Assembly (NCBI RefSeq): GCF_032062105.1
Contig: NW_026931120.1
Coordinates: 124,001-188,000, forward strand
From: Saccostrea cucullata
Lineage: Eukaryota
Reading direction: 5' to 3'
DNA: 64,000 bases
The notes beneath the pieces were generated by a model. That model was given only the letters and a program-made list of their open reading frames with translations, ran no database searches and was not told where the DNA came from. The translations under genes were made by a program, and so were the position numbers. This document shows positions 1 through 64,000 of this stretch, one piece after another; the stretch's first letter is position 1, and every line of letters starts with the position of its first letter.

Positions 1-180
1 GATTTTGATGTAAATGTTATAATGAAATTTAAAATCAAAAATAATTCTTTTAGTGTCTGTGACATTTTATCCTTATTTTCATAAGAAAACTAAAATTGAA
101 TAAGGTTTCAAGCAATATTTAAAAAATTGAATCATTCTCTTTATTGCAAGGAATCACGCATTGTTATATGATGTACTAAC

Positions 181-2659
181 CCGTTACATTTTGCTGGCTT
201 TGTGAAGATCTAGACGTAGATACTGCAAAGAAAAAATGATCGAAATTTATTATCTTTTATTTATTGATTAAATATTTACATGTACACTTTTTTCATTGAG
301 CTACGTTCTTTTGTTAAATTCAGGCCAGAAACTATCTACTAATAGATTACAAACGTGAGTTATTTAAACGAAATTAATAATATACACGTAATATTTATTT
401 GAAATCCACGAACATGTTTGAATTCATATCTGTGGAATTTTCATTATCAAGGGTATGTGGTTGGCTGTACCTTCACAAAGTAGTCCAGTCCAACCTGGGA
501 CACACCCTGCTGAACAAAACCCTGTCTGGTTACATAATTTACCCAGGCAATGAGAGCTACAGGGCTCAGAACACAGGTCTCCATAATATTCCCGAATACA
601 ATCTGGAAAAGCCAACAAAAAAGCTTTATTGAAATTTTCTTTTGTATAAACACCTATAATTAATTTTAAAAATGAATAAACAACAATTTTTATTTTCAAA
701 TTTTTTCACCCTTATTTTTAAACCTGAGAAGAATTAATGAAATTCAGTAAAGGCAAGAATAGAGTGGAGTAATTTTAGAGCATCATAAACAAGTACCTTT
801 GCACAAACCGTCGTCTTGTCTACAACCTTTAACCCCACACTGAGCGTTACAACTCTCGTTACAATAAGCACCGTGTTGTCCGGGAACACAACCTAACACA
901 CATTTCCCACTTCCAAACTCACACGTGCTATTCAAACAGCCGTCTGGACAGAGAATCAGACAATAAGGACCATACGATCCCGGCCGACACCCAGACTTGC
1001 ATTTACCGCCAATTTCCTCGCAGATTCCACCGGTACAGTTGTCTGGACATGGATTTTCACACAGGTAACGTTCACGTTTGGCGAACCATCCTCTCTGACA
1101 ACCCCATTTACAGTAACCAGTAGTACCATCACACATGTCTCCACCTTGGCAGTGTTCACAAGGCTTACACAGGCCTGAATATAATTCCTTATAATAACCT
1201 AATTTACAGGTTTCGCAAACAACATATGGCTTATTTTTATTGTCTGTATATTCTTTACATGAACTGCAGTGAGGAAAATGTAAACTACAACTAAAATCAC
1301 AGTGTGGTAAATGCCAGCCTTTTTTACAACCGTTTTGGCATTCTCCAGATTCGTTGTTACATGTTTCTTTAACACCTTCTAAACAGTGATCACTACAAGA
1401 TTCCAAACATTGCTTGCTAATATATCCATCTTCACATCCGTTGAAACAACCAGTTTCATTACACAGAAGATCACCAGAATTCGAACTGCAGTGATCACTA
1501 CATGGACAGCAGCCCTTTTCTTGGGGATACCAATTTGTCTCATTTTTGCAACTTGAACAAAAACTGTTTTTGTTACTTCCACATTGTGATATTTCACATC
1601 TACAATCTTCTCCGAAATATCCAAAATTACATACCTTACATTTCCCATCGCGTTCACAATCGGTACACCTTTCTGGACACCTTAGCTTACAGTCTTCCCC
1701 ATAAAATCCTGTTTTACATGAATCACAAGTATTGTTATCCGAACACGTTTCACAGACATTTTTGCACGTTCCTTCACAATAAGGGCCGTGATAACCGTTG
1801 TCACATTTCCCACACTTCCCTGTATGTTGTGAACAATATGGGTGACTGCAGTGATCAGTGCATTGTTTATCACAGTGTTCTCCCCACCAACCGTGGTAGC
1901 AATTAAAACAAGTTGTGACGTCAAACTGACATAAGCTACAGTGCTCATAATTACATCTTTCCTTGCAAGTGTTACCGCTGTATCCATCTTTACAAGTCTG
2001 ACACGTTCCGTCTTTTTGATGACAAGAAGTAAACCCACAGTTCTGTGGGCAAGTCTTGTTGCACATTGTACCCCAAAACCCTGCATTACATCCCCAACCT
2101 GTACAGTTCCCAGTGTGTCTTTCACACCCATTTCGGCAATTTGGTGATGGACATGTCATATTACAAGTCATTCCATAAAATCCTTCGTTACATTTATAAC
2201 AATCTCCGGAAATTCTGCACCCCACCATGCAGTTTTCATTACACTTAAATTCACAGCTCTTCCCATAATGTCGATCATGACAGGAAACACAATCACCGTT
2301 GAGTTTATCACAGTCAAGGCACTGTGGGCATTTCTGTTCACACTTTGGACCGAAAAATCCATGGGCGCACTGACCCGAACAATTGCCTGAGGAGTGGTCA
2401 CAGCCATACCAACAGTTTGTGCAGTTATCTGTAAAATTCCTCTGTAATTTGCATTAAATGTATTACAAAACATTTCATCAACCCATTTGTAAAATTAGTA
2501 AGCCACACAAGCTTAAGAAAGAAAGTTCTTTATTCATTTCATTTAAGAGTTACATTTTTATGCCCGTTAAATTTCTTACATAATAAACCATTTGGTTTAA
2601 TTATTAAGAACACTTACAATTGAAATCAGCTCCGGAGGAACTATATGCATTCCAGTAAA
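181..2659 (-). CDS. Multi-EGF/laminin-EGF-like Cys-rich protein (MEGF10/SCARF/PTP-ectodomain-like), partial; continues beyond the left window edge
   Basis: Phase-1 exons with AG/GT ends: 2659-2618 (YWNAYSSSGADFN), 2428-797 (1632 bp; NCTNCWYGCDHSSGNC...GFYGxxC repeats, contains the ORF 783-2228), 602-471 (DCIREYYGDLCSEPCSSHC...GWTGLLCE), 222-181 (Ser/Thr-rich stalk). All exon lengths are multiples of 3. Confidence 0.88.
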
Positions 2660-2749
2660 CTGAAATCAGAGCAAAATAACAGCCTAAAATTAAAAACTTA
2701 ATATACATTGTTCAGAATAAATATAAAATTTACCCTACTGTGTAAACTG

Positions 2750-4400
2750 CTGAAAATATTGGTAATTGGTTTTGGAGTAGGGTAAAAAACACCCCTCAAT
2801 TGACATAAATACCTAAAAGTCCTATTTCTGAATGATAACGATGGAACGCACAGGTCAGCAAATTTAACTGTTGTCTAAACGGGTGAGATTATTTTTGTTT
2901 TGATAAGAGAAGTTATAAATCAGCACAGACATAAGACAAGTGTTTTTCTAAAGTTTAAAAGGTATTGAGAAAAATGTCTAAAGAACTGGAAAATAACGTA
3001 TCAAAGAATTGGGTAAGAGTTAAAATGATAAAATAAATTCTATCTATTTCATTGGAAATAAGTACTACGATAAGAACAAATAATTATATGTCTGGATCTG
3101 CTTCGCATAAAAACAAACTAAAATAATTCTGATGAATAAATGCAAAATAGGGGTACATGCCTTCAAAGTAAGTACGCTTTCTTTGCAAACTTCAAATGAT
3201 GTTGATTAAAACCGTTGGAGACACAAAGAAGTAAACAATATATGATGAAATTTTTATCCAGATAAATGTATTCCCTGAAGATATCGAGATGATATGGGTG
3301 ATTAAGTAACCAACTTAAAGTAAGATAGCATTAATAAACAAAAGGTTGTATCTCAAGACATTTATACCAAAGTCCAACCGACATATCTTCTGAAAATATT
3401 GTTGCATCAATTGTCTAATTTTTTCCTGATGTGTACACAAAGGTCTACAAGAGATGAAAAAAAAACAACATTCTTTTAAATAAGCAGAAAAAAGTTCAAC
3501 TTTTGTCATACGACCACAACCTTTCTTATAGGAGATTTCTGTATGTCAGTATTATCGTTCAAATGTGTTGTTTATCCTAGCTGCCGTCTATATACGTGGT
3601 AGATGATCTGAGGAAATACCCTAAGACTTATGGGGAAAAATGTCACGTTTGTATTTGATATGAACAGGTCCTTGTAACTTTATGCAATTAAGAAAGTAAA
3701 ACCGAGTGCAACCTTAGTCCATAGCAAATATTGGATTTAACATCATGGGAAATCGCCCTACTACTATTCAACAGCAACATGAAGGAATTACTACAGTTGG
3801 AAAAATGAAAATGAATATACAATGAAAAGCTAGTGGATGTGTCTCAGATCTGGTGACGCAATGGACATTCCATTGGATACTACAGCTTTAGGTTTCAACT
3901 ATCTTCAATATATATTGTGTAAGAGACATTGAATTATCTTAGACTTAAAATACTCTGCAGATGCTACTGTGGATAAGTGCAATCTAGCTTTATCAAATGA
4001 TTTTAAAAAATGTTGACTTGTTGACAGAAAAGTTGATAGATAATACTAATGAAGTTGGAGAAGAGAAAATTAAGACGAATGCCTGTAAATTAATGCCGCT
4101 GGTACTACTGTGAAAGAGCAACAGGGTTCAACTAAATAAAAAACAGCATTGGTTGCTTTGATAGACAAAAAAGGTATTTCAATAGTATGCAATATATATT
4201 TTAATATATGAGAAGCAAGATATTTCGTGGTAAAAGAATCTAATGGGATCACGGCTCGTGTTCCTTTTTCCAGAAAATGCTACTACCACATCATGATAGT
4301 AAAGAAGAAGAGTATCTGAGAGGAAATACGTGAAAAAAAAACAACAGAAAAGGAGTAAAGAAAAAAAGCAGGCACCAAAAACCAAAAACCATATGATAAC
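2750..4400 (+). mobile_element. Decayed Mutator-like (MULE) transposase pseudogene
   Basis: Frameshifted VQLLSYD/TTFLIGDFCMSVLSF from 3494 resembles the MULE first-Asp motif SYDTTFxLGDFYVS. DIPLDTTALGFNYLQY (~3865), YFVVKESNG..CYYHI (~4220-4290, SWIM-like) and a K/R-rich tail (~4330-4395) follow in the expected order. Many stops; boundaries approximate. Confidence 0.6.
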
Positions 4401-5368
4401 TGTCCTTTTGGTAATTTAATTCATTTTGATTGTTGGGAATGTTGAAAATATTTAAAACTGACAATGGATATTGACAATTTTTCTTTTTATAATGGGGGCT
4501 GTGACTAAAAGCTTGATTGCCACTTGCAGAATTAAAATCCTAGTTCCTCTAACTTGCTTCGTCATTTGGAATTAGTGCATACTGATCGTATGATCTATCC
4601 AATTCTTTTATCACTTTTGAATTATTGAGGATATAAGGATGGGTGGTTTGCATAATACCCCTCAATTACTTCATGAGACATTCCACAGCCATTTGAAACT
4701 TTTAATCCATTCTGAAAAGGTGTCAACGTCTTTTTTATGTGTTCAGCAATAAAACCTACCTTATTTAACAGTTGCATGTTGCTTCTCCATGTTTTATTAA
4801 ATTGAGAATAGTCATACTTAAGAAAAGTAAATATCGGATATCGAATATTAAAAGTATTTTATTTTACTAGATTGTCTAAACTTCTCTGAACATACTCGAG
4901 ATCTGATCCAAGTCGGAAGCTTATAAAAACATATTCTAAAAATGTAATACATTCTGGTGTAAAAGGGTTATACCCGTTTTGGTATGGTATATTTATAAGT
5001 AATAACAATACTGATTGTGTTACCTATGGGAAACAGGTAAGCTCTTTTAATAAACTTAAGGATAGAATTAAACGTTTATTTGTGGAAAACATTTTCTTTT
5101 CATTAATTCAATTTTCTTTTAAATATTTATTTCTGAAAGAATGCAGATTAAGTAGGATTTGAAGTACTTTTACACCAGTGTTTACTAGAACAATAAATCC
5201 TGTTTAACAAAATGTGCAATTTAAAATAGCTTTGAGGTACATGTAGTATTTATGCACTATGAAGAATACACTTCTCGCAACAAACATAATTGCTCGTCAG
5301 AAAAATAGAAAAGACATGTTAAATGTCCACAGCACATTTCCATAAATGGCTACTTAAGCCAAATTTAC

Positions 5369-5438
5369 CTGTAGTAAATAAATTCAATGTAACACAAATC
5401 AGTTTCCTTAAATTTGTCTCTAGCGGCGTTACCAGCAT
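5369..5438 (-). CDS. Candidate first coding exon of the EGF-repeat gene (MLVTPLETNLRKLICVTLNLFTT)
   Basis: ATG at 5438, open to a phase-1 G|gtaaat donor matching the phase of exon 2659-2618; only a weakly hydrophobic signal-like stretch. Confidence 0.35.
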
Positions 5439-5749
5439 TTCTTTATAAAACCAAAAAAGTAAGATAGCAAGAAAAACTCGGTTAAAAAATCAAAACATAA
5501 ACCTGAACTTTGCATTCTCTTCGTTAAAGTAAGGCTCATTATAAATTTTACTTTAGAAGAACTTGGATTTAAATACTACAAATGGTAATCAAACTTATAC
5601 TCATCCTTCCCTTTCTAAAAAAGAAATTCTTCGATTCGATATTATATGTCAGTTTTGAATATTTTTAATATTCCTTACAACCGGAATGAATTTGAATATT
5701 AACCATATCTATAGTGGATTCCAAAACTTCATAAAAATCCTTACAAAGA

Positions 5750-7155
5750 TACATTGCAGGTTCCATGTTATACCAAGTCTCCTTCTTTACTCCTCACGAA
5801 GATATTAACAGTAGTGAATGAGAAACTTCAAGGGTACTGTGCTACAATATATTCAAGAATTGGTGTAAATCAGATGTGGATACTTTAAAATTCCATGGAA
5901 CATTTGGACAATTTGAAAGCACAAGATTTCACCAAAATCAACAGCTTAAAAAATTATGACTTTTTCAACTTTACACACAAATATTACCCACGAGAAATTA
6001 AAGTCAAGGCTTTTTGATATTATTTACAGCTCCTTTTTAATAAAAATGGAATTCGTAAATTTACTTACCTTGTCATTGGTCATTTGCAAAATTATTTTGT
6101 TAAAAAACATTCCGATTGTACATACAAGTACTCTAAAGTTGACATCAAAACGATGCTTGAGTTTCTGATTGACAATATCTTTATGGTTTTTGGAGATCAG
6201 ATTTTCCAACAATCTATTGCAATTTCCACATGGGTACAAATTACGCCCCGTTATTAGCAGACATATTTTTGTATTCATATGAAGAGGAATTTGTCCAAAA
6301 TCTTATACGTTAAAAGAAGAAAACACTGCTGTGGCCTTCAACTCGATATTAAGATATAACAACGACGTATCGCGACGCCGTATTGTCAATTAACAATAGT
6401 AATTTCAATTCTTATGTCGATACAATATATCCTGGTGAGTTTGAGATAAAAGATACCACAGAGTCTGATACATCTGTTTCATATTTGGATATTTTACTTG
6501 AAAAAGACATTAATGGTATTCTAAGAACCAATCACTATAAACGTGATGACTTTAACTTTACGATCGTCAAACTTCCCTTACGCCAGTATACCTTGATCAC
6601 CTGCATGCGGAGTTCTTATTTCTCAGTCGATTCGATACGACAAGAGCATGCTCTGCGTATGAACAATTTCTAAAATGAGGTAAATTAGGTAAATTATTAC
6701 CAAACAAGTTGATGAAACAAAAATATCAGCAGTCTCGTTTGAAGTCATTATTTTGTAAGTTCTATGGTCGATACAATGACCTTGTCAGCAAATACAATTT
6801 ATCATTGAGTCAAAATACTGACTTACGTTTTTCATTCTATACAATTATGGACTCTTTTGGTGTTCAGTATGGTTTGTTATTCCTCAGAAAAATATCAATT
6901 TTGACCGAGGCGAAGCCGAGGACAATAGTGATATTTTTCTTGTGAATGATAAACCACATTCAACACCAAAAGAATCCATAATTGTTTTATTATATAGTCC
7001 GGATTTGAATAAATAAGGGGTGTGACCGGTCGACAGCGGATGGCACCTGATCCCACCACTGATATATTGGAGGTCCGTGTTTGCTCTGCTCCTATTTTGT
7101 ATTGTTTTATGGACTTTTGATCTTGAATACTGTTTGTTATCTCGATATGTTTCAT
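5750..7155 (+). mobile_element. Degenerate Penelope-like retroelement (RT C-terminal part plus 3' UTR; no C-terminal GIY-YIG seen)
   Basis: Fragments NQMWIL, YDFSTL..HEKLKSRLFDII, MGTNYAPLLAD.FLYSYE, SINN..YVDTIYPGEFEIKDTTES.SVSYLDI, SRLKS.F.KFYGRYNDLV; conserved 3' tail GGCACCTGATCCCACC...GGAGGTCCGTGTTTGCTC. Confidence 0.85.
6837..6997. mobile_element. ~160-bp palindromic MITE inserted in the 3' end of the Penelope-like element
   Basis: acaattatggactcttttggtgtt... pairs with ...aacaccaaaagaatccataattgt; central CGAGGCGAAGCCGAG; interrupts a tail that is continuous in the other copies. Confidence 0.75.
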
Positions 7156-9079
7156 ACAATATATGTACTCTGAATTTTAAATGATTGAATTACTACACTG
7201 TTCAATATACGAACCGTTCTTTTAATGAACAAAATATATTGCATGTTGTTGGAAATCATTAGGATGATTATTGCAATTGACTTCACACAAATTTGTATAA
7301 GATTAATAAAAAAAATTGGTGTTATGACTAATCAAAATTTACTTTTAAATACCCCGGTAAATAGAAAATCTTTATCCTGCTTGCATTATTAACATGCTGA
7401 GTATTCCACATTTAATCCAACTAACATTCATGAAAAAAAATCTTCATTTCCACGACCTACATGTACAATTGTGTATAAGCTATTTGGAATGACAAAAAAC
7501 TCTTGTATTATCTTAAAAAATTAAATGCAATATGAAGATTTTTTTTCTTTTACCATACAGATAGAATCCTTTTCAATAAACCAGTAAGTGTAGTTTTTAA
7601 ACAAAGATTCTAGTAATTTTTTTAAAACCTCATACTTCTACACATTACAACAAATAGGAAGAAGCATGGTGTAAACAAAAAAAATGCATACCTGGAGGTA
7701 AATTTCCTTGATTTCTTAACAAACAAAAACATGACATTGATTTGCATCATTAAAGGTTTTTTTTTTTTTTTTGAAGTACTCCAAAGAATCAAACAGTTCT
7801 TTAACCTTCTAGTCTATTTGTATTTAAAATAAAATTTAATATGTCAGTGGAAAAAATTTGTTTTAAAAGCATTTGTTTAAATTTTCCGAGTTTGACAGTG
7901 AAGTTTCCTTGCATTTAACAATGTATATTTTTAGGGTAAATCTTATGATAGTTTTGTGAAACCCGGCCCTGGCCTATTTGTTTGGTTTTTTTTTTATTTA
8001 CAAAAACTTGTCGATTTCCGTTCCGGTTAATGGAAGTAGGCTGAATACATGTAACAATTTGAATTGTTTCTCATACATTTTTATTTCAGCAAGTTAAGGT
8101 AGGAGGAACACTTTCATTGATATTCTGAGTTGGTTGTCTCCAAATGCAATAATAGATATTTTTCTTAACTTCTAATTGTACATAATAGTAATGTCTACTG
8201 ATCTCTGAAACCCTATTCCTTATGTTTACATATAGACTATTTATTTTACAGCACATTTCCGTGGATATAATAAAAACATGCCATTAATGTGGGCAAGGTA
8301 ACACATTACATGTAACCCAGACAAGCACTAGTAGCACAGAAGGAATAAGAGCAATGTGATTAAATTCTTTATAAAATTGAAATTCATTTCAGCTCATGTT
8401 GGATTGATCTCTCTTTCTGTTTGTTATATCAAGAATGGACGTGCATAAAGGATCTATTAGATAATTGAAGGAAAATACACAAGCCTAAAAATTTTTAAAT
8501 AGTCTAAAGTTTGAAAAAGGCAAAAAATAAAAACTATAAAAGTATTGCACCAGGTGATCGACTTGACTTTAAAACGAGAGTACCCAAAGTGTAATATAGT
8601 CAGCGCATATATCAACTGAGCAATGCTGACTAGAAGTTTGACTAGTATAGATTGTCAAAATCGGGTTTCTATGAAAACCTACAAAAATAAGGAAACCTAT
8701 GGAATGCCATATACGACAGCCAACTGCTTACTGCCAACTGCTGACTGCTTACTGCCAACTGTCAGCTGCTTACTGCCAACTGCCACACATATTTGAATAA
8801 AAATTTTATATTTTTATTGATATTTATATGAATTTTCACAAAAAAAGGGAAAAAAAGGCACGGATCCAGGACATTTTTTTCAAGGGGGTCACCTTGGTAA
8901 AATTGAATTGAATAAAATGACCAATATGTTTTATCTTATGTAATAGTCAATATATGCGGTTGATAAAGTACAATGTTTCTTATTTTTTAAATTTGTTTTC
9001 CTATTTGAAATAGGTAATAAAATGACTATTTTCTCCTTTTAATCTTTAAAGAAGCCCCCCCCCCTCCCCCGGAGACAAC

Positions 9080-9335
9080 AAAACCTTTGAAGAGAGAATA
9101 ATAATAAAAAAGATTTGTCGTTTCGCAGAGAAAGATGTTTTGAAAATAAATTTCCGTTTTCCATTATATTCTATATTTAAACATTTCCTCACATTAAAGA
9201 ATTTGGAGAAAATAAAACCTTTGAAGAGAGAATAATAATAAAAAAGATTTGTCGTTTCGCAGAGAAAGATGTTTTGAAAATAAATTTCCGTTTTCCATTA
9301 TATTCTATAGTTAAACATTTCCTCAAATTAAAGAT
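9080..9335. repeat. Tandem duplication of ~134 bp inside the foldback element
   Basis: aaaacctttgaagagagaataataataaaaaa...aaacatttcctca.attaaaga occurs at ~9080 and ~9214. Confidence 0.85.
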
Positions 9336-9358
9336 GTATATCTCTGTGTGTTATAATG

Positions 9359-9717
9359 CAAGCACGTAGCATCGTTTTTGAAAGGGGGGGGGGGCAACCA
9401 GAGAATTTTTTTTTTACTTACCTGAAAAAGTTGACAAGCCAAAAAAAAAAAGGAAATAGCCCAAACTCGAAAATCCTATTTCGTGGTGGTGGTGGTGGGG
9501 GGGGGGGGGTAACTTTTTTTAAGGCCAACTACCTTTCACTTACATTTTTTTCCACCCAATACTACATATCCTTGATATCATTATACTTACTATGGTAAGA
9601 AGGGGGGGGGGGGGGGGCAACCATCCTTTCAATATACATTTTCAATAGTAAAGGTAATGTTGGGAAAAAAAGTGGGGGGGGCTATGATCCCTCCCCCCCC
9701 TGTTGCTACGTCACTGT
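9359..9717. mobile_element. Nested small MITE with poly-G/poly-C subterminal tracts
   Basis: Left caagcacgtagcatc...GGGG; right CCCC...gttgctacgtcactg (imperfect TIR). A similar end, gctacgtgcctg, occurs at ~15195. Confidence 0.55.
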
Positions 9718-12079
9718 AATGTTTCACATGCATAGATCTCGGGGGGCATTTAAAATTTGTACAGTCATACGTTAAATAAACTAAAAACTACCGGTATAAC
9801 TGATCTTGGACCCTCCACTTAGAAAACGCCATCAAACATTTATATCTCTATTTCTACCAATAAGATATGCTTTACATGCATGGATCTAGAGAGAGGGGTC
9901 CGGAACACCTCTCTGAAATTTGTACAGTTATTTAATGCGCAAACTAAACCAACTAAAAGTCATTTAATGTATAAAATAAATCAACTAAAAGGGACCTTAG
10001 AACCCCCCCCCCCCCTTCCCCAACCGAAAATGTGGATTCGTGTTAAGTTGGTATGATAAATGTCATACACATTAAGGAAACCCCCTCTCCCCGGCCGAAA
10101 TAAATTTTCACATTTAGGAAAGGACTTTACGCATTTTTTTCTTGTCAAGAAATTTCTGGGTTGGATTTTTTTTTTACCAGAGTGACCCTTTTGGAAAAAA
10201 TGTCCTATAGATCCGCGTTTTTTTTTTTATTTACATAAATATCAATATAAAAATAAAATTTATTCAAATATGTGTGGCAGTTGGCAGTAAGCAGCTGACA
10301 GTTGGCAGTAAGCAGTCAGCAGTTGGCAGTAAGCAGTTGGCTGTCGTATATGGCATTCCATAGGTTTCCTTATTTTTGTAGGTTTTTTTTTTTAAAATTA
10401 ATTTCATCATTGGGCAGGAATCTTAAACTATTACATCCCAACCTATCAAAATATCGCAATTTTATTTAGGAGCAGGCCTGTCCTGACGGACTTCTAGGCC
10501 AAAATCCAGGCAAAAATCAACGCTTTAATGGACAAAAAGGTGTTTCGGTCATCTTTGGAGGCTTATTGGAAAGTTGTAAATAATAAGTTTTAGGTGTTAA
10601 ATACATATTTGAAAAATTTAGACAGACGTATATACAAATAAAGATTCATTTTAAAATGTAACTTTTTTCGGAAAATTGTTCTCGCTCCTATAGGTCAATT
10701 CTTTTATAATAGTGAATACATCCTTATCTACACTTATGTTCTTCGATTCAACTGCAATGAAAAATGATAAAGAGCTTTATTTTCCCCGTATAATCACATA
10801 CATTTCCACACTAAATGTGCGATAAATAATCAGTGAACACCGGTATGACATAGTACAAGTGCTTTGACATTACAATTCCCCTTGTGCATACTTCATACTA
10901 TAGCTACTTCCGGTAAAAAACAATGGGGCACTTCTTTGAAATGTGTTGGTTTCCTTCGTCAACATAAATCAAATTGCCCCTTATCTAAGGCAATTTTCAA
11001 AAATGTGTTCATCAGTATGTTAAAAAGTGTAACGAGTGCTACATAGTTTCATATACATGTGATATTCATTGATTATGCCTGTATTGTACTTTTTTACCAT
11101 TCAGTATACTATCAAGTACTTGTTTTATACGTTTGTTTCTTTAAGTCGGCTCAATGTAACATATTTTGAGGATTCTTGACAAGAAATCACTCAATACAAC
11201 CTCACTGTCTGACAAAGCATACGATTAATTCTTGATTAATTTGAAACAGCTTATCATGGTTTACCAATGTATGAAGGGTGTGAGGGATTTGAAGGTGATA
11301 AACAAATGAAACGATTTTCAAACTCATCTGAAATAATTTTTCTTAAGCTTGAATAATAAAATTGTGTCAGTGAAGTTTTGCTTTCTTGAAAAGAATCTCT
11401 GTTTTTTCCCTCTCTCTATGCACAGTGTACAAATCAAGACATCAACAGGAGAGATTTAACCGGAATAGGGGATTAAAGTTTTTCAGGGGAATATATAGAA
11501 AAAAAATCGTATTTATATATTTTCTCTAAACTAAATAATTAAAATATTAATTAGAATTTATGTACATGTAATCAAATAAGAGTCATAATAATCTTCAAGT
11601 ATCCACAGATATTGTAGTTTAGTTTTGTTCAAATCTTTGCCTGCCGTAGGTAGTTATCGCAGAGGTGAAAATTACAGGTATAGTTACCCCCCTCCCCCAA
11701 AATTCTAAACATTCGCCTTTATTACAATAAAGGTTCAACTGCTGCGTTATTTGCGCCTTAAGTTTTCAGATTAAGTAATAATCTATTATTACACTATAAA
11801 AAGTTTTGACGATTTATTGAAATAAATGAAAATTTCCATTGTGACTTATTTCATTGAAACCCGTATATATAAATCCAAGCCATAATTATCGATACATATT
11901 ATTCGCAATTTGGTTGTAATTTCAGTAAATTAAACAATGTATGAAATCCTGGTAATGATAGGTTGGGTGACTGCTCGGATTGACTGAGGGAATGTCACAC
12001 ACACAGATGTGTATGACACTAGCTTATATTAAAATTACAAAGTGAAATAAAGCGCATCTGTCCCCAGCCCCCTCGTCTC

Positions 12080-12098
12080 GTGTGCAAAGTTTGCACAC
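12080..12098. promoter_or_regulatory. Inverted pair of metal-response elements (MRE core TGCRCNC) upstream of zinc transporter copy 1
   Basis: GTGTGCA (12080-12086, reverse TGCACAC) and TGCACAC (12092-12098) form a near-palindrome ~220 bp upstream of the candidate ATG at 12317. Confidence 0.55.
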
Positions 12099-12316
12099 AG
12101 GACCCAGTAGATGATAAAAGTATATGAGCAAGTTAAATGTCCGAGTAGCTGAAAAAGGAAGAAATTAATTTGATCATTTTAATATGATGTGTCCTTTGGA
12201 ATAATTATATCTTAATATCGGGTGAAAAGAGAAACACTGAGATGATTTCATTTTTATATTCTATGAAATTGGCGGACATTATATAGGCATATTCCATCCG
12301 AACACAGTGCCCAAAT

Positions 12317-15300
12317 ATGACCAAAACGAACTCAGCGGACAGGTGGGCTAAAGTTTTTTTTTTTCAAGTTTATTGTTTTAGCTTCAGCTCCTTGATTTAA
12401 AAATACATCTAGTCTTTCTCGGTTCACGAAAATTGAATAAAAATCTGTTTTCCAAAGAGGCGTTGTCGATGAAATGAGAAAAGAGTTAATTTATTAGAAA
12501 TAAATCTATCTTAATAATGAAATTAGTTATCCAATTTTTTTGTAAAATTATTATAATTATTGTGTGTAGTTTGATTGACTGATTCCCTTAAAAAAAAGAC
12601 TAACAGATTTAAAAATAGGAAGGTTTAAGACAGAAGGAGAGACGAAAGAGTCTATGTAATTTTACCAACGTAGATGGAAAAATAAGGCTTTTTGTGTAAC
12701 CAATTAAATTAATTATTTATTTTTGAAAACATAACACTATTTGAAGTTGTGTTTTCAAAAATCTCTCTGTTCAGTTCCGGTAAATATCACACACGGTCGT
12801 CGATAAATGGCTTAAAGCAAAATAACATGGGGCATGTTACCCTATTGTTTATGTGAGAGAATTTCACAACAGACAACTCTGCATCGACCAAGTTATTTTT
12901 CTCATTCCCTCCATATCTCCGTCACGAAGAGTATATAATGATACATCTACTATGTTGCATTTTTGACAGAAACTCGATTTAATCAAAACAAGGTAGCATG
13001 TCTTTCTATAGTTTTTCAGATACAATATAAAACGTCTCCTGTTTTATACAAACTCTTTTCATTTATCAATTTTTGTATCAATTTTAGGTAAGACCACCAT
13101 AGATAGATTTTTTCTACAAATGAATTTCGTGACAAAGAATCTTTATTTCTAAGGTAATCTGAAGCCACTCTATTTTGTTTAATATCGAGTGGTTCTTTAT
13201 TTCCAGCATTACCATGAGCTTAAGAAAGGAGTCAACTGAAGGCGGAGATGAAAATAAGGATGACACCTGTAAGTATATACCATTTTAAAGAAGTGAACTT
13301 TCCAAAGTGGGTAAAAGGGATAAATAGAAACTTTAGAAATCGTGTAAAGTACATATAAGCCATAGTTATTTTTTTTTTTTTCAATTTTCAGAAGACTGTC
13401 AAAGTCGATATATTTAAAGTCTTTTTAAGAGTTGATGTCTAGCAAAACATACAATAAAGTTAACTTTAAAGGTCAGTCCCCTATCAAGCTTTCTCTCCTA
13501 CCCGAAGTTACAAAGATGATGCTTTAACAGGTCTGGACGATTTCCAAATATGGAAGTCAAGAACGATAACTGAAAGTTGCTATAAATATACTTCATGTAC
13601 ACGTAATTATTTTTCTGTCCAATCAGACAACAGCATTTTTACACACTCCAGAACATATCTTAAAAGAACAAAAAGACAACACGTGCTTTTGGTTTTTTCC
13701 TCAAAAAGATTTTTTCAAAAAAAATCTTTAGAAGTAAGATGAAAACTTTTGAAGAATAAGGTATTCCTCACATATTTACCGTGAACAACTTGCTTTTAAT
13801 CTACTCTTGTTTTTTTTTTTATATAGGGATGTTCAAATAAACCTTGTAAACGCCCATATTGTACATCTATTAAATATGGTGTATTTTCTGGATAAAGAAC
13901 ATATTTCTCAGACCTTTTATAGTTGTTGTTTCGGCAAAGTAGGCTTAGTTTAGCCTTTATGACTCCATCACAATTTCTCAATGAAATAGAATATCAATTT
14001 TACAATAAGACATCTAAGCATGTGTATATACGCAGATGCTTTAACACATGTTAACATATGTTACATCCGTACTAGCTTTGATGTTTGTGTCGAATGTTTC
14101 ACCTGTCAGTTTACCCTGACATTCCTGTTAAATGTCACACGTCTTAACTTACTCTGGTCAAATACATGACCGTACAGTACAATTACCGGTACGCCTATTT
14201 AGCAAGTCAAATACAAATGTGAATTTTATTTAAAAAAGAAAATAGAAAATTAATGGTCAACAAATTAAAGGACAACTATAAATTCTGATTTTCCATGGGA
14301 TTCCAGGCTGATTAAAATATAGCTTATTTTGTTTTATAATATTTTAAACTATTGTTAATAGAAGACTCATTTTGTTTTTGTTTTTTTTGTTTGTTTTTTT
14401 TTGGGGGGGGGGGGTTATACTTTACATTATGTCGATTGCAGTTTTGATCCTTGATTCTCTTCATGTGAATAATTTTGCCCTCTTGGCATTAATTTGGACC
14501 GATTTTCTCATTGTAATTTGGAAAACACTGGATCGCAGTAAAAAAAAAAAGCACCCCTTGACTAAAAAAATGTCACCAGCTTTCAACTTTGTTTAAAAAA
14601 AATATTAACTGTTCTAAAGGAGAAACTGTGGATGTACTGTTGTACAGAATATTCTATAAGTTGTGGAAATTAGATCCTCAAAAATTGCAAAAAATTTAAA
14701 TATTTACATTTTTCGGTGTTGCATCAATTTCGTATTATTGAGAGATATAAGGCTAGTTCTATTTTATTCAGGACAATTAACAGACAAGGTTGGGAATAAA
14801 CAACTTATGTAATTCCCATCTGTTACAGATTTTTTTTTGTTGGGGGGGGGGGGGGTTCACATGAGCGAGGTTGGAATAAAATTAAAAAAAAAAAAGAAAT
14901 AACGAAATAACTAAAGCATCAAATTTCCAATCATAGAAAAATTGAAAGCTGGTTGAAAATTCAGAGAAAGAAAAAAAAAATAATTATTGCGTTTAATTGA
15001 AATTACGAGTTTTAAATTTAAACACAAAAGATCAAGCAATAATTATATAATTGCAATTAATACGTCCCCCTTTTTTTTCAATGTCAAATTCTCTCTGTGC
15101 CAATTTTTTTTTATACAACATTTAACTTACATCACACAAAGTTGCCTTTCAATGAACATTTCCTATAGTATAAGCAATATTGGGGAAAAAAGGCGCTACG
15201 TGCCTGCGTCCCTCTCGAGAATTTCACTCATATGGAGACGCCACCACTTGCCGATAGAGAGCTACAAATTTTGTCCTGTACTCGGCACCCAGGGCAACTA

Positions 15301-17506
15301 TGATAAAAAGAAGTGAAGATAAAAGTGAAGATCATATGAGACAAACAATAGATTTCTAGATAGATGACACACTATATATAAATTATGATTACAGAAATAT
15401 AAATTATATGCTTTTAGGCAAGAATTTAAACCGTTTTAATCCATGTACTAACGACTTTTGGGGGCAACCCTCGTACATGTAAAATGTTTCAAAAAGACTT
15501 GCTTAAGTTTTGTCTGATCTTGTGGTTCACATCAAAACAAAAGAAAAGATAAGATTCACAGTCCTTTAATGTATTTTTGTAAGCATACAGTATTTCAATA
15601 ACCTATTGTTTCTTCTAATAAAAAAGAATGTACTAAAGCACAATAAATAGTGTGTTCCGAAAACTTCAGTCAATTAAAAAATACAGGGAATACATCCGAA
15701 TCAAAGTTGTGCATGTGAAAATGCGAAAATATAATACACTGTGAAACACATTCCAATACAATAGCTCAGTGCTTTATCAAATTACTTACCAAATGTTATT
15801 ATCCGCAAATGGAAATGTCAAAGATCGAGAAAGCAATGATCGTGTATTTAGGATCTGAAAGTATTTGTCATGTCGCGGGCGGCTATGATGTTGGTAAATG
15901 AATACTTGCTGGATAAAAGCCACCATTTTGCGTCTTTGAAATTATGTCTCCAAAGTCAGGAACATTTTGTTGTCAAAGCGATTATCTATAATCTGAAAGT
16001 GTTTCTATTTTAAACAAGATATATATAGTCATGCACTTAAAGTCTGCAAATGCAATTCATGTAGTTTCTGTTTTACAGCATGCACTGTAATGTAATGTAA
16101 AAGTTTCAGTTTAAAAGTAAGCTTTTGTAATGTAATAATTTCTGTTTTACAGTCAGTCATTGTCACACAGAGGGTATTGTAGTATACTTTCCATTTACAG
16201 TATGCTTATGTAATGTAATAATTTCAGTTTTACGGTATGCTTATGTAATGTAATTGATACAGTTTTATAGTATGCTTATGTAATGTAGTAACTTCTGTTT
16301 TACAGTCAGCCATTGTCACATAAATTGTATTGTATGTAATGTAGTTACAGTTTTACAGTATGCTTCTATAATGTAATTGATACAGTTTTACAGTATGCTT
16401 ATATAATGTAATAATTTCCGTTTAACAGTCAGCCATTGTCACACAGATTGTATTGTTGTATAGTTTCAGTTTTACAGTATGCTTATGTAATGTAATTGAT
16501 ACAGTTTTACAGTATGCTTATGTAATGTAATAACTTCTGTTTTACAGTCAGCCATTGTCACATAAATTGTATTGTAGTATAGTTTCAGTTTTACAGTATG
16601 CTTATGTAATGTAATTGATACAGTTTTACAGTATGCTTATGTAATGTAATAACTTCTGTTTTACAGTCAGCCATTGTCACATAAATTGTATTGTAGTAAA
16701 GTTTCATTTTTACATTATGCTTATGTAATGTAATTGATAGTTTTACAATATGCTTAATAATATGTAATAATTTAACTTCTGATATTTACATTTTCTCTGT
16801 TTTTCTTAATTTTTCACATATATTGTATTTTGTATGTATATTTAACTTTTTCAGTTTTACAGTAAATGCTTATGTAATGTAATTGATACAAAAAGTTTTA
16901 CAGTATGCTTATGAAGAAATAATACTTTTTACAGTCAGCCATTGTCACATAAATTGTATTGTAGTCATAGTTTATTTTATATTTTAAGTATGCTTATGTA
17001 ATGTAATTTAATACAGTTTGAAAAGTATGCTTATTATAAAATATAATAAATTCATTGCTATGTTATAATTTTAGAGTCAGAAAAGCATATATTGTCACAT
17101 AGAATGTATTGTAGTACAGTTTCAGTTTTACAGTATGCTTACTATGTAATGTAATAATTTCTGTTTTACCATCACACAGAATGCACTTTAATGTTTTTTA
17201 AGTTGAAATATTGTCAACCGAGTCCACTGTTATCTAGTTTTACAGTAAGCCTTTGTCACACGGAGTACATTGTAATGTAAAAAAAAAATTGTTTTAGAGT
17301 TATCTAATGTAATGTTACAGTTATGATTTCTGTTGTACAATAAACCTATGTAATGTAATAATTTCTATTTTACAGTAACCCATTGTCACACAGAGAAGAA
17401 TCAGGATATTTTTGACAAGAAGGCCCGGAGACAGCTTATCATCGCCAGTATCTTCTGTTCCATCTTTATGATTGGGGAAGCTGTTGGTATGAAGCAAATC
17501 AATCTA

Positions 17507-17553
<47 letters not shown>

Positions 17554-20500
17554 CAGGTGTTATATTATTATGAACATTTTGATTTCCATTTTAGGCGGCG
17601 CGTTAGCTGGGAGTCTTGCTATTATGTCGGATGCTGCGCATCTATTGACAGATTTCGCTAGTTTTGGTATAAGTTTAGTTGCAATGCATTTAACAATAAA
17701 AAGGAGGACAAAGAAATTAAGTTTTGGATGGTACAGGGCAGGTAATACAAATAGAAACTTGTACTATATTATAACACAGACAATTTTCCTCAAACAAGAA
17801 ACACGATTTTACATTACTTTGAGAAAAGTATTTATACCTCTCTATCTTGTGATTTTAAAATACCAGTTCTTTGAAAATAAACGATCATTGCTTGTACACA
17901 TAGTAATCAGGTAATATGCAACACAAACCTGTGTGTAAGGTATCAAGTTTGAATTTCTGCTCGTAAAATTTCTTTCAGAAATCATTGGTGCCTTGCTGTC
18001 CATTTTGTTTCTATGGGTACTGACAGGTGTCCTGGTCTACCTCGGGGTGGAAAGAATTTTAAATCCAGACTACACCATCGACCCCCTCATTATGTTAATC
18101 ACGGCCTCAGCTGGCGTGGTCATCAATGTTATGTTAGTATTTTTGGTATTTTGAAGTTAGGCTCTCCGAAGTACATGTACAAGGTTGTCTGTTCATTTTT
18201 AAGAGAGCACATAGATATATATTTACTTCATTAACTAACTTTTCATTTTATAATTAAAAAGATCATACAGTACAAATGGAAATCATAGAATGCAAATGGA
18301 AAATTATACAATATCAATGGAAAAGATTGAATTGTGCTATATTTATGATTCAGTCATAGAATACACTTCTCTGAATTTAACATTCTGTATAATACTTGTG
18401 TTTATGCAAGGTCTTTGTGCTAAAAATGGAAGGACTGTACATGTTTTCTTAAGATGATATTGAATATTGAATATGAATAGTCAAAATTTTAAAATTATCG
18501 AGTTTATTATCACAGTCCATTAAATTAACAATTAACATACTAGTAATGTGTTGACGTATAGTATACATGAATCTGATATGCAGATAATGGAATGTATTTT
18601 TTATAATTTCCTTTCTCTGAACATGTTGAACTTGTTGATATCCAAGTATACTCTCTTAATCTTGGATAATGTCATGATCTTTTCAGCATGGGTACCACAC
18701 TCCATCAGGGGTCGGGCCATAACCATTCCCACGGTGGCGGTGGTTCCGGGTACAGCCCCACAGACAGTGGCAACCAGAGTCACGAGGAAGACAATTCGCA
18801 GGAAAATAACACTAGTCACCTTCTGGACGATAAACAGAAACTGGTGGAGTACGGTTCGATATCCAATCAAAACGTCCACGACGTCGAGAAAAATCAAAAT
18901 GGCCGCGATGTCGAGAAAGATGACCATGCACATGGCCACTCACATAAGAAAGAGAAGAATATCAATGTCCGCGCAGCATTTATTCATGTACTGGGTGACT
19001 TAGTACAGAGTTTGGGTGTGCTGGTTGCTGCTGTTATCATTTGGTTTAAGGTAATTTAATTCTAGAAAGTTCAGGTTAACAAACTTAACTTGGAAAAAAG
19101 AAATGTTTTATGTACAGATATTTCTCAAAACCGTACATGTAGCAATATACGTATAACCAGTTTGATTAAGCAGTCAGTTTTTTTTTAAAACATGTACATT
19201 GTAGTACATGTACTGATTTCAGTGATATTCCAAGGCAACTCTTTGAAAACAGTGACTTCCAATTCTTATTGAGCTTTGAAATTCCTCAATATTTCAAGTG
19301 TAAAATAAGCCTACTTAACTTCATTTGGTATATATTTGTGATGCACATTAAATTTTGATTAATTTTTATATATTTATTTTTTTTTAATGTAAAATATTAA
19401 TCAGAAATTATTGGCTTCGTGAAAAATTATCAGCCAATTGTATGAAAAAATACAAGAAGGCAAAGGGTCGATTTTAGCTGTTAACAATCTTGTTCTTTAA
19501 AAAAATACAACAGTTAACTATCTGGTCGGATGTATCTTTTTCTAACATTAATTTCTAAAAATATATACGAAGGTAAACGTATTACACTGTACGTATACAA
19601 ATCACTGCTTTACAAGAGCATTACTTTTGAATTATTTTATTATTTTTTTTAAATTGTCAGTGTTATGAAAATATCAATAATTTTTTCTTACTTAAAGAAG
19701 TTCCAGGATGAGTACTTGAATGCTTAACTCTTCAATTTTTTTTAAAAGTATGTTGTCAACCTTTTATCCACTTGAGAAAAGTGTCTAAATTTATTTGCAT
19801 TTTTAACGTTTCAGCCGGAGTGGAAAATTGCGGATCCCATCTGCACTTTTCTCTTCTCAATCCTCGTTGTTTTCACCACTATGCATATTGTCAAAGACAT
19901 TGTCATTGTCCTGATGGAAGGTAGTCAACCCTCAATTATAAAATCTTAAATTTTATTTTAAAGTTTGGAAAAATAATTACAAAAAGCGCGACACCTTCGA
20001 AAAAGAATCACAGAATTTACCAGTTTTGTATCAGTATTTTTAATCATGGATGTGTTCAAGCTAAATAACGTACATGTATTTTCCTTTTCTTGAAATAATT
20101 TAATGTTATTCGTCCCTGAAGGTGCCCCTCGCACGGTGAAATTTGTGGACGTGACCCAGAGTCTCCTTGAGATTGACGGGGTGAGGGAGGTTCACGACTT
20201 GAGAATGTGGTCCCTCTCTATGAACAAAATCGCCATAGCCGTACATCTAGCTGTTGGTTTGTAGCTTTTTAAAATTGTTCGAAATTTTTCAAGGCTAGAA
20301 GGTAACAATATATCAGTTTTTGGAAGGAGTAGGAACAATCTATACGAAATTTTTGAAAAGAAAATAAAAAAAACGGTGAGAAAAAAAAGTGGAACATAAT
20401 GAGGGGTCATGATCAAATAAATTAGAATTGCATCCTTATTATACGTATATGTGTATATGCTGGCCAAATTTCGGAGAGGCAGGTCTGTGTCCTCTACAAA

Positions 20501-21719
20501 AATTTGATTTTTTAAATTAAAATTTGTATATGACAATACAAAAATTTAAATGAAAAATTCAAATTTTTGCAGAGGACATCTGTATATACGATGGGTAATC
20601 AAAAAGTTCGCGAACTAATTGAATAACTTCCATAAAGGAAACAATATTTGGTTTGGGTGTTGATTATATTTTAAATTGGTCCTCTTCGATTTTAATGCAC
20701 ATCTGCCACCGTTCTGCTCATGCGCGAATCACGTGATATAGGCGGTCACGTGACCTCCTCTGTAGCGTTCTGTCACAAAAGCTGAAAGATTTTTCTGAGT
20801 TTTATATTTCTTTCCATGTAAGTTAATTTTTATAACAAGAACAGTTCATTTGTCAGAAATGGTCAATTCTCGGCAATAGAATGGGTGGCGAATAATATCC
20901 TTTCCAAATGTAAGCATGGCGACCATCAAAACCCAAATCTTCTGTCTCGGGAGAGACGTTTATTCAAGGTGGATAGAGGATGGGTGCCTCCTTTTAATAA
21001 AATCTAATATGTTTAAAATCTAAAGTATACGATATCTTAGGAATTTAATAATCATATTATTGTTGAAATACTCAACTATTTTTCAAAGTGTCAATTGGAG
21101 GTCTTTGATAGCAAATTGCTTAATCAAAACGCATCTCTTTTCAAACTTGCTTTCACTAGGCAAAATAACAAGTATCATTTTTAACCATCTGCCTTCCTTC
21201 ACTAAAACGATTAATCTAATTATTGATGAATTTATAGGAAGTCATTTGTCTTAATAAACTATGTGCAAATTATTATACGCTACTTCAAAGGGATTTCTAA
21301 GATATACCATAAATTCTGCAGTCGTTTGTTGAACGAGTACGACCGAGAAAACCATTTTTCGTCACAAGTGACCTACATAGTGACGTCATTTTCGCATTGT
21401 GGCGTCACAAACAAGAAGCAAAACATTATTCAGCATATACTTTTTATAGAACTTGTGTATGGCTATGTGTGTACCAATTTTTTTTAAAATCTGAATTGTG
21501 GTTTTAGTAGATATAGAGATAGTTCGCGAACTTTTTGATCACCCCTCGTATACCAGATACAATATATTTGTAGAGAAAGACAAGGACCCAATGCACGTAC
21601 TTAGAGTGAGCACACGCCTCGTGAGGAAAAAGTTCGGCATCTCCGAGAGTGTGATTCAGATAGAGGAATACCATCCAGCCATGTCCGAGTGCCACGAATG
21701 TCGAGATCCGCCCGACTAA
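12317..21719 (+). CDS. SLC30A2: Zinc transporter, CDF family, ZnT2/ZnT8 (SLC30A2/8)-like, copy 1
   Basis: Exons 12317-12342 (tentative), 13207-13268, 17376-17486, 17595-17741, 17979-18132, 18687-19050, 19815-19920, 20122-20256, 21574-21719, all phase-compatible. Motifs: [24 protein letters not shown], His-rich loop, [34 protein letters not shown]-terminal CHEC. Symbol is family-level only. Confidence 0.93.
15205..15300 (-). mobile_element. Fragment of a SINE-like interspersed repeat (more decayed copy at ~22510-22680)
   Basis: cgtccctctcgagaatttcactcatatggagacg.cacca.ttgccg...ctcggcac resembles an abundant oyster SINE (recognised from memory, not searched); the second copy has a (ttga)n tail. 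Confidence 0.45.
16060..17392 (+). repeat. Intronic composite minisatellite (~35-47-bp subunits, ~119-bp higher-order unit) ending in the true acceptor of the HCH exon
   Basis: Repeated ttttacagtatgcttatgtaatgtaat and ttctgttttacagtcagccattgtcaca; the cagccattgtcaca unit recurs at ~16307, 16430, 16548, 16668, 16935. Confidence 0.9.
17510..17552. repeat. (TG)n microsatellite in a short intron of ZnT copy 1
   Basis: About 20 uninterrupted TG units. Confidence 0.95.
20488..20578. repeat. ~90-bp palindrome (hairpin/miniature element)
   Basis: tgtcctctacaaaaatttga...tttgtat atgaca atacaaa...tcaaatttttgcagaggaca. Confidence 0.7.
20589..21548 (-). mobile_element. Tc1/mariner internal-deletion derivative in the last intron of ZnT copy 1
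   Basis: TA-flanked TIRs cgatgggtaatcaaaaagttcgcgaacta / tagttcgcgaactttttgatcacccctcg; minus-strand remnant [16 protein letters not shown] (~20720-20665) resembles a mariner transposase C-terminus. Confidence 0.8.
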
Positions 21720-23343
21720 CAAACATGCAGCCGGGGAGCGGATCCTATGAGGGTGTTCTTCCTAGGCATTAGGAATCTTATAGTGATTGAAAATGTTGCT
21801 GGATGCATTGTTAGGATAAATACGATATATAATTAGAGAAATAAGTGTGGAGCTGGATGGCTTACAAGTCATTTCTTTATGTCACATGTAATAATGAAAG
21901 AGGCCAATATGCTCAAATGCTATAGTATATTTATCTTTGCGCAATTAGATTTGTATAAAAAGTAGATTGTGTCTAGTGTACATGTATTTGAAAAAAAATC
22001 ATTTAAATCTTGCCTGAATTACTCAGTTTAATTGCATTAAAATTGTTTATTGTAGCAAATTCATCATGAAGTCTTTAAGACTATATTTCAGATGGAATTA
22101 AATACTACATGTGGCCATGGGCATTTCATTTTGTGTATATTCTTCATCTGAACAATGTACATTCACTTGTATTTCATATTTTGATTGTATATAAATATGA
22201 TTTGTGCATACATTTCTTGGTGTGATAATTGGTTAACACTACGAATTGTTGTTCTAAATAGTGTGTCATGACAGTAAAAAGTTTTTGAAAATCTATTTTA
22301 TAACATCTTTAAGGATTCAAGTTTCCTATGTCAATTTTTTAATTAGGGGAATGTTATTCTTTATGTGTAGTATGAAATATAAATAGTGAATAAAGTTCAT
22401 CACAATTTGTTTTTTGATTTATTGTATGGTGACTGACTCAACACACGAACAGGATGTAACTATAGGGTCCGAAAGCTGCCTTTTTGAAGATTCTGAGGCT
22501 TACAATTTTTGATTGATTGATTGTTGAATGTCCCATGCGATTTTTTTTCAATCATATCTAATGCAATCCCTGTCACCCATTACCTTTGAAGGACTTCAAA
22601 CTTAGAATCAACTCTAATAGTCTCAATACTTTGGGTTAATATTGAGAAGTGGGTATTCTTTATCGTATAAACCCATGCATTCAGTACTCTTTCTTTTTTA
22701 ACATAAGAACTTTAATTAAATCAGTTTAAAGTAAGAGTGTGTAAGGGTTTGGAATTTTTATCGGTACTTATGATGTATATAAACAAGCAAGAAAAATCTT
22801 GATAAATGGGCTATATATAAAATCATAAAGCTGTGGGTTACTAGATTTTAAAAAACGCGCATGTCTGTAGATATTGCAATATTGGAAAATAGGGGTCAGA
22901 TAAGGGTAATGCAGTATTTGAATAAATAGGACTGATTTTCGACTATGGACCCCCCCCCCCTTTTTTTTTTTGTTGGCTTGTCAAGTTGTTTCAGGTAAAT
23001 TGTACATATGTTTTTCCTCGTTAAATTTAACATATAATAATTATATGTATAAGGTACTCAATGATTTATACGTTTAATCATTTATTTAACACAAAGAAAA
23101 AGATTAAAATTATATGTATAAAGTATATTCATACGTTTGATCATTTATTTAAAATTGAATAAAGGCTGTGCAAAACACGCCAAGGACACGCACAAATGAA
23201 GACCATCGGGCTCGGTATTCATGAAATTCCACATGAAAACAAATGTGTTGGGGTGATTGACTGATCGAATGCGGAAAGTAATGACTCAGACACTTAATTT
23301 TAAAGCACTAACTATTTTTTAGTGACTAGAATCACGGGATGCA

Positions 23344-26300
23344 ATGACGGACCATTTAACTTCACCCTCCCGAGCATCCCCACTTTTGGGGGCGTCTCCG
23401 GAACGCAACCAATCTCCGATTTTGGGTCATAAATGTTTCTCCGCAGGCATGTACGATAGAGAGGAAGACCCCGAGATTCGGAGGTATTTAATGTTTTAAT
23501 AATACTTTGGTTGCTGTTATTCTTACTAGCACTGAGCTTTGAAGTTTTAATATCTTGTACCAGACCTGTCGAATTAGCTTTTGAGAATAGCTATGATCAA
23601 GCTATTTGTTATAAAGAAATATGTCATTGTATCATGTATATAAAATTTTTTAGTATAATTTCAATAATCATCTGTTTAATGTGGACTATCAAAAACAACC
23701 AAATTCAAAATCTAAACACTGCATCTTCTGAATACTTTAATAATTACATATAAAAAAGATCATGTATTATAATTTCCATTGTTTTTTATATAAACTAACT
23801 TTGTAACACCTTCTGTGCAGGGAGGTATGGATAAATATGATTGATTCACATTGTGTTAAATTATTACAAATCAGTTATCTTATTGACAAGAAGTGACCTT
23901 AATAATTTTCATTCATGAAGTCACAAATCAGTTGCCACAGGCATTATCACCAGTCTCCCATGCAAAGTTATCATTTGTTTCTCTCTCAGACTCCAATGAG
24001 TGGATGGCAGACAGCAATATATCACAGGCACCTGATGAATGGATGCTTTATTTATCCCCTTTCTTATAGAAATAAAGATGCAGAATATCATGCATAGATC
24101 CTCATCATGAACCTGTTATTTCTAATTGTTGTATCATTTTAGAGATTGTTCTTTGATCACTTAATGAACTGTAAAAAAAAACAACTAATTTACAAAGTAG
24201 TTTATTTTACATAGGCTTAGTTACATGTATTTTAACTACACAGCTTTGACATTTGAATTTATAAAGGATGAAAATATGTAACTGGGAATTTTTTGTTGTA
24301 GCATTCTTCAGGATATTGCAGAAAAATCACAACAAGGTACAGTTATCTTTTCAATTTAATTTTTTTGAAAATATGAGTATTACAAATTTTAACACTGAAA
24401 ACAAACAATACACATCATAGTCATGACAGTGCTGACTCCAACAGAATGTCTTTTAATTGTGACATCATCAGATTGTTACAGTGTGATGTCATTTGTTTAA
24501 ATTGTGACATCACTGCCTCTCTTGAAAATCCAGTTATATTTATTTTCAAAATGCCACCTGACAAAAGAGCTAGCTTGGTAGCTTTACAATCAAGAAAAAG
24601 TATTTGTGGAACATCACAATCTAAGATAGGCAGTTATTTGAGTAAAGAGGGCATTTTGAGCAATTTTAGAATTGGAAGCAGTGAGACATTTTCAGACAGC
24701 AAGAGTTTTGGATCACTTTCTAATATTAGTGAATTTGCCATCTACAGTAAGTGATACCTCTGCTAAGGTTTGTCTGGTTAAATTCTTTAAAAATTTATTT
24801 AATTTGAATGTTGAGATTTTGTTTATGTATTATATGTGTGTCATGTTACAGGGAAATGTTTCAATTTATTTAAAAGTAGGATTTTACTTCTTAGCATATT
24901 TGTTTGACATAATACCCGGTAATTAAGGAATACCTTGATACATGTATTTTTAGTTTCATAGTTTAGTAGTGACAGGGTATGGGATGATACCAGGTAAGTA
25001 AATTTTTAAGTTTTCCTTTACCTCCGTCCTCCAACACTTATGCAATCCTCTAAAGTTTTAAACTAGTACAGTAGAGTTGCAATATTCAAACTAAAGAAAA
25101 AGGCCCATACTTATGGAAACTGAAGTGCAGTTAACCATAATTTAGAAAAGGCTTTCAGATTGGATTTTGAGAAAGAAATGGGGAAGGAAGCAGAAAAGAA
25201 TGGTATTGAAATTGAGAAAAACTGTATTGATTCCTCCCATAAATTTAACCTACACAATGCAGTTTTTTTTGCGAAACAATGTTATCAATTTACCAAATTT
25301 CTGTTTTATTGAACAGTTGGTGTTGAATGGATTAGTGGAGTTACAAATGAATAATGAATATTCAGTATGTAAACTGACTGTAAAGTCTTAAGATTTTTAA
25401 AAAAAAATTTCTAAAGTACAAGCTGTTTCTGAAAATGTTTTCCCCCTTGTTTTCCAATTTTAGGACTGCATTGTCATGCCACCAAAGAGAAGGCAGGTGT
25501 GGACAAGAAAGCCAGGAGGAAGCTGATTATCGCCAGCACACTGTGTCTGCTCTTCATGGTGGGAGAAATCGTGGGTATGTAAAAAAGATTGTTTTCTTTC
25601 TTGTAAGAAACATTAGTCCCAGACTCTGTGAAGAATAGGACAATTTCCACTTTAGGTTGGATTTTCAGTAAGGCATGGCATTCTTGACGTTACATAATTA
25701 GCTGCTTTCCTTCACTATTGAAATATACATGGGATAGAAATTCGGGCAAATGCCAATAGTGTATCAAATAACCAATAACATTGTCTCTTCCAGCAAAGAG
25801 GTGGAGCTTAAGTCATCTCATGGTTGTCAACAACAATTTTAAGTTCCTGATGTTATTAATTTCTTAACCAATGTGAATCTATTCGCCATTTGAGAGACGC
25901 TAATTAAGAAGGGTGGAGAATGCCATGCTTTACTGAAAGTCCAAACTTACCTGGAAATGGTTCTATTTGTTTAAGTAATTGTTCATTCAGAGAACTGTAC
26001 AATTAGGATGAATATAACATGTAAGTTATATATATTACAAAATATATGTACATGTATGCATGTATTCATAAATTATAGACTGAAATGTATAAAGATGCTT
26101 ATATTTACTTCAAGTCAAGTATTAATAAGTTATATGATATTAGATTTTCCTCTCAGAAAATCTCATTAAATATATTTTTAATTTGCTTATAATTAATCAA
26201 TCATTCATCTAACATTATATTTGTGATAATTCCTTTATCTGAAGGTGGGGTACTTGCTGGGAGTTTAGCCATCATCTCTGATGCAGCCCATTTACTGACA

Positions 26301-29299
26301 GACTTTGCTAGTTTTATGATCAGTCTGCTAGCAATAATGCTGGCCACTAGATCCCCCTCCAAGAGGTTCAGCTTTGGCTGGTACAGGGCAGGTGAGGAAG
26401 GGAATATTTAATATGTTAATGATGGACATGTTACATTTTATATGACTGGGAAATAGATAAAAAAAAAAGAACAGGGAAATAAGTAATCAGTAATTTGTCT
26501 CAGTGCATTAAGTTATTTTATAACTGACTCAGATGACTCTGTAATGATTCAACAGCATATCACCATTACATGTATTATGTTTAAGATCTTTTGAATGTTA
26601 GATACAGTGTACTTCTAAAATAATATTAATTTTTATAAAATTGTTAAGCAAAGATTTAAACTTTTTGTTTTGTTTTCAAGTGTTTTTTAATTTATTTGAT
26701 TTTAGTTTATTTTTTTATTTACACTTTAAGAAGTTATATACACTGTAATACCTTTTTGTATATATGTAGGATCAAAGCTTTTTAATGTCCATCTTTTTTC
26801 CACACTCACGTAAATTATCATAAATAGTCAAGGAATACTCAAAGGCATATGGCTATATGTAGTGCAGTTGTACTAATTTTTTATTACAGAAATACTGGGG
26901 GCATTGCTGTCGATTCTGTTCCTGTGGATATTGACGGGGGTGTTGTTTTATATGGCTGTTAGAAGAGTGATTCATCAGGACTATACGATAAATGCCACCA
27001 TTATGTTGATCACGGCAGCTTGTGGGGTGGCATTTAACGTAATGTAGGTATTTACATGCACATGTATGGGGCACACTTCACTGCTAATCCATGTTAATAC
27101 ATCTACAATAAACTGTTCACTATCTTTTTATTTTTTTCTCAATTATAAATGTAATAAAAATGCTGCATTAAGAAGTTAAATGAAAGCAACATCTTTGATC
27201 TTCTTTTTTTTTTTTTTGCCAGAATGGGTATATCATTAGGACATGGTCATAATCATTCACATCAGAAAAAGCAGAGTTCATCACAGGTAAGGAGAAAAGA
27301 TTCATTTAATTTTAAGGCTTGCTGATACTCTGGTAAGAAGGATAACTCTCACATGGATATAAATGTTTTTTGTTCTTTAAATAAAAATGTCCAGGCTATT
27401 TTTATCAAATTCACCCTGCAAGAAATAGTTTTCATACATAAATCAGATTATTCTGGAAAATTGTAAACTTAGCAAAATGTTATTTAAGTGAACAAAGGAA
27501 TGATTAAACCTTAAATATATATTTTTTTCACAATCATAAATTCTTCACAAAGTGTGAAAAAGTATAATTACTAAAACAATTCCTTTGTCTTGCATGCAAT
27601 AAGTTTTTTTGAACTTTGCCTTTTTTATATATTTCAAGGTACATTAATAACAGACAGATATTCAAAGTAGTCAACAGTCATCAGTTCAAGAAAACATTAC
27701 ACATCCATCATATGGAGCTATAAATAGCCATTTTAAAGTTACGAGTAAAAATATAGTTCTTGCTCTCAACCGCTTTTGAGATAATACAAACTCTAAAGCA
27801 ATAAAAATACAGTTTTATCTTTATAAAACAAGGACTTTGAAAACTCACAAAGAAAACATCAATGAGGTAAAGCAAGGCCGCTGATTGTTGACATTTATTC
27901 ATGACCATTGTATTAGGATCAAAAAACTCATTGTCAGTGTCTTATCATTGATATTGATACAGTTTGGCGACTAAATGCCCTTTATTGCGGCTAAACAAAA
28001 ATATTAAATTGTTTTGTATATATTTCAAGGTACATGTATATGTGCATCAGTCGTCTAAGTGTATGTTTTGCATTGTTTATGAGAAATTAGTACAACAGAG
28101 AAAATATACAGGTATGTACTATGTATACTTACATTTATTTATTGTTTCTTTAGGCCATTCCAATTTTGTTTTAAACAAAGGCTTTTTAGAACAAGGTCAT
28201 AATTATCCAAAAATACTACAATGGCAAATTTTTTATCAGATAAAACAAAACTAAAGAAATTATTAATAAATATATATTGAAAAAAACCCAACAAAATCAG
28301 TAGTCCAGGAATAGATAATGGTGTACATATAAACATTTCTTTGAATCTATATACGTATATTGATATCATCACTTTCCATTTCAGCCTGAGTGGCGATTAG
28401 CAGACCCTATTTGTACCTTTGTCTTCTCTCTGATTGTTATGGTCACTACATTTAAAATATTTCTGGACATCATTACAGTGCTAATGGAAGGTAAAACATA
28501 CTTTAAGAAAAAATGTATTTTTCTTTTCTCTAAATTGAATAATTTAAATTTACTCTTTTTACATATATATGTAAGTAAATGCAATGCATTTTTTAATACA
28601 ATAAATTACTTAGTAATATCTGAGAAACTTTAAATTTAATCTGAGGCCAAATAATTGATTGATATACTAGTAACAGTGTATAATAGATCATCTACTGTAC
28701 AATCTTTGGGTTGCATTCCGTTTATGTTAAGAGTTGACTTTCTGCAGGAACACCAAGAGGTATTGACATCAGTTCTGTAAGAAACTCCTTCCTTAAATTA
28801 CCAGGGGTTAAAGACGTCCACGACCTCAGACTCTGGTCATTATCCATGGACAAAATTGCTCTGTCTGTTCATTTAGCTGTGGGTAAGTTTTTTTTACTTC
28901 TCTTCATTATGTATGCAAAAAGTAATGAGTCAAGTCTTAAACTGGTCCTGCTCTATCATCAGGGATTTAGTTTACCATGGTCTTCCCATATTATTGAGAA
29001 TGAGATAGAGAAAGACTTGGTCCAGTATGTTTCTTAAAACTAAATTTATTGCCCAATAATTTGTCTGGTATCAAGTTTGTAAGTTTGTATGAGTTATCTT
29101 TCTTTGCAGTTCTTCATATTGAACAATTTTTATCTGAAAGTTTAACTTTCTTTTAGATTCCAACACAGATCCTTTGAAAATTTTAAAACTAGGTTCCGCA
29201 GTAGTGCGTATGAAATATGGCATTTCCGAGACCACGATTCAGGTGGAGGAACATGTAGAAGAAATGAATGAATGCACGCATTGTCAGGTCGCGAAATAG
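23344..29299 (+). CDS. SLC30A2: Zinc transporter ZnT2/ZnT8-like, copy 2 (tandem paralog; one exon disrupted in this sequence)
   Basis: Exons 23344-23483 and 24302-24336 (tentative), 25464-25574, 26245-26391, 26890-27043, 27223-27286, ~27654-28029 (scrambled), 28385-28490, 28748-28882, 29157-29299. Core exon sizes 111/147/154/106/135 equal copy 1. Motifs [32 protein letters not shown]. Confidence 0.88.
24551..24746 (+). CDS. Candidate alternative first coding exon of ZnT copy 2 ([17 protein letters not shown]...AIY)
   Basis: aaaATG start, 65 open codons, then A|gtaagt phase-1 donor that joins in frame to exon 25464. Confidence 0.5.
25633..25968. mobile_element. ~335-bp MITE in an intron of ZnT copy 2
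   Basis: TIRs aataggacaatttcca...tggattttcagtaaggcatggcattct and agaatgccatgctttactgaaagtcca...tggaaatggttctatt. Confidence 0.7.
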
Positions 29300-32200
29300 A
29301 TTGGAGGGAGAAAGGTGCCCTGAATATATAATATGTTGTTATGTATTAGAATTTCATCGGACATGTACATCACAAAATTAAAAATTTGTTGTGAATTTCT
29401 AAATTGTTGCAGCAAATTGCTAAACAAGGATGTGATACAAATTTGAATAATAGACTTACGTATGTAATATTATGTTCTTCATGCAGTTTTACCCATTATT
29501 TTCGTGTTGTTTTATTGTTGTTTTTTCTGTTATATTTTTAAAATACCGGTAATTGCTAGAAATCTCAATTAGAATATTAATATGTATACATGTAAATGAA
29601 TATATGCATAAATATCTGTGATAAAAAGTTATTTTAAAAACTACAAATATTGATTATGGGGAATGCAAACAGGTATTACATGTGACTACAATCATCTTTT
29701 TAAAGATCTTTTTAGTTTACTTCTTTTTTTAAAAAAGTTTTAATTAATATTATAGCTTTTAACTTTTATCATTCCAAGTTTATATTTTTTCAAAAAAGAC
29801 TACTCTCTGGCATTGTGCAATTTGATGTTAATATTTATTGTTTTTCTCAATGTATAATAACCAGTGCAAAAAGTAACTTGTCAGAGTGATTTATAGGAAA
29901 ATATACACAATCATCATATATTTGTCATTTTTCATTTGGTCGTGTAAAAATTTTAGGGAAGATTTTTTTGTATTTACTTTGTCAGTATGTTCTTTTTATT
30001 GTTGTTGTCTAAATGTATCTACATATATCTACAATTAATTATTTTTTAAGGTTACCAGAAAGAGATATAAAATTAGCCACTGTATATTTTTACTTCATTT
30101 CAAAGTATGTGTCAAGATTGAGTGCCATTTGCATGCTACAAATTTCCTTCCCTGCTATTTTCCACCAAACATTACCATGGTGTATTTCCAAACATTACCG
30201 TGGTGTATTTCCAATAAATGTCTGTGATTATTTTTTAAGCTTTTTTTGGTCAAGAGACAAAAAAAGTTTATGCTTTAGTAAGGTGTTTGTTGTCTCTTCC
30301 TGTGTTTAGATATCTGTCTTATGTGTATGTAAACAATTTTTCTCAAAACTACTCAACTTATAATTTAGTCCAACTACAAAAAAAACTTGATACGCAAGTA
30401 TGAATACATAATTTTGTAAATGGTTTTTGATTTTCGCAGGTGGTTGGCCATGGTCACTCAAAATAGAATTTTATTTAAAATTCTTTGAAAACACTACTTT
30501 AATATTATACATGCAAAGGGTTTGTTCTGTTTCAGTAAAACTTTATACACACATCAACTATTTGAAGAAACCTAACTCTATTTGTTGGTTTTAGATTTGG
30601 ACAATACTATTTCCAGGCTAATAAAAAAAAAATTGATTCTTTAAAAATACAACTCCTCTCACATTTTTGTCCGATTAGACTTTTTAACTTTACTAAAATA
30701 CATCCTTCTTTATTAAAAGTACACACCACTAGAGCTACAGTCTCCTCTGTGATTTCTTGTTTTCTCTGTAAGTTGTATATAAACTTAAAATAAAGAGTAT
30801 TATGAAATGTAAATTGTGTTTAATTTATTTGTTTGTATATCTTTTTTAGGGAGGATGGGGGTTGTTGGATATTTTTCCAAAAACAATCTAAGATATCTAA
30901 GGATGGATTGTCTGCCTTTCAACCCACCTGATAAGCTTGATTTATTTAAAAGCTCTCTTGAACTATGGTCCATAATGTTATCAAAATACTGACTGAAAAT
31001 GATTTCAGTCACAAGATGGATAAGATGGGAATGGATTTTCTACAGGTGTTCACTTCCAAATTGGCACTGCTAATTGTCACACCGACAGTACTTGACTTAT
31101 CTGAATGATCCATGATTCAATATTGGATAGAATTAATTGCACCTTTCAATAAACAGCTTCTTACTAATGAATTTTCATTAAGTACCTTTTTTTAAATGCC
31201 ATGGTATTTTTAATAAGGTCTTTCCACCCTCACAATTCTAGTGGTTCAAAGTACAAAAAACTGCATTTATTTTCATTTAATATAGTTTAATTTTTCAATT
31301 ATTGCAAAAAATGTTTAGGTCGCCATATTTATTTAACTATGAGACATAAATAAACAAAAGTATATGTCATAAAAAAAATTCACATTTTTTATAAACAGTA
31401 TTATGAAAAATATATAAAAACGGGTTAAAATGCGTATTTCCGATACTGAATGTTCCTAAATACTTCCTACTTATAAAATACTTTTGTATTGTGAATATCA
31501 GGGAAACTTTTTTACATTAGAGGTTTAATAAAGCAAATGCATGAATGCATAAATGAAGAGACCTGAGAAGGAGTTATTTCCCTTGTCAATATATTTTAAA
31601 GATTGAATTTAGTAATTGATTAAATCAAGAAAATACGCACTTTTAAAATTCGTTTACTTTACAATATTTATCAATACACCTATTGAAAAGCATTCCTACA
31701 TATGTGTAAAAATATACTGTTCTATCAGGTATCAATTTTAAATAAAAACAGTTTTTTCAAAAACCTATGACATCATAGGAGGGTGGAAAATATTTTTAAA
31801 GGAGGATTTTATCGAGCGATTTCTTCGTTTTCATATTCAATATGACCAAGTGGAAAAATAACAGGGACGGTTCAAGATGGAAAACCCGCTCTTTCAGAAA
31901 AAACAAAATAATTTGAATACAATTTCACATGAAATGCCTCTGTTCATGTTTAAAATGCAAATTTGAGTCTCTGTTAATATTATAATAATATACATTAAAG
32001 TCTTCGTCGCTTATTCCATAGGAGTTCCTGTACCTATAAGTTTTACCGAAATGTTCAGTAAATTAAAAATAATACGGAATACCCATATGATTATGAAAAT
32101 TCCGTAAATTTCAGTAAAATCGATAGGTACTGTACGCGAAATCCTGTGCTTATTCTGTGGCAGAATGGAAAAAGACCAAGTCATAATTTTTAAAAGTGTC

Positions 32201-33421
32201 AAAACAGTGGTCAATAAGTAAAAAAAAAAGCACATACTTGTATATTTCCATTTTTCAAATATTTTATATTAAAATGGTTACTGCAAAAGTAATATATTTT
32301 TTAAATCTGTCACTGCATTACTCATGAAATATAATTACTTTTCAAAACCATTCTTGAGCATTTCAGCGCTATGAGTGGGTTTGTTTGACGGATTTGTTTC
32401 ATTACAAATTCCGACGAGAAGTAGATTTTAACATAAAGTTAATGCAGCTCTCTAGGGAAAATTACAAACATAATGACATTAAGCGGTTATTAGTACTGGA
32501 ATGACTGTCGCATATTGCACTGTTAATGAGAACAGCTGTGTCTGTGTTAGTTACTTGTATATGTCAATTGTTCACAGATCATTAATGTCGTGTATATTGT
32601 TCTACTACAAGTGACTAATGTCTGTAACACAACTTGTAAGCTGTTACAATGTTATAGGAAAAGTTTGACTCGCTTTGCATGAAAACAGGTTATCATACGA
32701 ATTAACAACTAATTAATAAACGTTTACACTACATATAACTACTGCTGATCTGTTGCTCAATGGCCTACAGAGCTATACATGTGCATTTAAAAGGTGTAAA
32801 ATGCTCTCTGGTCTAACGGTGGAATTAAATAAGTTGATCAGGTATTAAAATTCACAAAATCTTTTCTCGTCACTAATAAAAACTAATTTCCCTACCATTT
32901 ATGTCATATTCAATGTAAGTCACAATCTAGCATCTAAAGCACCGGTAGAATTTTGCATCATCCATGCAAGTTTGGTTTAGTTAGGCCTTGTCTTGCTCAT
33001 GGAACTACTCCCAAAACATTGAGAAACATCCAGAAAAGAAAGGTTAGAAGTTGGTCAATTTACGACTCATAAAGTTATCTTGGATAAGACCGGCTCCAAA
33101 AACATGAACCTGGTCATTTTTTGCGGAAATTGCAACGGATGAAAAATTGACTGGTTTAATGAAAGAAATTTTAAACTAAGGGAAAAGCTCCAAAAAGACA
33201 ACAGTTTATAAATATTTTATTTTAAAAATTAATATACAGATCATGTAAGAGAAAAAAGAACGGAGCACGTCAGTCTGAGTATTAAAGGCTTTCATCAAAA
33301 GCATGCAGATGTAAAATGAAAAATGTTTATCAAATGTAATTGCTAAAAATGTTAGATTGAAAACGATGCATATGATGCTGGAAAAGGACTTTCACATATA
33401 ACTGAATTATCCTCTGTCCAA

Positions 33422-35162
33422 TCACATTACAACACAACGATCACGTGGTTTGGAGATTTTTGAATTTTCTGGTCTTTTCTCGTTCCATATATCCAGACTT
33501 CTACATTCACTGGTGATAAACTCCTCCACCTCCACCCCGTGGGTAACCTCTAAGTCTGACAGGCTGATGCGGGAGGCGTTCAGGGGAACCGATTCCTTCT
33601 CCTCCGCCCCTCTCACCTCCTCCTCTAATATGGAGGAGTCTAATGGTCCACCAAGGTAATTTCTCGTTGCTAGCTCTAGGTTTACGGACGGAAGCGCTGA
33701 AAATGATAAGTAAATTTAATGTATTTTTAAGCATAAAACTAAAACAGCATCAAAGACAATGGTAAGCAACCAAAAAGCCTTTCTACATCCAAAAACATTC
33801 CTTGAAAATGCAACACAGATTATTTATTGAAGCAATAATTGCATTTTCATTGCTACCATTAAAAGGTACATTCTTGTGATCAAAGAAAACATCTTGAAAA
33901 GCATGGCAAACAAACTTTGACATAGGAACATTTTTGGGACAAATTAGACACCTTTGCTTAAGATATACCTTTTTGGTTAAGCAGGAACTGAAATGCTGGT
34001 ATAACGACTTGTGGATCGAGGAGATGTAACTTTACAAAGAGAGCATTCATTTCTCTGTTGTAATCTGCCTCTGTACACTGCCCCCGGACAATCTGGAAAA
34101 TCCACATCTGGGTCCAACGGGGCTCCATAATGTGTGCTAGGAGCTTCTCTGCCCAAACATGTCTACAAAGCAAGGGTGACTACCATGAAAATTGAAAATA
34201 TTCACCAAAGAAGATCAAACAACAAGATGTTAAGATTAAATTCACATGCACAAAGAAATGATAAGACGATTTACCCATTGTCTTCCATGAAGTCCTTCAG
34301 ACTGACCCCTGTCTTTTCATCTCGGACTACCTCTGGATAGGTCAAAGAGTACAGGCAGAAACCTATAAATATGACGTAAGAAATAATAAAGTCATCATTT
34401 TACTAATGGAAGTATGTATGGGAGTATTTCGTTAATACAGGACCCAATTTATTGTTAGATTTTATGTACTTGTTAGTTTCAGTAAATAGTGCCCAAAAGG
34501 AATAACACATTTTTTTTATGATTTGGTTGATTTGCCCCAATTAAATTACAATTTACTAGTATTTAAAAATGCTTTGTACTAAAGCAGATGCTATTTGCAC
34601 ACACGATATGGATTGAAAAAATATTGTCCATGGTGAATTTTTGTACTAGTAGAGATATTGGTTCTGTTATTCTTTTGGCTATATACAAAAATCAGCTGTG
34701 TCACAAACCTAGCTTTTTCCACTGAAGACCATTATAAATATCCCTTAGCACTTGTTGGAGTGAGTCTTTGTCAATCATTTGATGAAACTTATATTCGTCT
34801 TTTATATTAGATATACATTCAGCAACCAAGGCTGTTGCCAATTTGTCCATCGGAAATCCTCGGGTATCTAAGTATTCCAAAACAGAATCTGGGGCTTCAT
34901 TTGGAAAGAAAATGTCACGAACGTGCGGTTCAACTTTCACAGCATTTATCAATATCGAACGAGCATATTCCGAAACTTCGTCCACTCCATCCCTATATGG
35001 GGTGAGACCGTAGAGGGCCTCTACATTAAGTCGATCTCCAGGTTTGCTAGGCCTCGCTAGGAGGTTAAAACTGTTTGTTCTCCGGACCGAAGCTCCTCTT
35101 TTGGCCCGAGGCGGTGATCTTTGAGATGAACTCCTTTTCACAGAAATCGGCATCGTTGACAT
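33422..35162 (-). CDS. Uncharacterised ~336-aa protein with a C-terminal CaaX motif (CVVM)
   Basis: Exons 35162-34709, 34362-34275, 34162-33969, 33696-33422 splice in frame (phases 1, 2, 1) with canonical sites; in-frame stop upstream of ATG 35162; ends ...SKISKPRDRCVVM*. Confidence 0.85.
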
Positions 35163-37879
35163 CACATTCCAAATATCAAATCATCTTCACTCCGGAAATC
35201 AAATTTTTGTATCCATCTGTTATTAAAAATACGAGACATTCAATAATAATTAAATTGTATATTCTTTTCAGTGATCAAGCGACACTTAAAGATATTAATA
35301 TTCAAATAGATGTGTATACACGATCATGCGATTTGAAACAATCGATATAATAGACAATCTACTAAATTACTTCCTGTTTTAATGCCGTAGTATTTATAGC
35401 CGAGATGTATTTGCGTTTTTTAAAACGTCTTTTGTTCTACCAAGATATCATCTTCTCCCTAATCTAATCAAAAATCATTTTCGATCAACCTCTTTAAACA
35501 TGTTAAAAGAAGCATGCATGGAATTGTCAATCCGGACTAGTAACTATAACATATTACAAATAAAAAGCAGCATAAATCTACGCCTATATTTATGTACTAT
35601 TCTGGTAGTTTTACATGTACATATGCATTTCATTGCATATACACTTAAGGTTTTGTATTGTATAACTCTTTAAATCTAGACCGATTTTAGTAATCAAATG
35701 TCTGAACATTTCAATATTATTTTTTTCAATATAGTTGGCGACAGAAAACCCGTTTTATACATGCAATTTCTATTGACCTTTGATTTAAATAGCGTGTATG
35801 AAGCCAGATAAGAAAAATAGCTCTGTTGCGAAATTACATCTCTGAGAATTCTTTCAGCCTTTCTGTGCTGTTGTGATTGTATAAGGTGAAATTTTTATCC
35901 AATAGACATTTGAAATTTTAAAACGAAATCGTGATCGCAATAACGATGTATAACGGACATTTACTTTAAAAATCTTTCTTTAGAGCCATTTGAACAATAG
36001 GCTTAAATTCCGTGTTTTTAAACACTAAAATGAGACCATCTTATCCGCCCACAATAGACAAATATCATGCCGTAGTGTCCCGTCTTTGAATCAGCTGACA
36101 GCTTTTGTAAACAGACCAAATTCTAGGTCGCACTTTTAATACACTGAATTGGTCTTATCTCGTGATCAATTTGGTCCAAAATCATTCAATAAATAGCTTC
36201 TTTAGGCGTCCGAGAATCGCTATTCAACTTTTGAATTTGACAAGGTATTGAAATATATGCAAGGTTTATATACAGTGAATGGCCCTGCAAACACTGACCA
36301 TGTATCTCAGATTACGTGGAAAGTACATATATTAACTGTTCACTGGAGAGAAATACATGTAGTTATACCTAATAACCTTGTCAGTTTATATAAATCTACT
36401 TCGTAAAAAGTTCTCTGAAAAGATCCCCCGTTCATTCAATTGAAAAAATGGCAATCTTATCTGCTCATTTGAGTCTCTGAAAGGGGTAAATCTTTTTATT
36501 TATCAATTACTAGTATGTAACATAAATCCATATACTACTTAGTACTTACCACGTGTATTAAACCACCATTCCATTTAGTCCCTGTTATTAGTTCATCATC
36601 AGTCCATATGGTTGTTTATTACAGCTAATTTAAACACTACTCACGATACAGACCCCGATCTAATAAATCTTCAAATTGAATGAATTCCTTATCAGAAGTT
36701 CAATTGTCCACAAGTAACTTCAAGGGCCGCGTTTTTTACTAACGTCCTCGCTGCTGCAATTCAAGTAAATAAATACACAAATAATACAGGCAATTTGTCG
36801 TCGCTGTGAAGTCAAACTTGCGTCACACACGGAAGGGGGTGACTTTTGTCGCCTTTTATAGAAGGAAACGAACTCGCGTCTACTTCCAAGGATCTCGACT
36901 TTAATTCGCCCTCTTTTGTGCAGAAATATGCTGTTGGTGATACGGTTGAATGATTTAACTCTTTACTGAAATCCCCAGATGGGTAACAGGTAAACCGAAC
37001 CCTTGAAAAGTGTTTAAATATCTGATTTTATTGTGAAGTTGTCGAAGCGAAAACAAACTTTTGATTTAAAGAAAGAATAAAAAAGAGAAAGACAAACAGG
37101 AGCCCATCAAGGATTTCCCCCAATATTATTAGTAATTATCTGGTTGATCTTTCTGCTATATTGTTAGAGCCTGTTTTTCTAGATTAAATGTTTGATGTAT
37201 GTTGCATTTATAAAGGAATGCAAAAGACCTGTAATCTTGATGTAATGTATGGGATGTCATTCTTTACATTCAAACAGGTAAACTTCATTTAGGAAAAGGA
37301 TATCAAGTAACTGAAATAAATTCTAAAATCAAATATTCAACTTATTAATTGATGCTATTTTTTAATTATAAAATGAAAGGAAAAAGAAACTCAGGGTAAA
37401 ATAATTTTGGAATTTTTTGACTATATGTACATGGCCGAAAATTATGAAAACTGGGTAGAAGGGTGTCTAGGTTATACTGTGCACTATAAAAGTCAGCATT
37501 TAGAATAATTATGATTTAGTTTTATATCATGCAAAAAAGAAAAACAAGAAGAAATACAGTATATTTGTGTAGTAAACATTGAAACCTTTCCCCTTTATCC
37601 TTATTTTTTCACTTAAGCTTAATGAATTGAATTTCTAAACATATACAATGGGATTGTTTCAAAACTTATTTCCTCTCCCTACATGGAAAGTTTATAAAGT
37701 TTATGCTACATTTGTGTTACACAGTTTTAGAAAAATATTAATAAATAGCTTAATTTCTCTCAGTGTTTCTCATCTTACATTTATCAGGCACCTCTCTGCT
37801 TGGGATACTTATAATACCCAAAAAATATACACTCTCATTTCTTTACTTTCCATGGTGTTTTATCAAACAGGTTTTAATA

Positions 37880-38870
37880 CAGTTTTTGGACATAGGTCTT
37901 CCAACAAGCTGTTGGAATTCATACAGGTAGCAACTGTGTCCCGTTGTACGCCGATCTATTTTTATATTCATATGAAGCAGAATTTTTTCATATAAACTTT
38001 TACATGGGAAGATGAAAACACTTGTAGCCTTCAACTCGACCTTTCGATAAATTAAATTAACGAAAATTTCATCAGATATCAATGTTTTTTTATTCGTATG
38101 TCAACTCGATATATCTCATTGAGACTGATCGAATTGAAAGATACCACTGTTTCATATTTGGATATTTTACTAGGAAAAGACGTAATTAGTAATCTAACAA
38201 CCAACTTTTTGATAAGTGTAATCGTGATGAATTTCACATTTCATCCATCAACTTCTCTGACTGATTTAGCTATATACCACAATCACTTGCTTATTGGATT
38301 ATGTTTCTCAGTTCATTACATTCGCAAGAGTATGTTCTTTGTATAAACAATTTCTAAAACGATGCAAGATATTGGCATACAAGTTGATGAAACAATGATA
38401 TCGTAACTCGTTTGAAGTCATCAATTCGCAAGCTGTTTGGTCGATACAATGACCTTATCAACAAATACAATTTATCATTGAGTCAGATGCTGACTGACGC
38501 TTTTCATACTAATTGTTAGTCCATTATTTACACGCCGAATTGTCTACGTTTTCGCCTCTCTGTTTTTACCAGGTATGACAAGAAGCACACGGACGATGTG
38601 GACGGTCGGCAGGGGATGCTCACTCCTCCATGACACCTGATCTTACCTCTGGTTTTCAGAGGTCGGTGTTTGCTCTCTCTGATTTGTATAGTTTGAATGG
38701 ACTTATGAGCTTTAATGCTGTTCGTTATCTCCATTTATTACACCCCCCGCTTGAAAAGTGGGAGGGTATATAGAGGTCGGTGTTTCCGTCTCTCTCTGAT
38801 TTGTATTGTCTGAGTGAAATTTAATGGACTTTATTACATATGATTGTGCTTTAATGCTGTTTCGCCATAA
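37880..38870 (+). mobile_element. Degenerate Penelope-like element, same family as 5750-7155, with partially duplicated 3' tail
   Basis: ELKDTT.SYLDILL, FGRYNDL.NKYNLSLSQMLTD, tail gcaggggatgctcactcctccatgacacctgatc...agaggtcggtgttt; tail segment repeated at ~38772. Confidence 0.8.
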
Positions 38871-40872
38871 CCAAACATGGACTTTACAATTATAATCCAT
38901 TTATTTAATTTTAATTTTATAGCCATTTAGTAGGCAACTAATGCTTTCCTTGGATTTCTTTAGTTTAGTTTTGAATAAAATATATACCATTTTGCATAAA
39001 TGTACTGTTGTGGTGTTTATGTTATTTTCTTTACCCCATTCATGTTTAAAACCAGTACTGCTGGCGATTCTGTTAAGAAAAATGGAATTCGGCATTAATA
39101 TGTGTACACAGTAACTGATTCCTCTATGCCGTTAACAGGAAACTGTTGAAAATGACAGATTTGGCGTAAATATTAACACTGTTTATGAAAAAGACATTAA
39201 AAGTAAGGAAGAGTAAACAGTTTTTACGTTATTTCCCCCCATTAACTTCGATGGGGAATTGTTTGGTACAAACAACAATTAAGATTCAACATCATAATTT
39301 AAAATGAAACAAGAAATGTAACAAAATCAGCAAATTTAATAAGTGTTTTGTTCAATATGATAGTCATGTTTTTTTGCTATTTTTTTTTTTTCAGGTATTG
39401 CATTTAAACAGTTTGTTTTTCTATGGAAGGTTGTAAGTATATTATACAGAAGCATTTTTTTTAATGAAAATCATCAATGGTACATTTTTAAAAATTTTAT
39501 TAGACCGCCTCTTAATTTATAAGTTGCAGATTTTTCTTATTAGTTGTTAAGGGAACTAGATGTTTGTTAGGAAACATTTTGTGTTGGTGTTTATCCTTTA
39601 TACTGGTACTTCGTTTTAAATATACATGAAGGTCCTTACCTTACAATTTGGTCTTCTGACAATCTTAACCTTGGCCGACTTTAGGAAAATTGATTCACAA
39701 ATATTCAACACATGGATGTTTTCTTAGAAAAATTACAGTTTTTTGGATTGGACAGTTACATGTATTCACGATAATATCTGTCATTCGTTATTTCCGCATT
39801 TCATATAATTATTATATTAACTCCCCAACCTTATTTTCCGCCTCATTTAAACAATAATATGCTTGTTTGTTTGTTAGTGTATTGGAATTACAGTTGCAGC
39901 TGTTGCAGGAAAATTACAATACCCGCGCTATATACAAACGGGTTATGTAAATATTTTTTGCATTAACAGCAACCGTTTATTTCCGTCACAATTAACAAAT
40001 AAAACATTGTATTGTTCATATTTATGTCCATATGAATAATCATATAAACGATAGGTTTCCACATGTTTATTTTATTTTGTTATACTGATAGGTCATTCTA
40101 TTTTTCCTTGATGGAAAAACCACTGCTCAAGATAACTATATATTTATTGTTTACCATTGACCAAAGAAACCCGTGGCTTAAAGCTACACATATATGTATA
40201 ATTATACAATTCAGGCAAGTGACAAAGGATTCAAAATTATGCACAACATACAAATTAATGTATTTAATAAGCATATGGTTAAAAGAAATTCAAAACAAAA
40301 TTAATGCAAAATTTAACCAAAATATGATAAATCTTTAATCGTTATCAAACGAATTTTAATGTGTTTTCTTTTGTACTTATAGCTTGAAATAAATATTTAC
40401 AAAGATTCTGAGTTTGTTTTGATACACTTTTGGCTTGCTAAGTGGCCTTAAAGAATTGATAAACAATCATGGTTTTCTTAAAAAAAGAAGATAAATATGT
40501 TTTCAGCATCCAATCTCTGTTCGCTTCACCTATCGCTGATACCTCTTTCAAGCAGATTTTGTCATATCGTTCAGTGGGGCATAAACGGATGTAAATGTAA
40601 TAATTATTATTTGTTGATTATTCTGCTGATGTTGTGGCTGATCATTTTTGAGATTAACTCAAAGTTAATTTTTCCGCTTCTTTGCTGCTAAGGTCAAATT
40701 AAATTGACAGAAAAAATTGAGATCCTTGGAACCATGCATTAAAGCAATATGTTTTGATGAATTTTTCTACAAATGTCTTATGGCACGTGAGTTGTCAAAC
40801 TTTAATGTACAAGTTTAACACAAGCACAATACGCTGTACTGTAAACATTTTGTTGGTGGGGGTATGTCTTTG

Positions 40873-41054
40873 TTAGGGCAGAGATCCTGAACAAGCCACA
40901 TCCATATAACAATCCCAGAATGCCTTCCTTTCAGCAGCAACCACACCTGCCTGTACACATATACGAGGGGGTACCGCGGTTACGTTTTCCATATCCTGTC
41001 CGCTTCCGTGATTAGAGTACACTGGAGCGTATCTCCGATAACACACCGCATCTT
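40873..41054 (-). CDS. Distal terminal exon B of the Q/P-rich gene (paralog of exon A)
   Basis: Phase-1 acceptor ttttgcag; (E)DAVCYRRYAPVYSNHGSGQDMENVTAVPPRICVQAGVVAAERKAFWDCYMDVACSGSLP*. Confidence 0.8.
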
Positions 41055-44000
41055 CTGCAAAATGAAAGTTCTGCTTAAATGGTTGTGAGAGTAGTATACC
41101 CACAATTTAAAAAAGTAAGGTAATCAAATACAAATACTCACCAGTATGAAGAAATTCTACTTTGTGTACTACTACATGGGTTAAACGAACTACATGTAAG
41201 TACTAGAAACAGGTGAACTTAGTTACACTAGGTCCATAATAGAGATTTACTCTGAACTTTTGAACAAGAAATGATCATATTAATTTGGCAAAAATGTGAA
41301 CGTCATGTACATGCAAGCACTCTGTTCTAGACTGCTCTATAACTCAATGCACATTTGATAAGGTACAGCATACTTTATTTGAACATACCCTATGCAAACG
41401 TGATCATTCAAAGTGGTCCCACCCATCCCCATAGGTCATGAATTGATTGAACAAAATTGAATATATAACTACTTGAGGATGCTTCTATTAAAATATATTT
41501 CATGATTCCTTTGCTGGTCATGATATTTTTAAAAGATGTTTTCTTTTGGATTCCTTTGTAAAACTGGCCCCGCCCTACCCCAGGGGTTGTGGTTTGGTTC
41601 CTTTTTGAAATTTACGTAAGCAATCATGGACTCATATATAATTTGATGATAAACATGATGTAAAATATTGACAATACAAGTTGATGAAACAAGTGCATGC
41701 TTTACCTATGAACAATTTCTAAAACGAGGAAAATTATTGACAAACAAGTTGATGAAACAAGAATATCAGCAGTTTCGTTTAAAGTCATCATTTCGTAAGT
41801 TCTTTGGTCGATACAATGACCTTGTCAGCAAATACGATTTATCATTGAGTCAGATGCTGACCTAAGTTTTTATACTAATTGTAAGCCCATTATTTATACA
41901 CTGAGTTGTCTGCGGATTTTTCCGTTTCCCCCTCGTTCATGACAAGTAGCACAAGGCGGGTGTGACTGGTCAGCAGGGATCTCTCTCCTCCATGGCACCT
42001 GATCCAAACCTCTGATGTTTTAGAGGTCCGTGCTTGCTCTTCTCCTATTTTGTATTCTTTTATGGACTTTGATATTGAATACTGTTCGTTATCTCCATAT
42101 CTTTCATGAGAATCATTTTATTTGAATTTTTTTTCAAAAATAAATGTAAGCAAAACATATTTTTATCTAACAAAAATTAAAAAAGAGTTATTCTCTCTTT
42201 TCAATGTCTGAATAATATTACTCATTGCAGCATGTTTAACCTCATGCGACAGTGCCTGAAAAAAACTTACTGTGTTGTTTTTGGGCTTAAAATGAGAAAT
42301 CTCATTTCTTTCCGTTAAAGATATTAATGTCTGTTATTAAACAATCCATCTATTTTTATTTTCTGCTTTGGTCAACTTCAAAATGAACAATTAACATATA
42401 TAATTTGGAAAAACGTGATCGCTCGACAAATACCACACCAAGACGTAAAAAATACGAATTTTAATCAAGTTTTGATTCACCAGGAATAAAAATATAGACA
42501 GTATGGAGCATATTTTGTAATTTATTTATCATTTAAACCGCATATATAGTAATGTTAATGCGATTTAAGAAAACAGTCACTATTTAAATACATACCGTTT
42601 TTAGAAAGCATTTCTTTAAAGTTAAAATAAATAAGTCAGAACGAATTATTAACTGCATGATTTTGAAAACATTAAAAGAGAAAAGACGTTGAGCTTCTAG
42701 AATTTGAGTGTACATGTATAATAAGACTGAGTAAAGATTTTAAATAACTGAGAAATGACTGCAAATTAAATGATTTCTGATACATTAAAGTTAATGAAAT
42801 GGCTCTTTTGTCTGCATTTGCGATACATATGTATAAATACACGACACACATGCACAGTTTTCTCCACGAAAATAATAATTCCATATCTTCTACATCACAC
42901 GTACACGTCGCCATGACACACTGGACGCCATGTTGTAAAGGCCACCATTTTCTTTTTGATTTTAAGGAGGAAAATTCTTGAAAATATATATAAAAGAGAA
43001 GTCTCCTCTGACTATTAACGGCATTAATAACAATGCCACTTCTCTCCTGTCTTTACACATTAGGGAATCCGGAACAGGCGTGGTCTTTGTAACATTCCCA
43101 GAATGCAGCTTGCTTGATTTTAACGATTTTTGAATCCTTGCACTGCCGTGGAGGTTTGAAGAACAGTTTTTTGCCTCCCTCTACATATTTTGGATCCCCC
43201 GGATAGATAGCGTTGTAATCCTGGTCACAAGTGAATCCTGAAAATTAAAATTCGATCAGAAGAATCTAACTTTCTTACAGACAATTGTCAGGAAAGCACA
43301 GTTTGTAAACGATTTAATGCTGGCACATGAACATGTATATATATTACTAAAACAGACTTACAGACAAAATGTAGTTAAAAATACAGGCATTAGACAATGT
43401 AAATATATGTAAAATAAAAAGACTTTTGAATTCATAAACATATATTTTTAATCTCTTTATGAAATTAAATGTTCCAATTAATAAAATTTTGATATTTTTT
43501 GCATATTTCTGAAGTTATCATATTTAAAATATTTGAAAACACAAAAATGCGAATATGTTTGTGGTATTTATACATATACATGTAAGTTATTATTGAAATA
43601 CAAGTACAAGCATTTACTTAGCCACCCATTTTACATGCAGCAAGATCAAAGCATCACAAAAGTTCTTGGTATAAAAAGTTTATATTTATATTTTCAACTC
43701 TTATAGAAATCTTTAAATTATCTTCTTTCAACATGTCACAGTTACACCATAAATCGGCAGATATGAATTTTGGATTCAATTTTTATGTTTGAATGACGAA
43801 AGATAGAAGAGATAACTTTTAGCTTTCTCTCTCTAAATGAACGAAAAAGGTATATGATCCAATGCAGGACTCCATAGCTGATTTAATCGTCACCAATGAT
43901 TTGTTAAAAAAAAACAAACAAACAAACAAACAAAACTCCAATCCCACCCCGTTGTGGTTAAATAAATTTTGCCTAATATAGAAAACTAAATTTTGCCTCA

Positions 44001-44476
44001 TGAAATTCATTTTTTGCCCGAAGTAGTACACAGAATTTTCACCTCTATGATAATTTTTTACCAATATAGTATACAAAATGTTGCCATACCAGGTATGTAA
44101 ATTTGATCAGATTTTCTATTTATCTCTCTATTTTTTTAACAGTAACTTACATAATTCCACAATTTTCCTCGAATTAGTAAAATAAATCTTCGACTTTATG
44201 CTTTAGTTGAAAATAATCTTACCTTATATGAAACATATCTTCAAACGAAAGAACTGTCGTCACTAGCAATGCCCTGTGTCACTTTATGCTTATACAATTG
44301 AAAATAATCTTACCAAAAATATGTAACAAGCTTCAAACAAAATAGAACTGATTATTACATATAACACTTGCTTTGTACTTGCTAGTAAGCTCAGAAACTA
44401 TTTTTATTCATACTTGAAGCAGAGAATTGCACTATTGTAATGAAAAAGCGAGTTATTAGCAGCTTTAACATCTTTT

Positions 44477-44512
<36 letters not shown>

Positions 44513-47500
44513 TTAACTTTTATAAACATACAGCTGTGTGCACACACATAAATTGCACACAAACAGAAATTATGGCAAACAGAAATTGTAAACACTTTAA
44601 TAGAATGAAGTCGATTTGCATATCGATGGGAAAGGATTTTTTTTAACAATGTAATGATATTTAAGAGACATGTTTTAGTAAAGAGATACATTGATCAAAT
44701 TTGTGATGAACAATAAATGTCAAAATAACACCGCCAAAATGCCTCCCTTTCAGCTTTCACGATTTCATCTCGAACACACTTCGCCTGCGGAGGCGGAAGT
44801 TTGACGTCATTCATACTCAGTGACGCGTTTTTAGCCAACATTTCGCCAACTTCATAATCAGGAAGATATCGTTTGTAGCAAGTATTTCCTATAGAAACAA
44901 ATTTTAAGAATGGAGGCGTACAAGGCTAGGACAATCCCCCGCTCTGAGAAAAGACATTTATCAATTCTTAAATTTCATGAAAGCTATATTTTTCAAAATT
45001 ATTATGGTTTATATAATCTTTTACACATTTAATTCTGTATTTCATTGTTTTAATATTTTATTAATAATTTATTTTTCACTCATGTTTTTAGGATATTTGA
45101 AAACAAAAAAAAGGAAAAGCTTCAAGTATGATTCGAACACACTTCATAGCGAAGGGTTTATAGCAACACCCACCGCGTTAACCACTACGCTACGAAGTAT
45201 ATATGCATTACAGTTGTCTGTCAGTGTGATTTAAATGAACGGGTTTGTTGAAGGGTATACTTTTTCAGAATTGTTCGATTTTCATATAGAATGGGTTCAG
45301 ATTCCATTTTTTGACAAATGAAATAGATTTCACATTTACGTTTCCATCATTTAAGCTTTAACGAAGAATGGAGACTTGACCCATTCATGTTTTATGGCTC
45401 TAGTAAACCCATTTTCCACTAAATATGCTTAACTGTCAACTTTGAAATAAAGTTTGTCAAATGATAAATCGTTCAGTAAAGTAAAATAATAAAATGTTTT
45501 GAAGATGACATTACTGAGAACATGATTTTAGAAAAATATTACTTTTCCGTGAATTTTGAAAATTGAGAAATATATTGTCTCAGAGCGAGGATTTGTCTAC
45601 GCCTTTTACACCCTCTTTCTTTGCATATTTAAATGTATGCACAAGTACTCTACATATTTATAGTTTTATTCATTTTCTTAAAATTGTAGTATTAATAAGT
45701 AAACTAAACATAAAACATCAATATACGAGTACATTCTTTGTAAGCAGGTGCACTTTAAATAGGCATGCTGTGCTGACATAGACAATGATGCAGATAAATT
45801 TAAAAATTTTGAAAAAAAAAATTAACAAAAAAGGCACATGTTCAATGTAAAAATTTTGCATGATAATACAAAATGATTGTTTTTACTTACCTAAAGAGCA
45901 CGGACAGAGATCGTCACATCGATCACCAAGACCGGGGGTGCGGACCCAACATTTTCCAGCAGCTGTTATAAATATATTTACAAACTTAATAAGAATTTTC
46001 ACAATAAAATTCAAACTTTATTCAAATAATTTCTATCATCACTCATATAAAATATGCTTCACAATTGCAAACAACGAAACTCGACGTGTAATGGGCATAT
46101 GCAAATGTTTTTTTTTTATCTTATTGAGCCTAAGCTTACTGCTTGTAAGTGAAAAAGGATTTAAGTGAAATTCAAGTTTAAAAAAAATAAAATTTGATCT
46201 AGACTTACTTTGATAGGGATTTAAACTGTTGGGACCATATGTGGCCATGTCCAGTAGCTGTCTATCAGGTCCGTAACAACATCCCACCTTACATTCCTGT
46301 GTGGTGTAGCAGAGGGTTCCCTCACCCATCACGGTGGAGGAAACGGGGGGAGCGGGTGTGGTTACAACAGGAGCTGGACAAAGATCAAGAGCAGAGGTTA
46401 AAAAATATTAACTCCAGAAAGTATAAAGAATATTTCACCTCAAGGACACACAATTGTATTGTTTTGTATTGTCTTGGTTACAATTTTTTGTATTTTTTTT
46501 TCAGTATTTCCGAGTAAAATAAATATTCAACAATTAAATAAATATTCAATTAAATTAGGCCTAGTAGATATCTAATATGAGATATATATATAGATAGATA
46601 CATGTAGATAGATAAGGCGTGTCTTGCAAATAAAGAAATGCAGGATATTTAATGCCAGTTATAAATCACGTGACAGTTTCTGATGAATATCTATGATTAT
46701 TTTTTTCATAGCTCAGTTTTATGAATTAACGTTAACAAAATCTTTATTAGATACATATATAGATAATATACATAGATATATATAATGTTCAGTTTTCATC
46801 ATTCAAACAGAACAAACAAAGGTAGGTGAACTAATTCCACTGTCTTCCAAATTTTACCAATATATCTCCAGATGGATAATCAAAGAACCAGGTAGTGCAT
46901 AAAAGTAATACACAGAATTATTAGTAAAGACAAAATACAATTGCCGTAAACTCAAATGAACTGAAAAAGAAAGTCTGATAGAAATAAATGTGTGTGAATA
47001 TAGGTGATAAAAGAGGTAGTAGGTAGGATATAAGTGCAGAGAAGTGAAAATTAAGCGAAGTGTGCAAACCGACTAGTCAACGTTAGTTTATATGGTATTA
47101 TTTCAAAACATTGTGTTTAGAAAATTATATTAATAATTATGTTAACAGTCGGTATACGAAGAAGCTAGGCGCCGTGTCCATTTCGTTAATACAATAAAGC
47201 TCTGTGCGTATTTAACCTGGGGTAGGAGGCACGTATGCGGGCGTAGTGGGCTGATAGATCATAGCAGCAGTGGTCCAGGGCGCTTGAGGAGCGGGGGTTG
47301 CAATAGGGTCGGGTCTGCCGGCAAAAATAGGCTTAACAGGGGCAGCAGGTACATTCTGAACGTTAGGCTGAACACCGCCTTGTTGTCCCGGTTTGCCAAC
47401 AAAAGGCTGTCTTTGTTGAACCTGTGGCTGCTGATAAGGTGGTTGTTGCTGTTGTTGTTGTTGAACACCTACACCTGGTTGCTGGGGCTGATAAACTTGT

Positions 47501-50047
47501 TGTTGTTGACCAGGTTGTTGATTTTGTAGATAATCAGCAAATGAAGCGCTTGATTGAGTAGTTGTTCCTAATTGTAATGTTTCGGGAAGACCACCGGGCA
47601 TTTGTTGATTGCCCTGTGATTGTTGCGGTGGGTACGGACCTTAAATTTTTCAAATTAATGGAATATCATTTTGAAATTTGTTTTCATTAAAGTTTCAAAG
47701 TATGTATTCAAATCTATACAACAAAATGTATATATCATATATTTTCAAAACACTTATAATTCTTGTTTTATTTCTGAGTACTAAAATCAGTCTTACCTGG
47801 TTGTTGCCACTGATTTTGCATTTGTTGTTGCTGTTGCCATTGGTTTTGTGGATCAGGTTGAACTTGCTGGGGTTGTTGTTGTTGTTGTTGCCATTGATTT
47901 TGTGGATCAGGTTGTTGTTGTTGTTGTTGTTGATTTTGAGGTGGATACCACTGGTTTTGCTGAGGCTGTTGTTGAGGCTGTTGGTTATTCTGTTGGGGAG
48001 GCTGGTATTGCTGTTGTTGGGATCCAGGTCCTTGATACCACTGCTGCGGTTGCTGTGGTTGCTGGGGTTGAACCTGGGGTTCTTGTTGTTGAGGTGGCCA
48101 CTGTTGTTGTTGTTGTTGACCTTGTTGACCAAGTGTATTTACTTGAGGTTGATTATTTTGTGGGGGTTGATACCACTGGTTTGACTGTTGTTGTTGTTGC
48201 GGTTGTTGTGGTCCTTGATTAGGCTGTTGATATTGGGGTTCTGGATTTTGAGCAGGTCCTTGATTCCAGCCTTGTTGCTGAACTGCAGGTTGCTGCTGCT
48301 GTTGAGGTGGTTGGCGAGCTTGTTGTGATGGTTGCTGATTATTATTCCACTGCTGTTGAGCTGGTTCTGGTTGAGTTCCCTGCTGAGATGTTTGCGGATT
48401 GTTCCATTGTGGCTGTGGCTGTTGTGGCCAACCTTGCTGTCCCGGTTGTTGAGATTGTGGTTGTTGGTATATTTGTTGTGATTCAGTTGGTTGTGGCTGA
48501 AATTGTTGCTGTGGTTCTTGCTGTTGTTGATAGGGTGATTGTGCTACTGGTTGCTGCTGCTGATATTGTTGTTGTGGGTCGGGTTGTTGTTGCTGCTGCT
48601 GTTGTCGCTGATACGGCCAGCCTCCTTGTTGTTGTTGCTGCTGCTGCTGTTGTTGATTTGAACCAACTGTTTGTGGATATTGCACATTACTAGACGGCTG
48701 CTGATTTGGATATTGTTGTTGTGGTTGTTGGTTTTGTTGCTGTTGTGGTGTTCGATCTGGTCCAAATGCAAATGGTTGACTCTACAGAAACCAAGAAATA
48801 ATTCAAAATCACATGAGATGCCAAATAGTTCTAATTATTTGTCAAAAAACAGTCAATATAGAGAGAAATTACTATAATGTCGTGTTTTTTAAAATGTGTA
48901 TAGTTCGGTTTAATGCGTTTTCTCCTTTCATGTCCAAGAACAAGTGCCTGTTCTAATTTTTCATGATGAAGAATTCCTTATTTTTATAACCGTGTCTTGT
49001 TACCTGTGCCTGACTTAGTTTGGTCTGGGAGGTTTGCTGGACGGGTTGGGGGATCTGGACTGTTTGTGGTCTCTTCACTGCCTGGGGCCGCTGTATTGTT
49101 TGTGGTATCTGAACCGTTTTCTGTGTGCCTCCTCTACCTGCCGTTCTCTTCCATGTGCTTGACGGTTTAAAAGAAAATGTCCTTTTCCCTCCACCGGCTG
49201 TAAATGTTTGCTGAAAACATAAGGAATATTAATAATTATTAATGATATTCTGCCTTCGAGAAAAGAGATATGAACATTGTTTTAATTTCCTGTTGTGAAA
49301 TTTAAAGAAGAAAAAAATTAGTGATTCCTACTCTTTATGTCTTTGTTACATCAGGTGTATAGCAACAGATGAACAAATAAAACGTAACGATGTATATAAC
49401 ACTAAAACATTTCTGTATTTTGTAGTATATACATAACTTTTCTCATGAGTCACATTTAAAATTATTAACCAAACATTTCTGTATTTTGTAACATTTACAT
49501 TATTTTTCTCATAAGTCACATTTAAAAATTTTAACCAAACATGTCTGTATTTTGTAACATATACATAATTTTTCCCCATAAGTCACATTTTAAAATTTTA
49601 ATTCCAATTCTGCATGGCCGTTGGATTGAATATATATATGAAAAAAACAAAGGTGTTTTATGGCTTATGCCATAATGACTTATCCCACACATTATGCAAA
49701 GAAAATATGCAAGACATACATAGATGATTGCCCTCAAAAATAATATCATTATTCAGCAAGTCATGTTATAATGTATTGTGCCTATTTTGAATGGCATATC
49801 AACTACATTAGAAAAAGGTTTCATTATCGAATAATTATAATAAATTTCAGTTTAAATCATGGTGACAGTTGAATGCAATTCTAATTCAACAAATTGCTAA
49901 CAATGATCGCTCATTCATGGGTCACTGTGTTCATAAACTTGCTGTGTGTATGATGGACATATTTGGACACTCCCTTATACATAGATAATTTTGATTAATA
50001 ATTTATTAAATATAAGAAATATTGAAGAATGTGCGATTGGTCCACGT

Positions 50048-50083
<36 letters not shown>

Positions 50084-53000
50084 AAAACAACAATCATGTC
50101 TAAATATAATAAATGTATGAATGAATAAAAAAGATATAGATATAAATAACATATATTTTGATATAATTATTTTTTTTAAATGATGAAAGAAAAAAAATTC
50201 GAAATCTTATTTACAGCTATTTAAAGAATATTCATATTTACATAATACATGTTTAAACTACTAGCAATTCATTTTTGAGAGACGTGCAGAGTGCTTTGCA
50301 CGGACAACTCAAAGCGGATTCGTAGACAATTCGTATCCTGTCTTTAACAAAAGCTTTCAATTTGATTAATATGTGTAGGCACTTTCTCAAGACAATTTAC
50401 ATACGATTTTGCAAATGAGCACGTTCTACATTCAAACGACCATGCAAGTTGCACGACAGTTTTAAGCTCTTTCTTTGTCAACAACAGCGCTGCAGTCAGT
50501 GTACACGCTTTGAAATTAGCACTGTACATGTACGTTACTTACGGGTTTTCAATATGGACAGGAAACGTGTCTACTTATCAGAAATAAATAAAATCTATCT
50601 ATTTTGATAATTGTTTCGAATTGTTACAGTACACTGAACAACACACAGCTCTCAACATATGTACGCAATATATATGTATCACTGCTTTAAAACGACATCT
50701 GACATAATCAATTAAAGATTCAATTATTCATTTTTTCCCTAAAATGTCTAAGACATGAATACCGTATTTTAATGTCATAGGTTATGTGTTAATTTTTGTT
50801 GACAGATTGATTTAATGATACATATTTCATAGGAGTCTCATACTAATTGAATCTGTGTCTTTTTTATGACGCTTGCCGTGAAAGATCTGTCATTTTATGA
50901 CATAAAACCAATCATGTATAGATTAAGTTATTAATTTCATCACATAAATCTTAGAAAAAGATTTATTTTCATTTAGATACTGCTTAATTGTTTAAAATGG
51001 TAAGATTGTAATTTAACAAAACAGATATACATTTGTAACAATAAATGATGTAAATTTTGAATATGAAATAAAGATTTATTGAATTTGTTTTGTTTTGTGA
51101 GAATTTTAATCTGAAAAATTTGAAACGCCAGAAACTGACTCAAAATAATAGTTTTCTACATCATGTGTTTAAGGACAGATGATACAAACAAAAAATGATG
51201 CCTGGAATGGTAATATTTTTGGGACTATTTTTGGTGTAAATGATAATAAATCAAAATCAACAGAAGTTGTAAACCTTCTATATCATGTTCAAATTCTACT
51301 TTTCTGCAACCATCCTTATCATTCTTTGCATTTTTTGTTACTTAAATTCCCAGTAATATGAATCTTTTAATAAAAAAAAAGTATACGGTTAAAAGTTTCA
51401 TTCTACTCATATAAGTAATACTTCATTTTTTTTTTATTTTCAATTTTTTTTTTAAAGTTTGTTTGTATCATGTCCTTTAACAGGTAAACAGGGTTATTTA
51501 GGAAAAAATAGGACATATCCTGAAAATGAGATAAATAGATTTGCCTGAGCAATCATACAAATGTACCTTTTTTCTTAAATAAAGGGGTTGATTATATGTA
51601 TAAATATAATAATTATATGTTAGTAAAAGTCTGAAGTATTTTTCTCCAAGAAGACGAACTACATATTAAAGACTAATTTGCATAATGCTTGTTGTGATTT
51701 CTATTGATTCTCATAAAGAAGCAAGAATAATTAAAATTAATTAATTGTCCGACGGGTTCAAACTCAGATAACAAAACCATTTGTTCTTCTGGGGGTGGAT
51801 CAAGGATTTTATGTTGTAAAGGGGGCCAGGATGCAGGGACAAAACCAACGGAAATTCTGTTCACAGGACTCCTTGCTGTTTTATTGTTTCTTTAAAAATG
51901 GCCGTCTTAATTAATTTATGTTACATGCATGCTCGTAATTAAGACTTTTTTGCATTGTACAAATTTAATGAAATTTTAAACGGTAAGTAATATATTTTGT
52001 ATTTATGAAGTACATCAAACACTCTCTCACTGTTTGTTTATTTCATTTATTTAAATATTCATTTTATTTTTCTACTCATTGCTTTAAAAAAAAGACTTAT
52101 TCATTGAACAACGTATCAATTTCATGAAGAGAATCAACAATACAAAAAGTTAAAAAAGAAATTCTGTTCACTGAGTTTTCATATCTAGATAAATCAATCA
52201 TGGATTATTCTACGTAAGTTATTCATTAGGGATATTATAAAAAGGTATTTTATAATTGTTCATCACGATTCCCGACATAATAATTAATTTCAGTTTGACA
52301 GTCTTAAAATTACGTACATGAAATGCATTAATTTAGTGCCTGTCTACTAGATAAACGAAGCCTATGTTACTTCACGCGCTGCTATTTTTCATCGTTTTAA
52401 TTATGGAAATATATTATTCACTATACACCTTTCAAACCACGGAGTCTTGTATCAAGTAGACACATCGGTGCAAAGGGTTTGATTATAGAAATAAAGTTCA
52501 ATAAAGGAATTATTGAAGTCTATATTTCATGTAAAAGAAATATTCAGTTGTACAGAGGGTCAATTTACTGTGACAAATAGAGAAATTGTGGTCACACACA
52601 ACGACTTACGAGAACATTTCCGTGTACGACAAGGTAACAAGCATTAAAGGCGAGATGTTTACTTGTCATAATAAGAAAAGCATTTCCATATAAATATAAT
52701 TATTTATCGTAAATGAAGTTTACGCATTAATGACATTTCACATTGGATAAAATTATTCATAAATTTTCTCAACTAAAATTGAAAATAATCATTAAAAATA
52801 TAAGACCTAGAAAATTTTTCTCATGTGAAATGACATTTCCATATCTAATTTTTTTTCTTCATACTTACCAACTGAGTTTTGAACTTATTTAGCAGTAATA
52901 TAAGGAACAAATAAAATGTTAAAAGGAAGAAAGATAAACTTATCAGAATCCATTTTCGAACTCCGATCAAATCCACATTTAATCCGAAATCCACATGTAA

Positions 53001-53142
53001 CTATTAATAGAAAATATACCAAATCCATATTCAACGAATGACAATATCTTTCATAAATATTTACCCCATAGACAGAAGAAAGACAAACGTTCATCGAAAG
53101 TAAAAGAGTCACAGAAAGTCTTAAAATCCTGCGGCGCTCCAT
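40873..53142 (-). CDS. Secreted Gln/Pro-rich low-complexity protein (~704 aa) with a C-terminal 12-Cys colipase/prokineticin-like domain and two alternative last exons
   Basis: Exons 53142-53065 (signal peptide MERRRILRLSVTLLLSMNVCLSSVYG), 49210-49004, 48781-47797, 47639-47217, 46373-46209, 45962-45891, then 43237-43053 or 41054-40873. All have canonical splice sites and compatible phases (0,0,1,1,1,1). Confidence 0.88.
41385..41600 (+). repeat. Degenerate Cg170/Helentron-associated satellite-like monomers
   Basis: cccacccatccccataggtcatga...aacaaaattgaatatataactacttgaggatgcttc...ggccccgccctacccca resembles the oyster ~166-bp satellite (recognised from memory, not searched). Confidence 0.45.
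41665..42105 (+). mobile_element. 5'-truncated Penelope-like element lying between the two alternative last exons
   Basis: ACFTYEQFLKRGKLLTNKLMKQEYQQFRLKSSFRKFFGRYNDLVSKYDLSLSQMLT plus the conserved 3' tail. Confidence 0.85.
43053..43237 (-). CDS. Proximal terminal exon A of the Q/P-rich gene
   Basis: Phase-1 acceptor ttttcag; (G)FTCDQDYNAIYPGDPKYVEGGKKLFFKPPRQCKDSKIVKIKQAAFWECYKDHACSGFPNV*. Confidence 0.85.
44479..44508. repeat. (CT)n microsatellite; a (GA)n tract also lies at ~50052-50081
   Basis: Direct inspection. Confidence 0.9.
44920..45608. mobile_element. Probable ~690-bp MITE
   Basis: Left ggacaatcccccgctctgagaaaagacattt vs right aaatatattgtctcagagcgaggatttgtc (imperfect inverted repeats). 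Confidence 0.45.
49403..49595. repeat. 66-bp tandem repeat, ~3 copies
   Basis: aaacat.tctgtattttgta...agtcacattt at ~49405, 49471, 49537. Confidence 0.85.
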
Positions 53143-54514
53143 TGTGTCCTCTTGTCGGCTCTTATCCCCGTATACTAATCCAACCAAACAAGACAATTAC
53201 CTGTACACTTTTAAGCGTGAGTGGAATGGTAAGAAGATGAAATTATTAATTTCTGGCAGATCACGTGACTGCAATATGACAAGATCATTTATGAACATTA
53301 CACATTGTAATATTATCGTCAGTGCTTAAAACTTTATGGAAATGCAAATAAGATTGGTTTTACATGATTGGAGACTTTTGGAAGTCTTTAAAAATTGTTT
53401 TTGAATTATAAATTAGATCTTGACAATAACTTTTCTTTCAAATACAAATATATATGTCACTACATGTGAAAAACAACACACCAATATCATTAGGGCGTAA
53501 ACATCTTGGCATTAAAATAGCACGAATTAAGATAGTTTGTTCACCTTAGGATAGTTTGTTTCATATTTAGTCGACCCAGTGATGCCTGTGCCTGCAAATT
53601 TGTAATAATTAACAGAATTTTAAATCAGAATTTATTATTTAGTTAATGAAAAGTTTATGAAACAGTATACTTTACAAAAATTTTACAAACATCGTTACAA
53701 ACCAAATATGTTTGATACATATTTCTGGGCCTATTTCTGTTGCAAAGATTTAAATATTACATTTCTAAAAATATTTATTAAGAAACTGTAGATCTTCTAT
53801 GATGTTCAAACTTCTACTTTCCTACAACCATCTTTATTAATTTATACAAATACTAGTACATGTATTTATTCACTTAAAATCCCAATATTGTGAAATTTTT
53901 AAATGAAAAATTAAAAACTACATGTTCACTAAGATTTTTTTTTCATTTTACGTAACAAATTATGACACCAATTGTTATTTTCAATTTTTGGACAAAGTTT
54001 GTTTGTATCATTTGTCCTTAAATTTCGATCTGATAACAAACTTGAAACACATAGACTTGTGTTTTATTTTGTGTGTCCTTTGAAATACTTTTATCAAGCA
54101 TTGTTCCACAATTGCAAAGAAAGAACGTTGACCACCATTTTCAGAAATCCATACGTAATTAAATGAACTTTTAGAAATTGTTCTATAAATTCAAAAATGA
54201 TAAAATGAAAGTAAATTGTGTAATAATGCATGAAGAAAGACAGGACCTGCTACTTATCAAACACACTGGAGCCTTGCGATTGGTTTCAAAAAGTAATTTT
54301 TTATTGACAAGTTGTATTGGAATACTTAAGCCTTTTGAAAGTACCCACGTTTTTAGCAATCTTCAAGATTATCTAAAGTATTTTTATCTCTCTGAGCTTA
54401 AAAATGGATATAAATGGAATTGTAAGAAGACGATTTCAACATGAATTTCGAATTTAAAAGTTAGTTACGGTATTAAAACAGAAAACAGGAAATGTCGTGT
54501 GTGGGTGAAATATA

Positions 54515-56555
54515 TAGAGATAAAGAACAGTATTTGAGCTCAAACGTCCATATAAACAATACAAAATAGGAGCAGAGCAAACACGGACCTCCAAAGCTTC
54601 AGAGGTGGAATCACAGCTATTGCAGAAGTGTCTAAAACTACATTGAGTACTAGCAAATAAAACAACAAATCAACAAATGATAAATAGAACGAAAAACAAA
54701 GAGTTCTAAATACTTTCAGATGAAGGATATGGAGATAACGAACAGTATTCAATATCAAAGTCCATTAAACAATACAAAATAGGAGCAGAGCAAACACGAA
54801 CAACCGAAACTTCAGAGGTGGGATCAGGTGCCATGGAGGAGTGAGCATCCCCTGCCGACCGGTCACGCCCGCCGTGTGCTCCTTGTCCTGATCGGGAAGT
54901 AACGGAAAAATCCAAAGTCAATTCAGTGTATCAGTAATGGACTAACGATTGGTATGATAAACGTCAGTCAGCATTTGACTCGATGATAAATTGTATTTGC
55001 TGACAAGGTCACTGTATCGACCATAGAACTTATGAAATGATGACTTTAAACGAGACTTCTGATATTCTTGTTTCATCAACTTGCTTGTCAATAATTTGCC
55101 TCGTTTAAAAAAATTGTTCGTATGTAGAGCATGCTCTTGCGTATCGAATCAACTTCGATATATATACTCCGTATGCAGGCGATGAAGGTATATTGCTGCA
55201 TAAATAAGGGAAGTTGACGATAGAAAAGTTAAAGTCATCACGTTTATCATAGAACTTGCTTATTAGATTTCCCTTTTTCAAATAAAATATCTAAGTATGA
55301 AACAGATGTGTCAGACTCTATGGTATTTTTTATCTCAAGCTCACCAGGATATATCGTATAACGAACAGTATTCAATCTCTAAGTCCATAAAAAAAATACA
55401 AAATAGGAGCAGAGCAAACACGGACCTCCGAAACATCAGAGTTGGGATTAGGTGCCAAAACATTTTTACATCCCCTGATTTCCGTATTCCGTCTTATGTC
55501 ACACCCGCCAAATGCTCCTTGTCATTAAACGGGAAATAACTGAAAAAGGGTGTAAATAATGGCCTAAATAATTCTCATGAAACATGTCAGTCAGCATTTG
55601 ACATTATGATAAATTGTATATGCTGATAAGGTCATTGTATCGATCATAGAACTTTCGAAATGACGACTTTAAACGAGACTGATGATATTCTTATTTCATC
55701 AACTCGTTTGTCAGTAATTTACCTCATTTTAAAAATTGTACATACGTACAGCATGCTCTTGCGTATCGGATCAATTGAGAAATATAAACCCGTATGCAGG
55801 TGAGGAAGGTATATTGCTGCATAAGTAAGGAATGTTAACAATTGAAAAATAATAAAGTCATCGCGTTTATCATTGAGCTTGTTTGTTAGATTACCATTAA
55901 CATCTTTTTCAAGTTAAATATCCAAATATGAAACAGATATGTTAGATTCTGTGGGGTTTTTTTTTATCTCAAGCTCAACGGGATATATCGAATCGACATA
56001 AGAATGGAAATAACCCTGGTATATGACAATACGTAGTCGGTATATTTTAATGTCGAGTTGAAGGCCACAGCAAGTGTTTTTTTTTCTTTTCACGTATAAG
56101 ATTATGGACAAATGTTCCTTCATATTAATTTAGGAAACCAAGTCTTCCAACAAACAAGTTGTTCAACATTCAACTGGCAATAATTGTGCCCATTTATATG
56201 CTGACCTGTTTATTTCTTTATTTAAAAAAATTACAGTAAAACACTAGCTGTCGACTTCAGCTCGACATTTAAATATATGGACGATATATTATTAATTGAC
56301 AATAGTTATGATTAATAACACAGCTCCATGATAAACGTGATTCTCAACTTTCCCTGCATATGCAGCAATATACCGGTACCCTTATCACCTGCATATGGAA
56401 TTTATATCTCGCAGTTGATTCGAATTTCAGAGCATGCTCTAAGTAAGAGCAATTTCTAAAATTGATGAAAGAATAATATCAACAGCCTCGTTTAAAGTTA
56501 CCATTCGATATTTCTATGGTCGATACTATGACTTTGTTTGCAAATACAATTATCA
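54515..56555 (-). mobile_element. Cluster of Penelope-like copies: tandem minus-strand units plus an inverted, more decayed plus-strand copy
   Basis: 3' tails on the minus strand at ~54515-54615, ~54730-54900 and ~55360-55520; RT C-terminal remnants at 54960-55360 and 55580-56120; plus-strand remnant 56130-56555 (NCAPL.ADLF, FKYMDD, SPAYGIYISQLIR, FYGRY). Confidence 0.85.
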
Positions 56556-56860
56556 TATAATTAAATTAAATGAATTTAAAGCTTGAGGGTGAGGAATTGT
56601 GTCAAAATCGGAAGTGCTATTGATAAAGATCCATGGATAATGCATGGATTTATCTTTTGACTAGTATCATCTACATGTATGAAATATACTTACTAGCTGA
56701 TTTCTAGTTTTCACAGTATGTAACTTCTGGTTTCCATATTGATACACAATTACAGACCTCTGATTTCCTCATTTATATACCTCATTACTGACTTCTTGTT
56801 ACTGTAGTAATATATCATATTAGTTGATTAATCATTTTCTTAAGAAAAATCACATCAATG

Positions 56861-59479
56861 AACTAGAGTGTTCCAAGGAACGCATGTGTCGCCTGCTTTA
56901 AGCTTCTTTATAGATGTAACTGAACTAAGGGTGCTCAACTATTAATATGCTACTAGCATATACATTTCATGCAAAAAAAATCTAGCATGATAGTTACTAA
57001 ATGCACAAAAAACATCAACACATAGTACAAGACCGAGAAATCAAAGATAATATGATTCCCAGCCCTCAAATGAATATATAAGTTGAAATAATTATAAATA
57101 TTTATTTATCACTTAACATGTGCTAATACGTATTTCAAAGTCTTTTCACCAATTGTCACTCTACACCATCCGTTGAGGGATACCAGTACCGATGTATTGT
57201 CATGATATTTAAATATGAGTTTGTGTGGTAATTGAATATCAAACAAAATAGTGATTTTAAAAAGAACAAAATTATTTATATACATAAATACACAAAATAT
57301 GTTGCATATTGGCACTTTTACTTTTTAAGTAAAGTAGGTCAAAGGACAAGGTCAAGGGTCACAAGGTCGGTAACCATGGCAATTTACAAATGCCATAGTG
57401 CAAAGCAATAAACGTACAAAATATCAAGTCCATATCTCTTACAGTTCTTGTGATACAAGGTGTGAAATTAAACTGTCCGTGGTATGCTGCTTGCAGGCAA
57501 CACAAAAATTAGGTGATCTACACAATATAACTCACTTTAAATGGCAGTGAATGATGTTGAATACATGGAACATTTAATAATAGAAAATGTTTTATGATAA
57601 ACAGTGCATACTGCTTGTTGTTGAATCATTTTATTTCATAATTATTGTAAGCAACTTTAATCTTCATTCCTTAAAATACTAAAAATGTTTCTTCTATTTT
57701 ATTATTCTTGTACTTGAATATGTCCATCACATGTTATATCTGTCACATTTTGATACTTTTAAGAAAATCAATTTAGGTAAAGGACAATGTTTTTTAATTG
57801 AGGATCACAAGGTCTGGAAATGATTAACCATGGCAAAATTTAAAACAAATGCCAATAGTATTTAAAAAAATGCAATAAAACAAGGTCATTTCAACAAATA
57901 AGGAATTTACCACATGCTGACTTTACACGAGGTTGTTAATATCTTTGTACCTTCAAAGTGTGACAGACTAGAGTATCGAATACATAATGGGACATTGACA
58001 AAGCAAGTTCAGGAAATTGACAGTGGAGAAGCTAAATTTAATTCGTTTGCCAAAGTGTTTAGTTATAAATTTGTTTTTATTGTCTAAAGTAAGTAACATA
58101 TCCAATTAAGAAACAAATGTGGCAGACTGTGTAATGTCTACTTTAAAAATATATACTCACTTTAAATGGCAGAAATAAATATTGTTAATTGACAAAATGT
58201 TGATATATCATGTCAAAGATTTAATAAAGAGTGTATTTTCATCTACTTTTATTTACTGCCCAAAACAACTTCACCAAAAATTTTTTGTTGTTGAAAATCA
58301 TTTTATTTCAAAATAATTGTTTCTTCTTTTCCTTTTTTAAGCGTGTGAACTTTCAAGATCGAAAAGATTTATAATCTTAAATACTAAAAATGTTTCTTCT
58401 ATTGTATTATTCTTGTACTTAATGATCTATGATCCCAACACATGTTATACTCTGTTACATTTTGATATTTTCTAGAAAATCCATTCAGGTAAATTGAAGA
58501 ACATTGAATGTTTTTTAATTGAGTTTAATAACCAAAAATTCTGGAAATGATTAATCAAGTATTATCATTGACCTTAAAATTCATGTAAAGGTCAAACAAT
58601 CCAAAAATGAGAAAATTAGTTTTTGTATCTCTTTTGTCTTTATATATACAATGTATTTTAAAAAATGATAGATTTATAATTGCTAAGATAAAACCTTTTA
58701 AAAGTTATTGCCCCTTGTGCAAAAAACCTTGTTACCACATGCTGACTATACATGAAGTTGTTAATATCTTTGTACCTTCAACTTTTCTGTCAAAAGTTGC
58801 CTTATATGAGTTATTGCCCGTTAACTTCTTTATATACTATTAAACCTTGTATCGAAAACTATAAATGGGACATTGACAAGGCAAGTCAAAGTTGACCTTG
58901 AATAATTTTGTTCAAAGGAAATTCCAAAAATTAGAAAGAAGCTCTTATATCTCTTTTGTCTTTTAATTACAAACAGTTTGCCAATAGTGTTTAAAAGTTA
59001 TAAGTTTGCTTTTATTGTCTAAAGTAAGTAAAATATCCAGTTGAGAAACAAATGTGGCAGACTGTGTAGTGTCTACTTTAAAAATTCACTTGTATAAGTA
59101 CTAAAGGATTTAATGACCCTTTATATGAGTTAGAAATAAATATTGTTAATTGACAAAACGTCATCGATATATCTGAATGTCGAGTTGAAGGTCAAAGAGT
59201 GTATTTTCATCTACTTTTATTTACTGCCCAAAACAACTTCACCAAACATTTTTTGTCGTGTTGAGAAAACTCTTATTTATTTAGCTTTTTGTTATGCAAC
59301 ATGTGATCAAATGTGGGAAATATTATTATATTGAAACTTTAGATTAATACCATGAGAAATGGTCATAAAGGTTCTACATCTAGTCTTTCCAACAAACCCA
59401 CACAATAAGAAACCCACATACAGACACATAATAATAACGCCATATCCCATCGGAAACTTTTTGCGCGAGGGGATAAAAA
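56861..59479 (+). mobile_element. Helentron/HINE-like non-autonomous element with internal duplicated segments
   Basis: Starts aactagagtgttcc; internal (a)aggtcaaggtca/tgacctt motifs; AC-rich microsatellite-like tract ~59390-59430; ends cccatc...gcgaggggataaaaa. Segment 57600-58290 duplicates 58285-59255. Confidence 0.55.
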
Positions 59480-59778
59480 CAATTAAACGCTGAAACGCTA
59501 TCATATTAACTGAAGGTAGATAAGATCGTACTAAGACAACTTATGGTCTCTTTCAAACATGGCCAGTGCCAATAATTTAATCAAGTAGAAGATATTAATA
59601 GTATATATGATATAGATAAGGACTACTTTTCATTTTAAGTTGTAACGGTCGGATAACGAGGTAAATATGGTCAAAATTTCCAATATTCTTATTATTTAAG
59701 GAAAGAAACATTTGAATTGTAGTATTTTTTTATGCTAGAAAAAGCAAAAGAACAAAAAATATATTTGATTAAGGTGGC

Positions 59779-62700
59779 ATGGATGCTGAAGAATTCCGTA
59801 AATATGGACGAAAAATGGTTGACTATATTGCGGATTACATGGAAAACATTCGTGAACGTGATGTAGTACACAAAGTTACCCCAGGTTACCTAAAGAAGCT
59901 ACTTCCAAGCGAGGCTCCAGAGAACCCGGAAGACTTTGAAGAAGTGTTCAAAGACATTGAAAAATTTATAATGCCGGGGGTAAGTGCTATAGCTTCATCA
60001 TAACTTTCATTTCTCTTGGTGTCTTGTGAAGATATCTTGAAAATACATATTGATGTATTCTGTTGCATTGCTGAACGTGGATTTTATTTACAATAAATAA
60101 TTTAAATAAAATGAAGAAAATCAAAAGCTTACTTCCAATTCTTTTTTCTTGCAATTGTGTGTTGACACATGATGCAAATATAAAAGAAATATTTGCATGG
60201 CTTGGTTTATAATTTTCTTTGGTTCTAATGATACATAATATAAAATTTTTTTATTGACACATGATAAAAAAATATATATAAGAAATGAATGCATAATTTG
60301 ATGTGAACAAAATTATTAATTTTACTTACAATATTACAAACTACTTTTATCAAAATCAATTCTAAAAAATGATACATTTACGAAAAATATCAAATTTATA
60401 AAATATCAGGGGTGATCAAAATTGAACACTTACGAAACCACAATTCAGATTGAAACAAAAATTGTACAGCCATACACTTTATAAATAGCAAAAAAAATTC
60501 CTTGTTTGTGTCACAATGTGAAAATGACGTCACATTATACATTATATGTTGTATATATTTAACACCTTTGTAGACGTATAATAATTTGCACGTTTATTAA
60601 GGCAAATGACTTCTTATAAATTCCATCAATGATTGGATTGATCGTTTTAGCGAAGGAAAATAAAATATTTGTTGTGACTAAAATTATTCATTTTACTTAC
60701 AATATTACAAACTAACTACTTAAAACAGAAATGAATGAATAAATTTGTTATCAAAATCAATGTCCTTAAAAAGATTGTTTTATTTGCATGGCCATGTACA
60801 TTTACGAAAATTTCTATATATGCAAGGAAAAATAACTAAATCTATACAAGTGATGATAGTAATTCCACTTACTATGAATAAACCGTTTATTTCTTAGCAT
60901 TTCGTAATCGCAAAACAATGTTTATGAATATGTTTTGTTCGCCAGAGAAGAAAATACATGCTTAGATCTATTATTATTATAATTTTTTTGGAACATATAC
61001 TATACAATATGATTGGTGATTTTTAATGACATCTTGAATGTTTTCTGTCGTCATGTCTTATTTTTTTCCCTGTCCTTCACTTCTGATAACAATTTGTTGT
61101 CACTGAGAACATTTTCGATCATTGATAACCCCTTTTGTTCTATGTGTTATCAACAGAATAAGATTCTTATCTATGTCGGTTTAACCTTTCATATCAATAT
61201 ATGGAAGCGAATTTATAAAGCAAATTTTTTTTTCTATACACTTTTACTAATGATCTTAACTGCTTTCATATGCAAAAATATCGCACCGTTTTTATTTTTA
61301 CTTGATATACGCATCTCTTGTGTATAAGCAGTCCTGAAAAAGTAAATTCCTTTTAGTGTCATAATGTGAAAATTTTGATTAATATAGTCATGATTATTTT
61401 CCCGTTTTAATCTTTGTAATACCATTATACATATATATCTCACGATTACTTGCTGCGCACTAGCATGTTATCTATATAAAATGCATTCCTCACTAATGAA
61501 AAACAAGACTAATTAACTTTTTTAAAATGTAAATCCAGCCATTCAATGTTGAAAAGAACAAAGATTTGTGATATTGCAATATCATGAGCTTTTTTTTCTT
61601 TAAGCTTTCTCGAGATACTAGTAATGGTTTATGAAAAGTATCAATTCTGTGATATTGCCAATCTCTGGATTGCTTTCTGATTCATCATTCAAACATTATT
61701 CAAACTGATCAGAATCTTACTTTACTATCATTATAATTGGAAGATTTCCCTAATCCAATGCAAATTTTGCCACGTTTATTTAGAAATAAGAAAGAAAATC
61801 TTAATTATGATTTATATTGATGCAGTAGGCATGGAACACATTAATTAAGTTTCTGAAAATAGAGACATCATTAGTTAATTAATAATTTTGTTTAAAAGAA
61901 ATATATCAAACATTTTTACATGTAAGATACTATATTTGATATTATTCTACGTATGTACGAGTTAGCCGTTTCCTTCCTTTCTTTAAAAAAAACTAAACAA
62001 TGACATACAATTTCAAACTTGATATTGGATTATGGTTTTAATTTCTATAGAAACCTGTCACACAAATACATGTACATGTGTTTTATCGACTTAAGTTATG
62101 GTGTTCACGACAACTTCTGTAAACTTAAAACCTCTTTAGAAAAGAAAAATATGTATGACAACCTTCTAGCAAACAATCAATAAGTCTCTCTAACATAGAA
62201 CATAAAAAAATAATCAGAATTTAACTCTGCAATGTATTTTTTCTAGGTAACTCACTGGCACAGTCCGTATTTTCATGGCTATTTTGCTGCAGGAAACACG
62301 TATCCATCCATATTAGGAGACATGCTTTCAGACGCTATTGGTTGTATAGGATTTTCATGGGTAATATCACTTCTTGAAAATTCGATGAAACGTTTCATGC
62401 ATTTTCTTTAAGACAAAAATGTATTGCATATATAGCACTGTGTGTATTTTTCTAAATGCTAAATAAAGAAAATGTGAATATAATTTTGTAAGAAATTCTT
62501 TATATGAGAAGGTACAATATACACTTATCCACTGGGTGTGAGTGGGATAGCTCTTTTATCAAACCCGCGACAGAGAACTATTCCCCGAGGGCTTATATAA
62601 GGGTTTGATAAAAGAGTTATCCCACTCACAAACAGTGGATAAGCGTTTTATTGTACTGATGTATAATATAATTTCTGAGGTTTGAATTTTTTTGCAGTAA

Positions 62701-63912
62701 GATAATACTGCAAGAATAATCTGAAATCCTGATGACGTCACAATGCTACTGAAGTCATTATGACATCATCAGTAGATAGATCTATCGTTGGAAATCAAAA
62801 TTGGAGGCAAAAATTGCATGAAAATTTTCCGAGGGTGGATAGCAAAAACTATACCCCGGGGTATAGCTTTGCTATGCGTGAACTATAAAAGATAGCTATT
62901 TTACCTTCTGAACTTTATATAGGAAACATTTTAACAGAAGTATAATAATATGTATTGTTGATGTTTCATCAAAAAATGACCAATCGCACTTTATCATAAA
63001 TTTCCAGCTAACTGTATCATCTACATCAACGATTTACAAAAACTTAACTAAAAGTTATTGAATTTTTCTTTCCTTTGATCAGGCTACAAGTCCTGCATGT
63101 ACCGAACTGGAAGTTATCACCACGGACTGGTTGGGGAAGATGTTAGCACTTCCAGAAGAATTTTTACATTGTGGACCAGGCGATGGCGGTGGCGTTATCC
63201 AGGTTTTATTGATTTACTACTCGTCTATTATTATTAATTTTAAATAATCAAACATTACAACGTAATCATAAATCGAAAATATCAAGCAGAAAAGGTAGGT
63301 AAGCTAATGGTCAAAAACATCTCCATATGTTTCATACATTAGTAAAATGAATGGTCAATAAACTATTGCAATGCTCTGTTTTCAGTCCACAGCCAGCGAG
63401 ACCGTTTTCCTGTGTTTGTTAGCAGCCCGAAATAAAATTGTCGATAAAATAAAGAAAGAGAAACCTGACTTAGAAGACAAAGAAATACTTTCCAAACTCG
63501 TTGCATACTGTACTGATCAGGTAAGGCCTAAACTGTTTTTTTAGTGTTGGTTGATTGGAGTCATAAAAAGATAATTTATGAACAGATATTTACTGCTTTA
63601 GGCGAACTCCTCCGTTCATCGGTCAGCTCTTTTGGGTGCTGTTAAAATGCACAAATTAGACAGCGATTCGAATTTCAGCCTTCGAGGTGACACTTTAAGG
63701 AAGGCAGTCGAAAACGACAAGAAAGAAGGATTAATTCCCTTTTTCGTAAGATCTTTTCTTTTTAAATATAAATGTTGATTTTTATGATAAGCATCACGAA
63801 TGAGCTTGACTAATCAATCTTATCCTACCCTTAAATCACTTTCAGCTCTGTGCGTCACTTGGGACAACTGGAACATGCGCATTTGATAATATCGAGGAGT
63901 TGGGACCTATAT
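59779..63912 (+). CDS. DDC: Group II PLP-dependent aromatic-L-amino-acid decarboxylase family enzyme (DDC-like) with His192->Asn; partial, continues beyond the right edge
   Basis: Exons 59779-59979, 62247-62360, 63083-63202, 63386-63520, 63602-63745, 63846-63912 (201/114/120/135/144/67 bp). Motifs [77 protein letters not shown]. Symbol is family-level; may be a paralog. Confidence 0.95.
60408..60660 (+). mobile_element. Fragment of the same mariner-like family as 20589-21548, in DDC intron 1
   Basis: aggggtgatcaaaa TIR-like start and ataatttgcac..ttattaag.caaatgacttc.tataaatt.catcaat match the reverse complement of ~21200-21548. Confidence 0.6.
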
Positions 63913-64000
63913 GTAAGAAGATTGAAATTGTGCGTTAAATAATGTAATGTGTGTGTGTTTTTCTCATTTGCTGATTACTTGTATTGTATTCATATATATA

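What the first reader, a model, noticed from the sequence alone, without database searches (positions are those of the whole stretch)
40873..43237. Duplicated, mutually exclusive last exons swap half of a cysteine-rich domain
Seen: two intact phase-1 terminal exons ~2 kb apart share C-x(n)-PPRxC-x11-AFWxCYxDxACSGxP but are otherwise highly diverged (A is Lys-rich and basic; B is near neutral and has an NVT sequon). Either supplies the last 4 of 12 Cys after the shared ...CDDLCPCSL exon. No upstream exons for a separate gene were seen between them. Inference: conservation of Cys/aromatic positions despite divergence implies both are selected, giving two isoforms with different binding surfaces on the same Q/P scaffold.
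Basis: partly seen in the sequence, partly recalled or inferred. Interest (0 to 1): 0.75.

Follow-up and report, generated by a model that had tools for sequence, protein, structure and literature searches.

The report
Three last-exon copies, one seen used
A bivalve gene for a secreted glutamine-rich protein carries three old, intact copies of its final coding exon, but the RNA data examined show only the middle copy in use, so a switch between protein tails is plausible yet unproven.

Summary
Each has an AG acceptor, four Cys and its own stop. They are the only copies in the 1.17-Gb assembly, and the upstream Cys exons are single-copy.

RNA from four runs of four studies joins the shared donor 45891 only to exon A (69 raw reads plus contigs in the other three). 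Exon B has zero depth in 4 of 4 runs. Exon C appears only as low-depth contigs not spliced at its acceptor, in 3 of 4 runs.

The copies are nevertheless ancient (synonymous sites saturated). Each type has intact counterparts in other sequence sources. Scallop and pearl-oyster proteins end in a single B/C-like exon, so A is the derived copy. B and C were therefore under coding selection for a long time, but isoform switching is not shown.

The domain resembles the colipase/prokineticin/Dickkopf fold only weakly.

This is a new member of a known kind: alternative C-termini derived from tandem exon duplication.

The parts
47217..47640 (-). Second Gln/Pro-rich exon of the gene. The 3' end (donor) is fixed at 47217. 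The 5' boundary was not determined, so the open frame is given.
   Evidence: Open frame. In one search, 68 X12 reads and contigs of X4 and X7 run on beyond 46377 with letters that lie at 47250-47221 of the window, 3 mismatches, just before CCAG|GT.
46209..46373 (-). Shared Cys exon 1 (Cys 1-4, C-x5-C-x3-CC). Single copy in the genome.
   Evidence: Joint 45962/46209 in 4 of 4 runs. Acceptor read. One match in the whole assembly. Weak Colipase N hit, E 0.066, below cut-off.
45891..45962 (-). Shared Cys exon 2 (Cys 5-8, ...CDDLCPCSL). Its donor G|GT at 45891/45890 leaves one base of a split codon (phase 1).
   Evidence: Joints on both sides in 4 of 4 runs. 3 of 3 listed strain differences are synonymous.
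44695..44888 (-). Terminal exon copy C, not in the finding. Phase 1, AG acceptor, 63 codons plus the split codon, 4 Cys, NAS sequon, own stop. Proximal copy, inside the intron that is removed when A is used.
   Evidence: Counterpart P0004, 45/63 identical, same stop. RNA: only low-depth contigs (3.4, 3 and 35.4) that run 12 nt past the acceptor. No joint. Nothing in the raw-read run. ATTAAA at 44601 and AATAAA at 44408.
42500..43237 (-). Terminal exon copy A. Coding 43237-43053 including the stop, then the 3' UTR. AATAAA at 42526; the poly(A) end near 42500 is approximate. This is the copy used in all RNA examined.
   Evidence: Joint 45891 to 43237 with GT..AG ends: 69 reads in X12 and contigs of depth 530, 22.5 and 8017 in X1, X4, X7. 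4 of 4 listed strain differences are silent. Spliced A-type transcript of a relative, P0003. Hexamer.
40873..41054 (-). Terminal exon copy B. Phase 1, AG acceptor, 59 codons plus the split codon, 4 Cys, NVT sequon, own stop. Distal copy, beyond the poly(A) region of A. ATTAAA at 40806.
   Evidence: Counterparts P0005 (33/60) and P0019 (31/60) with the same stop. RNA depth 0 in 4 of 4 runs across 40700-41463.
47771..48781 (-). Large Gln-rich open frame (337 codons) with periodic Trp/Tyr. Presumed upstream exon of the same gene. Boundaries not determined.
   Evidence: only. Not covered by the reads call.
41655..42227 (.). Interspersed repeat between exon A's 3' end and exon B. Not part of the gene's coding sequence; listed because it dominates the RNA depth in this interval.
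   Evidence: Depth up to 77,629 with many contigs, internal joints and loose ends in all runs. A related peptide lies at 55148-54945. No Pfam family.

Best explanation
This is one gene on the minus strand. It encodes a secreted protein with a long Gln/Pro-rich scaffold followed by a 12-Cys C-terminal domain. The last coding exon was duplicated twice, long ago. That exon supplies the last strand(s), a loop, a C-terminal helix and Cys 9-12. The gene now carries three homologous terminal exons in the order C, A, B, each with its own acceptor, stop and poly(A)-type hexamer.

Shown: the donor at 45891 is joined to the middle copy, A, in every RNA sample examined, and A is the most derived copy.

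Inferred: B and C still resemble the single terminal exon of scallops and pearl oysters, and both have stayed open and conserved. They are therefore most probably facultative alternative last exons. The choice would be a coupled splice-site and poly(A)-site decision. Using C needs its acceptor to win and cleavage upstream of A. Using B needs A to be skipped and its poly(A) site read through. Such use would occur in tissues, stages or conditions not among the four runs. Each choice would give the same scaffold a domain with a different C-terminal third.

Confidence differs by part. The anatomy and the dominance of A are about 0.95. That B and/or C are really used is about 0.5.
For: Three copies, same phase, AG acceptors and own stops. 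They are the only copies in the assembly, and the upstream Cys exons are single-copy.

Joint 45891 to 43237 in 4 of 4 runs: 69 reads in X12 and contig depths 530, 22.5 and 8017.

The duplication is ancient and under purifying selection on average: pS 0.70-0.94 against pN 0.40-0.45.

Intact counterparts of every type exist in other sources. A: P0003, P0001, P0013 at 48-49/60. C: P0004 at 45/63. B: P0005 at 33/60 and P0019 at 31/60. C-type and B-type keep the stop at the same place.

Named proteins of Pinctada imbricata, Argopecten irradians, Pecten maximus and Mizuhopecten yessoensis end in one B/C-like exon. Against Pinctada, B is 33/64 and C is 31/62, while A gives only a 13/30 local match. 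In the tree, A sits on a very long branch, 100/100.

Poly(A)-type hexamers lie 67-94 nt after the stops of B and C.

Homologous C-termini made from duplicated 3' coding exons through alternative poly(A) use are a documented class: 77 of 236 human events, some with three or more C-termini (PMC8373072, passages read).
Against: No read or contig joins 45891 to C or B in any of the 4 runs. B has zero depth in all four.

The C contigs run 12 nt past its acceptor, so they are not spliced there. Their low depth fits pre-mRNA of the A form, in which C is intronic.

Of the 5 listed strain differences in C, 3 change the amino acid. In the shared exons and A, 0 of 12 do.

No spliced B- or C-ending transcript of a close relative appeared in the protein searches. 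One search gave 4 hits of 660 candidates. One search gave 4 of 458. One search gave 11 hits.

A B-like ORF of one relative (P0007) has lost the conserved stop position.

I do not know whether the unnamed counterparts come from one species, so the relative rates of A, B and C are rough.
Confidence: 0.5

Rival explanations
1. B and C are recently retired exon copies. They were coding for most of their history, but in this lineage the derived copy A has taken over completely. B and C are now unused and have not yet decayed.
For: Only A is spliced in 4 of 4 runs. B has zero depth. C is unspliced and at 0.4-13% of the depth of the main contig. 3 of the 5 listed differences in C are non-synonymous, against 0 of 12 in A and the shared exons. 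P0007 has a shifted stop.
Against: Both frames are intact, with all four Cys, the aromatic motif, AG acceptors and stops at the ancestral place. C-type and B-type ORFs are equally intact in other sequence sources. Four samples of unknown tissue cannot show absence. Five differences are too few to tell relaxed from weaker constraint.
Confidence: 0.33
2. B and/or C belong to a separate transcription unit, with their own promoter and upstream exons, rather than to the Gln/Pro-rich gene.
For: The X7 contig that holds C is 604 nt long, and only 214 nt of it lie on the stretch. Its two flanks (199 and 191 nt) were not placed.
Against: There is no second copy of Cys exon 1 or 2 in the window (best other matches E 0.13 and 0.23) or in the assembly. 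Each copy starts in phase 1 without a Met or signal peptide, and alone would be one third of a disulfide domain. The boundaries 44900 and 44687 are not splice sites on either strand. The unplaced flanks are as expected for diverged intron: neutral divergence between the runs and the window is high, with about 3-5% differences even in exons, all silent in the constrained ones.
Confidence: 0.07
3. Assembly artefact: collapsed or mis-joined paralogues or haplotypes create apparent extra exons.
For: The assembly is fragmented: 23,869 contigs. No DNA-read depth was examined.
Against: The copies are only 34-44% identical as protein and detectable as DNA only over 40 nt at 65-75% identity. They are not haplotypes or recent paralogues. 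Each type has its own counterpart in other sources. RNA of another strain confirms the A arrangement and the C sequence in place.
Confidence: 0.02

Closest known systems
Alternative C-termini derived from tandem exon duplication, produced by alternative last-exon splicing coupled to alternative polyadenylation (Martinez-Gomez et al., NAR 2021, PMC8373072; passages read)
   Same: Homologous 3' coding exons in tandem in one gene. Same phase, each with its own stop and poly(A)-type signal. The homologous residues complete the same domain. The duplication is old. The paper notes cases with three or more C-termini.
   Different: Here only one of the three exons is seen in transcripts, so membership as an alternatively spliced event is unproven. 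The swapped piece carries 4 of the 12 Cys of one disulfide-rich domain.
Colipase-fold proteins: colipase, prokineticin/Bv8/MIT1 and the Dickkopf C-terminal domain. Ten conserved Cys per PMC6425005 (passages read).
   Same: The Cys pattern begins C-x5-C-x3-CC. The CxC near the exon junction also recalls these families, but that comparison is from memory.

The best Foldseek rows are procolipase 1pcn, colipase 1lpb and 1eth, Dkk1-C 3s2k and 3s8v, Bv8 2kra and MIT1 1imt. VIA aligns colipase 1eth_B over model residues 131-232, a range that includes Cys 9 and 10 of the terminal exon. The Atlas feature and structure leads are prokineticin, colipase and Dickkopf clusters.
   Different: No Pfam model reaches its cut-off on single exons or on five full homologues. 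There is no PDB sequence relative. Structure scores are weak: Foldseek E >= 0.2, VIA Z 2.9-3.5, Atlas 0.77-0.79.

There are 12 Cys, not 10, with an extra C-terminal helix. The domain sits at the C-terminus of a long low-complexity scaffold, about 590 aa in total in the scallop proteins, and is not a small free peptide.
Uncharacterised pteriomorph proteins XP_069106547.1 (Argopecten irradians), XP_033726501.1 (Pecten maximus, named 'SETD1A-like'), XP_021354369.1 (Mizuhopecten yessoensis, named 'extensin-like') and KAK3088618.1 (Pinctada imbricata)
   Same: True homologues. They have a low-complexity Pro/Gln/Asn-rich scaffold followed by the same 12-Cys domain, with all 12 Cys invariant. The three scallop proteins also start with what looks like a signal peptide; the 259-aa Pinctada model does not.
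   Different: Each is recorded with a single, B/C-like end. No A-type end was found outside close relatives of the window's organism. Whether their genes hold further terminal exon copies could not be examined here.

Membership tests
Alternative last exons derived from tandem exon duplication | Two or more homologous coding exons in tandem within one gene | tested here: met
   Three copies, pairwise E 1.4e-11 to 1.1e-5 in the window. Only these three in the assembly. Alignment with 15 invariant columns.
Alternative last exons derived from tandem exon duplication | Each copy is compatible with the same upstream donor (same phase, functional-looking acceptor) and ends the reading frame | tested here: met
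   All three are phase 1, preceded by a pyrimidine-rich tract plus AG, with a stop 60-64 codons later.
Alternative last exons derived from tandem exon duplication | Each copy has its own cleavage/poly(A) site | tested here: inconclusive
   AATAAA or ATTAAA hexamers follow each stop. Only A's 3' UTR is covered by RNA. No 3'-end data.
Alternative last exons derived from tandem exon duplication | Transcripts join the common donor to each copy, one per transcript | tested here: not met
   Joint to A in 4 of 4 runs, to B in 0 of 4 and to C in 0 of 4. No spliced B/C form of a close relative. Only four runs of unknown tissue, at a 95% identity cut-off.
Alternative last exons derived from tandem exon duplication | Each copy is conserved in other species | tested here: met
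   Counterparts: A 48-49/60, C 45/63, B 31-33/60. All are open, and C-type and B-type keep the stop position. The sources are unnamed, so species identity and spacing are unknown.
Colipase fold (colipase / prokineticin / Dickkopf C-terminal domain) | Match to a family profile (PF01114, PF02740, PF06607, PF21479/PF21481) above its curated cut-off | tested here: not met
   Only Colipase N at E 0.066, 13.4 bits against a cut-off of 27, on Cys exon 1. 0 families on 5 full homologues.
Colipase fold (colipase / prokineticin / Dickkopf C-terminal domain) | Ten conserved Cys in the family's order | tested here: inconclusive
   12 invariant Cys. The first ten can be laid on the pattern by eye, and the colipase alignment covers model residues 131-232, which hold Cys 1-10. 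No disulfide map and no coordinates were available to me.
Colipase fold (colipase / prokineticin / Dickkopf C-terminal domain) | Significant structural similarity of a confident model | tested here: inconclusive
   Domain pLDDT 83-91 for the shared part and 34-78 for the terminal exon. Colipase-fold chains top the Foldseek list but at E 0.2-8. VIA Z 2.9-3.5. Atlas 0.77-0.79 and TM 0.37.
Prokineticin (AVIT) hormones | Small secreted peptide whose mature N-terminus starts the Cys domain (AVIT motif; recalled, not from a call) | tested here: not met
   The Cys domain is the C-terminal ~125 residues, behind several hundred residues of Gln/Pro-rich sequence.

The most novel reading that the evidence does not exclude
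One gene uses a three-way choice of terminal exon to rebuild the last third of a colipase-like disulfide domain (a strand, a loop, a helix and two disulfides). This would give three secreted proteins with different binding faces on the same Gln/Pro scaffold. The lineage-specific, Lys-rich A tail would be a neofunctionalised default. The ancestral-type B and C tails would be reserved for particular stages or tissues.
Probability: 0.35. Interest if true: 0.55.

Novelty: new member of a known kind. Interest (0 to 1): 0.33.

Why it matters
If B and C are used, this would be a clean invertebrate example of a disulfide-rich extracellular domain being re-tooled by terminal-exon choice. It sits in a bivalve-restricted, very highly expressed and wholly uncharacterised secreted protein family. 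It would also give a natural three-variant series for asking what the C-terminal lobe binds.

If they are not used, the locus shows takeover by a derived exon copy, with the ancestral-type copies left intact beside it. That is a useful caution for annotation pipelines and for readers who infer isoforms from intact duplicated exons alone.

Either way the gene model should list three candidate terminal exons. The RefSeq names of the scallop homologues ('SETD1A-like', 'extensin-like') are not backed by any Pfam match; I suspect the low-complexity scaffold produced them.

Tried and rejected
- Pfam on each exon alone gave only a sub-threshold Colipase N hit. The other two rows, DUF4070 and FBO_C at E about 0.2, I take as noise.
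- Pfam on five full homologues gave nothing.
- A profile of the family against PDB sequences gave only low-complexity or chance rows.
- Two hits of the profile search were set aside. P0010 was fetched and is an unrelated bacterial-type repeat protein. P0002 (2247 aa, 13 short stretches) was not fetched; I assume it is of the same kind.
- P0009 and P0011 look like C-type and B-like exons read from bisulfite-converted DNA (Pro, Ala, Ser replaced by Phe/Leu, Val, Phe). I left them out of the tree and the counts.
- P0007 (partial) and the cluster members P0012 and P0014-P0016 were also left out of the tree. The tree used 13 rows.
- Direct DNA repeats find only the last 40 coding nt of the three copies, so the introns give no dating.
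- No tRNA-like gene lies in 40500-46500, although a stretch near 45180-45240 looked tRNA-like by eye.
- A search for the homologues' accession numbers in papers found none. Supplements are closed, so shell, mantle or secretome proteome tables that may list them were not seen. The supplement of PMC6425005 with molluscan prokineticin-like sequences was not seen either.
- I could not see the unplaced flanks of the C-bearing contigs. Read laying allows one call, so lower identity cut-offs, DNA runs and further tissues stayed untested.
Database proteins of relatives (P0003, P0006, P0008, P0020, P0021) stood in for it.
Full report
**What is in the sequence.** The finding lies in a minus-strand gene.

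Reading the minus strand and the open frames shows the following parts:
- a 337-codon Gln-rich frame (48781-47771);
- a second Gln/Pro-rich frame ending at 47217;
- Cys exon 1 (46373-46209, Cys 1-4);
- Cys exon 2 (45962-45891, Cys 5-8, ending ...CDDLCPCSL with one base of a split codon).

Each follows an AG, reads in phase 1, holds four Cys and ends in its own stop.

A third copy, C (44888-44695), was missed. It has the same phase, an AG acceptor, four Cys and its own stop, and it lies between the shared donor and exon A.

The alignment of the three has 15 invariant columns, including the four Cys, PP, AFW, CY, D and CS.

A is Lys-rich (9 K, pI 8.7). B is acidic (pI 5.6) with an NVT sequon. 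C has pI 6.4 and an NAS sequon.

**More than chance, and not an artefact.**
- In the window, the pairs score E 1.4e-11 (B-C), 2.7e-8 (A-B) and 1.1e-5 (A-C).
- Six-frame searches of the whole assembly (1.17 Gb, 23,869 contigs) with each copy find only these three places. The query with A also gave two chance rows at E 2.1 and 4.7.
- Cys exon 1 is single-copy in the assembly. Neither Cys exon has another copy in the window; the best other matches are E 0.13 and 0.23. So B and C are not the tails of extra gene copies.
- At the DNA level only the last 40 coding nt are recognisably repeated, at 65-75% identity.
- Synonymous sites between copies are saturated (pS 0.70-0.94) while pN is 0.40-0.45. 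The duplications are therefore old, and selection has acted on average against amino-acid change.

**RNA.** The look-up of sequencing runs listed 24 runs. Eleven of them, from 5 studies, hold 5-7% of the sampled words of 40700-46400.

I laid four runs from four studies: X12 (raw oligo-dT reads, about 47% of the run read) and X1, X4 and X7 (contigs).

| Feature | X12 (raw reads) | X1 | X4 | X7 |
|---|---|---|---|---|
| Intron 46208-45963 removed | yes | yes | yes | yes |
| Joint 45891 to 43237 (exon A, GT..AG ends) | 69 reads (31+38) | contig depth 530 | contig depth 22.5 | contig depth 8017 |
| Exon B and surroundings (40700-41463) | depth 0 | depth 0 | depth 0 | depth 0 |
| Exon C | no reads | contig depth 3.4 | contig depth 3 | contig depth 35.4 |

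- Reads running beyond 46377 continue with letters that lie at 47250-47221. This fixes the upstream donor at 47217.
- Exon C has no joint in any run. Its contigs all end at 44900, 12 nt upstream of the acceptor, so they are not spliced there.
- Neither 44900 nor 44687 is a splice site on either strand.

The runs differ from the window by about 3-5% even in exons. Most laid reads are 95-99% alike (table 1). All 12 listed differences in Cys exon 1, Cys exon 2 and A are silent. Neutral divergence is therefore high, and intron flanks would fall under the 95% cut-off.

That explains why only the C exon block of those contigs could be laid. It also fits pre-mRNA of the A form: C is intronic in it, and B lies beyond A's poly(A) region.

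In C, 2 of the 5 listed differences are silent and 3 change the residue. That is too few to decide, but it is less clean than A.

Caveats:
- only four samples, of unknown tissue;
- a 95% identity cut-off;
- 128 loose ends and 3287 contig pieces were not shown.

**Relatives.** I searched a profile of the three copies against 1.84 billion representatives. It gave 11 hits at E <= 0.001.

Nine were fetched:
- P0003 is a spliced 257-aa transcript product of a relative, with an A-type end.
- P0001 is an A-type genomic-style ORF, as is its cluster member P0013.
- P0004 is C-type.
- P0005 is B-type. P0019, another B-type ORF, came later.
- P0007 is a partial B-like ORF with a shifted stop.
- P0009 and P0011 appear bisulfite-converted.
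- P0006 and P0008 are named proteins of Pinctada imbricata and Argopecten irradians.

Of the two hits not in that set, P0010 was fetched later and is unrelated. P0002 was not fetched.

A further search added Pecten maximus and Mizuhopecten yessoensis.

| Our copy | Nearest counterpart | Against Pinctada | Against Argopecten |
|---|---|---|---|
| A | 48/60 | 13/30, local only | 19/64 |
| C | 45/63 | 31/62 | 26/63 |
| B | 33/60 and 31/60 | 33/64 | 29/63 |

In a 13-row tree, the A types form a 100/100 clade on a very long branch. C with P0004 is 100/100 and joins Pinctada at 82/84. B, P0005, P0019 and the scallops are unresolved. The tree is rooted at the midpoint only.

So the B/C form is ancestral-like, and A is a derived copy confined to the window's close kin.

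Searches able to find spliced B/C forms in close relatives found none: 4 of 660 candidates and 4 of 458.

**The domain.**
- All 12 Cys are invariant in five homologues.
- No Pfam family matches the homologues, and there is no PDB sequence relative.
- AlphaFold2 models of P0003 (A-type) and P0006 (ancestral type), each from a 5-row alignment, give pLDDT 83-91 for the shared part.
- In both models the terminal exon forms a strand, a low-confidence loop, a second strand and a C-terminal helix, at pLDDT 34-78 in P0003 and 47-83 in P0006.
- Foldseek's best rows are procolipase, colipase, Dkk1-C, Bv8 and MIT1, at E 0.2-8.
- VIA gives colipase Z 3.2 over residues 131-232, draxin Z 3.5 and Dkk1 Z 2.9.
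- The Atlas gives prokineticin, colipase and Dickkopf clusters at 0.77-0.79.
- Passages of PMC6425005 describe the ten-Cys colipase fold of Dickkopf proteins and report prokineticin-like peptides across lophotrochozoans.

The leads all point to a colipase-like fold, but each is weak, so I do not file the domain as a member. If the resemblance holds, Cys 9 and 10 of the core come from the terminal exon.

**Reading.** The anatomy is that of alternative C-termini derived from tandem exon duplication. This is a documented class that works through alternative last-exon splicing and poly(A) choice (PMC8373072, passages read).

What is shown:
- there are three old, intact, conserved copies;
- A is used in all four samples.

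What is inferred:
- B and C are used elsewhere. Old duplicates do not stay open with every Cys and the stop in place unless they are translated.

The main rival is that they were retired recently.

**Verdict.** The finding is a new member of a known kind, of modest interest.

Noticed in passing
window 41655-42227 (and 54945-55148): Interspersed repeat between exon A's 3' end and exon B. RNA contig depth is enormous (up to 77,629 in X7), with many internal joints and loose ends. Its + strand ORF (41668-41865) has a close peptide relative at 55148-54945 on the minus strand. No Pfam family.
   Followed up: partly
window 40700-46400 against runs X1, X4, X7, X12: Runs under the same species label differ from the window by about 3-5% even in coding exons. 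Most laid reads are 95-99% alike, and all 12 listed differences in constrained exons are silent. The assembly and the RNA samples seem to be well-separated lineages or haplotypes. This makes a 95% cut-off blind to introns.
   Followed up: partly
proteins P0009 and P0011: Two database ORFs look like C-type and B-like exons translated from bisulfite-converted DNA (Pro/Ala/Ser replaced by Phe or Leu/Val/Phe). The protein collection apparently holds ORFs called on bisulfite-seq assemblies.
   Followed up: no
proteins P0020 and P0021: The RefSeq names of the scallop homologues are 'histone-lysine N-methyltransferase SETD1A-like' and 'extensin-like'. No Pfam family matches them; I suspect the low-complexity scaffold produced the names.
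   Followed up: partly
window 44470-44520, 43899-43940, 45795-45832: Simple repeats in the introns, among them a (GA)n run at 44470-44520. The reads tool skipped them.
   Followed up: no
window 53142 (minus strand): An ATG opening MERRRILRLSVTLLLSMNVCLSSVYG looks like the signal-peptide exon of the same gene. That would make the gene span about 53142 to 42500 when it ends in A. Not checked with reads.
   Followed up: no
protein P0001: In one A-type ORF of a relative, the frame runs on past the conserved ...FPNV end for 35 more residues. The stop after exon A is therefore not fixed in all sources.
   Followed up: no

Follow-up and report, generated by a model that had tools for sequence, protein, structure and literature searches.

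A DDC-family gene at the 3' end of a 64,000-nucleotide stretch of the Saccostrea cucullata genome (hereafter, the window) encodes Asn where DDC, the enzyme behind dopamine and serotonin synthesis, has His192, and this raises the question of whether a bivalve enzyme of this family might act as an aromatic aldehyde synthase and whether, if so, it shares its origin with insect DHPAAS. In DDC, His192 together with Tyr332 protonates the quinonoid that follows CO2 loss, and its replacement by Asn leads to a reaction with O2 that yields an aldehyde, NH3 and H2O2 (bioRxiv 10.1101/404970). All the insect AASs studied to date have Asn at this position and all the AAADs have His, the former including one Trp-using enzyme (PMC10380194). 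Asn192 has been shown to be the main determinant of DHPAAS activity in Bombyx, where aldehyde activity is 95% for the wild type, 67% for a variant with Tyr79-Phe80 and Asn192, and 22% for Asn192His (PMC6494836), while the Drosophila enzyme needs both Asn192 and Tyr332 (PMC13651850). The same change has arisen separately in the PAAS of the Myrtaceae, an exclusive aldehyde synthase (bioRxiv 10.1101/404970). Two caveats apply: mammalian DDC (PMC7497351) and poppy TyDC (bioRxiv 10.1101/404970) become only bifunctional when His-to-Asn is introduced alone, and two natural plant AAADs with this change display little or no activity in yeast (bioRxiv 10.1101/404970).

Gene structure and active-site residues

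Spliced from the contig that contains the window (C13257), the gene comprises 12 coding exons and encodes 515 amino acids without an internal stop. The exon model comes from a local search in which the exon boundaries were moved slightly and which left one solution with GT-AG borders at all introns. Exons 1 to 6 lie inside the window on the forward strand, and exons 7 to 12 just past its end. Exon 1 (59779..59979, residues 1-67, with the ATG at 59779) gives one best match in a search of its own genome and is 85% identical to that of the orthologue L041. Exon 2 (62247..62360, residues 68-105) carries Trp71, Gly78, Tyr79-Phe80 (codons at 62280-62285), Ala81, Ala82, Ile101 and Phe103, and is followed by exon 3 (63083..63202, residues 106-145) and by exon 4 (63386..63520, residues 146-190), the first residue of which is Ser146, where DDC and TDC have Gly. 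Exon 5 (63602..63745, residues 191-238, phase 0) harbors Asn192 and the clade-specific His196 and Ser198, and exon 6 (63846..63912, residues 239-260) contains Thr246. The remaining exons (G000:C13257:188284-193137) supply Asp271, Asn300, His302, Lys303, Tyr332, Gly352 (equivalent to Gly354 of DDC) and the stop codon. The gene is single-copy in the assembly and shares the same 11 intron positions with the genome's own His192 DDC gene (C8047).

The splice that the original prediction had proposed between exons 4 and 5 is confirmed by the sequence, with exon 4 ending in YCTDQ before a GT donor at 63521 and the AG acceptor at 63600-63601 preceding an exon 5 that starts with GCG AAC. A gapless phmmer alignment of exon 5 to residues 191-238 of human and pig DDC places the AAC codon (63605..63607) at the His192 position; exon 5 also aligns without gaps to residues 197-244 of HDC among solved structures. 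An alternative, His-coding exon 5 was considered and rejected, since introns 4 and 5 (81 and 100 nt) are too short to contain its 144 nt. Editing of the A-to-I type was likewise discarded as a means of restoring His, given that it offers no route from AAC to CAC.

Inspection of the downstream exons reveals that the gene is not broken and that the catalytic-loop Tyr332 and the PLP-binding Lys303 are both retained, as are Trp71, Tyr79, Phe80, Ile101, Phe103, Thr246, Asp271, Ala273, Asn300, His302 and the Gly354 equivalent. The protein matches PF00282 and, with Lys303, Asp271, Thr246 and Asn300 in place, belongs to the group II PLP-dependent aromatic amino acid decarboxylases; the His192 of canonical amine-forming DDC is replaced by Asn, and the residue pair of insect DHPAAS and AAS, Asn192 with Tyr332, is present. 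At near-invariant sites, the bivalve Asn192 clade presents the changes A78G, P81A, G146S/T, E196H/P, A198S and C311L, and it keeps some TDC/HDC-like states (Ala82, Gly83 and Leu90), the AGN motif at 82-84 being the sole TDC-like feature of the window protein. The Tyr79-Phe80 pair was correctly predicted, and the Phe79-Tyr80 motif is indeed absent; its proposed contrast with an insect Phe-Tyr was, however, overstated, for the 109 insect Asn192 proteins include 70 with Tyr-Tyr and 17 each with Tyr-Phe and Phe-Tyr. Hence, Tyr79-Phe80 does not mark a difference from the insect enzymes.

Directly downstream of the Asn192 gene, on the same strand and 3.8 kb past its stop codon, lies a seven-exon gene for an EgtD-like SAM-dependent methyltransferase (PF10017; G000:C13257:196942-200590, corresponding to L031:5942-9590), of which two further copies are found on C21811. 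This neighbor may have some connection with the metabolism of aromatic amino acids or amines. Elsewhere in the window, the list of open reading frames points to genes for a MEGF-like EGF/laminin-repeat protein (783-2228, minus strand), a SLC30/ZnT-like zinc transporter that has a loop rich in His (17468-19059, plus strand) and a Gln/Pro-rich secreted protein (45860-53196, minus strand).

Conservation of Asn192 in bivalves

Exon 5 was used as a phmmer query and the contigs of the best matches were then fetched. Among the 137 matches informative at residue 192, 133 have His and three have Asn, and it is the Asn-type sequences that match best. The orthologous genes on the fetched contigs have exon boundaries identical to those of the window gene. 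Asn192 orthologues occur in about six other datasets, including Meretrix and the shipworm Bankia, with protein identities of 65-81%; one locus is complete (L041, about 80% identical to the window protein) and the rest are partial (L042, L043, L038, L039/L040, L055 and L135/L136). L043 stems from a Meretrix Hi-C run (SRR32575148; bioRxiv 10.1101/2025.04.01.646383) and L135/L136 from Bankia setacea gill metagenomes (IMG 3300000111/110; PMC7329324), with the host read from contig names, whereas L039/L040 and L055 are similar to shipworm sequence. The Asn192 clade thus ranges over venerid clams, shipworms and Saccostrea cucullata. Across the orthologues, synonymous differences have reached saturation (pS 0.85-0.96) against a pN of 0.13-0.23, which implies long and strong purifying selection.

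Codon 192 reads AAC or AAT, and not CAC, in all eight orthologue loci (L038-L043, L055 and L135/L136). The occurrence of both codons at the same site in independent datasets excludes chance or assembly error and, with the 515-aa reading frame intact, the orthologues effectively refute the notion of a sequencing error or a pseudogene, to which we attach a negligible probability; on this sequence comparison, Asn192 is not an assembly error. Among the remaining animal DDC-family loci from the metagenomes scanned, several of which are annelid to judge from the sample series, the Asn type was not seen. A homologue search with one orthologue exon returned only the exon itself, and the ESM Atlas gave no meaningful match.

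Some of these loci display additional features. Degenerate duplicates of exon 8 lie in introns of L042 (at about 13640-13720 and 16392-16448), and degenerate duplicates of exon 9 in introns of L041 (at about 15486-15545 and 15605-15694). A metagenome contig with 27% GC and short introns (L075) carries a His192 DDC-like gene with the AAGN motif at 81-84 that is found in the bivalve Asn clade. This gene falls within the DDC group and could be a His-retaining relative.

Phylogenetic position and origin of Asn192

Three trees were built locally under two models with column 192 removed, from a sample in which mollusc and deuterostome DDC are thinly represented and several rows are partial. The original prediction had called for a tree with DDC, TDC, HDC and insect DHPAAS, and in all three the window gene falls inside the DDC group (96/99, 96/98 and 95/97); together with its orthologues it makes up a clade of its own (100/100), separate from the genome's His192 DDC and TDC and from HDC. 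Placement on the DDC branch is congruent with Ile101, His302 and Gly354, in addition to the grouping with DDC over HDC and TDC. An HDC identity was rejected, with Leu101, Ser302 and Ser354 missing and the protein outside the HDC clade, and so was a TDC identity or origin, with the gene outside the TDC clade and lacking Asn302, Ser354 and the TDC intron pattern.

Asn192 is present in 109 of the 120 matches of the insect set, some of which bear the names amd, DHPAAS and sawfly AAS, and these enzymes group with arthropod DDC in each tree (89/88, 92/90 and 91/84). Ten alignment columns join them to insect DDC and two to the bivalve clade, and a joint clade of bivalve and insect Asn192 enzymes appears in none of the three trees. 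Both the tree placement and the column counts favor convergence, and Asn192 most likely has an origin separate from that in insect DHPAAS and from that in the TDC-derived paralogue described below. The independent evolution that the original prediction held possible is what the best trees show, but an ancestor shared with insect DHPAAS is not rejected in the AU test (p 0.132 and 0.168). The bivalve clade and insect DHPAAS would in that case represent one ancient protostome Asn192 duplicate, lost in most other lineages, a scenario we consider improbable. It is compatible with the lack of a firm branching order at the base of the DDC group and with the tendency of the bivalve clade, with its TDC/HDC-like Ala82, Gly83 and Leu90, to branch early; it is at odds with the consistent association of the insect enzymes with arthropod DDC, with the ten columns against two, with the Asn type not being seen among annelid loci, and with the ease of the His-to-Asn switch, a single base change that plants and the TDC-derived paralogue have undergone as well. 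The stem branch of the bivalve clade is long (0.32-0.48 changes per site), and its placement as sister of the genome's own DDC is not rejected either (AU p 0.085). Slightly less probable again is that the bivalve protein is a true aldehyde synthase sharing one Asn192 ancestor with insect DHPAAS. Were this so, aldehyde-based catechol cross-linking would be an old protostome device, retained in insects and, for the periostracum, ligament or byssus, in bivalves, and not an insect invention for life on land.

Other decarboxylases in the same genome

Beside the window gene, the Saccostrea cucullata assembly contains a His192 DDC on C8047, a His192 TDC on C7663 and at least two copies of a second, fast-evolving Asn192 decarboxylase type with the motif ANVCVQK. 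The latter is partly modelled on C7083/C11917 (L005 and L006, at about 3046-3156 on the minus strand), has a close relative on C3072 (L003, L049 and L054) and is found as fragments on C7043 and C20151; its residue 192 was read in the C7083/C11917 copies only. This second type clusters with the genome's TDC (support 99/92-96), and its union with the window gene in a joint clade is rejected (AU p 0.009). Both enzymes have Asn192 in one genome, yet they are about 44% identical and belong to different groups. One bivalve genome hence holds two separate His-to-Asn lineages, a TDC-derived paralogue and the DDC-group window gene, and the sequences suggest that the same switch was gained twice separately in one lineage. 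Canonical HDC was not found in the whole assembly with Haliotis and Saccostrea HDC queries. It is present in other bivalve material (Ruditapes, Mya, Mytilus and Saccostrea), and its absence here may reflect an assembly gap or a loss.

Predicted activity and alternative readings

The candidate aldehyde synthase of the original prediction is supported in part, in that the gene encodes an intact DDC-group enzyme with Asn192 and is conserved in bivalves; its activity is predicted from characterized enzymes. It seems reasonable to postulate, with a probability of about 0.7, that the window gene is a bivalve-conserved duplicate of the DDC branch that acts as an aromatic aldehyde synthase, either pure or bifunctional. 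From the sequence, the PLP site is intact, with Lys303 as the binding residue and Asp271, Ala273, Asn300 and His302 kept. By reference to the characterized enzymes, the quinonoid carbanion formed upon decarboxylation would be poorly protonated without His192 and would react with O2 to give an aryl-acetaldehyde, NH3, H2O2 and, as a by-product, some amine, while the His192 DDC and TDC of the same genome would still provide amines. The DDC-like pocket (Ile101, Phe103, His302 and the Gly354 equivalent) makes L-DOPA the first candidate substrate, which is likely but not assured; Ala at position 82, as in TDC and HDC, instead of Thr means that Tyr, Phe, Trp or 5-HTP are also possible. The "possibly bifunctional" wording of the original prediction finds support in the Bombyx variant that keeps about 67% of aldehyde activity, the Tyr79/Phe80/Asn192 combination of which is that of the window protein. 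A role in tanning of the periostracum or shell, or in defense, is a guess.

Weighing against an aldehyde synthase are the additional changes of the clade at near-invariant sites (A78G, P81A, G146S/T, E196H/P, A198S and C311L), and the protein might instead be a decarboxylase that still makes mostly amines, at a slower rate or from another substrate, in which Tyr332 protonates and the extra active-site changes offset the lost His192. The retention of Tyr332, the several clade-specific substitutions near the site, the amine still made by mammalian DDC H192N (PMC7497351) and the lack of a detected canonical HDC in this assembly agree with such an enzyme, which we nonetheless deem unlikely because the active natural Asn192 enzymes so far assayed are aldehyde synthases. 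His196 was contemplated as a substitute catalyst and dismissed, since shipworm orthologues have Pro at this position and it cannot be an essential or universal stand-in. Amine formation in the capacity of an HDC is further contradicted by the missing Leu101, Ser302 and Ser354, and by the canonical HDC of Ruditapes, Mya, Mytilus and Saccostrea. The near inactivity in yeast of two plant His-to-Asn AAADs evokes, in turn, an almost inactive or non-catalytic subunit with a part in DDC heterodimer regulation or in PLP or substrate binding; all other catalytic residues are invariant across the clade and under strong purifying selection, and such a subunit appears very unlikely.

Implications and comparison with known systems

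DHPAAS has been called insect-specific on the basis of a survey of arthropods and vertebrates, and for this reason has been put forward as a target for selective insecticides (PMC13651850). A survey of bivalves assigned each species a single AADC, a single HDC and a single TDC (bioRxiv 10.64898/2026.08.17.745212). No paper linking an aldehyde synthase to molluscs was found in the literature searched. The present analysis adds a DDC-group Asn192 lineage in bivalves that is predicted to be aldehyde-synthase-like and for which a place within the insect DHPAAS clade is not favored. With a fourth type that is conserved and carries the aldehyde-synthase residue, molluscs would join the animals with aldehyde-synthase chemistry, and a chemistry reported among animals only in insects may occur in clams and related bivalves too. 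The window gene would then be a candidate enzyme for catechol-aldehyde tanning or for H2O2/aldehyde defense in shellfish, and insecticides targeted at DHPAAS could pose a non-target risk to bivalves.

With canonical DDC/AADC (the C8047 gene and those of human and Drosophila), the window protein shares about 58% identity, Tyr79-Phe80, Ile101, the NPHKW motif and Gly354; it differs from them in having Asn for His192 and in the replacement of Pro81, Thr82, Gly146 and Glu196. Eucalyptus EgPAAS, a plant His-to-Asn aldehyde synthase that prefers Phe, belongs to the plant TyDC lineage and is of independent origin. Insect DHPAAS (the alpha-methyldopa-resistant protein; PDB 6JRL) and the sawfly PonAAS2 are, like the window protein, DDC-branch PLP enzymes with Asn192, share with it Tyr332, His302, Lys303 and the Gly at position 354, and also coexist with a retained His192 DDC. 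Insect DHPAAS features a hydrophobic O2 tunnel and an ordered 320-350 region (PMC12078590). Identity of the window protein to these insect enzymes is nevertheless only 49-56% and the clades are separate: Ala81, Ser146, His196 and Arg197 stand in the window protein where insect DHPAAS has Pro, Gly, Glu and Lys, and the window gene, unlike that of insect DHPAAS, retains the 11-intron DDC structure. Finally, the insect enzyme is described as insect-specific (PMC13651850), whereas the Asn192 gene reported here, the function of which is predicted, resides in bivalves.
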